Shown: positions 1 through 64,000 of the stretch, piece after piece
How positions within the stretch are numbered: position 1 is the stretch's first letter
Layout: every line of letters starts with the position of its first letter
Assembly: GCA_030324005.1 (NCBI GenBank)
Contig: JARDVH010000042.1
Span: 88,805,867 to 88,869,866, forward strand
Direction: 5' to 3'
Length of the DNA stretch: 64,000 nt
From: Negaprion brevirostris
Lineage: Eukaryota
Made by a program: the position numbers and the translations under genes
Notes under the pieces: generated by a model
Databases searched by the model: none
What the model was told of the DNA's origin: nothing
What the model saw: only the letters and a program-made list of their open reading frames with translations

Positions 1-75
1 AGTTGGCCTATCAACATACTGAGTCAAAAAACCATCCTGCACGCTTTGTACAAAAACTGACCCCTCTAATGAGCT

Positions 76-690
76 AGCGTTGGACTGGGGTAAACACAGT
101 AAGAAGTCTCACAATAACAGATTAAAGTCCAACAGGTTTATTTGGTAGCAAACCCCACCAGCTTTCGAAGCGCTGAGGTGAGTGGGAGTTCTGTTCATAA
201 ACAGGGCATATAAAGACATAAACTCAATTTACAGAATAATGATTGGAATGCAGGTCTTTACAGCCAATCAAGTCTTAAAGATACATGAGTGGAGAGAGCA
301 ATCATCAGGCAAGACTGTTGTCTTCCTGTTGGGGAACACTTCAGCGGTCACGGGCATTCTACCTCTGATCTTTGGGTAAGCGTTCTCCAAGGCGGCCTTC
401 ATGACACATGACAACTCAGAGTTGCCGAGCAATGACTGATAGCCAAGTTCCGCACACATGAGAATGGCCTCAACCAGGAGCTTGGGTTCATGTCACACTA
501 TCTGTAATCCCCACCACTTGCCTGGACTTGCAAAATCTCATTAACTATCCTGAATGGAGACAATTCACACATCTTTAACCTGTGTTTCGCCTTCTCTCCA
601 CTTGTATTGACTGTAGCTGTAAAAACTTGATTACCTGTTAAAACTCACATTCCAACCATTACCTTGTAATTGAGTCTGTGTCTATATATG
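76..690 (+). mobile_element. Penelope-like element 3' remnant (GIY-YIG endonuclease C-terminus plus 3' UTR) with an inverted copy of its 3' end upstream
   Basis: 301-507 translates to IIRQDCCLPVGEHFSGHGHSTSDLWVSVLQGGLHDT*QLRVAEQ*LIAKFRTHENGLNQELGFMSHYL*, matching the Penelope GIY-YIG C-terminal pattern (PVxEHF..H..DL.V..EQ.LI.KF.T..GLN); two internal TGA stops. ~205-298 is the reverse complement of ~593-690. Confidence 0.85.
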
Positions 691-844
691 TACCACAATG
701 CAATACATTTTGATTTCAATTCATTGATTGAAAGATAAAGCTGTCCACCAGATCATGGGTTACTAGGTGTGGTGATGCATATGGACACAGCAAAAATAGG
801 CCACAACTGTCTTGAAATAAAATGAAAAGATATCAAAAATATAT

Positions 845-1059
845 CAGTCCAAAAATGTGCATGTTAGGTGGATTGGCCATATTAAATTGCCCTTAGTGTC
901 CAAAGAGGCATAAGTTAGATGAGTTAGCAGAGTTAATGTGTGGAATTACGGGATAGGGTGAGGGAGCGGGCCTGGGTAAAATACTCTGTCAGAGAGTTGG
1001 TGCAGACCCGATGGGCTGAATGGCCTCTTCTGCACGGTAGGCATTCGATGATTCTATGA
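845..1059 (+). mobile_element. HE1-type V-SINE, 5'-truncated
   Basis: CAGTCCAAAAATGTGCATGTTAGGTGGATTGGCCAT core and ATGGGCTGAATGGCCTCTTCTGCAC...TTCTATG tail shared with other copies in the window. Confidence 0.85.
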
Positions 1060-2200
1060 AAAATAATCAACTTTTCTCAGCTTTCACATTCTGTTTTCTC
1101 AAAAGCTTGTTTCTTGCTCATTATTTTGTGTCCTCCTCCTGCAGTTTTGACCATTTGCTGGGTCTGTCTGTCTGGTGATATTTGCTGTATTTCTTTGATA
1201 CCGTCTGTTGTTCTCCCTTGACACATCACGCTAGTCCCAATGCTGATCACAGCAAATGGCACAAGTACAGTCCTTAGGCGTTCCAGTAGATCTGGGATTT
1301 GTAAATTAATGTTACTGATTAATCACAAAATTCACTGGCAGGTGGAGAGTCTAACAAGCAGGTAATGGTTTACAGTAAATCCTTTTGACGGATGGGGTGG
1401 GAGGGAGGTGGGGTAGTTTTAGTACCCAAGAAAGGATGGATGATTAAATAAGTTAATTTTTACCTTCTGAGTAAAACCTGGTTCCAAAATGCCCATTTCT
1501 GGGTTTAATTGAGACGTGTTTGGACCCCTACGAAAAAGCTTCTTGGTACAGCTCAGACATTCATTAGTGCAGGCAGGCAGGTGGACAGCGCAGCATTTAG
1601 GAGACATGAATGAGATCTTTCCATACTGAATTCTACTTAGATTTAAATTTAACATCCCTGNNNNNNNNNNNNNNNNNNNNNNNNNNNNNNNNNNNNNNNN
1701 NNNNNNNNNNNNNNNNNNNNNNNNNNNNNNNNNNNNNNNNNNNNNNNNNNNNNNNNNNNNCAGCTATTTTTCAAAGTCAAACCAGGCAAGTTGATTCTGA
1801 TTGGTGAAGGCATTGTCATGGGATTGAACTCGGGAATGGAGTTGCCCAAGCTTTTGGTAAATTAATCTTACATCCCTTCAGCAGCATGGTGAGATTTGAA
1901 CATCTGTCTTAGGAGCGTTAGGCCAAACCCCTGAACAACTAGTCCAGTAACACTATCACTATTCTTTTACCCCTGCTAGATACAATTTTGAAGGTTTCTT
2001 TTCTTATGATTGGTTATATATATATTGTTTTAATCATTAATTAGTTTTTCTGAGAAAGTCACCGTTTTTGGATGTTTCAGATGTTTCCCCTCTAATCTCT
2101 TTTATTCTTAGCTTTTGGTTCCTGTTTGCTTTGATGTGACCCAGGATCAAAGACAAGTTTTTCTTTGGATGATCAACTGGAGCCTAATTATACAGCTACA

Positions 2201-2900
2201 ATGGGCAGGAATTTTGCCATTGAGGGAGAAAGTGTGACTCAGGAAAAGCCCAACTCAACAAACCCAACTCCATGGAAATGACACCCACATGCATAATTGT
2301 TGCATTGGGGGAGGGGGTGCATAGGAGCATAAACGGGCTGGGGCTGTCACCTGGTTCAATGGCAGTCTTGGATACGGAGGACTGCCAAAGCAGGGAAGTT
2401 GGAAGTCTTGCCAAGATTCTTTGAGGCATCAGCCCAGTTATGTAAAAGACTGTTCAATCCTCCAGCCCTCACTCAGATCCCATGCTTCGCTTATCTCCAT
2501 TCTCCATTCAGAATCTTCACACTCCCCAGGCTGCTTGCTTGCCCCTCATGCTCTAATTCCACCTCCATGACACCTCATACCCACTTGCCAATTCCATTCT
2601 TCCTCATATACACATGTCACATCAATGCTCCAGCATACACCATGCCACCTCCATGCTCCCTCATACCCCTGTACCAGTCCACGTAACTTCCAGAGTCACT
2701 CACTCTGTATCCATAACTCAGGAGCCATGTGGAGATTAAAGGAAGACTTTGAACAATCTGACAGCTCTCACTCATGCACACCATTGATACTGAAAAAAAA
2801 TTCATAAAACACATTCAAACAATTTAAATCCCCTCGAGTAGTCATTCCGTGATAAAACCAAACACGCTCCTAGTAACTAACCACACCAAAGACAGAAACA
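2201..2900. mobile_element. Decayed non-autonomous DNA-transposon-like element (GGGCAGGAATTTT terminus)
   Basis: Starts with TGGGCAGGAATTTTG, the same terminal motif seen at 9175, 17395, 18211 and 22771; C/A-rich interior. Right end uncertain. Confidence 0.4.
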
Positions 2901-3597
2901 CCTTCTGTAGCCTCTTAAAACTGTCAAGTTGTGCACTCAGTTCCCTAGTTGAAATGTCATTTTAGAACTTTAGAAACTCAGCCAAGCATTCATAATGGAC
3001 TTAATTGTAATAGTAGTCCTTGGGAAATGAAGGTTATTGAAACTGTAGAAAATGTGACGAATGGTATATTTCTAAGCTACACCAGGTGGTCTGTCAATCA
3101 CTGTACTCCTGTAGTGAGCGTCTGCTTTTTTACTCTAACTCACAGCTGCAACCAGTTTTTATTTTCGTTTTTAAATATCTGGGGATTTAAATAACTTCAT
3201 ACCATAAATATAAACAGACCTCATCTGCCGCTCACAAGCATTTATATCTCCTCCACCAATTTGACTCCTACACTGTGGATTAAAGCCATAGGAACAGTGA
3301 AATTATGGTCTGTTTGAACTTGGCCCTAATTTCAAATAGTTTTGATAGGCTGACTTTGGGTTTCCTGCCTGTGTGATTCACAACCCTCACCTTCCCTTTG
3401 TTGACAAAAATGAGATCGTCCTGAAATGGGATCAGGATTTCCGGGTCCCATTTGCCATTTTTAAAGGACTCCAGAGTTTCCCTAACTCACGAAAATCCAG
3501 CCCAGTAACTCCTTCTTAATTGCTCTGCTATATTATGTCATGCAGCTAAACATATTGTAGAACTCCTGTCTTTACCATCTCCTCTTTACACCACAAA

Positions 3598-3731
3598 GGG
3601 GAATTCTCCAGTCTCATATGCTCCATCACCACTGCCAGCAAAAATGGAAATTGTGGCACTCAGCCAAAACTCCATTCATAGCTACGGGACCAGAGAATCT
3701 CAGTCACATGCGAGGTTGGAGAATTTTGGCT
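3598..3731. mobile_element. MITE-like element with imperfect terminal inverted repeats
   Basis: GGGGAATTCTCCA ... TGGAGAATTTTGGC inverted termini, ~130 bp. Confidence 0.5.
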
Positions 3732-3944
3732 GCAGTGCCGCAGAATTATTTGCTGCCCAATGGTGTATTTGAAATATTTGGATTAGAAATAGATCTTCCT
3801 CTGGAAATGATGATTACTTTAACGATACAAAATCCTGGCAATCCATAGGGTTCCTTGCACATGAAATATTCTGCAATGAATATGTGTATCAGAGAAATAA
3901 CTTTCCTGTTCTAGAAAGTGGTAACACTAGTACCATTTTCCCTA

Positions 3945-4328
3945 TGATAAAAAACAAAGGGCTGTGAACGTGCTCCAGTCCATCATGCAAACCAGCTTGC
4001 CATCAACTGAGTCTGTCTACACTTCCCACTGCCTTGGAAAAGCAGCCAGCATAATCAAGGATCCCACGCACCCTGGACATATTCTCTTCTACCTTTTTCC
4101 ATTGGGAAAAAAAATACAAAAGTCTGAGGACACAGCTTCTTCCCTGCTGCCATCAGCCTTTTAAATGGACCTAGCTTGCATTAAATTGATCTTTCTCTAC
4201 ACCCTAGCTATGACTGTAACACTACATTCTGTGCTTTTCCTTCCCTATGTAGTGATTGCCTTGTCTCTATAACGTGCAAGAAACAATACTTTCATTGTAT
4301 ACATGTGACAATAATAAATCAAATCAAA
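3945..4328 (+). mobile_element. Rex1/Babar-like LINE 3' end
   Basis: Translates to QSIMQTSLPSTESVYTSHCLGKAASIIKDPTHPGHILF; ends in TGTGACAATAATAAATCAAATCAAA; same family as 29695-30097 and 42352-43965. Confidence 0.8.
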
Positions 4329-4540
4329 AGAAAACCCATTGTCATGAACCATGGCAGCAGTGACATGGTGCTATGGTGGGATCATCATTTAACCCCAGCA
4401 GAGACCGTACAAGAGAAAGTTTTCAGGGCAGGGACTGACGTCATAGGAATCATTACCTGCATAGAATTTACAAAGAGAAATTCCATTTTCTTGCTCTCGG
4501 AACAGTCATGTTTCAGCAAGTTTACATTGTCATGTTAGAT

Positions 4541-4862
4541 CATAGAATCCATACAGTGCAGAAGAAGGCCATTTGGTTGAGTCTGCACCAACAAGTCCAA
4601 CAGGCCCTAGCCCTGTAACCCCACATATTTACCCCACTAATCCCTCTAACCTACACATCCTTGGACACTAAGGGACAATTTAACATGGCCAATCAAACTA
4701 ATCCACACATCTTTGGACTATAGGAAGAAACTGGAGCACTGGACGAAGCCCATGCAGACAAGAGGAGAATGTACAAACTCCACACAGATAGTGCCCCAAG
4801 CCAGGAATTGACCCCAGGTCCCTGGAGCTGGGAAGCAGCAGTGCTAACCACTGTGCCACCCC
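4541..4862 (-). mobile_element. HE1-type V-SINE, near full length
   Basis: Minus strand reads GGTGGCACAGTGGTTAGCACTGCTGC (tRNA-like A box), then V core, then CR1-type tail ending ...GGATTCTATG. Confidence 0.9.
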
Positions 4863-6929
4863 AGATGGTCACAAACAACTGCAGCATCCTAGAAAACCTG
4901 TAACCTTCTGCACCACGTGGTCATGCGTTGCCATTTATGTGAAAATCATGAATTTCTCTTGCCTTTGGTTCCTTCCAGAACACTTTATAGATAGGGCAGT
5001 GGTTTTGTTTTCTGTCACATGTAAATGTATAAATCAGGCAACGTTTGGATTGTTTGCCAGGACTGGGAGTAATGGAAATTTCCACTGTGATGACCATAAT
5101 TGGAAGGAATGAAATCTCCTCTTTGGTTGGATTCCAACAGGCAGTCTGAGCACTTGCTGTAGGAATCAGATGCTTTCATAAACTGAAATGGGTATTGTTC
5201 CAAAAAGTGCAATTGGTGTGCAATCACAAGAGGGAGTTTCAGCATGTCTGTACCAACATTCCTGAGGGCTGTCATGATATACATGGGCAATGGTTGTCCA
5301 ACATGGTGATGTGCAATTGCCTTTTCTTATACTTCTTACTGCTTTGACACGGTACGTACTGTGTGGCTTCAGCAGTAGGAGAAGCAGGCGGCTCAGATTC
5401 TGGTCCTGACTGCTCAGATGCATTTGACCCACACCTTCTGGGAAGAGTCCCAAAGGACCACCTAAAGCTTCTTCAAATGCACCTGTACCAGCACATCAGA
5501 GATCATGTAGTAGGTTGGCCACTTGCTGTCTGTACTTGTACGGGGTTGGGGGGAAGAGAAATGAGAAATAGGAGCACAGAGCATTCCCACTCCCTCTCAT
5601 TGTGCACCCTGTTTGATTTTCTTCTGAAAATTGATCATCTTTGACGCAGTCAATCCGCTGGCAGTTTTCTGCCAACTGCTAAATTTGAAAATAGTGTAGT
5701 TTACTTTTCCTTGTACTGAGATGACAGGATGACTGGACTGGATCTGCAATACCATGGTCATCAGCTTGTATTAAATGTGACTCCTGACAAAAAATAAAAC
5801 ATTGTTTGCAGCACAAACATAGCAGCTATGCTGTTCCACCTCAACAGTTGCAGACAGAGGTAGATAGATTATTGCTATATTTTGTTGCAATCTCTCACAG
5901 CTACACTTTAATACTTATTAACATTTTTAATGTTTATTTTTACTGTGTCTTTAAATTGCATTTTATAAAGAGCTACAAAATGCTTATAATTTGGGATTGA
6001 GTTTCTATAAGGACAAAGCACTCTATTTACATATTTTTGCAAATATTCCCAGGCTGGGAAGGTGGTGGTGGTTGGGAGGTTCCATGTCATTGTGGGGCTT
6101 TTTAAAATTTTTATTACTTTTACATTGGAGCACACTTTAAAAAGAGTGCTTGCTCTGTCAGGGGCTGAGGTTGCTGGTGTCACCCCACCAGCATGATGTC
6201 CTGGGACCTGCCTCCAGGATGGATTATATTTCAGAATGGTGAAAGATTTGGCAGGAAAAGCTGGGAGTGCAGCTGGTGAGCTACACACACCACTTTTTTT
6301 GTCCAACTTAACTTTCTGGGTGAACATTTCTCTTTTTTGAGTGCTGTAGTAAGTTTTTATAATCTTTCTTCATTCTATAATGCATTTTTGAATATATAGA
6401 ACTACAATAATATATGGCAAGACACGAAATTCTCTATATATTTTGTATGCCTCAAGATCATTGCTGGAGAGATGATGCACTTTAGAAATGTCTCAATCAC
6501 CACAAGATGGCAGGAGAGGCACATAAACTTCCAAACCAGTCCCCAGTATAAATGATCACTGGTAAAATGCTAAACTAAATTTTCAATAATGTACAAATTT
6601 TATGATACAACTTGCTTCCTTAAACAGTGTTTTTAATGTAATTTAAAGTGCATTTAGAAGAACATATTGTATAAGACACTTTATAATTCTGTACAAAGTC
6701 TCAGTCTAACAATTTTGTGAATCCACCTATGGACAGAAGGAAAGATATTCAATTATTTTGATGGTTCACTTTATATGAAGCAACTTACCTTTAAATGCAT
6801 AGAATTACATAGAAGTTACAGCACAGAAACAGATCATTCAATCCAACAAGCTTTAGCTGGAGTTCTACACAACATCCACATGATCAGGGTTACCATTCAT
6901 CACAGAATGAACTGAACCAGGAATATAAA

Positions 6930-7745
6930 TACTGTAGCTACAAGAGATCAGATGCTGGGGTTCTGTGAAGAGTATCTCACCTCCTGACCCCCCAAAGCCT
7001 GTNNNNNNNNNNNNNNNNNNNNNNNNNNNNNNNNNNNNNNNNNNNNNNNNNNNNNNNNNNNNNNNNNNNNNNNNNNNNNNNNNNNNNNNNNNNNNNNNNN
7101 NNATCTCAACTCCTGACCCCCCAAAGCCTGTCAACCACCTACAAGAGACATGTTAGGAATGTGACGGAATACTCTTCAGTTGCTTGGATGAATGCAGTTC
7201 CAATAACATTCAAGAAGCTCAACACCATCCAAGACAAAGCAGCCTGCTTGATTGACATCCTATCCACCAACATTCGCTCCCTCCACCACTGACGCCCACC
7301 TTCCAATTCACACACCATCCTGGAACTGTATCACCATTCTTCCACTGTCAGGGGGTCAATTCTTGGCTTGGTTCAATTCCTGCACATTCTCCCCATCTCT
7401 GCATGGATTTCCTCCCACAGTCCAAAAGATATGCTGGTTAGGCGCACTGGCTATGCTAAATTCTCCTCAGTGTACCTGAAGAGGTGTGTCGGAGTGTGGC
7501 AACTAGGGGATTTTCACAGTAACTTCATCATAGTGTTAATATAAGCCTACTTGTGATGTTAATAAATAAACTTAAAACAAAACCCTGGAACTCCCTTTCT
7601 AGCAGCAATCTGCATGTACCTACACTGCAAGGACTGCAATGGTTTAGAAAGGCAGCTCACCCCACCCTCCTCAAGGGCAATTAGAGGTGGACAATTAATG
7701 CTGGCCTAGCTAGTGACACCCACATTCATGAATGAATAAAGAAGC
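6930..7745 (+). mobile_element. CR1-group LINE 3' fragment with a nested V-SINE variant (7380-7575)
   Basis: CTCACCTCCTGACCCCCCAAAGCCTGTC, TTGCTTGGATGAATGCAGTTCCAA and tail CTCAAGGGCAATTAGAGGTGGACAATTAATGCTGGCCT, shared with 24190-24668 and 60615-61546. Confidence 0.75.
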
Positions 7746-7882
7746 AATTTAAAAAAGCTTTGTTCCACCTCTTAAATGAAATCTGACCAGTACAACTTTC
7801 CATTCTTTCTTCCTCGTGCATCTACCTAGTTTCTCCTTACTGTATCTCCAGTCTTCGCCTCAATTGTTTCATGTGATAGCAA

Positions 7883-8194
7883 GGGATGGCACAACAGTTA
7901 GCACTGCTGCCTCATTGCGCCAGGGACCTGGATTCAATTCTCGCATTGGGTCACTATCTGTGTGGAATTTGCACATCCTCCCTGTGTCTGCCTGGGTTTC
8001 CTCCGGATGCTCCGGTTTCCTCGCCCAATCCAAAGATATGTAGGTTAGGTGATTGGTCACCGTAATTACCCCTTAGTGTCAGAGGGATTAGCAGAGTAAA
8101 TGTGGGGTGAAGATGACAGGGATGGGTGGGACTATTGTTGGGTGTAAGCTCAATGGGCCAAATGGCCTCCTTCTACATTGTAGGGATTCTATGA
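7883..8194 (+). mobile_element. HE1-type V-SINE, full length
   Basis: A box (GGCACAACAGTTAGCACTGCTGCCTCA), B-box-like GGATTCAATTC, V core GGGTTTCCTCCGGATGCTCCGGTTTCCTC, tail TGTAGGGATTCTATG. Confidence 0.9.
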
Positions 8195-9174
8195 AGTTCC
8201 ACACTCTAACTGCACTGGGACTGAAGTTGCTCCTGAACTCCTTCATGGATTGACTCGCTCCCAGCTTTGGATTGCCCTCGATGTGGAAACATTTCTCAAT
8301 GCACGCAATATAAAAAGATGAATCTAAAAACCAGGATCATACTTGGAAAAATATTACAGTAGCATTCTAAAAATGTTGTGTTTATTCCATAAAGGAAAAT
8401 GAATTTTTGACAAAAAATTTACATTTTTATTGAGCAAGAGTTCACAAAGATAAAATAACCGATATCAATGTTTTTACATAATAGATGAAAAAGTTGAAAG
8501 GTAAACCAGCTATTACATTTTCCCCGAAGAAAATACCTAACCACGATGAGAGGAACTCAGAAGGAAATATCACTGTTAAGTGTTAACTCCAAGAGGAGAG
8601 ACACATTCACCAATGTGTGGAACTTGTAACATTAGAATCCTTATCATATTATTAATGAATACACATGAATCAAAATATTTCTGCACCATTTTCTTGGAGG
8701 TTTTAACCCATTTATTTTAATTTAATTTATTTTAAATGGGTTCAATGCCACTGTAAAAGAACCATGGAAAAAACTAATACAAATGCTCAGGGTACACAGT
8801 TCATAATGTTACTGAAATTTATTTCCAGATTCCTATCTACAAGGAAGTCTGACAGGTAAATCTGACTGCAGATCAGTGCATAAGATCATCCTGTAACTTC
8901 ATACCCACAGAGTAAATACTTCCTGCACATTAGGTAACAATTTTCAGACAAGTAATTGTGTATAGCCTGGAGAAATGAAACCATACTGCATGTATNNNNN
9001 NNNNNNNNNNNNNNNNNNNNNNNNNNNNNNNNNNNNNNNNNNNNNNNNNNNNNNNNNNNNNNNNNNNNNNNNNNNNNNNNNNNNNNNNNNNNNNNNNNNN
9101 NNNNNNNNNNNNNNNNNNNNNNNNNNNNNAAGTACAAAAATGTAGCTGCAATGATAACACCCAAAATAGATTTT

Positions 9175-10002
9175 GGCCAGGAATTTCTAGGCAAGTTTGA
9201 CCCATGCATAAATCTCATTATGGCCACTAATTCTCATGGGAGGGCCCTCATGGGATTTGAGCCAGAGAAATGTCGGAGTGTCATCAGATTCCCACCCTGT
9301 GAGAGTGTGAACCTGGTTCCCATCGATTTAAATATATTTAAACATACAGAAATGGCTTCACTCCATAGCTTCCAGATTCCCTTTATGCGCTCTCCCCACC
9401 ACCCTCTGGCATGATGTAATGCTGACAGGAATCACTACTGGTTTCCAAAAATTCAAACCAGTCACGATGCCCACACCAGGGGATTGGAAGTGAGTATAGC
9501 CCCATGTGGTGAGGGAAACAGCTGGGCAGTGCCCCAACACTGCTCCCTCACACCTTGCCATTGCCATTTTGGCATTGCCAGGTACCAGGGCAGGGCCTGT
9601 AGGGAACCCCAATGGGGGGGAGGGGCTTCCCATTATGTGGCAAGGGGGCAATTGTTGCTGTGAGGCGGGGAGGGGAGATACCTGCATCACATAGGGGAGA
9701 AGGGGTACCTACATTGTGGGCAGGGTGGAGGGATCTCTGATGCCCCAATACCAGTGATGATGGGGGAAGGTGAACTTTAACTTCAAAGTGAGATCATTGG
9801 ACACGGATCTCTGTGGAGCCAGCCTTGCCAGTGACTTTAGGCACCACCCCTTAAGAATGACAGCACAAAATACACACCGTCCTGTTTTTTTTTGACAGTG
9901 TCAGAAGATCCAAAGAGAAAACCTGTCTCTTTCTCTGGGGAGAAACATGCTGGCTTTCAGTCAGGTCCTGACATTTTGCCATTTGTTTGGAAAATTTCAT
10001 CC
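9175..10002. mobile_element. Decayed non-autonomous DNA transposon-like element
   Basis: GGCCAGGAATTTCT ... GGAAAATTTCATCC imperfect inverted termini enclosing a GC-richer segment in an AT-rich background. Confidence 0.5.
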
Positions 10003-12345
10003 TTTAGATCTTGACGACTGATAATGTCAAAGTGCAGTAATGGACAAGATAATTCCATCTGCAGTGTTTACTGATTGGCTCATTACAACAATAGTTCTAT
10101 AAATCAGAAATTTCCGAATAAGCATTGCAAGTGTTTCACTTCCTTTGACCCCATGTACAGCCATAGACTAGACCTTATGTGGTTACATTAGCAAATGTCT
10201 GTTTAATTTAATCAATTGAAATAATACTGCCCAATATTTCAATTTTAATTTATTAAATTTGAATTTATTTAAAAATGGAAAAAATGGACAAAGTAATGAA
10301 CTCATTGACCAGCTATATATTAAAACCAAAAATGTAATTTTCAGTTTGAGTTTACCTTGAACTAAATAAATTGATTGATATGAAGTCATTGATATGACTG
10401 ATATGTTTCAAACCCATTCAAATAGTACTTCTGAGCTATTAGATTATATTTACTCAATTAGCCACCTTCCTCCTCATTTAAATGTGACATGAAAACATTT
10501 AGGTGACATTTTACAAGTTTGCAAACTGTCTCAGTAGAGTTCAATCCAAGAAGGTCATGGGCTAGCTATTCCACACCTAAGTCCTGTTTCTGCAATGCTG
10601 AAGCTGTCTGCCTGGGCTATTAGTCCTCTCTTCTAGAGGGACAGGCAAAGAGTTGCTACACTTAACCCAGACTGCCTTATGAATATCCAGAAATTGAAAT
10701 TGCGTGACAGCGTTCTTAATCACATTTTTATCACAGCTATTCAATTGTTTTGAATCTAAGATTGAAGGTAGTGTACACATAGCCCATGTTATGTGACAGG
10801 TGCAGTTGAATAAGTGATTGAGAAAAGGAAGGAATATAGATGTTGATGTGTGAACTACAAACATATGGCTGAGGAAGATGGTGCAAGAAGCAGTATGCAC
10901 AATAGATCAGTTATTTGAACAGAAGTAAGCTACCTGTTCACTTTTCACTATAAAAGATGTAATAATCTGGAACTCAAATTGTGCACATCATATTAGTATT
11001 AAGTCATTAGCTCTTTTAAATAGAGGACAATGGAATTTCATATAAATGCATTACCAGTGATTTTGACTCATGGCTCCATTTAGAAAAAAGCTTTTAAAGA
11101 TAAAGCACAATTTATAAATTGATGGAGGATTTATAAACATATTATTACAATGTTGGACCAGATTTTTGTATAGCAATCACACAATTCTGTTTAAGATTCA
11201 TAAAGACAATATCCATCCAGTCAGAGGAAATCATAATCCTTTTTGATAGCATAAGAGAAAAAAAAATCTTTAGTTCTTGCATTCAATATCTAAGAAAGTC
11301 GGGGCTGGGTAAAGTTAGTCTATTCCACACCAAAGTCTTTTTATGGCAACGCCACAGTACTGGAGCGATACAAGAATAGTTGCCATGCTTAAGCTGCACT
11401 CCCTCGTGAATACAGTGAAAACAAAACTGGTACAGCTATATCATTCAGAATCAGTTCAAGATGCCAGTGTTGAACATAAATTTGGAAACTTCACACACTG
11501 ACTAACTTACTAATTTTCTTTTTGTAGTGTGTGGTGATTTGTTTAAGTGTGTGAGCCCTTTAATTTTTTTTTGCATGGTAACAAGTGGTTATGTAAAGGG
11601 TCAGACTTGAGAGATCACATGGCCTGGAGGGGACATTGACCATTGGGCAGTACTGGAGCTTAACTGACCTTTCTGCATTGTTATGTATTTTCAGTGAGGT
11701 AGGCATAGTAAGCTCCTACATAAAAGACGTGGAGATATACAAAAGAGCTAGAAACAATATGGAAGTAATATAGTAACACTTAACTTGTAATTTTCCTGTG
11801 TAAACTCAGTGTGCAGCAGTTTTGTACAGTGCTCAAATAAACTGGGGCTAAGCTGCACCCTGAGGTTGAAATGTCTTTAAGGGATCAGCCAGCCACTGGA
11901 TCTTATCTGGGTGACTCACTGGGAGCTGATAGGGGTGGGTGTCCAACATCATGTGGGAAAACTTGAACTATGTTAATGATATATGTCAGTGGCTTCCTAA
12001 GAGGTTAACTGTAGGAGCATGCAGGGTGGGAAGCACTAAAGGCATAATCAGGCTAGGAAAGGTAAATAAATGGCACATTCACCGACCTACAGCTATGCAC
12101 AACACCACCACCACCACCCCCTTGTCTTCTCAAATTATTCTATCACATCCTCCTCAGTTCATCTGACAGGAGTACTCACCCCTTTCTCTTCCTCTGCATT
12201 TCCTCACATTCCCATCTCCCTGTCCACCACGAGCATGTATTCTCACCCTTATGCAATGTCATAGTTCTCCATTCTGGTTACCCTCATCCACCAGGTGAAC
12301 ATATGCCATTGCGCTCTGCTTGGTCCCTTTACTTTTTCCTTGAAG

Positions 12346-12494
12346 GAGAAAGAGCACAAAGCACAAGGCAGGCAGAGAACTGGAGTAATCCTTCAGTCAT
12401 CTTGCAATTCACAAGTACAAAAGGAAAAGGCACTGGAGAGCAGTGGAGTTCAGGCATGTGTGACCATCTGAGATGGAAATAGCTCAGCTATCTG
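12346..12494 (+). pseudogene. Possible exon remnant of a Harbinger-associated Myb/SANT-like gene
   Basis: Acceptor TTTTTCCTTGAAG then EKEHKAQGRQRTG...EKALESSG...*DG, ending at CTG|GTGACA. Resembles from memory the R.RTGGG..EE.AL segment of such proteins; lies next to transposase remnants. Confidence 0.4.
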
Positions 12495-12667
12495 GTGACA
12501 TAATTAAATATATATCAGTCAACCAATGTCATACAGCACTCAGTGTCATGTCAACCTGATGTCAAAAGCGATGTCATGTTCATATAAGCAGTTGCAATAT
12601 TCTTGCCTTGCCGAAACTCATTCAACTCTTTTATCTCTCATAGTGCTTTCACGCATGTAGCAGGTGT

Positions 12668-13025
12668 TGGGGGGGCAATAGACTAATGATAATACCACGA
12701 AGCTATTAATCCAGAAACTCAACTTATGTTCCAGGGATCCAGGTTCAAATCCCACCACAGCTGATGATGGAATTTAAATTCAATAGAGAAAAAAATCTGG
12801 AACTAAGAATCTACTGATGACCAAGAAACTACTGTCAATTGTCAGAAAAACCCATCTGATTCACTAATGTCCTTTAAGGAAGGACTTCTGCTATCCTTAC
12901 CTGGTCTGGCTATACATGAGTCCAGAGCCACAGCAATATGGCTGCTTTCCAAGCGCAACTAGGGATGGGAAATAAATGCTGGCCAGCCAGCGACACCCAT
13001 GTCCCATGAATGAATTACAAAAAAG
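12668..13025 (+). mobile_element. tRNA-derived SINE with CR1-group tail (family B)
   Basis: B box GGTTCAAATCCC, body AAAAACCCATCTGATTCACTAATGTCCTTTA, tail CAACTAGGGATGGGAAATAAATGCTGGCCAGCCAGCGAC; copies at 23338 and 63740. Confidence 0.85.
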
Positions 13026-13069
13026 GAAAGTCATGAAAAATGATTTTTTAGAAGGGCTCATTTATTCTG

Positions 13070-13790
13070 AGGGTGCACCATCACAGAACTCATAAAGACA
13101 ATGCACCAGCTAAGATGCTTGCACTTTGGAAGAGACCAGACAGACAGTTAATTAAGATTTCCTCTGCCAACTCACACTTCACAAGCGAGCAAGAGCAGAT
13201 GGTAGTGATAGAGGCAGCAGTAGGTGTTGGAGTATTGGAGGGCAAGCTCCAAGTCCTCTGCAAGCTCTTGCTCAATTGGATACAGCCATTGTACCCTGGG
13301 AGCCATTGATGGGATGATCATTGAGCAGCAACAAAAATAAAAGGGGTGATTGATTGACAGGCCTTCCAAACACAAAGGCAGAAAGATTGGAGAAGCCTGG
13401 CTCAATCATAAGTGGAGTTAAGTGTCAAGCACTGCAATGATGTGTCTTGGATCAAGTGATCAATACATCATTGTTATGTCACTGGCTCATTTGGTGACAC
13501 ATCTGGTTGTTGGAATGGCTCTGATTGTCATTTATTGGACCTCTGAGAGGTATCATTAACCATATTTTTGGTGTCTGCTAGCAGTCACCTGTTAACTCTG
13601 TTGCCAGTGTGAAGGTAAAGATGTTTGGGCTGTTACAGGTCGAAAGCATCATGGCAGCTCTCACGCAATCTTGCGCACACCTACATAGCAATCTTTTTGT
13701 GGTTATACACCTGTCGCCCATTAATGGAATGGAAACCTTGCTCCTGAAGAACATTCCTGAGTAACCTGCGGCTGTCTTGCAGTAAACAGC
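13070..13790 (-). mobile_element. PIF/Harbinger (HARBI1-like) transposase remnant
   Basis: Minus strand 13630-13740 reads GFHSINGRQVYNHKKIAM*VCARLRESCHDAF (cf. HARBI1-family KGFHSINVQ.VC...ARFPGS.HDAF); ALQYS motif near 13235. Confidence 0.75.
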
Positions 13791-13804
13791 ATCCTGCATC
13801 CTTT

Positions 13805-14345
13805 TTGTATTAGTTCCTGGGATGACAGTGTCGCTGGCTAGGCCAGCATTTATTCCCATCCCTAATTGCCCTTCAGGAGGTGGTGATGAGCGACCCTCTT
13901 CAACCATTGCACTCCATGTGATGTTGGTAAACGCCAATGCTGTTAGGAAGAAAGTTCCAGGATTTTTGACCCAGTGAAGGAATGGCAATATAGTTCCAAG
14001 TCAGGATGGTGTGTGTGCTGCAGCAGAATTCGCAGATGGTGGTGCTCCCACGAGCCTGCTGCCTTTGTCTTTCTTGGTGATTGAGGTTGCAGTTTGGAAG
14101 GTGCTGTCGAAGGAGACTTGGGGAGTTGCAAATTGCAATGTGGTGGGGGGGGGGGGAGGTGTTTCCTGAGGGTCACATGATCTGTGAGGACTCTAGGGAT
14201 CAGCCCAGTGGGAAGCTGAGTCACTACTTTGCTGAAGATAAGAGGAGATTGATGGAGCCGTAATTGGCTACATTCGATTTGTCCTGCTTTGTGGACAAAC
14301 TGGGCAATTTCCCACTTTGCTGAATAGATGCTGATGTTATAGCTG
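13805..14345 (-). mobile_element. CR1-group LINE fragment, 3' end plus internal piece
   Basis: GCTAGGCCAGCATTTATTCCCATCCCTAATTGCCCTT tail in reverse; WEIAQFVHK-like RT-upstream motif near 14300. Confidence 0.75.
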
Positions 14346-15399
14346 TTAGTTTGCAGGGAACAGACACTGAGGCTCATCAGGGGGAGGGAGGGTGCCATTG
14401 TCAATGGGGTGCAAGTGACATCCACCCCCCCTAGACNNNNNNNNNNNNNNNNNNNNNNNNNNNNNNNNNNNNNNNNNNNNNNNNNNNNNNNNNNNNNNNN
14501 NNNNNNNNNNNNNNNNNNNNNNNNNNNNNNNNNNNNATGGCGGGGCAGGCTCGAAGGGCTAGATGGCCTACTCCTGCTCCTATTTCTTATGTTCTTATGT
14601 TCTTATGAACACATCCTTTGTGTAACAGAGTGGGGAAACTCCAGTATCGGAATAACCATGCCCACTGTCCCTGGAGTGAGGCTCTTGCCTGCCACAAAAT
14701 GCATCAGCCTTAACATACTTACCTGCATATGAGCAACCTATCTGAATTTTGGGACTCCTGACTATTCTGTCTGAGAGGAAATTTTGGTTGAACCTATCTT
14801 ATGGTTTTGGTATAAAGTCAGATTCAGTATTTTTATTTCATGCACCCAAAAATCCAACTTCTTTAAAATCTGGATCCTCTGAAATAATGGAAAAAGTTGG
14901 AAGGTGATATTGAACTTCCCACATTGCTGATCGGTAACCTGAGATTATTGGGATAAAATCAGACAGCTACATAACAGGGAGGAGATCCATTTTACCAGGT
15001 CACTACCTCGGCAGCAATGTTGCAAATTACTGTGACATCGTAACCATGTTAGGGATTGTGAGTTTTAACAAAAGAAAACAAAAGAAATAGTTTGTGCACA
15101 AAGATTCAAACAAATTAATTCTAGTAGCTTTTTGCTGCATAGAGTACATACGGAAACTAAAAATAAATATCAGCCTGTGAATCACCCTCATGACAGCACC
15201 ATCAAATCATGTGATCAGCTCTTAAAGCAACTATGCAACCACTTAAATATATAACAGTTACCCCATTAGGTCTGTTAGAGAGCTGTCCCAGTATTACAGA
15301 GAAAAAATTCTCTTCAGACAGAATAGTTTCAACAAGGTTGTTAGCCAGAAAATGTTGTATCTAGCACACAAATAGGTACACTGTTCCACATTTGTACCA

Positions 15400-15905
15400 T
15401 GAGAAACATAGAAGCTAGCAGTGCAGAAGGAGATTATTTAGCTCATAATGCTTATGCAGTTCTTTGAAAGAACTATTCAATTGTTACCACTTGCTTGCTC
15501 TTTGCCCATAACCCTGTATATTTTTCCACTTCAGGTCGTTATTAAATTCCCTTTTGAAAGTCACTGTTGAGTCTATTTTCACCACCCTTTTGGGCAATGC
15601 AATCTAGACCACAATATAAAAAAGTTAAAGTCACATGTGGCTATTTCATCAATTGCCTCAAATTTGTGTTAACTGGTTACTGATTGTTCTCCCAATGGAA
15701 ACAATTTCTCCTTATTAACTCTATCAAGACACTTCATGATTTAAAGTTAAATCTCCCCTTAATCTTGATTGCTATAAGAACAATCACAGCTATTTTAATA
15801 TATCCACATAACTATAGTCTCTCGAGCCATTGTACCATTCTAGTCAAAATCTTCTGCACCCTGTTTAAGGCAGTGACATCCTTCCTAAAATTTGGTGTCC
15901 AGAAT
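15400..15905 (-). mobile_element. Decayed CR1 (HER1-like) LINE 3' end
   Basis: CATAGAAGCTAGCAGTGCAGAAGGAG tail and CTTCTGCACCCT...CATCCTTCCTA...GGTGTCCAGAA RT C-terminal signature in reverse. Confidence 0.65.
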
Positions 15906-17394
15906 AGGAAGAATTACAAATCATGTTTATGGTGAATCATTATTCTGCTCCTCCATCCATAATATGAAAAATAAATCAAGAAACTGGATTATGTTGACCT
16001 TATCTCATGAAAGCATTCATTTCGACACATTTCAGAACATAGGGGTCCATGTGAGATTATAGTATGTGATACACATAACAAGGAGCTTTCAGCATTATGA
16101 CTCTGGGTTATTCTATCATATGTTGAGATTTAGGCAGGAACTCCTGATCATAAATGATCCAGGGTCCATTTACAGGAGAAGCTGACTATGTGGAACCCAT
16201 AAAAATATCTGGTGCGAGCCAGGAATTTATAATTGGTAAAGAACATTCTCTACCATAGCTCAAAAGAATTCAGAGTCATCATATTCCTCCTCCGAATGTT
16301 CTAATTTGTTGCACTGTTCTTTCTTACCTTGTGTTTTTTCTGAGTACAACTGTCAGGGTTGGGTCATTTAAAGTATCTGGTTGCTGTATGTTTATGAGAA
16401 GCTCTGGATTGAATGCGATTGAAGACACTCAAGAACTCTTTGAGCACAAGTCTGACGTAGTCTAGTCCAGGTGTAGCCTGTTCTTCCCCTTTTTTTAATC
16501 AAATCAGCATGGAGGTGGCCAAATTATATGGATTGCTGTGATTAGAAAAAGCACCATCAATGACTAGTATATATACCTGCCCTTACCAGATCAAGATTCT
16601 ACTGCATAACCAAAATTTCAATAAGTGAAGAGTCAAATGTTATAACTGGTAAGGCCAAATGTTATAGAAGAAATATGAAGGTTACAAAAATTAAAGGATT
16701 CAAATGATTTAATGAAAGACCACAGTTGATATGATTATGTAGGCTGATTAAACCAAGTGGCCTATTTATAAAATCTAACTTTTAGTTATGGGACTGCTTA
16801 AGGAAGAGTTCATCCCTCTTTGAAGTAATTTTCAAGCAAGATATTTTCCTCAAACAGCCAGAATTAACCTGCTCTGATGCTTTAGCTTTGGAGTTGTCTT
16901 TCCAATTGTGACAAAAATTGACATCTTAACTTTTACAGTGAGAGCTCCTAAGGGTCATCAGTGTGTTTCTTTATTAATAATTACCCCTTAGTTAAATGCT
17001 CCATTAAAAAAAAATCTTGAACAATTCTAAAGGAGATCCACTGTTTTAACTGACTACTTATATCATGCTAGGTATGAAGATGTAGAAGGTGTGCAAGATG
17101 TGTTCAGGTAAGTTGCAGCTAAGGAGATTCAAGGAGAAAGGAAACATGGAAGGAGATGACAACTGGAAAAATGGAAGCCATTTATTTTAATCCCTAATCG
17201 AAGCTCCAATTCCTAACCATCAACTCCAACCCTCTGACTAGCAGCAGTCTGAGATTAAGCCAGTTCACACTGAAAATAAATATTTTGAAGTTTTTCTGAA
17301 CAGATATTTAAAAGCAATTTGGATCTACTGACGTCACATTTGACCCCAGAATTGAGCTTCCCAACTCAAATTCATGTAATTGTTAACAACACAC

Positions 17395-17533
17395 TGGGCA
17401 GGATTTTCTGGACGTGCATGCCCCAAGACCAGATGTTCCCGCCCAAGGCCACGGATTTTTGCACAGTCTGCCGAATTTTCTGTCTCACTGGCTACGGATT
17501 TCCCTGGCAGGCGGGGCAGGAAAATTCCACCCA
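17395..17533. mobile_element. MITE-like element
   Basis: TGGGCAGGATTTTC ... GAAAATTCCACCCA, 11 of 14 positions complementary. Confidence 0.65.
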
Positions 17534-18450
17534 TTTTTCCACTTCCATAACAGCATATGACTTTGTTCCTGTCTCAGGTCATCTGCTGCTGAAATTCTTG
17601 TTCATGTTGTCAGTACTTCTGGAGTTAAACTATTCCAATGCAATTCTGCCTGGTCTCCCACATTCTATCTCAAGTTGAGGTCATCCGAGCTCCACTGCCC
17701 ATGTTATAACTTGTACCAAGTTGTGGGTCAACCCATAGCACATGAACTGCAGTGTTTGGAGAAGACAGCTCATGACCAGCTTCTCAAGGGCAACAAGGGA
17801 TGGCCAATAAATGCTGGCCAGCCAGTGACGCCACGTCCCAAAAATGAATTTAAAAAGTCCTGTTTTCTTATTGTCCCATGCTCGTTGATCAACAGTGGTT
17901 CCCAGTCAAGCAATACAGTGATTCTGAAATTCTCAACTTTGTTTTCAAATCCTTCCATGGTCTTGCCTCTCCCTATCCCTGTAATCTCCTCCAATCCCAC
18001 AACCATCCAAGAAATTTGCTTGCCTGTTTTTCTGACCTCTCTTCCCTCTCTAATTTTAATGATTCCATTGTTGGTGACACCGTCAGTTGCCTCAGCCTCA
18101 AGCTCTGGAAACCCTCCATACACCTCTCTGTCTATCCATTTCTCTCATCTCTTTTGAGACACTCCTTAAAACCTACCTCTGTACCCAAACTTTTGGGCAA
18201 CTGATCTAATGAGCAGGATTTTACAATCTCGCTTGTGCTGACACTGTAAAACTCCAACAGAGAATCACAGACCTTCCTACTGTTCCTCCCCCCACCTTAC
18301 CCGCTCCAATTCCCATGGTGGATGGGGTGGTAAAATTCCAGCCAATATCTCCTTATGTGGCTCAGTTTCATACTTTGCTTTATAATGCTGCTATAAAGCC
18401 CCTTGTGACATTACCTTAAAGGCGCTATATAAATATAAGTTGTAGTTGTG
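17534..18450 (+). mobile_element. L2 LINE 3' end with nested insertions
   Basis: Degenerate L2 ORF2 C-terminus (LNYSNAILPGLP; ILNFVFKSFHGLASPY) and tail AAAGGCGCTATATAAATATAAGTTGTAGTTG; CR1-group tail nested at ~17770-17855. Confidence 0.8.
18211..18343. mobile_element. MITE-like element with 3-bp flanking duplication
   Basis: GAGCAGGATTTTAC ... GTAAAATTCCAGCC; AAT on both sides (18208-18210 and 18344-18346). Confidence 0.65.
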
Positions 18451-18517
18451 AGGAGTTCCACAGTTTTGACATCCCGGGAAATAATGAGTTAGACTATGAC
18501 AGTGTATGATGAGCCTT

Positions 18518-18826
18518 TCATAGAATCCCTACAGTGCAAAGGGGTCCATTCAGCCCATCAAGCCTGCACNNNNNNNNNNNNNNNNNNNNNNNNNNNNNNN
18601 NNNNNNNNNNNNNNNNNNNNNNNNNNNNNNNNNNNNNNNNNNNNNNNNNNNNNNNNNNNNNNNNNNNNNGATATGCAGGTTAGGTGTATTGGCCATGCTA
18701 AATATACCCTACTTTTGGGGGGGATTAGGAGAGTAAATATGTGTGGTTATAGGAATAGGCTGGGATTGTTGTTGGTGTGGGCTCAGTGGGTTGAATGGCC
18801 TCCTTCTGCGCTGTAGAGATTCTATG
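18518..18826. mobile_element. Two oppositely oriented HE1-type SINE ends separated by a gap
   Basis: CATAGAATCCCTACAGTGCA (minus-strand tail) before the Ns; V core and tail on + after the Ns. Confidence 0.75.
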
Positions 18827-18849
18827 AGTAGGAGAAGGAGTATTCAAGA

Positions 18850-19100
18850 GGACAAGTTGGGCTGAAGGGCCTGTTTCCATGTTGTAAACCTCTGTGACTC
18901 TAATAATTGGGGTGGTTTATTTCAGAATTGAAATTTAACCATTGATATAGCATTTGGGGCCAATGGGATCAAAGGTTATGAGGAAAAAGCAGGATGAAGC
19001 TATTGAGTTGGACAATTAGCCATGATTGTGATGAACGATGGAGCAAGCTCAAAGGGCTGAATGGCCTCCGCCTGCTCCTATCTTCATTGTTTGTATGTTT
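18850..19100 (+). mobile_element. CR1 LINE 3' tails (two)
   Basis: TTGGGCTGAAGGGCCTGTTTCCATG and TCAAAGGGCTGAATGGCCTCCGCCTGCTCCTAT tails. Confidence 0.7.
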
Positions 19101-19429
19101 CTTTGATCAGACAGGAATAATAAAGTTAGCATTTAACTTCACAAGTTCACCAGTTTTCATTATATGCCATAAATGTTCTGTTTCAGCAGTAAGCAGTGTA
19201 TTTTAGTTGCCCTTTGCATCGCTGACAGGTATCTAATATTAGTTTCAAACAGAAATGGAAGGATTCTGTTATTAATTCTTCAAAGTCACTCAGCAGAGTG
19301 GCAGAGCAGAGCGTTGATGTTTGAACAATTTAAAGGGATCGTAACAATTAAGATAGAGCCATCTCTTCGAACTCGGAAATTAATGTTCCACTTTTATAAC
19401 TATAGTTCAAACATATAAATAAACTATGT

Positions 19430-19740
19430 TCATCCTTTATCCTGCAATCATTTGCTTCCAGGACGTTCCAGCTATTCCTTCATTCCCGTTATTAAATCCT
19501 CCTTCTCATCCTCGAAAGGACCAATGTTTACCTTAGCCAATCTTTTTCGTTTTATGTATTTGTAGAAACTTTTGCCATCTGCTACTCTAAGCTAATACGC
19601 TCTCATAATCCATCTTACTTTTCTTTATAGCATTTTTTTTGTGGCTCTCTGTTGACCTTTAAAGATTTCCTAATCCTCTATTTTCCCACTAATCTTTTCC
19701 ACTTTGTATGTATTTTCTTTCAGTTATTGCATACTGTCTT
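19430..19740 (-). mobile_element. CR1 ORF2 internal fragment
   Basis: AAAGGACCAATGTTTACCTTAGCCAATCTTTTTCGTTTTATGTATTTGTAGAAACTTTT; reverse strand gives KSFYKYIKRKRLAKVNIGP, typical of CR1 ORF2. Confidence 0.75.
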
Positions 19741-19911
19741 TCACTCTCTTGCATGCTCTTGCTCACTCTCTCTCTCAGACTGTAGTGGGCTCTGTCACAA
19801 TCCCTGTTCCCACTCCAAGCTCTGATGCAAATTTGTCGATGTAACATTTGAAGTGTTGAGCAATAATACCAAAGAGAATAGTACAACCAGGGTAATGTGC
19901 TGGGTTCTCTG

Positions 19912-20246
19912 CCCTACAGTCCCGAAGAAGGCCATTCAGTCCATCGGATCAGCCCTGACTCATCAATAGAGCATCTTACCTTGCCCTGATCCCTGTAATG
20001 CCACTTACTTACCCCGCTAATCCCCTTAACCTACGCATCTTGGGGCACTAAGGGACAATTAGGCATGACCAATCCACCTAACCTGCACATCTTTGGACTT
20101 TGGGAGGAAACCAGAGCACCCAGAGGAAATCCATGGAGATACAGGGAGAGTGTGCAAACTCCACACAGACAGTGATCCGAGGCTGGAATTGAACCCGGAT
20201 CCATGGCATTGTGAGGCAGCAGTGCTAACCACTGTGCCACCATGCC
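19912..20246 (-). mobile_element. HE1-type V-SINE, full length
   Basis: Reverse strand GGCATGGTGGCACAGTGGTTAGCACTGCTGCCTCAC...GGGTTCAATTCC, V core, CR1 tail. Confidence 0.9.
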
Positions 20247-21374
20247 ACACACATAGTCTTTATTTCAATGCTGACAGGATAACATAATCTGTATTTTTTA
20301 ATGGAAAAGTCTGTACAGTAAAATTTAACATTATGCAATAGCTTATGAACAAAAAAATGATCCAGTAGAAATGTAACTTGCATAATGTAGGGAACTTAGT
20401 GCAAGGGTAAGGTGCAGGATTCTAAACTGTCACTCAAACAACTTCTTGATGCTGCTTTATATAATATTTGTTAATGTATTCTGACTGGACAATTTTCTGG
20501 TTATCAACTGCAGAAAGACACTTAACAAATATGCAGCAATTGCTTTATAAATCAGTGATCCTCACGCGTGGATGTCATCACATACCAGTTCTCTGGAAGA
20601 TCCCTGCCATCAGCATCTATTTCAATACTGTATTTGATAGAAAAAAAGGAGTAAAATTAAATGAGGCTTTCCATGTGAATTTTACATATACTTGAAATTT
20701 GTTTTTATGACTAATAATATCATTTAAACGTTCAATTTAAAATTACTGTAGTATCAGTGAATCATTCACAGTATTCATTACCGTTGATTTACTATTAATG
20801 ATAATGCAAAAATAACTTCTGTATACTTACAAATTTATGTCAACTGAGTGCTTATATCAACAGACACAAATATATAACATCTGAACATCCATTCATCTTG
20901 TGTGGGTCATTAGAATTTATATTTCTAACTCACCCTCCACACCCCTCTCCCCATGTCCCCAAGTTCCCTCGAGTTCACTGCTTTTGGTTCATGGGAGTTG
21001 TTCTCAATATTCCTCTGATGTATAACCAATTTGCTAATGCTGTCTAGCCCCACTGGACTTCTGGGTCAATTTCCGCCAGCTCCTACTTGACTATACCTCC
21101 TCAACACTCTCATTCCACTGGGTGACTTTTGATAGTACTGTTCCCCACTGATAATTAGACTTTCCTTCAGGATACATTGTCTCTCTAACTGTCTGTGAGG
21201 TTGGACAATGATGCACAATGCTCTGAACTCACTCCATGCTTTCTACAAGTCAACTTTATTCCAGCACAGGACTTCCTACTCTCTCAAATTGAAATGCCCT
21301 GTTCTCTGTACATAACGTCTCATAATTTCTGCTATGCCTATGTCACCTGAATTCCTCTATGTTCGTTTATTGAA

Positions 21375-22340
21375 TCATAGAATGGTTACGACACAGAAGG
21401 AGGCCATTCAGCCCATCATGCCAAAAACAACTCAGCTAGTCCCATTATCTATCCTTTCTCTAATACCCTCCAATGTTTTTCTGTGCAAGTGTCGATTTAA
21501 TTCTCTTTTGAAAGCCCAATTTAAACTGCCTCCCTCATACACTCACAGATCTTCACCAGTTGCTGTGTGTAAAAGATTTTCCTCATGTTGCTGTAGGTTC
21601 TTTTGATAATTACCTTAAATTGGTGTTCTCTGGCTCTTGTGCTTTCTGATGTGGAGATACCGACGTTGGACTGGGGTAAACACAGTAAGAAGTCTCACAA
21701 CACCAGGTTAAAGCCAACAGGTTTGTTTGGTAGCAAACACCACTAGCTTTCCGAGCACTGCTCCTTTGCCTTCTGCCAGTGGCAACAATTTCCTTCTATT
21801 CATTCTGTGCAGAGGTCTCATGCTTTTGAAAACTTTTATCAAATCTTTTCTCAACCTTCTCAAAAAAGAACAGACCCAGCTTCCCAAATCAATCCGTATA
21901 ACTGAAGACCCTCGTCCCTAAATCCATTCTTGTCAATTTTCCTGCACCTTCTCTAAAACCTTCACATCCTTCCTAGGGCATGATGCGCTCAACTGGACAC
22001 GAGACTACGCAGGCTAAATCTGTGTTTATCCATTTCTTTTGTACTCTTATGCCTCAATTTATGAAAGCCAGGATCCCGTATGCCTTTTTAATCACTTTCT
22101 CAACTTTCCCTGCCAATGATTTGGGTACATATACCTCAAGGTTGTGGGTTTCATGTACCTCCTTTAAGATTGTATCCTTTATTTTCTATTGTCTCTTTTT
22201 GTCCTTCCTACCAAAATGTATCACTCCAACCTTCATTATGTTACATTTTGTCTGCCAGGTGTCTGTCCATTCCACTAACCTATTGTCCTCCTCATAGTTC
22301 ACAATATTTCCACACTTGTGTCATCTGCAAATTTTGAAAA
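21375..22340 (-). mobile_element. CR1 LINE 3' kilobase (RT C-terminal half)
   Basis: CATAGAATGGTTACGACACAGAAGGAGGCCATTCAGCCC tail; TTGTGTCATCTGCAAATTTTGA reverse-translates to SKFADDT (RT catalytic motif). Confidence 0.85.
21649..21766 (-). mobile_element. Penelope 3'-terminal fragment nested in CR1, same family as 76-190
   Basis: CGTTGGACTGGGGTAAACACAGTAAGAAGTCTCACAA near-identical to 78-114; reverse strand has GGAGC-AGT-GCTC-G-GAAAGCTAGTG (hammerhead stem II and GAAA). Confidence 0.85.
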
Positions 22341-22770
22341 TCCCCCCAAGACGTCTCCACTCTAACCATGAGCCCACATCTCTCTTTTGTTTTCTTTATC
22401 TAAATGCGCTCTAAGCTCTGCTTATCCATGGCAACCACTTTGCTTTCTCGACGGTATTCCCACTAAACTGTTGACCACGCAACTTCCTTCTATGGCACCC
22501 ACATAAGGTAAAATTGTAAATTGTTCGCTCTGCTCATACATCACCCACCTCCAGTTTTGAAGCCACCCTAATCGCATCTTCCTCAAATACTTTGCTCTCT
22601 CTTTGCAAACTACGTCCTTCCCACAAATTCTTTTTCCTCACAAGTGCTTGTATCTGCCTATTTCCCCAGAACTCTCCAGCTAAATTCCTCCAGTCAGGCT
22701 TTTTGCCTTTATGTCAGCACCAAAATGGCCCTAAGCAAAGTCACACATGACATCCTCTATGACTATGACT

Positions 22771-23230
22771 ATGAGCAGGATTATTAGCCCCTAATGGGGG
22801 CAAGCATGGAGATGAGCAGGTGTACAAATTCATGCCAGTTTGCCAATTCCACTGGGTCAGTGTATAATTCTAAAACAAGTAACTCAGAAATGAGTGAGGA
22901 GCATTTCCTTAAGAGTTACCAGAGTTGTTCCATATGCTGAAAGATGCCCCACAAGTCTAGGTTCCATATGGCACTCAAAGTGGCAACGAAAGTCACCATG
23001 GCCATCAATATATATACCTCAGGATTGTTTCACATAAGCACCGACAATGTATGCACTGTAAGCCAGTTCAATGCACACAAACTCACCACAGAGGTAACAG
23101 GTGTCTTGTTCTGCTTGCCCAACATTTTAATTCTTTGAAAGAACAAACAGCATCAGCACAACAAATTTCTATAGATTTGCTGACTTCCATGCATCCGCTG
23201 ATCTCATGCATGGCATAACTTGGTTCCCAT
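22771..23230 (+). mobile_element. PIF/Harbinger transposase remnant with terminal motif
   Basis: ORF 22944-23138 ALKVATKVTMAINIYTSGLFHISTDNVCTVSQFNAHKLTTEVTGVLF resembles the HARBI1-family helix-turn-helix region (ALPV..KV..AL.FYASGSFQ...D..GISQ...H....EVT.AL); FYRFADF follows; TGAGCAGGATTATT at 22772. Confidence 0.7.
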
Positions 23231-23337
23231 GCCCAGTATAATTTTGTACACGAATAGCAACAGATATTGCTCCATCAATTTGCAGCTCATACGTGAATGA
23301 AGTGTACAATTATACAGTTTTTAAAAAAGTATATATT

Positions 23338-23672
23338 TATTTGTGGGACATGGGCATCACTGGCTGGCCAGCATTTATTGTCCATCCCTAGTTTCCCTTG
23401 TTTAAAGGGCAGTTGAGAGTCAACCACATTGCTGTGGATCTGGAATCACAAGTAAGCCAGACCATGTAAGGATGGCAGATTTCTTCCCTAAAGGACATTA
23501 ATGAACCACTGGGTTTTCTGATAATCGACAATGGTTTCATAGTCATTAGTAGATTCTTAATACCAGATATTTTTTACAAACTCAAATTCTACCATGGCGG
23601 AATTCAAACCTGGGTTCCCAGAACATTAGCTGATTAATAGTCTACTGATAATACCACTTGGCCATCACCTCC
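23338..23672 (-). mobile_element. tRNA-derived SINE family B
   Basis: Reverse-complement homologue of 12668-13025. Confidence 0.85.
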
Positions 23673-24189
23673 TCAAATGTTAAATGCCCAGAAAAATGCT
23701 NNNNNNNNNNNNNNNNNNNNNNNNNNNNNNNNNNNNNNNNNNNNNNNNNNNNNNNNNNNNNNNNNNNNNNNNNNNNNNNNNNNNNNNNNNNNNNNNNNNN
23801 AGAGAGCTTAAAGCCAGGAAGTTTAAATGCTTTTCAGTATGAACTTCAAAACAAATTTGAAGTTTTCAGAGCAAAGTTACTTCGTTTCTTAACCTCTCTG
23901 TAAGCATCATAGTGAATCTTTCTCCTTCTTTCAGTCAGTCTTATTGCCTTTTTGAGGGAGATGGCTAATAAAATAAATATTGCCAAATAACAGGCAAGGT
24001 TAAGAAGGCAGGGCCTTCATGAATAATCTCAGCTGGTACAGGAATTGAACTCGTGCTGTTGGCATCACTCTGTATCACTAACCACCTGTCCAGATAACTG
24101 AGCTAAATCGACACCCGACCCTATATAAATGCTGTGACTACAAGATTAGGTCAGAGGCTGAAATTCCGTGGTGAATAACTTCCTTTCTG

Positions 24190-24668
24190 ACTCTGCAAAG
24201 ACTGTACGCCATTAATAAGGCACAAGTCAGGAGTGTGATGGGATACTCTCTTCTTGCCTGGATGAATGCAGCTCAACTGCATTATAAAATTTTGACACCA
24301 TAGCTGCTTGATTTGTGCTTCAATCACCACTTTAAAAATTTATTCCCTCTACCACCGACGCACAATGGCAATGGTGTGCACTATCTACAAGATTCACTGC
24401 AGCAACCCACCAACCCACCTCTGTCAACAGCACTTTCCAAACCTGTGACCTAGAGCTTGGGAATACCACCCCATGCAAGTTCCCCTCTAAGTCACACATC
24501 ATTCTGACTTGGAACCATATTGCTATTCCTTAACTGTCACTGGGTCAAAACCCTTCCTAACAGCACTGAACACCATATGGACTGCAGCAGTTCAGAAAGG
24601 TGACTCCCACCACCTTCTGAAGGGCAATTAATGCTGGCCCAGCCAGCAATGCCCACATCCCGTGAAAG
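24190..24668 (+). mobile_element. CR1-group LINE 3' end
   Basis: AAGGCACAAGTCAGGAGTGTGATGGGATACTCT...GAAGGGCAATTAATGCTGGCCCAGCCAGCAATGCCCACATCCCGTGAA. Confidence 0.8.
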
Positions 24669-25904
24669 AACATACTGAAAAGTAAATGGAATTTCTGGTC
24701 AAGGTTGAAAACAATGACTTTAATTTCCCTGATATTTGGTTGAAGGAAATTTATCCATGATTCAATACTAGATCTGTAATCTGGAAGTAAAAGGCGGTTC
24801 GGGAGCAAAGGGAATTATTGGGGAGGAACAGCTGGCTGTCATCAATGTGCAGATGGTGGTTGAACCTGTGCCTGTGGCTGATGTCACCAGGGCAGCTTGC
24901 AAACTAAGTAAAAGAGAAGCGCCAAAGGTAGATCATTGAGGGCTCTGGCAGCAGTTAGAATATGTGCTACCAAAGCTATACCGTTGACTTCCTAGACTAT
25001 AAACATTTCCGACTTGACTAATATTAGCAAGACTGTATAGGACACTCCCTACAACTTACAGAAGCGTCGAGCAAAAAGTACCCTTTCCGCTCAGATGCAG
25101 TAACAAATCCTATGAATCTATCATGGAGAAAAATGCTTTATTTTTGGGGTAATTCTCAGTGACACTATTACTTGAAATGAAAGGAAGACCAAGACAAGTC
25201 ACTGCTGCCATGGTTAAATGGCTGTTTTGTACCAAGCACATACAGATGCAGAACACAGAAATGATGATGGTGATGCACCTTATCCAAAAGGAAGGATGAT
25301 CACTAACCATTTGGTTGGAACCTGAAGTAGAATTCAAAGATGTTTGTCGAGACAAGTCAGGGGGATGTCAAAGAACAACTCTTGCGGAGTTGCAAGAATA
25401 AATGTTACCTGCTGAGTGCCCGCTAGCCATTTCACACTGAACAGCATCAATTGGCTCCAGGCAGGACCCTCAGGAGGAAGTCCTGCTATCAGACTGGCTG
25501 GCAGCTTTTCTGTCCCTGCAGAGACAGTCCATGTGTGTCTGCGGTCCAGAGATCATTGGACCATGGGGAAGGGAACCAAAGTCATAAGAGTCTTTCTGAG
25601 GGAAGCAATTCTCCCCTTTCTGCCTGAAATCTAAGCCCGTTCATCTTCAGGTTCCTTCGGGCCAGGTAAATCTTCTTACTAGTGCTAAGATTGAGCTGGG
25701 CAGTAAAAGATCCTAAAAGGACCGCAACTAGGTACAGTATCCTGTCTGAGGCCTTGCCCATCCAAGTGTAAAATCACTATGAGATCAGGTCAGACAGGAA
25801 CCCAGAGAAATCCAATTCTTTCAATTTCATGCCCCCCCCAAAACCAATGGTTCAGAGTGTAGAATTCAGGCCCTGATTAATTTTAATTCTTGAATTGACA
25901 TTGC

Positions 25905-26086
25905 AAAAGGAAACAGGTTATCTAGTCATTATACATTACAGCATGTGGAGATTTCTATGTACAGATTGGTAGCCTTGTTTCCTACATTACAACAGTGACC
26001 ATATTTCAAAATAGCTAATTGGTTGTAAAGAGCTCTGGGGTTTCCTGATGTCTCAAAAGGCAATATTTAAGTGCAAGACTTTCTTT
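25905..26086 (+). mobile_element. Deu-domain SINE (SacSINE1-like) 3' part
   Basis: TTTCCTACATTACAACAGTGAC...ATTGGTTGTAAAGAGCTCTGGG...AAAAGGCAATATTTAAGTGCAAG. Confidence 0.7.
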
Positions 26087-28689
26087 TGCTCCTAATTAAA
26101 CCCGGGTTGGTGTTCTGATTTGATCGTAATGACAGAATGAGGTATATGCCTGGCCATGAGGTTACAGACTCTGGTAACCCTCCTGATGCCCTGCAGTGCC
26201 TCATGGATGCCCAATTTTGAGCTGTCATTTAGTGTTATGAGAAGGTAACACACAATGATACAACGTATCTTCAGTGTGGAAATAGGACATCATTTCGACA
26301 AAGTCTGTGTGGTGCACAGAAGGGTCTGTGAAAGGTGGATTTGTAAGGATGAGGCCAAGCAGGTTTTTCCCTTGTGTTAATTCTCTCACCATCTGCTGTT
26401 GGTCCAGTCTGGCAGCTATGTCCTTTACAATTCATCCAGCTCAGTCAGAGGTTCCAAGCCTCTCTGGCTGATGAACATTGGCATTTTATCCTTCTACCTA
26501 GCCCTTGCCACTCTCAGCGTAACTTCCAAGTGGTGTTCAAAATGGTTCATCAGCCAAGGGATGGTAATCAACTGGAGGTTTCCTTGACCTTCGCTTGATT
26601 TGGACTCCATGGGATCCCATGTTGAGAACTCCCAGGGCAACTGCCTCTGAATGTACCACCTCCTCTAGTGAGTGTGTCCTGCATATAGGGCAGGACATAG
26701 TCAAGGAAGGTAATGGAAGACTCTTGATTGTCATTGATTGTAAAATATGGTTTTGTGCATTTAACTATGACTTAAATCTTTTAGTCTTACCCACCTCGGG
26801 ATGGGACGGACAAATGCAAGGTCTATTGCCCTTGGGTGGGCAGAACCAGAAGGCCCCAACCTATGTCAGGCTGTTGCTACTCTTTGGGATTGCTCTCCCA
26901 GCTTTGGCATTCCAGATTCATAAAATTAACTGAATTAAAATTCCCCAAATAGCGAGGTGGAATTAGGACTCATATTTCTAACACATTATTCCAGGCCTCT
27001 GAATTACTGTTCCAGTAACAATGCTATCATACCCATTGTGGATGATTTTGAATAAGTAGACAAGATAGCCCTTTATAAGCCCATTATTCTTCGCCTGCAT
27101 TCTTCTCCATTGTTATGTCCTGCTCGCTATTCCCAAGTTTTCCTGTGATTGTTTCTCCTGAGCGTTGAAATATAAACACCTTATGCAATATGATTCAAAT
27201 GCAGTATTGTTAAATGTTTCCATTTTGTTGCCAGTAGAAGTTGGCAATTTGACTTTGGCCCTTGCATTTATCTAATGAATGTGGTCTGGAACATGTAGCT
27301 TACCACTGCTCTCTGTAATTACTAATGGAAAAAAGCAGCTTCAATGGCTGGCTGTAAGGTTTTGCTGCCAGTGTTCTTGAATTGGGAGTAGAGTGTGGCC
27401 TACATGTGCCAAGGACCCAGAAGGCTCTGCAGGCAAGTCAGTCAAGCCCTTAACTGTCTGCTTGCCTGATCCTAATGGTTTTTGGCATATCTAATAAGAC
27501 TTTACCAGAGGCAATGACAGCTACATCGGGAAGTCACCATGAGAACCAAGTGGCCTATCCTTCTATAATAAATGCATCTCCCAGCTGGAGAATACACCCT
27601 TAATATGTGCACTTATATATTTGAGAGTAGAACAGTGGGTATTTGAGACTCATGGACTTCCTCCAGAATGAACAATCCTACTCAGACAGACAGTACAGCA
27701 GGACTAGTAACCAGACTGGATCTGAGCATGGACTCTGTCAATTTATTTTACTCAACTGTAAACTATGAATCATCTGTCTTCTGACTTATTTTCAAGATCA
27801 TCTGCACTGCACTGCCTGGCTGATCCTCTATTTCTACTAAAAATGAAGAGATTNNNNNNNNNNNNNNNNNNNNNNNNNNNNNNNNNNNNNNNNNNNNNNN
27901 NNNNNNNNNNNNNNNNNNNNNNNNNNNNNNNNNNNNNNNNNNNNNNNNNNNNNGCACTGCCTGGCTGATCCTCTATTTCGACTAAAAATGAAGAGATTCC
28001 AGTTCAGCAGGATCACTATTATTACATTGGCATTCTTAGTGACATTGCCCAAATGTGCACCTGGATGATTGTTCTTCAGTAGGATAATGTTACCTGACAT
28101 AAACATTATGTACTTGCTATCAGCTAGGGTGAAGTTTACAGCTTTGCCAGCTTTCATTTTTTCTATGCTTTCCTTCAAATGATTTCCAATATAATCCTGT
28201 TGAATAAGCCTAGAAATCCATATTACTTGGGTCCATTTCAAGAGCAGGAGCCTTAATGTCAGTTGAAGATCACTTTGCCTTGCAAGTAGAACAATACTAA
28301 TGCATGAAAGCAGTGAGATTGTTTGGGATCAGCAAACTCTCTGTGGCATTGTGGACATTTTTTAATGAAATTGTACCATCCTTTGAAGTATCTACTATTT
28401 AAACTGGCTTGTCGAATTCTGGCTGCGCAGACAAATTGCAAAAACAGCATTATAACTAAATCACTTCACAATTGCATTTTTCTATACATTCTCAATTATA
28501 CAAACAAGTTAGTAATTCAAGTTACCTTACAGAAGTTGGTTAATTTCCTCATTTGCTTCCATGGGGAAGCATTTCAGGGTGAGAACAGGCACCAAATGTA
28601 CAAGATGTAGTGTAAGAGATTAACAGGATTGACTTCCTTTCAAATCCCCTTATGGCAGGCACATATCATAAATATTCATTTCTGTGTAG

Positions 28690-29125
28690 TCTAACTCAGT
28701 TGGACTTTGAATCAAAGAATTATGGGCTCAAGCCCTTGCCAGGAATTTGATCTTTCAGTCCAATAAAACATTACTGACAGAGGGAAAGCAGCAGTGTTGC
28801 AGAATCCATTTTTTAAATGAGAAGGGAAACTAAATCAGCTTTACTTTATTGGGCCAGGAATTGTATCATCCTGGCCCAATAGGATATTACAAAGGGGCAA
28901 CATTCAAAGAGGGGGAGGAACGCTTGCTGTGTTTTAGCTAATATCCCTTCCTGAATCAGCTTTGCTGAAATCAGCTGAACTAATTATGTTACTGTCAGAT
29001 TTTGTGTGAGAAAATGACTGATATTCATCTCAGCTGTCATTGCAATGAAAAGTGGTAAAATGTAAATGAAATGATGGGATATTTCTGAGACATGATTAGG
29101 TGCTGTATAAATGCATACCTTTTAT
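28690..29125 (+). mobile_element. Highly decayed Deu-domain SINE
   Basis: tRNA-like head TGAATCAAAGAATTATGGGCTCAAGCCC, TACTGACAGAGGGAAAGCAGCAGTGTTG, tail TGCTGTATAAATGCA. Confidence 0.55.
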
Positions 29126-29694
29126 ATTTTGCTCGTCTTCCAGTGTACTGCTTAAAGTCAGCCATCTTCCTAATATTTCAGGCCTATATGGTTTGCAACA
29201 GAGCACTGGCTAATTCAGTGATATCAGCTGAACCAGACATTCCTTGCAGGTCTCCTCTCCCATAAAGGGTAACCCGCCATTTTGCCCACTCCTACTGAAG
29301 CTGCAGCACAGACGTCAATAGAAGTGATCAAATTTCCTGGCATTTAGCATGGGCCACATTCAATCCAACTCATTGAAGCAAAAGATAAGGTATATCGGTA
29401 TTTATTTATTTTTAGATTTTATTTAGAGCTCTTGATTCCTGGCTTGAATTATTGCATTGACAGCTGTATCAAGTGCCTGAGCTGAGCTTCGTCTTGGATA
29501 AGGACAGGAGGACCACTTGTCACTACAGATCTTTGTGCTGCAACGACTGACAATACCTCACAATTCTGTAGAAAGCTTTTTCTCTTGACTATTATTCTAA
29601 ATCTCTTGCCTTCTATATTGCATATATTTCCTCCCCCCCAATTACTGGAAGAGGCTACATCTGCTTACATCAGCCTTGATATTCTTTCTTTCCG

Positions 29695-30097
29695 TTGTAT
29701 CACAGCTTGGTATGGTTCCTGCTCTTTCCAAGACCGCAAAAAACAACAACATATAATTCTATCTTTACTTCCCACTGCTTTGGAAAAACAGCCAGCATAA
29801 TCAAGGACCCCTCACACCCCAGACATACTCTCTTCCACCTTCCTCCGTCAGGAAAAAGATACAAAAGTCTGAGGTCACATAACAACCAACTCCACAACAG
29901 CTTCTTCACTAGTGCCATCAGACTTTTTGAATGGACCTAACTTGTATTAAGTTGATCTTTTTCTACACCCTAGCTTATGACTGTAACATTATATTCTGCA
30001 CCCTCTCCTTTCCTTCTCTATATACAGTATGCTGTCGGTAATAGGATGCAAAAAAAACTTTTCACTATGTAATACATGTGACAATAAATCAAATCAT
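29695..30097 (+). mobile_element. Rex1/Babar-like LINE 3' end
   Basis: CITAWYGSCSFQDRKK / TSHCFGKTASIIKDPSHPRHTLFHLPPSGKRYKSL; tail TGTGACAATAAATCAAATC. Confidence 0.85.
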
Positions 30098-32439
30098 AAT
30101 TTAAAATACTGTATCTCTCACATTTGACTGGAATGCATGTTTTGAACATGAAGGGATACAAAGTCAAAATGATCTGGCTCTTACCCATTCTGATTAAGGA
30201 TGCACTAAGTTTGTTTGATTTCCTGTGTTCCTAAGTGCTCATATATAATTGGCTACCTCAGTGGTTACATGCAAGCCACAAAGTACTGTGTAAATAGTAA
30301 TGGATCCTCCACTGTGTTGGTGGGAACTTCTAAGGCAATCCTTTACTCAGTAACATATACTGTTCAAATAAAGTATCCTCTTCTGTTTTTCAAGGTATTG
30401 GATGACATTTTTTCCAGGTGGCATCATCAGTTCATTGCACTATTGACATGGCACATGGTGATGGGATTTGGGTTAGTGTTAGTGGTTACAGTTAGAAACC
30501 ATTATTGAAAACACCATGATCACTGGTCTCACTCTTTCTCATTTATCTTTCACGCAGACAAATCACAAATTAAGCTCATGAATTGTTAATTCAAGGAACT
30601 TTCTTCTGAGCCCTGATTTCCCCCCTCCTTTTGCATCACTATGTTGATCACAGGAAGATGATGACATCAGACATTCAAAATTTAGCACAAGAACAAACAA
30701 TTTCAGGTTTATGCTAGTTATACTCACTCGGCCATTGCGTAGCAATATCTTCATCCAATTTCCTTCACTGGAGCTGGTTTTGCCACCATGACTATTCCCC
30801 ATATTAATACCGGTCAACTCCCATGGGGGGAGGGGGCAGTTTATGGGAAACCATAAAAAATAATCCCAGAGTTAGTCCACTTATAATTATCAAATTGCTC
30901 AAGCAAGCTCTGCAGAATTTGTTCATTTTAACCTTAGCTAAAACAGGGATGCGCAGACTCAGTGAAAACCATATGGGTTCCCAAGACCTACTGACCCTCA
31001 CAAATGAGTGGCTGCCTTTAAAAGCACTGGAGTTTAGAAAAACACAAAGACTAAAGGGACAATTATTTATTCTGCAGAATGTGATTCTCCATTGAAAATG
31101 TGACATTTTAGCCAGAATATTTTACAAGCAAAGAATTTCTGGAGCCACGTTTAATCAAAATCTGTAGCAGTTTTTCTCCAAAACTTAGATTTCGACAATT
31201 TGAAAGAATTGTACGTTCAACAGATTTGTTGGAACTGTGTCCCCAGATGTTATCCTATAAAGAAAATATGAAACTTTATCTTTGGTAGCTTTAAAAATGT
31301 GCCTGATTCTGTGATACCCCTAATGACACCAATCCATATGTAAAAAGCAGTTTCTATAGTATTTGTCGGTTTGTTTATCCAAATCCCTGTCATTCTCAAC
31401 AGCCGGCAACCAGTACATCTGGTATATGTAGAACTTCAACCCTTCCCATCCACGAACAAAAATGTTTTGGAATGTGTCATTTGGTGAACGCTCCCTTGCT
31501 GCCAAACGCCAAAAATGCCAGCTAAGAAACTGCTAACAGCAATGGAAATACAAAAGCTCCTGATCTCGCTGCTTTAGCAAATGCACGTAGAGCTTTGCCT
31601 CCCCGACCATGGTGCATCCCGTGACTGTCTCACCACGCATTCAAAGTGAACATTTATCTATTATTGAAACACGCTGACTTTGCAATTAATCTAATCAGTA
31701 CCATTTCTGCTGCTGCGGAATAATAGGTGGCTAATCGCAGTTAATGCAGTATAGTCAGCAAATCAAGCAGTTTCCTCATGTTGGGTCTTGCCTGCATACT
31801 GTTTAGTAGTCTGTAAACACCGCGGGAATGCGCAAAACGCACCACAAATGATGGCACGCAAGTAACACCAGATGTGAACTTTTTTTTACAAAACACCCTC
31901 TTTTCAGCTCACATCACACCTTTAATAACATTATTTGTTAAACACACGGGTTTGTGCCAAGGTGGCCTAACTGATAATTTTCATCTGACTGTGAAGCATT
32001 TTGCTGGTGCTGTCACGATTTGACGCATTCCACAGTGTTTCTCTACCCCCAGTGTGGTTTTGGAAGGATCCTGTTAGTGAGCCTGAACCCCAGCCCGCTC
32101 CTTCCTGCTGCTCACTGATAAACCTTGGTGGGACACAGCTCACTCCCAGTGGATTCCAATCTCACAAAGCATCCCCCCCCCCCACCAATTAACACTTCTT
32201 AAACATCATTTCTCTACTATGTATTCAAATGTGCCGCTTTTATCGTAACCATGACTACTGATCTTCGGCAAAAAATAATCATAGGATGGTGTGGATAGGT
32301 TTCCTTGTTTATCCGATGCTTTCTTTACCCTAAGGTCTGGGCGGNNNNNNNNNNCCCCCCCCCCCATCAACAACATGAAACGATATTGATTATTTGGAAA
32401 GGCGTTCACGTGGTGCACTAGCGTCTTCTGGTAAGGTTA

Positions 32440-32653
32440 TGGTGCGCTGTCTCTGAGCTCCCCTGAGATTTCAGACCTGCTGCTGCTGAAGGAGGATGAG
32501 GATGAGGCTGACTGACTGATAATGTGCATGTGTGTGAATGCTGCCTGCAGTCAGTCTCCCGGAGCTCATCCTGATGGCTGGACCGCAGCAGCAGAGTAGG
32601 AAAGAGGACAGGACATCACCCTTAAAGTCTGCCTGTTACTACTGAACATCGCG
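32440..32653 (+). other. Candidate non-coding exon 1 of SLC24A2 (start uncertain)
   Basis: GC-rich 5'UTR-like sequence ending at donor GCG|GTAAGA (32654), followed by a drop to AT-rich sequence. Confidence 0.55.
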
Positions 32654-33404
32654 GTAAGAATATATATTTCGTATAAAGTGCATGAGATTAAAGTCTTTGG
32701 AAACGTGCAGACTCTCAGGCACATGTGAACGAATTACTTTATCCAGGGATGTGTTTTGTTTTTGCACCTTCTACCGTTATTGTAACGGGATCAAATCGAC
32801 CAGATTTACAATCGATTTCACTCACGGTTCTCCAGCCCCAAGTCCAGATGGGAACATTTGATATTGTTACAAATTGACATTAGGAGTCGGTGAGCGTTGC
32901 TGTTAACCTCCTGACGGAGTCAAAACAAGATTTTATTTTTTTTAATGTACAGACTACATTAGAAAACATCAATATGTCGTGAGCTGCACCTTTCAGCAAA
33001 AGCCTATAAACATTGCAGTGAAATAATGTTGTCCGTAAAACTGTATCTGTCATTTACCCACTCCCTGGAGTAGAGAAAGCATTTGCTTTGCATCCAATTA
33101 CCCTTCAGGCTGCGGGACTCGGCTCCGCTCTCAAGATACCAAACTGTTTCTTGAATAATCGTCTCGCAGGGAATAGTGCAGCATTTCTGATGTTCACAGT
33201 TTGATTTGATCCTCCTCTGCGCCTCTGATCTCCCCGTTCAAAGACGGAAAGGGCAAAAGGAGCTGTCCTTCTGCTGTGACCTGACTTAAGGCGGTAATCG
33301 GCTCGCCCCTGATGGTCAGAAGCAAATTTGATCTGAACGTAAAACAAAATAATATCGCAACAGTCCGCGCTCCGTCTCGACTGTTTGCATTTTCAGAGAA
33401 AAAA

Positions 33405-33527
33405 ACGGAGTGGAAACGTTAACTCTATTTTTTTCTCTCTCTAGGTGCTATCAGACCCGCTGAGTTTTCCCCCCCAGCATTTCCTGTTTGTGTTACAGAT
33501 TCCAACATCCGCAGTGTTTTGCTTTCA
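33405..33527 (+). mobile_element. One arm of a hammerhead-family repeat, same family as 38384 and 60702
   Basis: GAAACGTTAACTCT...CTCTCTAGGTGCTATCAGACCCGCTGAGTTTTCC...CAGCATTTCCTG...AGATTCCAACATCCGCAGT; reverse-complement homologue of 60705-60810. Confidence 0.75.
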
Positions 33528-33799
33528 TGTTGTCATTATCTGTCCGTATTTACTCAAAGGCACTGCCGTTGAAATTGTCCTGCTTCCAGTGAAGCGTTAC
33601 AAGTGTTTTTTTTCCTCCCTCTCCCTCGGAGTTGACGTGACTGCGTCTGGTGCTGCTGCCGGACTTACTTGCCTTTGGCGGGCTGCAGATTCCCTCTTTG
33701 CCACCGCCACATCTTGCCCATGTGGACATTCTTAAATCCTTGGGCTGAGGTGATGAGAGAGTTAACTGATCTATAAAGGCCGTTGCAGTGGATCCTGAT

Positions 33800-33972
33800 C
33801 TCTCCTCTCGCTGTATTTACCAGCAGGGGGGTCACTGGATTGTGATTAAAGGCCAGAACCTTGGCTCTTGTCTCTTTCCCCTCCCTTTCTGTTTGTATGG
33901 CTCAACACCACAGAGGAGGCTGACTTTACCCGGAGCACCAGCCAGTCAGACAGCGGTCGCCTGTAGCTCCTG
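33800..33972 (+). other. Candidate alternative non-coding first exon
   Basis: TATAAAG at 33772-33778, donor CTG|GTAATG at 33973, giving a 194-nt intron to the 34166 acceptor. Confidence 0.35.
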
Positions 33973-34166
33973 GTAATGTAGATAGAGTAGCGGCACCCTT
34001 TTGTATTTTGAAGTAAATTTTGATCACGTCTAGCTCCATTGCATGTGTTTTTTTTTGTTTCAAATTAGCCTGTTCTACATCTGCTTTATGTTCAATTAAA
34101 ACTCAAGGTTTGTAAACTGGTGTTTCAATAAGCTCTTTACATTCAGTCTCACCTTGTTTCCCGCAG

Positions 34167-34347
34167 GATATTGAAGCTCACATCACCTCCACCAGCAGAA
34201 GAAGACAAGACTCATTTTAAAAGTTACTAGTTTTCTTCCCAGCGTCATGAAGACGAATAGTGTATGAAGAACATACTGCTATCAGTCAAGTTTAAAAATA
34301 CTGAGGAAAAAAAATCCTTCCCGCTTCACCTAAAGTAAAGGCCAACC
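34167..34347 (+). other. 5' UTR part of the first coding exon of SLC24A2
   Basis: Acceptor CTCACCTTGTTTCCCGCAG|G ending at 34166; in-frame TAA at 34336-34338; start context CCAACCATGG is a strong Kozak. Confidence 0.8.
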
Positions 34348-35289
34348 ATGGATTCCAAAAGCTTGAAGAGTGAGGCAGTGGAGCAGGGTGTTTGGTGCAG
34401 GGGACAGCAACTTTCTTCGGCGGGCCGGGCATTCCGAAGGCATAAGCAGCAAATGATGAGGAAGCTGAGGCTCCCGCGGATTGTGGGCTTTTTCCTGGGT
34501 CTGTTGGCGCTCTGCGCCTTTTCCCTCCTTTTCAGTGCCTTCGTCTGCACGTCAGCCAACCGAGAGGCTCCCCAGATTAAACGCAGAACTCTGCTGGGGT
34601 TCGAGGAAAAGCAGAAATTTTCCAAGCTTCAGAACTACACCCCCAAATCCGACCTCACTCCAAAGTACGAAGTGCGGGCAGCCACCCTCTCCCTCAACAA
34701 CGAAACGAATGGAGACTATCCTCGCGACATCATTTCGCTGGCTGAAAGAAGGAAAGGAGCGGTGGTCCTCCACATCTTAGGCATGATTTATATGTTCATA
34801 GCCTTAGCCATAGTGTGCGATGAATTTTTTGTACCCTCATTGGCAATTATCATTGATAAGCTGCAGATTTCGGATGATGTGGCAGGGGCAACTTTTATGG
34901 CGGCTGGTGGGTCAGCGCCAGAACTCTTCACTTCTTTAATAGGAGTTTTTATATCTCATAGCAATGTTGGGATTGGGACCATAGTGGGCTCTGCGGTCTT
35001 CAACATCCTATTTGTAATTGGGATGTGTGCTGTATTCTCCAAAGAAATCCTGCACCTCACCTGGTGGCCACTGTTCAGAGATGTGACCTTTTATATTATT
35101 GACCTAATTTTGCTTATCCTTTTCTTCCGGAATAATATCATCGTTTGGTGGGAGAGTGCAATTTTGTTGTTCGCCTATGGATGCTATGTGGTCTTCATGA
35201 AATTCAACTTTGTGCTAGAACGATGGGTGAAAAAGAAGTTGAACAGGAACAAAGTGGTGGAGGCAACAGCAACAGAAAGCGATGAGAAG
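34348..35289 (+). CDS. SLC24A2: Sodium/potassium/calcium exchanger 2 (NCKX2), first coding exon, 314 aa: N-terminal hydrophobic segment, extracellular loop, TM1-5 with alpha-1 repeat; CDS continues beyond the window
   Basis: GDYPRDIISLAERRKGAVVLH, GMIYMFIALAIVCDEFFVPSL, DDVAGATFMAAGGSAPELFTSLIGVF, NVGIGTIVGSAVFNILFVIG, LTWWPLFRD are NCKX1/2 signatures. The short N-terminal loop, RKLRL.R..G.F.GL leader and NRNKVV end favour NCKX2. Phase-0 donor AAG|GTACAG at 35290. Confidence 0.95.
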
Positions 35290-37920
35290 GTACAGGCATT
35301 TAATTTTTAAATTGATTGTAACAGAGTTTAAAGAATTGCCCTCCCTGGTGCCAATGAGCCTTGTGTGAGGACGGCAAGACTGGACTTCCAGAGTTATGAG
35401 ATTTTGCAATTAACGAAGTGTAATTGTTGCACTGAGAATGAGCCTCTGTGTTGACAAGGATATAAATTTTGTAATAGCCAATGTTATCATTTTTTTAAAT
35501 ATGTGGAGACAATTTCCACATGTCTGATTAAATCCTTCAGTGTATGGATGATACTTTTGGCCATAATGTGACATAAATTTTGTATTCAGTCTATGCCCTA
35601 CCACAGAAATCTGTCTAGCCGTAAATTCAATGTTTGGATTTGGGCACATTGGTATCAACAATTGGAGCATGACTAAAACAAAAGCATTGTCAAATTATCA
35701 GGCCATGAGACTTGCTGTACTTTTGACTAGTTTATACTCTGTAGGTGCTCAAAAATTGATATGAGCCCTGAATAATTAGCTACAATTCTCAGCAAGTCAT
35801 CTAAAAACAAATATAACCGTCACTGGAATTTTAGCCAAGTGGTCCACTTCTTTAGAATAAATGCACATTTGTGTTTGAGAAGTCAAAGCCACATTTAAAA
35901 ATTCAGAATAATGGAAATGGGATTATTCTACACTGTACTTATTGATCACTTGAAGGCCACAATGTTGCACTGTATAGGAAATGTGAGAAAAATCACACTG
36001 ATATGGTCGAGAACGATCCATTTCTAGCATAGGCTCAGGATAAGGATGTTAGAGCAGAATAGGGGAGCTCTAATTTTGATCTGTTGTACGGTATTTGAAG
36101 AGGATGGTTGTTCCTAATTTAGGTTTGCCAGAATGTTTTAATTTCCAGCACTGAAATAACTTTTGGCATGTAATTCTGCTTTATCAATTGTTAACTTTTT
36201 AAAGGAAAGGAAGCTGTAGTTTCTCTTTTTGTCTGTCTTTCTTTTGTTCTATACAAATGAATCTTTTTGAAGGGGTTGTGCATTTATCAAAATTCATCTG
36301 CACATATTAACCCTTTTCATGCAAAACTTGCCTGGATTAAGATCTGACCAAGTTAGAACGATATGTACATAGAATGTTGTCACAGAAGCCAACTATTTGA
36401 AATGCACATGAATTTTAATTTTACCGTTTTTGGCGAGGATAATGTTCCTGTCCTCTGATCTCTATGCTGTTCCAGGCTTTAACTCTTAAGCTTTTGAGAT
36501 GCAGGTGATTCTTTGCAATTTTCCATCCCTCTTTGAACAGAAGTACTTGTTCCCTGCTCGCTGGCTTGCCAGGATACTCTGGTTGAGATATGTAACCTGG
36601 GAGACAATCCACATATACATTGCCGCAAAACATCAGAGCTTTGAAACATCAGTGGTGTTTCCACACTTCTCCAATTCACATATTCTTAAATGATGGCTTG
36701 CTACAGTGTACACTGTTCTTTCATTAGCAAACTGCAGCCAACAGTTAAGAGCTCAGTTAATAAAGTATTTTAATATGGCCCTTGCCCACCTTTTGAGTTT
36801 GACCCTTTGCACTGTTATCAGTAATTTATCAGTAATTTCCACACTGATGTAGTCAATATTAGCAACTTGGAGGGTGGTACAACGTATAGGTGGCCAGGCT
36901 AAAGGCAACAACTTGAGCTTTGAATATTACTGCATGTGCAGTAAGAGTTTTGGAGAAAATTGCATGTTTGAATCTGTGCAGAAACATAATACGATGATCG
37001 CGATGACATTATTTATTGCGTGTTACTTATTACTTTGTTGGTGCAGTATTAAGAATTCAGCTGAGATGGGCTGACTTTGTGGCGGTTGGAGTATGAGATT
37101 TTGACTTCGGTGAGAACTATGCAAGTCGGCAAGGTCTCAGGCAAAGTCTAAATTGGGGGAATGGATTTGGAAATTAATAGCTCTCCCAAGGGCAAGGCTC
37201 TGATGTGTGAGGCACTGTTGGCTGTGTTAATATATTTAGAGGACTTCCTGTTGACTACTTGCACAATACTGTATGTCAAAACATCTATGATCTAATTTGA
37301 CTAGATCAGCTTTTTTTGTATTTTTAGAAATCCAAGGACTCAAAGTTGTACAGCATTTGGGAGTTTAACATTGACCAATTGTCAGGTTATGCTGAATTAC
37401 AAAAAATATCTCCAAGGGGAATTGCAGATCTGCCTGACAATTCAGCCACATCATCTGCTCAGAAGGGATTCTGTTGTTGTTGGTTCTACAGTGATTAATA
37501 CCTTGAAATAAACATAAAATTGGTAGCACAGATCTCGAAGTTACTGGTTACTGAGCAAAATTTAATTCAGTACTGCTATCAATCTACATTTGCATTTTCA
37601 ACTTCTCTGTGTTATGTTCATAATTGTTTTTGTTTTTCAACATGTTTTTCTATTGTCAGAGGTGTCCATTATTGGCTAAACATCTTTCTTAACAATTAGA
37701 TTTGTAATATAATGATGGTCTATAGGTCAAATCATTATTAGCACTAAAATTGCAAATACCTGGATCATCATTTGGGTGTGCCGGGTGATAAACAGTAGAA
37801 AAACCTCTGTTAACAGTATGTTGCGAGGCAGGGACACATTGAGACCCTCAGTTTACATTCAGCTACAAGAGTGAAGTTATACTTTACTAATATCACCACT
37901 ATCTTGAAATTTGATGTTGT

Positions 37921-38262
37921 GAGGGGCACAGTGCTTAGCACTGCTGCCTCACATCGCCAGGGATTCAGGTTTGATTCCTGGCTTGGATCACTGTCTCTGC
38001 GGAGTTTGCACGTTCTCCCCGTGTTTTCTCCGGGTGCTCTGGTTTCTTCCCACAGTCCAAAAATGTGCAGGTTGGGTGCATTGGCCATGCTGAACTGCCC
38101 CTTAGTCCAAAAATGTGTAGGTTAGGGGGATTAGTGGGGTAAATGCATGGAAATATAGGATGGATGGGTTGGCAGGGGAGTGGACCTGGGTAAAATGCTC
38201 TGTTGGAGAGTTGGTGCAGCCTCTGAGCCAAACAGCCTCCTGCACTGTAGGGATTCTATGAT
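37921..38262 (+). mobile_element. HE1-type V-SINE, full length
   Basis: GGCACAGTGCTTAGCACTGCTGCCTCAC head, V core, tail TGCACTGTAGGGATTCTATG. Confidence 0.9.
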
Positions 38263-38383
38263 CCGACATATCATCGTCTGACGTACTTATTCTGTGTATA
38301 ATTAAGGACTGCTAACTGTTATTGCTGGTAAAAGCAGCAATGAACAACAGGCTTGCATTACCAAATCAAATGATGCGATGCAT

Positions 38384-38548
38384 AAACGGAAAATTCTGGA
38401 AACGCTCAGGAGGGCGGCATCTGTGAAGAGAGAAACCGATCAACCTATCCAGTCAAGAGTTCTAATGAAAGTTTAATCATTAATTTCCTTCCTCTCTCCA
38501 CAAATGCTGCCTGACCTGCTGAGTGTTTCCAGAATCTTCTGCTTTTTA
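38384..38548. mobile_element. Fold-back (palindromic) hammerhead-family element
   Basis: Left arm AAAATTCTGGAAACGCTCAG...GGCATCTGTGAAGAGAG pairs with right arm CTCTCTCCACAAATGCTGCC...CTGAGTGTTTCCAGAAT; central AGAGTTCTAATGAAAG. Confidence 0.8.
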
Positions 38549-39854
38549 ATTCAAGATTTCTAGTGCTTGGAATATTTCATTATATATACTTGGAAGCCAT
38601 TTGAGCATCATTAGCATCCCTACAGTGCAGAAGGAGGCCATTCAGCTCANNNNNNNNNNNNNNNNNNNNNNNNNNNNNNNNNNNNNNNNNNNNNNNNNNN
38701 NNNNNNNNNNNNNNNNNNNNNNNNNNNNNNNNNNNNNNNNNNNNNNNNNNNNNNNNNNNNNNNNNNNNNNNNNNNNNNNNNNNNNNNNNNNNNNNNNNNN
38801 NNNNNNNNNNNNNNNNNNNNNNNNNNNNNNNNNNNNNNNNNNNNNNNNNNNNNNNNNNNNNNNNNNNNNNNNNNNNNNNNNNNNNNNNNNNNNNNNNNNN
38901 NNNNNNNNNNNNNNNNNNNNNNNNNNNNNNNNNNNNNNNNNNNNNNNNNNNNNNNNNNNNNNNNNNNNNNNNNNNNNNNNNNNNNNNNNNNNNNNNNNNN
39001 NNNNNNNNNNNNNNNNNNNNNNNNNNNNNNNNNNNNNNNNNNNNNNNNNNNNNNNNNNNNNNNNNNNNNNNNNNNNNNNNNNNNNNNNNNNNNNNNNNNN
39101 NNNNNNNNNNNNNNNNNNNNNNNNNNNNNNNNNNNNNNNNNNNNNNNNNNNNNNNNNNNNNNNNNNNNNNNNNNNNNNNNNNNNNNNNNNNNNNNNNNNN
39201 NNNNNNNNNNNNNNNNNNNNNNNNNNNNNNNNNNNNNNNNNNNNNNNNNNNNNNNNNNNNNNNNNNNNNNNNNNNNNNNNNNNNNNNNNNNNNNNNNNNN
39301 NNNNNNNNNNNNNNNNNNNNNNNNNNNNNNNNNNNNNNNNNNNNNNNNNNNNNNNNNNNNNNNNNNNNNNNNNNNNNNNNNNNNNNNNNNNNNNNNNNNN
39401 NNNNNNNNNNNNCCGAACTGGCTATTCTTTAGATTTTCCCCATTAAAGACTGACCATTCCTCTAAATTTGTGGCTGCCGTCTACCAGATGTAACGAGTGG
39501 CCCAGATTTGAAAATATTTCCAGTAAATGAAAACTTTCAACCAACACTGGGCTATTTTTCCATTACACCTATCTTCTGTTTTTATTGATGCTGCAGTGTG
39601 AATTTTAACTGACGTTTCTGGTAACCGTTAAAACTATATAATTGAACATTTACTCAGCAACCTCCATACCATCTAACGGGAACAAATTCTATCTTCCAGT
39701 GATGCTACCGCATTTTACAGGCCATTGCCTATAGTGGGCAAATCGTATTCGACCAAATAGCCTTGTTGTAAAGTGGTGGGGACAGGACAGAAGTTTCCAA
39801 ATCTATTTGCATTTCCATTTATGCAATCTGTCTGGAAGCATCTCCTTTAGAAAC

Positions 39855-40342
39855 CATAGAATCCCTACAATGCAGAAGGAGGCCATTTAACCCATTGACT
39901 CCTCCAACTCTCTGAAGAACATTTGTTCCCAGGTCTATCCCCCATCCTATCCCCATAACTCTGTACATTTACCATAACTAATCCACCTAACGTACACATC
40001 TTGGGACAGCAAGAGGCAATTTAGAGTGGTCAATCCACCTAACTCGCATATCNNNNNNNNNNNNNNNNNNNNNNNNNNNNNNNNNNNNNNNNNNNNNNNN
40101 NNNNNNNNNNNNNNNNNNNNNNNNNNNNNNNNNNNNNNNNNNNNNNNNNNNNGCAATTTCTTAGCATAGCCAATCAACCTAACCCGCACATCTTTGGACT
40201 GTGGGAGGAAACCGGAGCACCCGGAGGAAGCCCACACAGACATGGGGAGGATGTGCAAACTGCACACAGACAGTGATCCGAGGCTAGAATTGAACCTGGG
40301 TCCCTGACGCTGTGAGACAGCAGTGCTAACCACTGCCACCCT
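39855..40342 (-). mobile_element. HE1-type V-SINE(s) spanning a gap
   Basis: CATAGAATCCCTACAATGCAGAAGGAGGCC tail; GGAGGAAACCGGAGCACCCGGAGGAAGCCCAC core; head CAGTGCTAACCAC. Confidence 0.85.
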
Positions 40343-40939
40343 GTTGTAGGCTTTTAAAAGATAGTTTGGCCTGCAGCCTGTGTTCAGTAGGAAACTTGTT
40401 TGTTTGGCTCCCTCACATTGAGTCACCCTGTGTCACACCCTAACAGATACCATCTAATTCCTTCCCAGGTTGAACTACTTAAATTGGCTGAGGGGAGTGA
40501 AGGATTCAATGTGTAAAGGAGAGTTAAATGTGGTTTGGGGCTGAACAACACTAGGCAGGGAGTTTGTGCAGAAACTCATGAACTTGGAGTGCTTTTCCCT
40601 CTATTTTTCATGGATCATGAAGTGATCGTGATACTTTCCTATTCCTCATCATCTTCTGCCACTGTTGCTAATGAAAACAGGAAAGAAGGGTAGGAGAAAA
40701 GAATTAGTGGCTATTACTGCTTTCAGAAGAGGATTGCTAATGTCTGTAGTGTTTGAGATACTAGGCTTAACAGTGTTCAGTCAGCAACTTGTGGGAATAT
40801 GCTCTGGCATGCTATGAACTGAGTGTTTCTCCATGAGCTCCAAAACCTTTTGTTGAAGAGGCTGTAGTATGCCCAAAACGGCAAAACAAGTTGATCAGAA
40901 TGTTCTTTTGGGGGTGCGGGGGGGAAAGAAAGTCTTGAT

Positions 40940-41330
40940 CCTTGGTTTTATACAATGAAGCATAAGATAGAAAAACAAGCGAGTTTCGCTACTGCGTTAT
41001 AAATTACTGGCTAGGCTTCAACTGGGGCAACTGGTTCAATACTGGGCACCCCCACTTGGAAAAAGTGCAGAAGAAGTTTGCTAGAATGAGACTAATGAGA
41101 AGAAACTGGGGGAGCTGAAATTGTTCTCCTTGGATAAATCTCCTCTGATTTAAAAAGTATTCAAATCGAGGGGTTTTGATTGAGTACCTGGTGAGAAACT
41201 TTACCAATCATCCTGGCAATAAACAAAGGATATTTAAGGTAATTAAAAGAACCAGTGGCAAAATGAGAATTTTGTTTTTGTTGCAAGTTGATGATCTGGA
41301 ATGCCCAGTCTGAAAAAAGAGAGAGGGGGG
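40940..41330 (+). mobile_element. Decayed CR1 ORF2 C-terminal fragment
   Basis: TATAAATTACTGGCTAGGC...TGGGCACCCCAC...AAAGTGCAGAAGAAGTTTGCTAGAATG (Y..L.RP...W.P...KVQKKFARM). Confidence 0.6.
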
Positions 41331-41956
41331 GTGGATTCTGTAATTCTTTCCTTCAGAATCTGTGGACGCTATGAGAATTGAAATATTTAATACTGTTAGA
41401 CATTTTAGATTTTTATAAGTTAGTGTATCGATGGACATGGAGATCAATCATTTGAATGACATAAGGATTTCAAATGTGGATTTCGCAATTTGTGGTTAAA
41501 ATTGCAACATAAATTAGTTCTAGCAATAAACAATTGCAGTTCAGGTAAACTAAATGATAAGTAAACATTCTTGTCAGGAAATTGCGGGTTGGTGACTGTG
41601 AGCGTGAGGTCCAATCCCAGTTGTGTATTGCTTTTCCATTGTTATGTTCAACTGTATTCGCTGTCTAAGCCAACAAATTGGTTTTCACTGGCCCTAGAAG
41701 GGTATGTCCAATTTCTATGTTCTACCTGGTGATCTAGGCATGCTGTTTGGAAGAAGGCGTAGCCCCAGGGTATTTCATAAATCTGTTCCTGCAAGCAGTA
41801 CAAATCTACAAAGGAACAATGGCAAAGTTAAAGCTAATGCTGGAACAGCTCTTTACTTTCTCTTGTTGGTTACTCCTAGCTACCTCCATCTGCTGTCCAC
41901 TGTCTGCAGCTGAAAGGGAAGAAACAAAATGCCCCCAGGGAACAGCAATTGCTGTA

Positions 41957-42225
41957 ATAGTCATTTGGTAGTACTGCTGAAAAAAGTTGAAACTTTTTGT
42001 CTTGCACTCATCGCAATACTTTGCAAGAATACCGATGCAAGGGGAAAACCATTTATAGTTTGAGAAGAAAGTGCTGATTGGCAGGTGGACACTGGTAGAA
42101 GCGCTGCCATGGGAACTGCACGAGAAGACTGACAGCTAAGTGCCAAACATTGCTTGAAATTTAAACCAGGCAGCATGACCTCACTTGGTCAAAGCATTGC
42201 CTTGAGGAATGAGTCAGTGAATGTG
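41957..42225 (-). mobile_element. Hammerhead-bearing element family C
   Basis: Reverse-complement homologue of 44365-44616; reverse strand GATGAGTGCAAGACAAAAAGTTTCAAC; terminus ATAGTCATTTGGTA shared with 54127. Confidence 0.75.
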
Positions 42226-42351
42226 CCTGTTTCAGCTCAACAACAGCCAATGTGTGTACCTGTTCTTTCTGTCTGCAAAGAACAGGGTCCTGAGTATTAA
42301 TGTATGCGGCTTCCAAATGTGCCACACTGAGCCCGACTGACAATCTTAAAA

Positions 42352-43965
42352 TTGATTTTGATTTGATTTATTATTGTCACATGTATTAGTATATAGTGAA
42401 AAGTATTGTTCCTTGTGTGCTGCACAAACAAAGCACACCGTACATAGAGAAGGAAAGGATGGAGTACAGAAGGCAATGTTACAGTTCTCGCTAGGGTGCA
42501 GAGAAAGATCAACTTCATGCAAGGTAGGTCCATTCTAAAGGCTGATGGCAGCAGGGAAGAAGCTGTTCTTGATTCGGTTGGTGTGTATCCTCAGACTTTT
42601 CTATCTTTTTCCCGACAGAAGAAGGTGGAAGAGAGATTGTCCAGCGTGATTATGCTGGCTGTTTTCCCAAGGCAGCTGGAAGTGTGGACAGAGTCTGTAT
42701 GATGGACTGGGCTTCGTTCACAACCCTCCTTAGTTTTTTGTGGTCTTGGATAGAGCAGGAGCCATACCACGCTGTGAAGGAACCAGGAAAAAATGCTTTC
42801 CATGGAGCATATGTAAAAGTTGATGAGATCAAAGCAGATATGCCAAATTTCCTTAGTCTCCTGAGAAGGTAGAGGTGTTGGAGGGCTTTCTTAACTACAG
42901 TGCAGGTATGGGATAGGTTGTTAGTGGTCTGGACACCTAGAAACTTGAAGCTGTCAGCCATTTTCACTTTGTCTTTGATGTAGACAGGGGCACATCCTCC
43001 ATTACGCTTCCTGAAGTCGATGACCATCTCCTTCATTTTGTTGACATTGAGGGAGAAATTCTTGTCATCGTATTAGTTCATCAGATTTTCCATCTCTTTC
43101 CTGTACTCTGTTTCATCGTTGTTTGAGATTTGACCCACTACAGTGGTGCCATCAGGAAACTTGAAAATCGAGTCGGAGGGGAATTTAGCCACAGTCACAG
43201 GTGTATAAGGAGTATAATAACGGGCTGAGGACACCCCCTTGTGGGGCAGCAGTGTTGAGGATGATCATGGAGAAGGTGATGTTGCAATCATCACAATACT
43301 TTGTAAGAATACTGACACAAGGGGAAAACCATTTATAGTGTATGAGAAGAAAGTGCTGATTGGCAAGTGGACACTGGGAGAAGCATTGCCATGGGAACTG
43401 CACTAGAAGATGCCTATCGTTACTGATTATGGTCTATGGGTTAGGAACTCTAGGATCCAGTCGTGAAGGGAGGAGCCAAGCCCCAGACCACAGAATTTGG
43501 AGATGAGTTTGTAGGAATAATGGTATTGAGCTGTGGTGAATAAATAGAAGTCTGACATAGGTACCTTTTGTTATCTAAGTTTTCCAGGGTTGAGTATAGA
43601 GCCAGGGAAATGGCATCTGCTGTGGACCTGTTGCAGTGATAGGTGAACTGTAATGGGTCCAGGCAATCTGAGGCCAGAGTTGATCTGTGCCATGATTAGC
43701 CTTTGAAGCACTTCATAATGATGGATGTCAGAGCCGCCAGTCATTAGTCATTCAGACATGCTTGGCTTTTCTTTGATACCGGGATGATGGCCATCTTTTT
43801 GAAGCAGCTGAGGACCTTAGATTGATGTAAAGAGAGGTTAAAGATGTCTGCGAATACCCCTGCCAGCTGGTCCACACAAGATCTGAATATCTGTCTGGTT
43901 ACCCTATCCAGGTCAGTCAATTTCCATGGGTTGACTTTTGAGAAGGCTGCTCTGATGTCTGCGAT
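42352..43965 (-). mobile_element. Rex1/Babar-like LINE, decayed RT region
   Basis: DQLAGVFADIFNLSL..CFKKMAIIPVSKK; TAAPQGGVLSPLLYSLYTCDC; KEMVIDFRK..DSFKFLGV..KKALQHLYLLRRLRKFG; (TTGAT)n tail at 42352. Confidence 0.9.
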
Positions 43966-44364
43966 GGTTATCAACATCATTCTTAGCAAGGTATAGACCA
44001 TACCCAACCAGCTGGCATGCTCAGAACATAGTGTCCAACATTAGGTGTGATTCTACAATTGAACAATATTTGCTAAGTAATCATTAGAACTATGCTGATA
44101 GCCGATTTATGATGGGCAGTCAGGCTCAGGTGAGGTGCATTTGCGTGTACTGATGGCTACATATAAGACCATAAATAGGAACAGGTGTAAGCCATTTAGC
44201 CCCTCATGTCCGTGCTGCCATTCAGTACGATTGTGGCTGATCCAACGTCCACTTTCCTGCTTTTTCCCTGTAATCCTTGATTCCTTTACTGTTCAAAAAT
44301 CTATCTCAGCTTTTAAATGTACACACATTGCACCTGATTCAGCTGAACAAAATAAAGTGACAGC

Positions 44365-44616
44365 CATTTGCTGACTCATTCCTCAGGGCAATTCCTTACC
44401 AATCAAAGTTGAACTGCCTGGTTTAAATTTTAAGCAATTCTTGGCAGTTTACAGTCACTTGATGCATTCCCCATGACATTGATTGACAAGTAGACTCTGG
44501 ATGAGGTAATCAGCACTTTCTTTTCATACAAGTTGTTGTCTTCCTTGTTTTGGTATTTTTGTAAAGTATCCTGATGAGTGCCAGATGAAAAGCTTTAACA
44601 TGTACCTTTTCAGCAA
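44365..44616 (+). mobile_element. Hammerhead-bearing element family C
   Basis: CTGATGA-GTGCCAGAT-GAAA-AGCTT at 44571-44595; body homologous to 41957-42225. Confidence 0.75.
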
Positions 44617-45035
44617 TTTCATTTATATAGCAACTTTAACATATCAGGGCCCTAAGGCCTCTCATTGGAGTTTACCAAATGTAATTTGATAGTGAGATAG
44701 ATAAGGTATTAGCACAGGTAACCATAAACTTGGGCAAAAAGATTATTTTTTATGTGCATTGCTAACAATAAGCTAGAATTGGAAGAGCACAGAGATTTCT
44801 TAGCGTTTTAGGGCTGGAACGAGTTGGCTATGAAGAGGATCAAGGTCATGGAGTGAACTGAAAACAAGGATGAGAATTTTAAAATAGAATGTTGCTGGAT
44901 TGACAGCTGTTGGGGCTGATGGGTGATTAAGTCTTTGTTTTAAAATGAATTCAAGTTGGTGGAGAGGACGAGGGCAAAAGATAGGAGGCTTGAAGCTGGC
45001 CACGGAGCATTGGAACAGTCAACTTTAGAGGTAAC
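44617..45035 (-). mobile_element. L2 LINE 3' fragment
   Basis: TTTCATTTATATAGCAACTTT tail; reverse FKILILVFSSLHDLDP. Confidence 0.7.
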
Positions 45036-45596
45036 CCTTTTTGTCAATGTTGCTCCATAACTGCTGGCTAAGCTATGTACAGGAACTGAATATGTTGACT
45101 CATCTTCCAATTCTACTGCTTCTGTATCTGCACGTGTTCATTCTGACGTCCCTGCTGTTAACTTTAGCTCTTGCCTTCGATTTCCTGTAGGTAAAAATAT
45201 CTCCTCCATTTCAGTAAATTCATCCAGCTTTTAACCTTGAAAAATATCTAGTCATTTCTACTTGTTCAGCAAAAATTGAATGAATCAATCATGACTTCCT
45301 TTTTATTGAAATTAGCATTTTTAATAATTTCTGTATTTGTCGCGAAGACTTACTTTTTGCTTTCACTCCAAATTAGGCAGCATTAATGCCAAGTCCACTG
45401 TTACATAATGACTTTGATCATTTAACAATCCAGTCTAGTATTTCAGCTAATCTCGTGGACCTTTACCACATCTCTTATTTTAGCTCATGTCGGATCTATC
45501 TCGCTACTTTTTAGAAATCACTACCTTGCATGTCTTTTGCTCGCTACTCTGTAACAAATCACACTGAAAAACTGCTCCCACTCATACATTATAGAG

Positions 45597-45812
45597 CCAT
45601 AGAGGTTTATACATGGAAACGGGCCCTTTAGCCTAATTTGTCTATGCCATCCAGATTTTACCACTAAGCTAGTCCCCATTGCCTACGTTTTGTCCATATC
45701 CCTCTATACCCATTGTACCCATGTAACTGTCTAAATGCTTTTTAAAAGACAAAATTGTACCCGCCTCTACTACTGCCTCTGGCAGCTCGTTCCAGACACT
45801 CACCACCCTCTG
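45597..45812 (-). mobile_element. CR1 LINE 3' end, little diverged, runs into gap
   Basis: QRVVSVWNELPEAVVEAGTILSFKKHLDSYM, canonical CR1 ORF2 C-terminus. Confidence 0.9.
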
Positions 45813-47689
45813 NNNNNNNNNNNNNNNNNNNNNNNNNNNNNNNNNNNNNNNNNNNNNNNNNNNNNNNNNNNNNNNNNNNNNNNNNNNNNNNNNNNNNNNN
45901 NNNNNNNNNNNNNNNNNNNNNNNNNNNNNNNNNNNNNNNNNNNNNNNNNNNNNNNNNNNNNNNNNNNNNNNNNNNNNNNNNNNNNNNNNNNNNNNNNNNN
46001 NNNNNNNNNNNNNNNNNNNNNNNNNNNNNNNNNNNNNNNNNNNNNNNNNNNNNNNNNNNNNNNNNNNNNNNNNNNNNNNNNNNNNNNNNNNNNNNNNNNN
46101 NNNNNNNNNNNNNNNNNNNNNNNNNNNNNNNNNNNNNNNNNNNNNNNNNNNNNNNNNNNNNNNNNNNNNNNNNNNNNNNNNNNNNNNNNNNNNNNNNNNN
46201 NNNNNNNNNNNNNNNNNNNNNNNNNNNNNNNNNNNNNNNNNNNNNNNNNNNNNNNNNNNNNNNNNNNNNNNNNNNNNNNNNNNNNNNNNNNNNNNNNNNN
46301 NNNNNNNNNNNNNNNNNNNNNNNNNNNNNNNNNNNNNNNNNNNNNNNNNNNNNNNNNNNNNNNNNNNNNNNNNNNNNNNNNNNNNNNNNNNNNNNNNNNN
46401 NNNNNNNNNNNNNNNNNNNNNNNNNNNNNNNNNNNNNNNNNNNNNNNNNNNNNNNNNNNNNNNNNNNNNNNNNNNNNNNNNNNNNNNNNNNNNNNNNNNN
46501 NNNNNNNNNNNNNNNNNNNNNNNNNNNNNNNNNNNNNNNNNNNNNNNNNNNNNNNNNNNNNNNNNNNNNNNNNNNNNNNNNNNNNNNNNNNNNNNNNNNN
46601 NNNNNNNNNNNNNNNNNNNNNNNNNNNNNNNNNNNNNNNNNNNNNNNNNNNNNNNNNNNNNNNNNNNNNNNNACAAGCCCTATTCGCATAACCTCATGCA
46701 TTTACCCTAGCTAGTTCCCCTGACACTAAAGGGCAATTTAGCATGGCCAATCCGCCTAACCCGCACATCCTTGGACTCTTCACGTCCACTTGATTGCCCT
46801 TTCCCCATAACCCTTGATTCCCATACAGATCAAAAAATCTATCTCAGCCGTTACAAAATAAACTGTGGATCATGCTTAAAAGCTACAAAGAACGCCAAGA
46901 TGTGCAGATCACTGACATCATGGACTTATTTTTGACTTGAGACATTGCTATAATGTAATGCCATAATGTGCATTCCCATATGCCAATTAGCAAAGAAGTA
47001 TGACAATTAAAATGTATGGAACAGTAAAGTTGCTGCACAATAGTATTTACTTATTTCAGCCGTGACCCTTATCTGGTGACGCAGTGAGTAGATGCAAGTA
47101 GGACTTTCATCTGTAACATGTCCAGCTCTCCTAGTGCACAAACCCAGAACATAATCTTCCTTTTTAAGCAGTCATGTGGTCAGTCACTTGAACACTGAAG
47201 GCTGCCCTCCCATGTCATTCGTTCCAATCATGTTGCATGCTATTTATATGAGACTTTATTGTTACAGTAAGTAAGTAAAATCTCCCATCCAGTTAACAGA
47301 TGGTATATGTTGTATTTTTTAACTATTTATCAAAAACAGCCAAAAGAGCAATTGAAACACACTGTTCAAGGTTCATAACAATTGCAACATGAGCATTTTA
47401 CCTATTTCTAACCTTGTGTGTGTTTTTAAAATGGGAAAGACAAGATCTGATCATTGTGTTTAATTCTTAGGTTGGGATTAAGTGGGATTTAAAACTATTT
47501 ACAGTTTCAGAGATATCTTTGGTGATTGACCTTAGCTAATCATTTTAGCTGTGACTTTGGTTACATGATGTTTAGTTTGGAGTTTCAAAATTTGCTGTTA
47601 GATAATTTTCATTAGGAACAAATAGAATTACATGATGTTTATTGCTGTTAAGAATTATTATGGTATTATCGTGAACAGCAACATGCATT

Positions 47690-47970
47690 TCCTGCAGAGC
47701 TATTGTCTCAAGGAAAAGGAAGGATCAATCTTGAGCAATATGGTAGAATGACTGCTGGTTAAAAGCGTGGATAAAGATGTGTTTTGAAAAGACTTTAGAA
47801 AGGGATTGAAAAACTGAGCAGGGAGGGTTAAGGTTGAAAACTGTCTGGTGTTGGAATGAAGGGTGGGTTGGATGCACAAGAGGCTAGAGTTGGAGGTCTC
47901 AAAACTATGGAGAGGCAAGGCTATGGAGGGGCATGTAAATGAGGATTTTGAATGCAGCATTTGGGGACCA
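47690..47970 (-). mobile_element. Decayed L2-like fragment
   Basis: Purine-rich + strand with GGGAGGGTTAAGG...GATGCACAAGAGGCTAGAGTTGGAGG...GCTATGGAGGG, similar to 59640-60430. Confidence 0.5.
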
Positions 47971-48388
47971 ACAGATAAGTGGGCATGTAGAATGCAGGCT
48001 GTTTGATACCTGGAGTGGAACAGTTGTGTTGGGTGGGGTGGAGTAACTAATCAGGATTTTGGTGGGGAATAGTCCACCCAGTTATCACATATTTGGCAGA
48101 AGGATCCTGAAACAAGTACAGGAAATGGCTTTGCAAACATTAATTGATCCAGTGCAACTTCATTGCAGTGTTAATGTAAGTCTACTTGTGACACCAATAA
48201 ATTAAACTTAACTGCCCAGTACATCTGAAAACTGGGAACCAATATGACAGTGGCTGTATTGATTTTAGATGTGGCACTTCAAGCCCAGAAATTGATATTC
48301 ATTATGCTGGATGTTTGCTGACTGTGGCCTCCATCAAGTTAGAGGATATTGGATAAGACCCACCATAAAAGTTGGGTCTGACGTTTAA

Positions 48389-48572
48389 GATAGAATCCCT
48401 ACAGAGCAGAAGGAAGAGGCTATCTGGTCCATCCTGTATGCACCGACTCCCCAAAAGAACATCACTTGTTCGCTATCCCTGTAACCCTTTGCATTTACCA
48501 TGGTTAATCCACCTAAGCACTCTCTTCTGTGCAATTCAGCATGGCAATCCATCTAACCGGCACATCTTTGCA
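48389..48572 (-). mobile_element. HE1-type SINE 3' half
   Basis: ATAGAATCCCTACAGAGCAGAAGGAAGAGGC...AATCCATCTAACCGGCACATCTTTG. Confidence 0.75.
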
Positions 48573-50909
48573 TCTAGAAACATACAAATACTTGAATTAT
48601 CTATTATGGGTAACCCATTTAATTGAAACAGTTTTAAGATAATGGTTATCAAAAAATTCAAGCTAGCAAGAGGTTTTGTGCAGTTGGGATTGAGACGCAT
48701 TTTTGAAACAGAATAGAGGGAACTTAACACTGTTAGATACTATATTTGACCTGAAAGTGTTTGATGTTTACTGGAATGAAAAGGGTTCTATTCCCAAACA
48801 TTACCATAAGTATAAAACTACACAATCAACTTTTAAAACGGTCTATGCTATCCAAAGCATATTTGTATCAATAGCAGCCATCAAAATTTTTTGTTATGAG
48901 TATACATAATAATAAATGCTTGCCTCAAACAGCATGTCAGAGAATGTGGGCATTACACAAATTTACTGTCATCTACATTGTCTTAAAGTTTAACCTCCAG
49001 CCTTGTGGAAGACTACAAATTAATTTAAATACAAAACACCATAATTGGTAGGCTAGGGGTTAAAGTTCCTAAAGATGAAACACTGATATACTTTCAAAAT
49101 GAAATAGATTATGCTTCAGAAGACCTGAAACAAATATCATTCAGCAAAACAGAACTTAGCAGCAACAACAGCAATCATAGACAACAGTTGCGTTTCAAAT
49201 AACAAACAACTATTAACAGAAAATGCAACAAATCCCACAAGGTGCTCGAAAGCAGTAAGTATATTCTATTTGTTTTCATGGATGGAAATACGTATTGTCG
49301 TCACAACAAGTTCAGCAGAGGTCAACATGCAGAACATTTGAACAATTTTCAAATACACGACCAGCAGTGCATTCCTTTGTCTTGTCAGGCCAAACATCAA
49401 CTGTGACAAAGAATGGCCAAATAACCTTTATTTAAGTATTTGCAGGCCAAGGTGCACTGAAGAAGGAAAGTGTGAGTTGATACATCAAAAGGCTGCAGAA
49501 TTGAAAATTATCCGCTGTTAGAGAATATTATTTGTGACTTTGATTTGGAGAATTTTGCTGTGAAAGAGGTTAAAATCCAAATAGAAAAATTCAAATGGGG
49601 ATTTGCAGTGATATGAAGCATTGATCTTTGAGGTAGCACCGTGTTTGAGAATCTTTTTGGGACTGGGATGACAGTATGCAAAAATGACGGACCTTGACCT
49701 TATTTTGACAGAAGGAGAGTAATGTCTGAGGAGAGCATGCCACTTCCAATCCCAGCTAGTATGGAAGTCAGGAAGGGAATTTGAATGGACAGCAGTTTGT
49801 TCATTGCATAGGAATACAATGTAATGTAGAAAATCACTCCAAAGACTATACAGATAACATGACCAAATACCAATTAGCCAGAAATCATCATTATTTTAAT
49901 TTTTCAACAGAACTACATCAGCTCAAATAAACATGGGTACAGGAAAACATTTTTCTCCCACACCTTCTGTAGAATAGGAAAAAAAGGCAACTTGATCAGT
50001 GGCTTCTCAGATCAAGATTAAAATGGAAAAAATTAAATAACTGCTGTGGGTTTCATTAGCATGACAGTTTTGTGTACAGTGTGATATATTACGATAAATA
50101 GTTTAAAATTTAGCTGTTAGCTATTATGCTTCAGATGTGATCGATTTGCCTTTGTACAGTTTCAAGTGCATTAATAGATATCAAGGAAATGTTCAAACCG
50201 AGCTTAATAGAAGCCCACATTACAACTATTCTGATCACTCCCCAATTCCCCATTTTAAAGTCCTTTGGTTTATTTCCCATTTCATATTGTCCTATGTTTT
50301 CTCCAACACTGAGGCAACTTGTGTTTTCTGAACTATTTTAGAATGGTGTGTTTAGCATGGAGGTGTACCGAAAGCTTTAAAAGTGGGCTGTTACGTGAAA
50401 GCTATGCAAACGTGAGATTGGAAAGCACCCATAAACGGGTCTTTCAAACATTTGGAGATTTTCTTGGCATTTATAGCCTAATATTTCTTTGCAGACTGAG
50501 ACAGTTAAATTACAGTTTTGCTTTTCAAAAAAAAATAATGACGTGAAAGCCTATGCATAATTGTACATCCAGTAATCCTTAAGTATCACAGACTTTCCTA
50601 TTTGGGAATTTTAATGTTTGCATGTAATTATTTCTTTAGCTTGCATTTATTTAATATACAAAGTAAAATGCATTCCAAGAGCAGTCTGAAGAATTATTTT
50701 AGTTAACGGCATTGTAAATATACCCACAGCAATATTCTAATCATGTTATATCAAAACCATTAATCTGTTTCATTCAAATGTATTTCTAATTTTGTGACAG
50801 CTAACCAGAAGAAATCTTCCTGAGAATTTTGGAAATACTGAACATGCAGAACTTCAAATAATTTCCTACCATGTGAATTATCGTTCGTTTTGGAAAATGT
50901 CTATCCAGC

Positions 50910-51330
50910 ATGTTTTTTTTATGCATCTGTAGGATTGCTGACGAGGCCACTGCTTATTGCTCATCCCCAGTTACCCTTGAAAAGTTGACAGGGAGAACGA
51001 CAACAATCCTTGTTGTAGGTGCACCCATAGTGCTGTTGGGCAGGGACTTTGACCCAGCCACAGTAGAGGAGTGGCAATATGTTTCCGTCAGGATAGTGTG
51101 TAACTTGATGGGAACTTGCAGGCGGTAGTGTTTCCATGTGCTTTTGCACTTGTTCTTTTAAGTGGTAGAGTTTGTGACTTTGGAAGAAGCCCTGCCAAGT
51201 TGCTGAAGTTATAGCAGCACCAGCAAGGTTCAACAACTGTAAACTACATACCAGTGGTGGATGGGATTCGGTGGGCTTCTTTACCCTGCATGGTGCCTGG
51301 TTTCTTGAGTGTTGTTCAAGTTGCAGTCAT
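50910..51330 (-). mobile_element. Decayed CR1-group LINE 3' end
   Basis: TTATTGCTCATCCCCAGTTACCCTTGA tail; TTTGACCCAGCCACAGTAGAGGAGTGGCAATAT. Confidence 0.65.
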
Positions 51331-51344
51331 CTAGGGGGCGGAAG

Positions 51345-51547
51345 TAATGGGGAAGGGCAGGGGAGGAGTGTGAAGCAGGTTGAGACAATTGGGAAGTAGA
51401 CTGAGGGTAAAGCAGGCCAGGATCATTGGGAAGCAGATAGGGAGAAGGATGAAGCAGGACGGGATCATTGGGAAGCAGAACCGGGAGGAGGGTGAAGCAG
51501 GATGGGATCACTGGGAAGCAGAGCAGGGGGAGGAGGATACAGCAGGT
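51345..51547 (+). repeat. Purine-rich minisatellite, ~43-bp unit, 4-5 copies
   Basis: Repeated GAAGCAGG...GGATCATTGGGAAGCAGA. Confidence 0.8.
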
Positions 51548-51639
51548 CAGATTCAGTTATACGACTGAAACTGATGTTTATCTGGGGAGAGCAGCCCGAG
51601 TTCAGTCCATGGCACCTCAGCTGTAAAGCGCGTGCATAA

Positions 51640-53280
51640 AGAAGATTGGTGAAGAAAAAGCGATAGGCGATTCAATAGTTCAGGGGACAGCTAGATATTT
51701 CTCTGGCTGCAGATGTGAACCAGGATGGTATATTGCTTCTCTGCCGCCACAAGTCAAGAATACAACTATTCAATGACAGAGAACCCTGACAGGAGAAGAT
51801 AAATACCAGCTGGTTGTGTTCCATGTCTGTACCAATGACATAGGCAGTAAGAGGGATGTGATCCTGCAATCAGAATCTCAATAGCTAGGTAAGAAATTGG
51901 AAAGCAGTATCTCAAAAGCATCCAGATTACACCTGGTACCACGCAGAACTGAGTAACGAAACTGAAGGATACAGCAGATTAATGTATTGTTGGACACAAA
52001 ATGTGGGAGATTCTTAGTAACAGTTCTGGGAGGGATGGGACCTATACACACTAGATTGGGTTGCATCCAAGCTGAGTTGGGACCAATTCTCTTATCGGGC
52101 AATTTATTGGGGAGACGGGGCTATGGGAACCAGGCGGTTGTACTAGAGGGAAACACAATGGTGCATACAAGGTGTTCATGAAAGATAGGAAGGAAAGGAG
52201 AAGGGATAGCATTTTTGATTAAGGAGGGCATTTCAGTACCAGAGAGTATTTCCCAGATGGATAAAGGACAAAATCTATTGGATTCAAGCTCAAGAACATG
52301 TAAAGTGCAGTTATGTTGCTTGGTGTNNNNNNNNNNNNNNNNNNNNNNNNNNNNNNNNNNNNNNNNNNNNNNNNNNNNNNNNNNNNNNNNNNNNNNNNNN
52401 NNNNNNNNNNNNNNNNNNNNGTCTGGATAATTAATATGGCAGAGAGAGGTAAGATTTTCTATAATGTGTTCAGGATAAATCTTTGAAATACTCACAGTCC
52501 AATGCACAGTTCCCATGAAAGAAAAAAGGCAAACAATCCAGAGACCCCGGTTCGCCAAGCCAGTGAGATTGCCTCCAGTGATGAAGGTGAAACAGAAAAA
52601 GTACACTAATGACTGTTAATATAATAGCACCAGGCAGAGTATGGAAGATTCCAGTGGGAATTGGGAAAGCAACAGGTAACTAACAGAACATGGAAGTCAA
52701 CAGATTTTCATCAGCATATAAAGTGAAAGGGGAATAAGAGGAGGAGTAGATCAATTTGAGACGTAAAAGGGGATTTTATGCATGAGGGCAGGGATACAAA
52801 ATTAATACTTTGCATCTGTCTTTACCAAGGAAGAACATACTGCTCAAGTCATTGTGAAAGAGGAGGTAATTCAGATAATTAAGGAAATGGTATTGGGTAG
52901 GTTTCCTGTTTTTTTTTTAAGTTGGTTAGACACCAGGATCAGATGCACTGCATCCTAGGATACTGAGGAAAGTAACAATGGAAATTGTGAAGGCACTGGC
53001 TGCATTTTTCTGATCTTTCTTAGGTTTGTGGGGTGGGGGTAGATTTCACAGATTCATGCTAATTAGGAAAAGAAGCAATAGTGATGTGAGGAGAGGGTTT
53101 TTCACGCAGTTCTGGAATGCACTCCCTGAGACTGTGGTGGAGGCAAGGTCAGTTAAGGTTTTCAAAATGGTATCGGGAAAAGGAAGGGGGTGGGACTAAC
53201 TGAATTGCTCCCTCGGAGGGCTCGTAGAGAGACAGTGGGCTTACTGGCCTCTTTCTGAGCTGTAGTCACTCTTGTGACCT
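51640..53280 (+). mobile_element. Internally deleted CR1 LINE: ORF1 esterase, ORF2 pieces, 3' tail
   Basis: ATAGGCGATTCAATAGTTCAGGGGACA = IGDSIVQGT (SGNH/GDSL motif of CR1 ORF1); endonuclease-like DRKERRRD.A.LIKE near 52180; TAATACTTTGCATCTGTCTTTACCAAGGAA; CR1 3' end TGGAATGCACTCCCTGAGACTGTGGTGGAGGC. Confidence 0.75.
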
Positions 53281-54126
53281 GTTGTATGTGGAAACATATA
53301 TCCTTCTGATTTTGTATTCAAAATTTTGAGCTATAGAATTACATAGAAAACTCATGTTTTTTCCACATTCATATCAAAAAAATCAAGTATTTGTGAGGTA
53401 CTAGAGGCACAAGAAAACTTGGATTCTGCTGTATTTAATACTGAAGCATCACTGATACTGGCTTGCTTAGAACATGAATAGTCTGTTGATTGAAACCATG
53501 CAAAGGTGACATTGGAAAGTCCTTTGTCCTGATCTGAAAAGGAAGTATTCTAGGCTCCATAAATTTAAGAAATAAAATGCTTTCCATAAATCCACAATGT
53601 ATGTGCACAATTTTCCCCTGTTCAGTTGAACTGGAGAGCAAGAATTCTCCTGTCCCATCTGCCATGGGAATTGTAAAGGGGGAAGGATGGGGGGAGATCA
53701 TGAAAAGGATCATTGACCTTGGGTGGGATTCTCCTGTTTTGCAGTGAGTGCAGGCCAGCGATCCCACCGCAGATGTGTGCTTCTGTATTGAGAGAAAGGT
53801 AATGATGCAGATCTGATTGCTAGAACTGTCGCAGATGGATTTGTGTCAGAGTGGATCAAAGCAGTAAATGTAGGACCAAAATCAGAATGGGCATTACATC
53901 TATTAAAGTTGATCATGGTTTTTTCCATATTGCGACAGTGATTCAGTGTAGCTAAATCTCTAAAATACTGTAAGGTTATATTTTAATAATAGACAAGCGT
54001 TCTGAAAACCACCCCCCTTCCCCCAAGTAATGGGAAATCAATTAGCAGCAGATGGTGCTTATCTTGGAGCTACTTACTCTCAGACAGTCATCCGGATGTC
54101 CCTTGATTTACTTACAATTATTATAG

Positions 54127-54350
54127 ATAGTCATTTGGTACAAAACTCACTGAACAAAGAGAAATGCTATCCAAGCTTTTCATCTTGCACTCAAAACAAT
54201 CAGGACAAATAATGCATTTCCTATGGCAACACTTCTACCAATCAGAATCCACTTCCGAACCAATCGTACTGTTCTCGTGCAGTACAAATTGTTGTTCTCT
54301 TTACAATTGGGCTTCTTGTGAATTGTCCTGATGAGTACAAAATGAATACA
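54127..54350. mobile_element. Hammerhead-bearing element family C with inverted ends
   Basis: Left: AAGCTTTTCATCTTGCACTCA[aaaca]ATCAGGACAA (minus-strand core, interrupted); right: TTGTCCTGATGAGTACAAAATGAA (plus-strand core). Confidence 0.75.
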
Positions 54351-56014
54351 ATTATTATATTAAATGTGACAGCTTTTCCTAAAGACTGGAGTTATTACAG
54401 TTCACATCTTATTGGTGAGTATTTCTCATGCTAATACTAGCACACTGTTAAGGTTGTTTCTGTGGTCCATAATTTCACCTTTTATGGTTTGCTGAAAATT
54501 AGGGAGATGGGGGCATTTGCTGACCATCCTCCTGCTGTAACTGTACTATTGTTCTCTTGATACCGCAGAAAAGCAAAAGTCAAATACTGTTGCAACTTTT
54601 TTTATTCTGAATGCGCCTTCCCCTTTTGAAGCGATTCTTCCAGGTGAGCACATATTCACTCCTTTGCAGAACTAAGCCAACAGGAAACAAGCTTGAATGA
54701 TTTATCATCACATACCTGTCTAAGGATAACCAGCCTTATTTGTTGGAACAAACTGCAGATGCTGCACTGGTAATGTCCATCTCTTTCAGATTTGATATAT
54801 TGCAACTAAACTTCATCCTTTCATCATCCAGTTCAGAACTTCAATTTGATTCATGCTCTGCTCATCCAAAACAACATAATATTTGTGTTGTGTAATTATC
54901 ACTGCTGATTAACATTAAGGAACCTCAGTAGTCAGAAATGAAGTCACGTTATTGATATTATCCAAGATTCTGGCTAGTGGATTGTAACTGATTTCACAAG
55001 AAAGTAGCAGCCAATGTACTGAAACAATCCATTCATAAAACTATTTTGTGGGTCAATTTTATTTATCAAAGCCTCTCTTGGATATTGTATTTGACCCCAT
55101 ATTATGTTATTTGTTATATGGAACCACTTGACCAGGCAACATTGCTGTAATTCGGAGCAAAATCTTGAGAGCAAAAAAAAGTAGAAGAATTATTAATTAT
55201 CCACTTTTTTCTTAATTAGATTCGTGATTATTTTAATATTTCCTGCCAGCCTTGGTTACTAGTTGTCCTGTATCTAGTTTTTAAAATTTATTTCCATGGT
55301 TTAGGATGATTAGAGACAAAACTCTTATTTGAAATAATTCATCGTCTTCAATTACTTCCCAGTTGACCTGACTCCCAAGGAAATTTTTTTTTCAAGGATA
55401 ATTTGGCAGTTGATTTTTTCCCAACTAAAATCTATCTTTTTGATATTGAGTAACTGAAATCATTCAGATCAAGGGGAGAGTGTATGGCTGGAAAAAGGGC
55501 AACCTTTTCATCTAACTCTAGGTTTCTCCAATATCTTCTTGCCTATTTTTGTAGTTAATCTAGAGGTTATTTGCAATTAATACCTTTGCCATTCTAAGTA
55601 TGTTTGCTCCTGCGTACTAAAAATATATTTTTTATAGATGATATTGTGCGTACAGAGGGAGAAAATGGGGGAGGGAGCATATATTAGTTGGAATTATTTG
55701 ATTCTTCAGCAAATTCTCTGGAATCCTTGCGAAAGAAGATCAGCAAAATCTCCTAATCATACCAACTAAGAATGACCATAGTGGGTTGGGGATCTTTTGC
55801 AACACCCTTCTAATCTGGTTACAATCCTGATCTTGGTTAGTGGATTAACAGTTTATCAATCCAAATTGGGAAAGATTATTTTCTGGACAAGTTTTCTCAT
55901 TATCCAGGGGGATTACCCTTAGATAAACTGAACCATGCCCTACCCACCCCAGTTCGCATCGCAACTATTTAAAAGAAAAGCAATTCGCAGATATTCTACA
56001 TTCAGCAAAAAAAA

Positions 56015-56106
56015 GTTCGCATTTACAAATAGCCTCACAAGCACTGGACATCTTGAAGCACCTTGCAGCCAATGGAAGTGCTTGAAGTGTAATCACTGTT
56101 GTAATA
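56015..56106 (-). mobile_element. Deu-domain SINE 3' tail
   Basis: GCAGCCAATGGAAGTGCTTGAAGTGTAATCACTGTTGTAAT, reverse of the tail at 25985-26080. Confidence 0.6.
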
Positions 56107-57069
56107 GAAGAACTTCTAATCTCCAGGCTTTAACCTAAAAAATTTATGAAAATGTTTCTACCTTCCTTGCCATTGAAACTTGGGCAAACATTTGGTGATT
56201 TCAGTTACAGCCTGGTTGAACTTGTCAATATCTAACAAACTCCCTTTACCTTTTCTTGTGCTATTGAATGGCTAGCCGTTCACATCAGTTTCTTTATTTC
56301 CTTCACATAACCATTCCAATTCCCTCTTCCTTTGTACCTTCATATCAAAAGGGAGCACTTCTGATAATCAATTTTATTACCTGCCTAGTTTGTGGCATAA
56401 CTTTGTAGAAGGTGTAGTTGAACTGCTTGACGCAACATAAACATAATTTAGCTTTCTGATGCACTTGTGTTCAGGAAAATTGTTTGGGGGGGTCAACCAT
56501 CATCAGTCATTTGGCTGTAGCATTAATCTCAGTTATTTGTCTTGTGTGCTGTTGCATGATTGCATAGACATCAGTTCATCTGCAGGTATATGTGTGTGCC
56601 CAATCCTCCTNNNNNNNNNNNNNNNNNNNNNNNNNNNNNNNNNNNNNNNNNNNNNNNNNNNNNNNNNNNNNNNNNNNNNNNNNNNNNNNNNNNNNNNNNN
56701 NNNNNNNNNNCCAATCCTCCTTTAAGTACTTAATACTATTTCCATCATTGTGGTATTACGTTTTCCAACAGTGTAAAACATAGCCTTTCAAAATGAAAAA
56801 TCGGCGATGAAACCTTTTGGATTGCTGAACCCAATTCCGAAATGTTAAGCTTGTTTCCTGTCATTGCCATTTCCCATGACTAATTCATTAGCTTTCCAGA
56901 TCCCATAGTATTTATTTTTCTCTCTGGGTTTAGGCACCAATTTTACAAGTAAAGGAAAGATATTTTGAGAAATTTGTCAATATTGGGGGAAGGGAAAACC
57001 CTCATCAGGCAGCCCTTCTGCTGGATTGCAAATTAAAACTTAAGTTGTAGTTAATCCACTTGGCGCCTC

Positions 57070-57782
57070 AAGCCATTCAGTGAAATCAGCACTGATCTGA
57101 TCTTAGCCTCAATTGCACTTATCCTATATATCCCTCATAACCCTTGACTGTATTATAGTTCATGAATTTAACACTACTTTTGATATATTCAGTGACTGAG
57201 TCTACACAGCTGTTAGGTAGGGAATTAACAGCTTTGAGAAGAAATTCTTCTTGCCTTAAATAGGACATGCTTATTTGTAACTGTACCCCCTAGTCTGGTT
57301 CCTCCCACCCCACAAGGGGGAACCTTCAGCATCCACCCTGTCAAGACCCCCTCAATCTTTTAGGCTTCAACTAAATCACCTCTTATTCTTCTGAAATTCA
57401 AGGAGAAGGGGCTCAACCTTACTGTATGCAGTAAATGTGATCTTTCCCAATGTCCTGTAAAGTTGTAGCAAGATTTCACTACTTTTATACTGCATTCCTG
57501 TTGTAGTAAACCTAAATATTTCATTCACTTTCATTATTTGCCGTACCTTGAGAGACACCCAAGAACCTCCATCCTCAACATTTTGTCGTGTCTCTCCACT
57601 GAAATAATATTCTACTTTTCTGTTCTGTACACCAAAGTAGACAACTTCACATGTTCTCACCTTATACGGAATCTTTTTGCCCACAGGCTTAACCTATACG
57701 TATCCCTTTTGCAGATTTTTGCCCTCAGGCTTAACCTATCCATATCCCTTTTACAGATTTTTTTGGATCCTTCTCAACTTGC
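57070..57782 (-). mobile_element. CR1 LINE 3' fragment with internal 42-bp tandem duplication
   Basis: KCEVVYFG-like, GMQYKSSEILLQLYRTL; 57674-57715 is duplicated at 57716-57757. Confidence 0.75.
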
Positions 57783-57871
57783 AACACAAACACAGATGGA
57801 AAAAGCAATTACGTTATTCTCTTATAATGAGAATAATCTAAAATTAGTTTTGTTAAAGGTCATTTATCACT

Positions 57872-58166
57872 TCAGTGCTATAGTGGGAGTGCTGGACTGT
57901 CAGAGGCACATCTTTGTGATGAGACACTAAACTGTGATCCTGTCTGCCTTTTGCTGGATGGAAAAGGTTTTGTGGATCAATGTGAAGAAGAGCGAGGAGT
58001 TTGTCTGATATCTTAGTGCAGCACTGCAAACAATATCTGACTATTGTTTTCTTTTTGATTTGGGGAATTGGTGTGCAAATTGGCTGCCATTCTAATAGTG
58101 ACTACACTATCAAAGCATTTTTGGACATCTTGAAGTTGTGAACAGTGCTATAAAATGCAAGTTTTT
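57872..58166 (+). mobile_element. Deu-domain SINE (SacSINE1-like)
   Basis: GATGAGACACTAAACTGTGATCCTGTCTGCC...GAAGAAGAGCGAGGAGTT...TGTGCAAATTGGCTGCC...GTGCTATAAAATGCAAGT. Confidence 0.75.
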
Positions 58167-59639
58167 GAAATGGCATACTGAAATTGTACCTTGTTGTTCA
58201 GTGTTCCTTCATTCTATCAAGAATATTAAGTTATTTATTTCCATTGTCTGTGGTATCAGTCTTTCAATATTTGGCACAAAACGTGATTAATTTTTAGCTG
58301 CAGGAGTGAGTTGAGATGGCCTTAACATAAGGTTTTCTAACTTGAGATTGAATGGTCATTCTGTTACTTTCTCCTAGCTAATGGACAGCAGACAAGTGAA
58401 CTGTTTAATTAAGACTGCTTAAATATGAGGCGTACAATGAGGGGTTGAGGAGGGGCTAGCAGGAACAGGATGAGTGAACCAGAGACTTTGCAGATCTCAC
58501 AATTAGTGTACAGCAGCAGGTAGAAGAAATCAAATGGATGAAATCAAAAAGGAAGCAACTTGGTATTTTAAATTTAATGCACCAATTTAATCAATTAGCA
58601 AAAACTGTATAGATTTGAGGGAATTTGTTGGTTCCATGGATAAGCATATTATCCTTTCACCTCAGACTTGGAATCAAGCCAGAATCGTGGGACTGTAGTT
58701 GTGTTATGAAATTGAAGATTGCCACTGCAATTCTACTTCAACCAATGCTATAGCATAAAAATGACCTAATACATAAAAATTAGAAACAGGGGTCTGCCAT
58801 TTGGCCCTTCGAAATTTCTCCACCATCCAACAAACAATGACTGAAATCCTACCTCACTTCTAACTTTCCACACAATCCCCATAATCCCTCTTAATTTTCT
58901 TTGTACCAAAAGATCTACCAATATCTATGTCTTCATAACTTTCTTGGGTAGAGAATTCCAAACATTGCAACTTTTGAGAGAAGGCATTTTTCTCCATGTC
59001 TCTCAATGGTTGAGATCATGAAACTGTTTTAGATTCCCTACCTTGGACAAACATATTTTCTCACTATTTATTTTGTCAGTCTGTTGTGAGCATAAAATCC
59101 ATTGCACAAACAGCACAATTTGAGGTTTGAAATTGCTTTGTCTTAAGTTAAACCATTATTATTGCGATACTGAAGGCTGCTGTTCAGGAGATGCCTAGCT
59201 CTCAGAACAGATTATTTTCATTTGCAGATGTCACTACTTAATGAGAACAATTAATTTTCCTTTTACATATTCAAATTCAAGAGTAAAAATAGGAAATGCT
59301 CCCCCTAAAAATTGGAGGGGGGGGGGTTTGAATTTTTACTTCACCTTTTAATGTCAACAAAGATCTGTAGAAATCCCCCAGAAAGGCGCAAATGCAAATT
59401 TTCCTTCTGTTTTTGGGAAAATCTCCAGCTCTCTTTTTTTCCCCATCCCCTGCCATTATCTTCTTTCTGTCAAGAGAATTAAACTTGGATTGCTGTAAAA
59501 ATTAGTTTGGCTCCGCAAAGTCATTGCTTTAAAACAATGATCAGTAAGTGCAGAAGTATTGGAAATGTTGCTTTAACAGACCACTTAGTTCTACACAAGG
59601 GCCAATTCAGCACCTGTAATTTTATTACTCCACTGAAAA

Positions 59640-60430
59640 TAATTTGCACTTAACAGCACCTTTTTGATATGGTAAACATCGCAAAATGTAAGAAAGTCGT
59701 GAAAGAAAAAAATCAACAGCAGACAACCAGCTTTGTCAGAGCAGGTTTTAAAGAGCAGTTGAAATGAGACAAGAAGAGGTTATGAAGGGAATTTGAGAGC
59801 TTGGNNNNNNNNNNNNNNNNNNNNNNNNNNNNNNNNNNNNNNNNNNNNNNNNNNNNNNNNNNNNNNNNNNNNNNNNNNNNNNNNNNNNNNNNNNNNNNNN
59901 NNNNGAGCAGTTGAAATGAGACAAGCAGAGGTTATGAAGGGAATTTGAGAGCTTGGGATCTTGGCAGCTGAAGATACTTGAAGAAATTTGAGTGTGTATG
60001 AAAGACTAGAAGTGGAGGAGTGTTGAGAGCTTGGATGGCTCTAGAAATAGAGGACTTAGAGATGGGGACAGCTGAAACTATAAAGGGATTTGAAAATGAT
60101 AAGAATTTTAAAAAGGTGTTGCCAGTCTGGGAGACTGTGTAGGTCAATGAGTGATTTAGTGAGAGTTGGGATATTGGTAGCATGGGTTTATGATTGAGGA
60201 TGCAAGAAGGGGGTCAGTCATTTGGAGCATTGGGATAGTCTAGAGGTTACAAAAGCATGGATGAGAGGTTCTGGAGCAGATGAGCTGAGGTAGGAGTGGA
60301 AACTAGTGATGATATGGGGATGACAGTGGGCAGCCTAGGTGATAAGATGATGTAAGGTTCTGTTCTGGCAAGTATGAAACCAAGGATGCCAACGGTCTGG
60401 TTCTGCTGAACTGAGGGCTGAATTCCATTT
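59640..60430 (-). mobile_element. Decayed L2 LINE 3' region
   Basis: TTTGCACTTAACAGCACCTTT tail; reverse FLKFLSFSNPFIV pattern matching the L2 at 17900-17990. Confidence 0.65.
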
Positions 60431-60614
60431 GCTTGTAGAGAAAATAATTTCACTTCAGGGCAGACCATGGTTAGGAATCAGAAGTAGAAAAGAGTCACAG
60501 ATAAATCCATTAGAGAATTTAGAAGAAAACTCTTCATTGAGAAACTGATTTAGAATGTGGAAATAGTAGTTCAATAAATATCAGATTGGTTTAACGTGGA
60601 AGTGACATAATCAC

Positions 60615-61546
60615 ATGTCTTAGGCCCAACCATCTTCAGTTGCTTCATCAAAACCTTTCTTCTATCATAAAGTGAGGATGTGCAGTCATCAGTGAACAAT
60701 GGGTAAAAGCAAATTACTGCGGATGCTGGAATCTGAAACCAGAAAAGAAAATGCTGGAAAATCTCAGCAGATCTGGCGGCATCTGTAAGGAGAGAAAAGA
60801 ACTGACATTTCAAGTCTAGATGACCCTTTTTCAAAGCTTTGACAAAAGATCATCTGGATTCGAAACCTCAGCTCTTTTTTTCTCTCCTTACAGGTAATGC
60901 TAGACTATCAGTGAACAATGTTCAGTATTGTTCGCAACTCCTCAAATACTGAAGCAGTACGTGTCCAATTGAAGCAAGACCTGAACAGTATCCAAGATTG
61001 GATTGACAAGTAGAATTTGAGCTACATGAGTGCTGGGCAATGACTACCTCCAACAAGAGAGGATTTAACCATTACCCTTTGACATTCAATGACATTACCA
61101 TCGCTGAATCTCTGATTATTAGCATCCTGCGAATTACCATTGGCCAGAAACTGTATTGGCCTAGTCATATAAAAACTGTGGCTACCAGAGCAAGTCAAAA
61201 GCTAGGAATCCTACAGCGAGTAACTTGCCTCCTGCAGGGCCCCGCCCCCCACAAGGCACAAATCAGGAACTTATTAGAATACTGTCCACTTGCCTGGATG
61301 AGTGCAGCTCAAACGACATTGAAGACAAAGTAGCCTGATTGATTACCACCTCTTCCACAAACATTTAATGCCTTAACCTCCAATGAATAGTGGCAGCCAT
61401 GTGTACCAACTACAAGTTGCACTGCAGGAACTCACCAAGGAATTAGGCAGCACCATGGTCACTGCCACCTTCTCAAGGGCAACTAGGGATGAGCAATAAA
61501 TGCTGGGCCAACCAGCGACGCGCACATCCCATATATGCATGAAAAA
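60615..61546 (+). mobile_element. CR1-group LINE RT and 3' end, interrupted at the catalytic motif region
   Basis: LGPTIFSCFI..., KQDLNSIQDWIDK, HIKTVATRASQKLGILQRV, KAQIRNLLEYCPLAWMSAA; tail CTCAAGGGCAACTAGGGATGAGCAATAAATGCTGG. Confidence 0.85.
60702..60906. mobile_element. Fold-back hammerhead-family insertion with 14-bp target-site duplication
   Basis: ATCAGTGAACAATG at 60688-60701 and 60907-60920; palindrome centred on TCAAAGCTTTGA. Confidence 0.85.
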
Positions 61547-62239
61547 TGAGGGCAAATCAAATGCAAAGTTATATTACCGTTGGATGAAGATGAATGGGTG
61601 GAAACTTATATGGAGTATGAATGCTAGTATGGACCAGTTGAGGTAACTGGGCTGATTTGAATTTCAACCAGTTTGCTTGTTAAAAGTCATGTTGTGNNNN
61701 NNNNNNNNNNNNNNNNNNNNNNNNNNNNNNNNNNNNNNNNNNNNNNNNNNNNNNNNNNNNNNNNNNNNNNNNNNNNNNNNNNNNNNNNNNNNNNNNNNNN
61801 NNNNNNNNNNNNNNNNNNNNNNNNNNNNNNNNNNNNNNNNNNNNNNNNNNNNNNNNNNNNNNNNNNNNNNNNNNNNNNNNNNNNNNNNNNNNNNNNNNNN
61901 NNNNNNNNNNNNNNNNNNNNNNNNNNNNNNNNNNNNNNNNNNNNNNNNNNNNNNNNNNNNGTGATATTGGACTCTATTGCTTCAAACAAACAATATCTCG
62001 TTACTGCATCTATATATTCATCAATGCTTATGACGAGGAACATAGAAGTTCTGTAGCTTCTTTTCACAATGGCTTGTAGATCCCTATTGCCACTTTTGAG
62101 ATTCACCTTTTGAATATTAAACCATGCCTTTGTGTGTCCCTTCCAAACTTAGCTAGTCGAATGATTTTTGGTTAAATATCCCAAGCCCTACCCTATAAAC
62201 TGTGACCTATTCAAAACTCTGGTGTATGTATCCCAATAG

Positions 62240-62960
62240 AAGGACATGTTAATAGGGTGGTGTAAAAGGCATATGGGATACTTGCCTTAATCAATTAAGG
62301 CATAGATTAGAAAAGCAGGGAAGTCATGTTGGTGTTGTGTAGAATTTTGTGTGAGGCCAGTGTACTGTGTGCAGTTCATGTCGCCACATTATAGGAAGGA
62401 TGTGATTGCACTGAAGGGGATACAGAGGAGATTCACCAGGATACTGCCTGGGATAGAATATTTTAAGTTATGAAGAGAGGTTGGGTAGGCTTGGGTTGTT
62501 TTTGTTAGAACAGTCAAGACTGAGGGATGACCTGATTGAGATGAACAAGATTGAGGGCATGGATGGGTTGGATAAGGAGCAGCTGTTCCCCTTAGAAGAA
62601 AGATCAGTCATGAGGGGACACAAGCTCAAAGTGAGGGACAGGAAGTTTGTTCAAAGTCACGTTGGAATAATAGTTTTTGAGGAAGCATGGAATTTGTCAC
62701 CTGGTACTTGTGTACTTTGCTCAGATTCTCTCTCTTTGTTCAAAATGGTGGTGATTGTCTGAAATGCATTGCGTGGGAGGGTAATAGAGATAGCTTGCCT
62801 CTCATTCTTTTGAAAAGTACCTGCATGAGTACTTGGCATGTCATAACATTCAAGGCCAAGACCAAGTGTTGATAAGTGGGATTAGATGGGAGGTCTGGTG
62901 TTTCACACGTCAGTACAGAATTGATGGCCCGAAGGGCCTCTTCTGCACTGTATTGTTGTT
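62240..62960 (+). mobile_element. CR1 LINE 3' end
   Basis: KAYGILA, PHYRKDVIALKGIQRRFTRILPG, RLGLFLLEQSRLRDDLIE, tail ATGGCCCGAAGGGCCTCTTCTGCACTGTA. Confidence 0.9.
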
Positions 62961-62974
62961 ATCCATTGATTGTT

Positions 62975-63275
62975 ATCCATTGACCTACCGTTACTTGCTT
63001 TTTGCCTCCCTTCCATTTCAAACACTGGTGTCACATTGGCTGTTTTCCAATCTTTTGGTGCTTCTCCAGAGTCCACAGATTTTTGGAAGATTATAACTGA
63101 TGCATCCACTATCTCTGCGCTGCTTCTTTTAGGATCCTAGGATGCAAGCCATCAGGCCAGGGGACTTGTCTGCCTTTAAGTCCATTAGTGTGTCTAATAC
63201 TATTCTCTATTGATCGCACTTAATTCCTCCCCCATATTCTTAGGATGTTGGAAGTATCTTCCACTGTTATAAATG
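62975..63275 (-). mobile_element. CR1 ORF2 internal fragment
   Basis: DASVIIFQKSVDSGEAPKDWKTANVTPVF..GRQKASN; ADKSPGPDGLHPRILKE upstream. Confidence 0.9.
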
Positions 63276-63277
63276 TA

Positions 63278-63600
63278 TTGGAAGGCAGCCATCTTAAACA
63301 CTTGTCCACATGGTGTAGGTATATCTACTGTGCTATTAGGAAAGGCTTTCCAAGATTTTGACCCAGTGACTGTAAAGAAATGGTAGTAAATTTGAGTCGG
63401 CATGGTGTTTGGCTTGGAGGGGTACTTGCAGATGTTCCCATGCATCTGCTACCCTTGTCCTTCTTGAAGGTAGAATTTGTGGAAGGTGCTGCTGGAGGAG
63501 CCTGGATGAATTGCTGCGATGTATTTTGTAGATGTGCACATGTCATAGAATACTCTGCACTTGCTTGGATGAGTCCAGCTCCAATACCTTTCAAGAAACT
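63278..63600 (-). mobile_element. CR1-group LINE 3' end
   Basis: TTTTGACCCAGTGACTGTAAAGAAATGG...CCCATGCATCTGCTACCCTTGTCCTTCT, homologous to 13960-14110. Confidence 0.75.
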
Positions 63601-63610
63601 CAGTAGCATC

Positions 63611-64000
63611 GAGGGAGGTAATGGCCTAGTGGTCTTGTCGCTAGACTATTAATCCAGAAACTCAGCTGTGCCTCGGTAGTGTAGGGAATAATTGTTTGAG
63701 GTGATGGATGAGGTGCTGATCAAGCAAGTTGCTCCTTTCTTATTTGTTCATGGGACGTGGGCGTTGCTGGCTAGCATTTATCGCCCATCCCTAGTTGCCC
63801 GAGGACAGTTGAGACTCAATCGCATTGCTGCAGCTCTGGAGTTATATGACTGGGTAAGGACAGCAGATTTCCTTCCCTAAAGGATATTAGTGAACCAGAT
63901 GGGTTTTTTTAGCAATCGACAATTGTGGATTCATAGATTCTTAATTCCAGATTTTTTTTTCCTGTTGAATTCAATTCCACCATCTGACATGGTGGGATTT
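63611..64000. mobile_element. Family B SINE head (+, 63611-63668) and a second copy (-, 63740-64000)
   Basis: GGGAGGTAATGGCCTAGTGG...TATTAATCCAGAAACTCAGC head; reverse homologue of 12740-13020 running to the window end. Confidence 0.8.

Follow-up and report, generated by a model that had tools for sequence, protein, structure and literature searches.

Truncated and inverted copies of a probable Penelope-like retrotransposon with a decayed type I hammerhead motif in Negaprion brevirostris

Minimal type I hammerheads have already been published from the pLTRs of metazoan Penelope elements (Cervera and De la Pena 2014, PMC4209133), and the element features considered here are described between that study, PMC11167929 and PMC8557442. 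We examined a 64,000-nucleotide stretch of the Negaprion brevirostris genome (contig JARDVH010000042.1, positions 88,805,867 to 88,869,866), referred to as the window, in which an original prediction had placed four hammerhead cores. The pieces very probably derive from an old Penelope-like retrotransposon, as 3' ends that are 5'-truncated and in part inverted. Its reverse transcriptase (RT) and GIY-YIG endonuclease coding sequences are broken, and its decayed minimal type I hammerhead motif is likely to have self-cleaved weakly, as a dimer, when the element was active. The features of the window are as follows.

1767-1839, minus strand: additional pLTR fragment without a core (profile, E 7.3e-10)
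41956-42241, minus strand: 5'-truncated copy with pLTR, decayed hammerhead core and long tail (profile matches)
41986-42012, minus strand: core (family profile, E 3.3e-64)
42242-42358, minus strand: closing codons of the Penelope ORF (where the GIY-YIG domain finishes); 39 codons without a stop
43279-43415, minus strand: pLTR fragment stopping inside the core, inserted in a LINE (profile)
43986-44165, plus strand: degenerate GIY-YIG coding fragment belonging to the plus-strand copy (DNA profile, E 2.4e-38)
44317-44618, plus strand: ORF end, pLTR, hammerhead core and short tail (profile and string matches)
44571-44599, plus strand: core (family profile, E 3.5e-73)
54113-54125, plus strand: target-site duplication, left copy, 13 bp, AT-rich (exact direct repeat)
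54126-54213, minus strand: 3' arm of a fold-back insertion, with a core carrying a 6-base insertion, then a long tail
54172-54210, minus strand: core with the 6-base insertion inside CTGATGA (family profile, E 2.5e-07)
54214-54346, plus strand: inverted arm of the fold-back insertion, distal pLTR ending inside the core (profile)
54323-54346, plus strand: core ending after GAA (family profile, E 1.6e-26)
54347-54359, plus strand: target-site duplication, right copy, 13 bp (exact direct repeat)

All four cores lie where they had been predicted and every string quoted for them was recovered in place, but those at 54172 and 54323 are two arms of one insertion rather than separate copies. Profile search of the window also identified two family pieces beyond these four, at 43279-43415 and 1767-1839; three dinucleotide-block shuffles of its sequence yielded one match between them (E 0.024). 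The piece at 43279-43415 is likely to be a local copy of its neighbour, because it is 89% identical to 42002-42128. Every core in the window is broken: that at 41984-42014 (minus strand) has lost C3, U4 and G12 and fails the core test, that within 54126-54213 has a G at the cut position, and that at 44571 (CTGATGA 44571-44577, GAAA 44587-44590, predicted cut after 44596) retains the conserved core letters with two helix I pairs broken. An Rfam scan of the window returned no hammerhead at E values up to 5, and the window copies are probably inactive relics. No target duplication was seen by eye around 41956-44618.

The original prediction held that no ORF was present, which proved wrong: two of the cores have coding remnants next to them. 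The ORF end at 42242-42358 matched residues 813-840 of P0002, an intact 842-amino-acid relative, in a tblastn search of the whole window (53.6% identity, E 0.001) and matched a protein profile (E 7e-5), with broken coding sequence at 42325-42242. On the plus strand the protein match of the 43986-44165 piece is weak, a targeted search giving E 0.004 at best, and an unrelated 150-base insert (44166-44316) separates it from its pLTR. The predicted link to Penelope-like elements was borne out across the genome, where family copies have RT motifs and a GIY-YIG-type motif upstream of the pLTR and some have a pLTR-ORF-pLTR arrangement. The family RT piece is 55% identical to P0002, which has matches at 115 of 187 loci, covering it from close to the first residue through to the last. 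In Pfam the RT piece matched RVT_1 at E 0.013, below the cut-off, while P0002 matched both RVT_1 (E 2.2e-9) and GIY-YIG (E 0.0075), the latter again below the cut-off; a 90-residue endonuclease piece had no Pfam match, and a PDB search with the RT piece gave nothing better than E near 0.9. A single ORF encoding RT with a C-terminal GIY-YIG domain can be followed colinearly with P0002 over its length, though no copy seen has it unbroken, and no intact family ORF was found in the genome; an 834-residue open frame at C132 was rejected as an N gap in the assembly. The motifs may resemble those of the Penelope/Poseidon clade, and the linker between RT and endonuclease in P0002 has no cysteine cluster (as in a Zn finger) visible by eye.

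The layout runs from the ORF end through ~250 bases of pLTR to the hammerhead and then the ORF start. Direct pLTR-ORF-pLTR order was found in 4 of 18 long stretches (L224, L230, L231 and L233), and partial tandems in two (L229 and L230). In the main subfamily the ORF starts three bases behind the predicted cut, and the tail therefore represents the opening codons of the tandem unit that follows. A pyrimidine tract with CAG, which could mark a spliceosomal intron retained in the pLTR, follows the cut site but is also readable as ORF-start codons. The layout recurs in L236, an intact relative in which loop III reads ACGT instead of AGCT and the core letters are all kept, as are the palindrome and helix I (the latter with one bulge). 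The only additional relative DNA in the genome contigs was one 515-base RT piece, and none was found in viral contigs.

The ancestral core had been reconstructed on the assumption of reciprocal CpG decay. Searched as 25 fixed core bases with the two CpG sites left free, this CpG-restored core gave 450 exact genome matches, compared with 0 for the reversed pattern, and one natural copy holds the entire 29-base core exactly. Reciprocal decay was evident in 109 cores chosen without the core pattern: site 1, beside G12, reads TG in 65, CA in 24 and CG in 2, while site 2 reads TG in 47, CA in 35 and CG in 11. Decay beside G12 is one-sided, with TG far exceeding CA. The CUGANGA, GAAA and UH letters are whole in 24 of these 109 copies, with core and helices both kept in four, and the masters of many copies may have had U, not C, before GAAA. 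Uniformity is higher in core columns (0.906) than in base-matched columns of the pLTR (0.844; p 0.006), in a test that profile alignment can bias.

Core matches, helix I pairing and an AAGCTT palindrome together agree with the predicted minimal type I hammerhead with palindromic loop III. Helix I has 4-5 pairs closing the 5' and 3' ends, the first four being paired in 68-89% of 69 unselected decayed cores. The fifth covaries between subfamilies (53/6/22/15, p 0.0008), a signal reflecting one or two subfamily events and accompanied by common T-T mismatches (22 of 96 counted). The helix/loop III palindrome AAGCTT is replaced by AACGTT in L236. The spacer between the core halves is 9 bases in 83/83 matches, and helix II has only 1-2 pairs rather than several, with a third in 7% of copies and no additional base following A9. 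The short stem II of the original prediction was accordingly recovered, but its second pair (U-A) is doubtful, being A.A in L236. A candidate sister family with a compensated loop II was rejected (three matches in the genome, none complementary). Even for the intact copy the hammerhead is not the predicted minimum-energy fold: it has +2.9 kcal/mol as a monomer, and as a double hammerhead -9.7 against -21.3 for the best dimer, with a z-score of 0.22 over shuffles.

These poor energies and a helix II of 1-2 bp would also be expected if catalysis had already been lost in the family and the hammerhead-derived motif retained as a promoter, translation-start or protein-binding sequence, which we regard as unlikely. 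RNA uncut at the hammerhead site served as template for most copies, and ribozyme mutants of the Anolis element are reported to have had no effect on insertion in vitro (PMC11167929). Moreover, TG at site 1 creates an in-frame ATG, and its excess therefore need not reflect G12; that this ATG is the start codon of a subfamily without a downstream ATG was rejected, CA being frequent there. Against loss of catalysis, the distant intact L236 keeps the core letters, helix I and a compensated palindrome, and the Anolis motif is reported to have shown protein-assisted cleavage. Improbable, in our view, is an almost helix-II-less variant with one G-C pair and a second, four-base palindrome pairing between molecules (UGCA; AGCU in L236), in which the ribozyme would assemble through two self-complementary contacts, with G12 selected in the masters via TpG-only CpG decay.

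Returning to a weakly self-cleaving Penelope-like element, the ends of the copies suggest how they may have arisen. By analogy with the Anolis element, the element protein would nick AT-rich DNA, and reverse transcription of RNA left uncut at the hammerhead would start at either of two points within it, lying about 25-34 and 51-57 positions beyond the cut site; copying would mostly stop early, or switch to give an inverted 5' arm. The hammerhead would need a second copy, the six-base palindrome forming helix III between copies, and cleavage would probably have protein help. The 3' ends of 189 of 197 cores lie in two peaks, and 16 of 19 ORF-start junctions pass through the uncut hammerhead site, in a set that includes two without a profile match and to which tail-only copies, too short for the searches used, do not contribute. 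Long copies with 5' ends at the cut site were considered and rejected, one of the 19 junctions (L045/L218) starting at the ATG just behind it. Neighbouring pLTR pairs are head-to-head in 49 of 57 cases, about four of which are duplicate loci, and an exact target duplication of at least 8 bp was found for only 4 of 25 fold-back pairs (control, 0/25).

The same ends bear on the prediction that this is a separate, non-autonomous and ORF-less element, which is not supported, and on the related reading of a distinct SINE-like element or non-LTR retrozyme, derived from the pLTR and amplified independently. Short pLTR-only copies are numerous, 120 of 197 cores starting inside the pLTR and 15 in the core itself or no more than 10 bases from it, and pLTR-derived retrozymes have been reported in one chondrichthyan (preprint 10.64898/2026.07.22.740005). 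However, 5' ends are scattered over the entire pLTR, with 77/197 reaching its 5' edge, homology continues upstream into GIY-YIG/RT and downstream into the ORF start, and two window copies carry ORF remnants. Direct repeats make up only 4 of 57 neighbouring pairs, one being pLTR-ORF-pLTR, and once the number of columns tested is taken into account, CpG site 1 is marked by no subfamily column. These counts and the linked ORF remnants do not fit the non-coding tandem repeats of retrozymes, each unit with a hammerhead, although assembly gaps could hide arrays; we consider independent amplification very improbable. Chance resemblance in an ordinary repeat, with which the lack of an Rfam match and of a folding signal over shuffles would agree, is scarcely credible given that the motif lies at the published Penelope hammerhead position in both the family and L236, with helix III compensated.

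The family is undescribed in the literature searched on hammerheads in sharks and Penelope in chondrichthyans, and no shark or skate is listed in the two supplement files of PMC4209133 that were searched. With the non-LTR retrozymes (Li, Clavereau and Pollet 2026, bioRxiv 10.64898/2026.07.22.740005) it has in common pLTR-related sequence with a type I hammerhead; those are defined there as non-coding tandem repeats, whereas the family copies are solo or head-to-head, many with ORF remnants. With the hammerheads reported in PMC4209133 it shares the CUGANGA/GAAA core, open helix I, short palindromic helix III and pLTR position, and with their elements mostly single truncated copies and some close opposite-strand pairs. 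The consensus given there has a longer helix II and an extra base, in contrast to the 9-base spacer, 1-2 pairs and no extra base after A9 seen here. Short helix II variants may already have been described by Lunse et al. 2016, judging from the review PMC6765202; activity in a hammerhead whose helix II has one or two pairs would, if demonstrated, widen the search descriptors, since current ones would miss it.

Endonuclease-positive PLEs as described by Craig et al. 2021 (PMC8557442) resemble the family in being strongly 5'-truncated, in forming partial tandems, in having an inverted 5'-truncated copy alongside and in an optional tail of 30-40 bp, and the only difference found is the family's own sequence. 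As it stands, the family adds one old member to a published class, with little wider consequence. The family also parallels Poseidon PAc of Anolis carolinensis (Frangieh et al. 2024, PMC11167929), reported to have an ORF with RT and C-terminal GIY-YIG, a hammerhead at the pLTR-ORF junction, a tail formed by the ORF start, two preferred 3' ends, an AT-rich target and mainly uncut RNA template. In PAc the ORF begins within stem II, 26 bases ahead of the cut, whereas the likely start codon here lies 3 bases after it; PAc reverse transcription initiates at 111-118 bases inside the ORF, whereas family copies end about 25-57 positions past the cut; and the family, unlike PAc, is decayed. With its tail formed by the ORF start, two 3' ends and uncut template, it offers a clean vertebrate example fitting the Anolis model.

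The hammerhead motif in the window is real and was reconstructed well in the original prediction, and the pieces that carry it are remnants of the ends of an autonomous Penelope-like element (PLE), a known kind. All four predicted core strings (at 41986, 44571, 54172 and 54323) are present in the window as quoted. BLAST within the window related the pieces to each other at 70-89% identity and added two more, and in searches with a family profile made from 30 genome copies they outscored shuffled controls by far. An Rfam search of the window gave no hammerhead match, as one would expect of a minimal hammerhead that has decayed; this counts neither for nor against the motif. The features are:

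1770-1827: additional family piece (BLAST)
26009-26084, minus strand: weak match of the core-plus-tail profile (E 0.066), possibly one further family relic
41956-42358: family copy, head-to-head with that at 43986-44618
42359-43985, minus strand: decayed LINE fragment with RT-like translation, between the two head-to-head copies
43282-43410: additional family piece (BLAST), within the pLTR piece at 43279-43415 that is inserted in the LINE
43986-44618, plus strand: family copy, with a decayed endonuclease piece at 43986-44165 that is weak at protein level
51366-51542: purine-rich stretch, a loose direct repeat with a unit of about 40 bases in four copies
54126-54346: single head-to-head fold-back with an exact AT-rich duplication of 13 bp
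60782-60894: 113-base fold-back whose two arms, set head-to-head, derive from another abundant repeat

A genome DNA search with 44365-44620 returned 1197 candidates, with identities of 69-85% in the 40 scored, the window itself apart. The core pattern with both CpG sites left free had 450 exact genome matches against 0 for the control, and since it fitted 1 of 109 cores collected without the pattern exactly, we put the family at about 50,000 copies, although the range of this estimate is very wide (11,000-450,000). Median identity to the commonest letter per column was 83% (85 copies), indicating that the family is old, and the full 29-base predicted core occurs exactly once in the genome.

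The original prediction had reported no ORF and a non-autonomous element, but homology upstream of 44365 runs into a GIY-YIG-type frame (150 scored matches among 3337 genome candidates) and then RT motifs. The RT piece matches an intact 842-aa relative, P0002, at 55%; this protein, to which 2267 of 7999 scored candidates are related, has an RVT_1 match and a weak C-terminal GIY-YIG match, and it matched 115 of 187 loci as well as window positions 42325-42242. The ORF start is encoded behind the cut site, its translation matching the N-termini of P0002 and of further relatives (P0017-P0024). In a subfamily with AAATG after the cut (L119, L126, L133 and other loci) the ATG behind the cut is apparently out of ORF frame. 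Direct pLTR-ORF-pLTR units were found in 4 of 18 long stretches and partial tandems in 2, all broken or internally deleted.

The motif adopts a type I hammerhead arrangement with 4-5 helix I pairs, a six-base palindrome for helix III and a 9-base spacer between core halves in 83 of 83 matches, and judged by sequence it would work like a PLE minimal hammerhead. Helix I pair five covaries between subfamilies, to be counted as one or two events. Core letters and helices are all kept in 4 of the 109 unselected cores; the three window cores put to the same test fail it, in the copy at 44571 two helix I pairs are broken, and the hammerhead is not the fold that nearest-neighbour energies favour. Another intact relative, L236 (72% to P0002), runs from ORF end through pLTR and core (261-286) to an ATG at 339, and its loop III, ACGT, remains palindromic, which supports pairing between molecules. 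The L236 spacer likewise has 9 bases, but the second pair of the tiny helix II originally proposed is lost in it. Spacer positions 2 and 5 are swapped in L236 yet complementary, which is only a lead because the pattern comes from two families and was noticed after the fact; no sister family in the Negaprion brevirostris genome supports it.

CpG states were counted by hand in the 100 matches that head the list of 450. Site 1, before GAAA, had TG 63, CA 19, CG 4, TA 6 and other 8, and site 2, at the cut, had CA 37, TG 33, CG 16, TA 6 and other 8; the 109 unselected cores agreed (TG/CA/CG 65/24/2 and 47/35/11, respectively). These counts bear out the predicted CpG ancestor, with CG ancestral at both sites in many copies. 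TG and CA are lopsided at site 1 (p 1.6e-5), with ratios at the other five CpG sites ranging from 36:19 to 34:52, and of the 83 matches keeping G12 and the site 2 CG, 74 have T before GAAA, 7 have C and 2 have G. Most simply, U would have stood before GAAA in some of the active masters; U there keeps G12 and a G.U pair, where CpA would destroy G12. Among the subfamily columns compared, none marks such masters, and the bias could instead be a context effect on mutation. 

Insertions reached the pLTR 5' edge in 77 of 197 cores, the other 5' ends being scattered along the pLTR, and 3' ends, which are local alignment ends uncertain by a few bases, formed two peaks about 25-34 and 51-57 profile positions past the cut (189 of 197 cores), and 13 continue into the ORF. 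After setting aside 19 split copies, 57 neighbouring pLTR pairs comprised 49 head-to-head (about four being duplicate loci), 4 tail-to-tail and 4 direct, and an inverted pLTR lay upstream in 14 of 30 loci from the N-terminal query. In the window, a single insertion that was split afterwards may account for the two head-to-head copies at 41956-42358 and 43986-44618, with no target duplication around the pair to support this. The LINE fragment between them has a weak PF09004 match (E 0.0036), and by its motifs we take it to be Rex1/Babar-like. The pLTR piece within it shares 89% identity and the same defects with the neighbouring copy, which lies 1.3 kb off, whereas dispersed copies share about 70-75%, making a local templated insertion likely. 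ORF-start junctions ran across an uncut cut site in 16 of 19 cases. At L045:1823 (= L218:3029) a long copy adjoins an inverted arm and starts with the ATG that lies three bases past the predicted cut; it could derive from cleaved RNA but is the sole such case among the 19.

The repeat at 60782-60894 (947 genome candidates; 42 matches from 40 scored) has an Rfam MIR6457 match far below cut-off and a hammerhead-like stem with GAAA, its first core box replaced by TTTGACAA; it is probably a second Penelope-type family.

Our literature search, with Repbase, Dfam, preprint supplements and Lunse et al. outside its scope, returned no description of the family. Published sources report PLEs in every species studied, including elephant shark (PMC4350176), Poseidon and Neptune elements across five classes of vertebrates with retrozymes in one chondrichthyan (2026 preprint, 10.64898/2026.07.22.740005), and inverted 5' copies and tails (PMC8557442). 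For an Anolis element, two internal priming sites, with the ORF start as tail, AT-rich targets and protein-assisted cleavage are described (PMC11167929). In fish, lamprey, coelacanth, frog and reptile PLEs, minimal hammerheads are described from the pLTRs; most are truncated single copies, and dimer activity is low (PMC4209133). Our family departs from the published helix II criterion for such hammerheads.

Follow-up and report, generated by a model that had tools for sequence, protein, structure and literature searches.

Insertions of Penelope-like elements (PLEs) have been described with head-to-head inverted pLTRs, palindromes at the junctions and target site duplications (TSDs) of 8-10 bp (Arkhipova 2013, PMC3846280), and with a tail of 30-40 bp at one end only (Craig 2021, PMC8557442). 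It is common for PLE insertions to include a truncated, inverted copy in head-to-head orientation (PMC3846280, PMC8557442). Self-priming was proposed for the inverted PLE ends (PMC3846280); the steps of their formation were considered unvalidated (PMC11167929). The purified Poseidon protein cut and extended both target strands and used two start sites bracketing the tail (PMC11167929). For Schistosoma PLEs, Cervera and De la Pena (2014, PMC4209133) reported a U3-A8 covariant of the hammerhead core as well as motif pairs on opposite strands, 100-700 bp from each other.

In the window, by which we mean the whole 64-kb stretch of DNA that was analysed, a 205-bp insert followed the insertion pattern already described for PLEs. 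We consider it likely that this was a PLE insertion of the type known as "head-to-head inverted pLTR plus tail", that the inverted structure formed during insertion, and that the AGCT of the ribozyme served as a junction hot-spot. The insert shared with the complex insertions of EN+ PLEs (PMC3846280, PMC8557442) a head-to-head inverted copy, a junction palindrome, a TSD enclosing the whole unit and a LINE target, and it had a candidate one-arm extension of about 40 nt like theirs. In contrast to them, it consisted of terminal-repeat sequence only and had no ORF, its TSD was 14 bp long compared to 8-10 bp in the PLEs of A. vaga, and its junction lay inside helix I of the ribozyme and recurred across copies.

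Similar to the minimal hammerheads of metazoan PLEs (PMC4209133), the motifs of the insert had the same core, an unpaired base after A9, a G-C closing pair of helix II, a two-base helix III and a short helix I. However, the two motifs abutted and had one common helix-I strand, whereas the Schistosoma pairs were 100-700 bp apart. The list in Fig. S3 of that work held no cartilaginous fish, and its U3-A8 examples came from Schistosoma only. The Anolis Poseidon element PAc (Frangieh 2024, PMC11167929) also ended about 100-150 nt downstream of its ribozyme and had two end points bracketing the tail, and its protein cut and extended both target strands in vitro. Unlike the insert, PAc possessed an ORF and a C3-G8 core; in the portion of that work consulted, no fold-back products of PAc were mentioned.

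Non-LTR retrozymes (bioRxiv 10.64898/2026.07.22.740005) were non-coding, hammerhead-bearing, PLE-derived repeats like the insert, with one chondrichthyan reported. They formed head-to-tail tandems, whereas the insert was a single head-to-head unit with a TSD; it was therefore rejected as a retrozyme, which would be a head-to-tail tandem of at least two units. Neither the repeat family nor a palindromic PLE unit moving as such was described in the literature searched, although the family may well be present in Repbase or Dfam, which lay outside that search.

Insert, target site duplication and host LINE

The 14-mer ATCAGTGAACAATG was present at 60688-60701 and 60907-60920 (both on the plus strand), where it abutted both ends of the 205-bp insert with 14 of 14 letters identical. 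Perfect 14-mer direct repeats 100-400 bp apart had 53 start positions in the 64-kb window, 52 of which bordered assembly gaps, and the sole other case was the ATCAGTGAACAATG pair. Exact duplications flanking gaps of 100-134 N were seen at window positions 6981/7110, 27809/27954 and 59753/59905, and these were most likely scaffold overlap artefacts. Two extra G (60702-60703) lay between the left TSD copy and the family boundary at 60704 and were probably added without a template.

An orthologous contig from another organism (run X14, record 24) spanned both the centre of the insert and the right junction, differing by 24 letters and 2 gaps over a length of 321. Thus, an assembly artefact could be ruled out, and the insertion predated the split from that organism. 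The left junction was bridged by none of the pieces listed (the longest 32 of about 140,000), and an empty orthologous site was found at none of the 15 joints listed, beside which there were 367 further ones; an orthologous site with a single arm was not encountered either.

Judged by its translated sequence, the host is a long-decayed LINE RT. Its upstream part (60601-60701, plus strand) was decayed and reached from the LGP motif to the FADD region; the downstream part (60921-61330, plus strand) contained stops and frameshifts. In a full protein scan, the stop-free stretch to the right of the insert matched 270 proteins at E up to 0.001. The RVT_1 cut-off was passed by 4 of the 6 scanned homologues, and an AP-endonuclease domain was also found in 3 of the 6. 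Pfam returned nothing for any of the five host-flank translations, and a word-indexed protein search with them was likewise empty. The duplicated 14-mer fell on the D-C-T codons of the aligned LINE RT homologue, in the FADD motif region. The original prediction of a 205-bp insert with a perfect 14-bp TSD inside a LINE RT was thus confirmed, and its proposal of a one-piece insertion was supported, since the data pointed to a single retrotransposition event with a true TSD.

The spacing in the host LINE was 67, 81 or 53 nt with one, both or neither of the 14-mer copies counted, compared to 72-81 nt in homologues, with a mode of 75 (28/150 homologues with both anchors). After the addition of 7 letters seen in one contig, the corresponding values were 74, 88 and 60 nt. 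The comparison tended, though not decisively, towards one copy of the 14-mer in the empty site. A perfect 14-bp TSD next to arms that were 76-79% alike had P 0.02-0.04 under equal decay and a Fisher P of 0.11, a contrast that was not significant and that concerned an insert chosen for its perfect TSD. The perfect TSD beside diverged arms was mildly unexpected.

Structure of the fold-back

The fold-back was centred within AGCT, between 60836 and 60837, and had unequal arms of 135 nt (left) and 70 nt (right) that were 76-79% complementary. Pairing was confined to 60770-60906 (137 of the 205 bp), where a fixed register gave 51 paired positions of 67 and a free alignment gave 53 of 67. No partner existed for the left 68 bp (60702-60769). 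The folding energy of the insert was -84.3 kcal/mol (z -7.6), which none of 200 shuffles equalled. Accordingly, the insert was palindromic as originally proposed, but the palindrome did not extend over its whole length.

The long arm (60704-60836, minus strand) extended from the centre as far as the family end, where loose contig ends were found at 60704; read in the sense of the ribozyme, it was taken as the 3' end of a Penelope-type terminal repeat. The short arm (60837-60906, plus strand) was an inverted 70-nt copy that ended opposite 60770 and had 3 extra letters at about 60875, absent from part of the paralogues. The junction palindrome TCAAAGCTTTGA occupied 60831-60842, and from its central AGCT (60835-60838) the predicted cut lay 33 nt downstream.

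Within the paired zone, each of the 7 listed letters from the family or the orthologue converted a mismatch to a pair. From these letters, the two arms were probably identical when inserted, although the result is weakened by the pooling of reads from both arms in the majority letters, which partly built the convergence in, and 125 further rows were outside the listing. The arm-to-arm difference of 21-24% was of the same order as the difference between copies (16-28 letters in about 130-145).

In all five arms, the ribozyme was followed by a pyrimidine tract that resembled a splice acceptor and closed with YAG or, in one arm, with CAA. It was located at 60780-60800 (minus strand) and 60875-60897 (plus strand), as well as in the arms at 33.4 and 38.4 kb, and the next ATG after the tract in the long arm opened 22 codons. 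Introns occur in PLEs. Additionally, ATGCTGGAA was present twice (60723-60731 and 60751-60759), each copy just inside one family end.

Hammerhead motifs

Minimal hammerhead motifs were found on both strands of the insert. The minus-strand motif (60797-60838) had helix I AGCU/AGUU, the core U3-U-G-A-A-A8-A9 and a helix II of 5 bp, and was altered at 11.1 and 15.2 (CpG-type decay). The plus-strand motif (60835-60873) had helix I AGCU/AGCU, in agreement with the stem I read earlier, the core U3-U-G-A-C-A8-A9 and a predicted C17 at 60869. In this motif A had replaced G10.1, and position 16.2 had become C; the majority letter at 60847 was G in all four runs. In each motif, the 5' strand of helix I was formed by the central AGCT; helix I was 4 bp and helix II 4-5 bp long, with U3-A8 on both strands. 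The motif agreed with the published minimal-hammerhead consensus, also in its U3-A8 core and in the base left unpaired after A9.

The cores predicted earlier for both strands were recovered by a paired descriptor that demanded the core and minimum lengths of 3 bp for helix I and 4 bp for helix II, and that was composed after the motif had been seen. It gave exactly two matches on both strands of the 64 kb, at 60839 (plus) and 60834 (minus), and none in 100 shuffles. A looser regular expression without pairing was uninformative (0.68 matches per shuffle). The insert had no Rfam match at gathering score, and the single motifs did not fold more stably than shuffled sequences (z 1.1 and 0.7).

The original prediction considered the core a decayed CTGACGA. 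This was not borne out, because U3-U-G-A-N-A8-A9 was found on both strands and the U3-A8 covariant had been described in Schistosoma, so that the core was a variant and the damage lay elsewhere in the motifs. Moreover, U3 and A8 were unchanged in every contig-letter row listed, with 125 further rows outside the listing. Little on the activity of U3-A8 hammerheads surfaced in the literature, the original description included. This copy, with its candidate ribozymes, is probably inactive. The possibility that the centre was the ribozyme cut site was ruled out: the predicted cut (60869) was 33 nt from the centre, and thus cleavage did not set the junction.

Repeat family and related copies

In each of four public runs, 29,667-41,734 contigs aligned on 900 bp that included the LINE flanks, and contig depth was highest on the long arm. 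Loose, unrelated, A-rich contig ends accumulated at 60704 in all four runs (1660-2338 contigs per run). The insert is a single copy of a repeat that is very abundant and has a sharp family end at 60704. Further loose ends (645-775 contigs) formed a second cluster at 60746, which may partly reflect subfamily divergence. The loose ends can be read as a retroposon-like shared end and a possible 40-nt tail. The candidate tail of about 40 nt (60704-60745, minus strand) was present in one arm only, and the short arm of the 38384 copy began at the position matching 60746. The ends at 60704 and about 60746 fit the one-sided PLE tail of 30-40 bp.

The centre was bridged by at least 31 letters per side in 12 of the longest 32 of about 140,000 pieces, a selection biased toward pieces that cross the centre. 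One of the 12 was the orthologue, and the other 11 differed by 16-28 letters, which indicated that the centre recurred in paralogues; 6 of these 11 had 0-2 gaps. Two centre-bridging contigs had about 9-11 times the single-copy depth: a 140-nt contig (run X20, record 30) with a depth of 173.5 compared to about 16 for the single-copy flank, and a 3.4-kb contig (run X1, record 6) with 41.6 compared to 4.7.

On the other hand, the right end at 60906 was no family boundary. Its summed depth was 0-11.5 and almost no paralogue aligned there, which may partly stem from the divergence of this copy at that point; the right end thus seems to be one that other copies do not share. Opposite-strand joints at 60741/60877 and 60748/60878 suggest that in the paralogues behind them the short arm extended to about the mirror position of 60741-60748. 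Further opposite-strand joints at 60704/60743 and 60706/60746 (runs X14, X20 and others) were seen in 6 and 8 contigs with short sides, and may represent either tail-to-tail insertions or tandem fold-back units.

Two more diverged and decayed related fold-backs were found in the window at about 33383-33525 and 38384-38583. Both folded at other points beside the ribozyme and had short arms of other lengths. The copy at 33383-33525 had a short left arm and a long arm reaching the family end, and its arms met close to the GAAAC side of the ribozyme. The copy at 38384-38583 had one arm ending at the no-tail position and the other entering the tail, and its right arm opened with a core-like word one letter off CUGAUGA. 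Around these two copies, only 10-11 nt matches with 2 mismatches were found, which were not credible as TSDs. Thus, the proposed check for a fixed centre gave a divided answer: the centre recurred in 11 of the longest 32 pieces, but differed in both of the other window copies, which were more diverged. The surroundings of 33383-33525 had a CpG observed/expected ratio of 0.7-0.8 compared to 0.26 window-wide and are perhaps a CpG island.

The family core pattern was absent from the viral, metagenome and genome collections scanned. With a generic ribozyme pattern, 3 loci were obtained from metagenomes, two of them identical (L002 and L003), and none of the three showed blastn similarity to the element. 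The metagenome record L001 contained a C3-G8 minimal hammerhead (118-144) 161 nt downstream of a Penelope-type GIY-YIG C-terminus (306-1148, minus strand). With its GIY-YIG ORF and like-built motif but no nucleotide match to the element, L001 was considered an analogue. L002 (782-988) was a different, animal-like sequence with a hammerhead-like motif in an inverted repeat of 215 nt that was weak (65%), and is possibly another fold-back PLE end. Within the 64-kb window, no significant match was found to an RT/GIY-YIG gene linked to the repeat family (best E 0.03).

Origin of the fold-back

Several findings stood against the PLE reading, namely that neither the window nor L001 linked an RT/GIY-YIG gene to the family, the exact recurrence of the centre in 11 of the longest 32 pieces, which needs a hot-spot, the two centre-bridging contigs at about 9-11 times the single-copy depth, and the perfect TSD beside diverged arms. 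The recurrence, the depth and the TSD would fit a fold-back that formed a non-autonomous family of its own, in which a master hairpin with the AGCT centre and ends near 60704 and 60743 was transcribed and inserted again in one piece through PLE enzymes; this copy would be a member truncated at its end. The 11 paralogous pieces across this centre, of which 6 had 0-2 gaps, the multi-copy appearance by depth of the X20 and X1 contigs, the perfect TSD in spite of differing arms, and the opposite-strand joints at 60704/60743 and 60706/60746, which could be tandem units, all pointed this way. However, the listed pieces were the longest of about 140,000 and favoured those crossing the centre, contig depth did not equal copy number, and the 3.4-kb contig pointed to a larger duplicated segment. 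Also, no fixed asymmetry between the arms was seen (all 7 listed letters restored pairing), the right end seemed private, and the other window copies were centred elsewhere. We therefore consider a master hairpin unlikely. For the same reasons (the right end, the 7 erased asymmetries and the two window relatives folding elsewhere), the original suggestion that the 205-bp fold-back itself may be the mobile unit was abandoned as the best reading. It is likewise doubtful that the insert belonged to a palindromic SINE-like class of retroposons, that is, protein-free fold-back PLE derivatives with two U3-A8 hammerheads on one helix-I strand that were copied from hairpin masters.

Two separate events, in which a plain truncated PLE end was inserted first and the inverted arm was added later by a second insertion, a template switch during repair or an inversion, would explain why the arms differed at 21-24% of sites. 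This origin was very unlikely given that both arms lay inside one TSD, that the junction was seamless and recurred in paralogues, and that the X14 orthologue had the same centre and right junction. Least credible was an origin as a DNA element of the MITE kind, or as some other palindromic repeat, in which the hammerhead-like words were incidental. The strong hairpin, the empty Rfam search, the absence of a folding advantage of the single motifs over shuffles (z 1.1 and 0.7) and the lack of a linked PLE gene could be taken in its favour. Nevertheless, the inverted arms did not extend to both ends, with 68 bp unpaired, the paired motif occurred 0 times in 100 shuffles, and the one-sided sharp end was retroposon-like. 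A MITE proper was rejected, as its terminal inverted repeats would abut the TSD at both ends and 60702-60769 had no partner.

For the PLE insertion that we prefer, the following course may be proposed. A PLE endonuclease would have cut the dead LINE with a 14-nt stagger, and the left 3'-OH would have primed reverse transcription at the outer (tail) start site of the element. Synthesis of the cDNA would then have passed the ribozyme and, after 133 nt, stopped at the AGCT of helix I, which is self-complementary. In the same event, a second arm may have arisen when the cDNA turned back and copied itself for 70 nt; alternatively, a second cDNA primed from the other cut strand could have annealed through AGCT. 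The arms would have been identical at birth and decayed afterwards. The result would be a 5'-truncated insertion whose two ribozyme motifs were a by-product of the duplication of the terminal repeat.

As it stands, the insert was one more decayed PLE insertion. Yet it hints at a vertebrate family of high copy number whose hammerhead core is of the U3-A8 type and is missed by C3-G8 descriptors and Rfam thresholds. Inserts from such a very abundant family, with the junction on a 4-nt ribozyme palindrome, would provide a large natural data set on fold-back self-priming versus two-strand priming.
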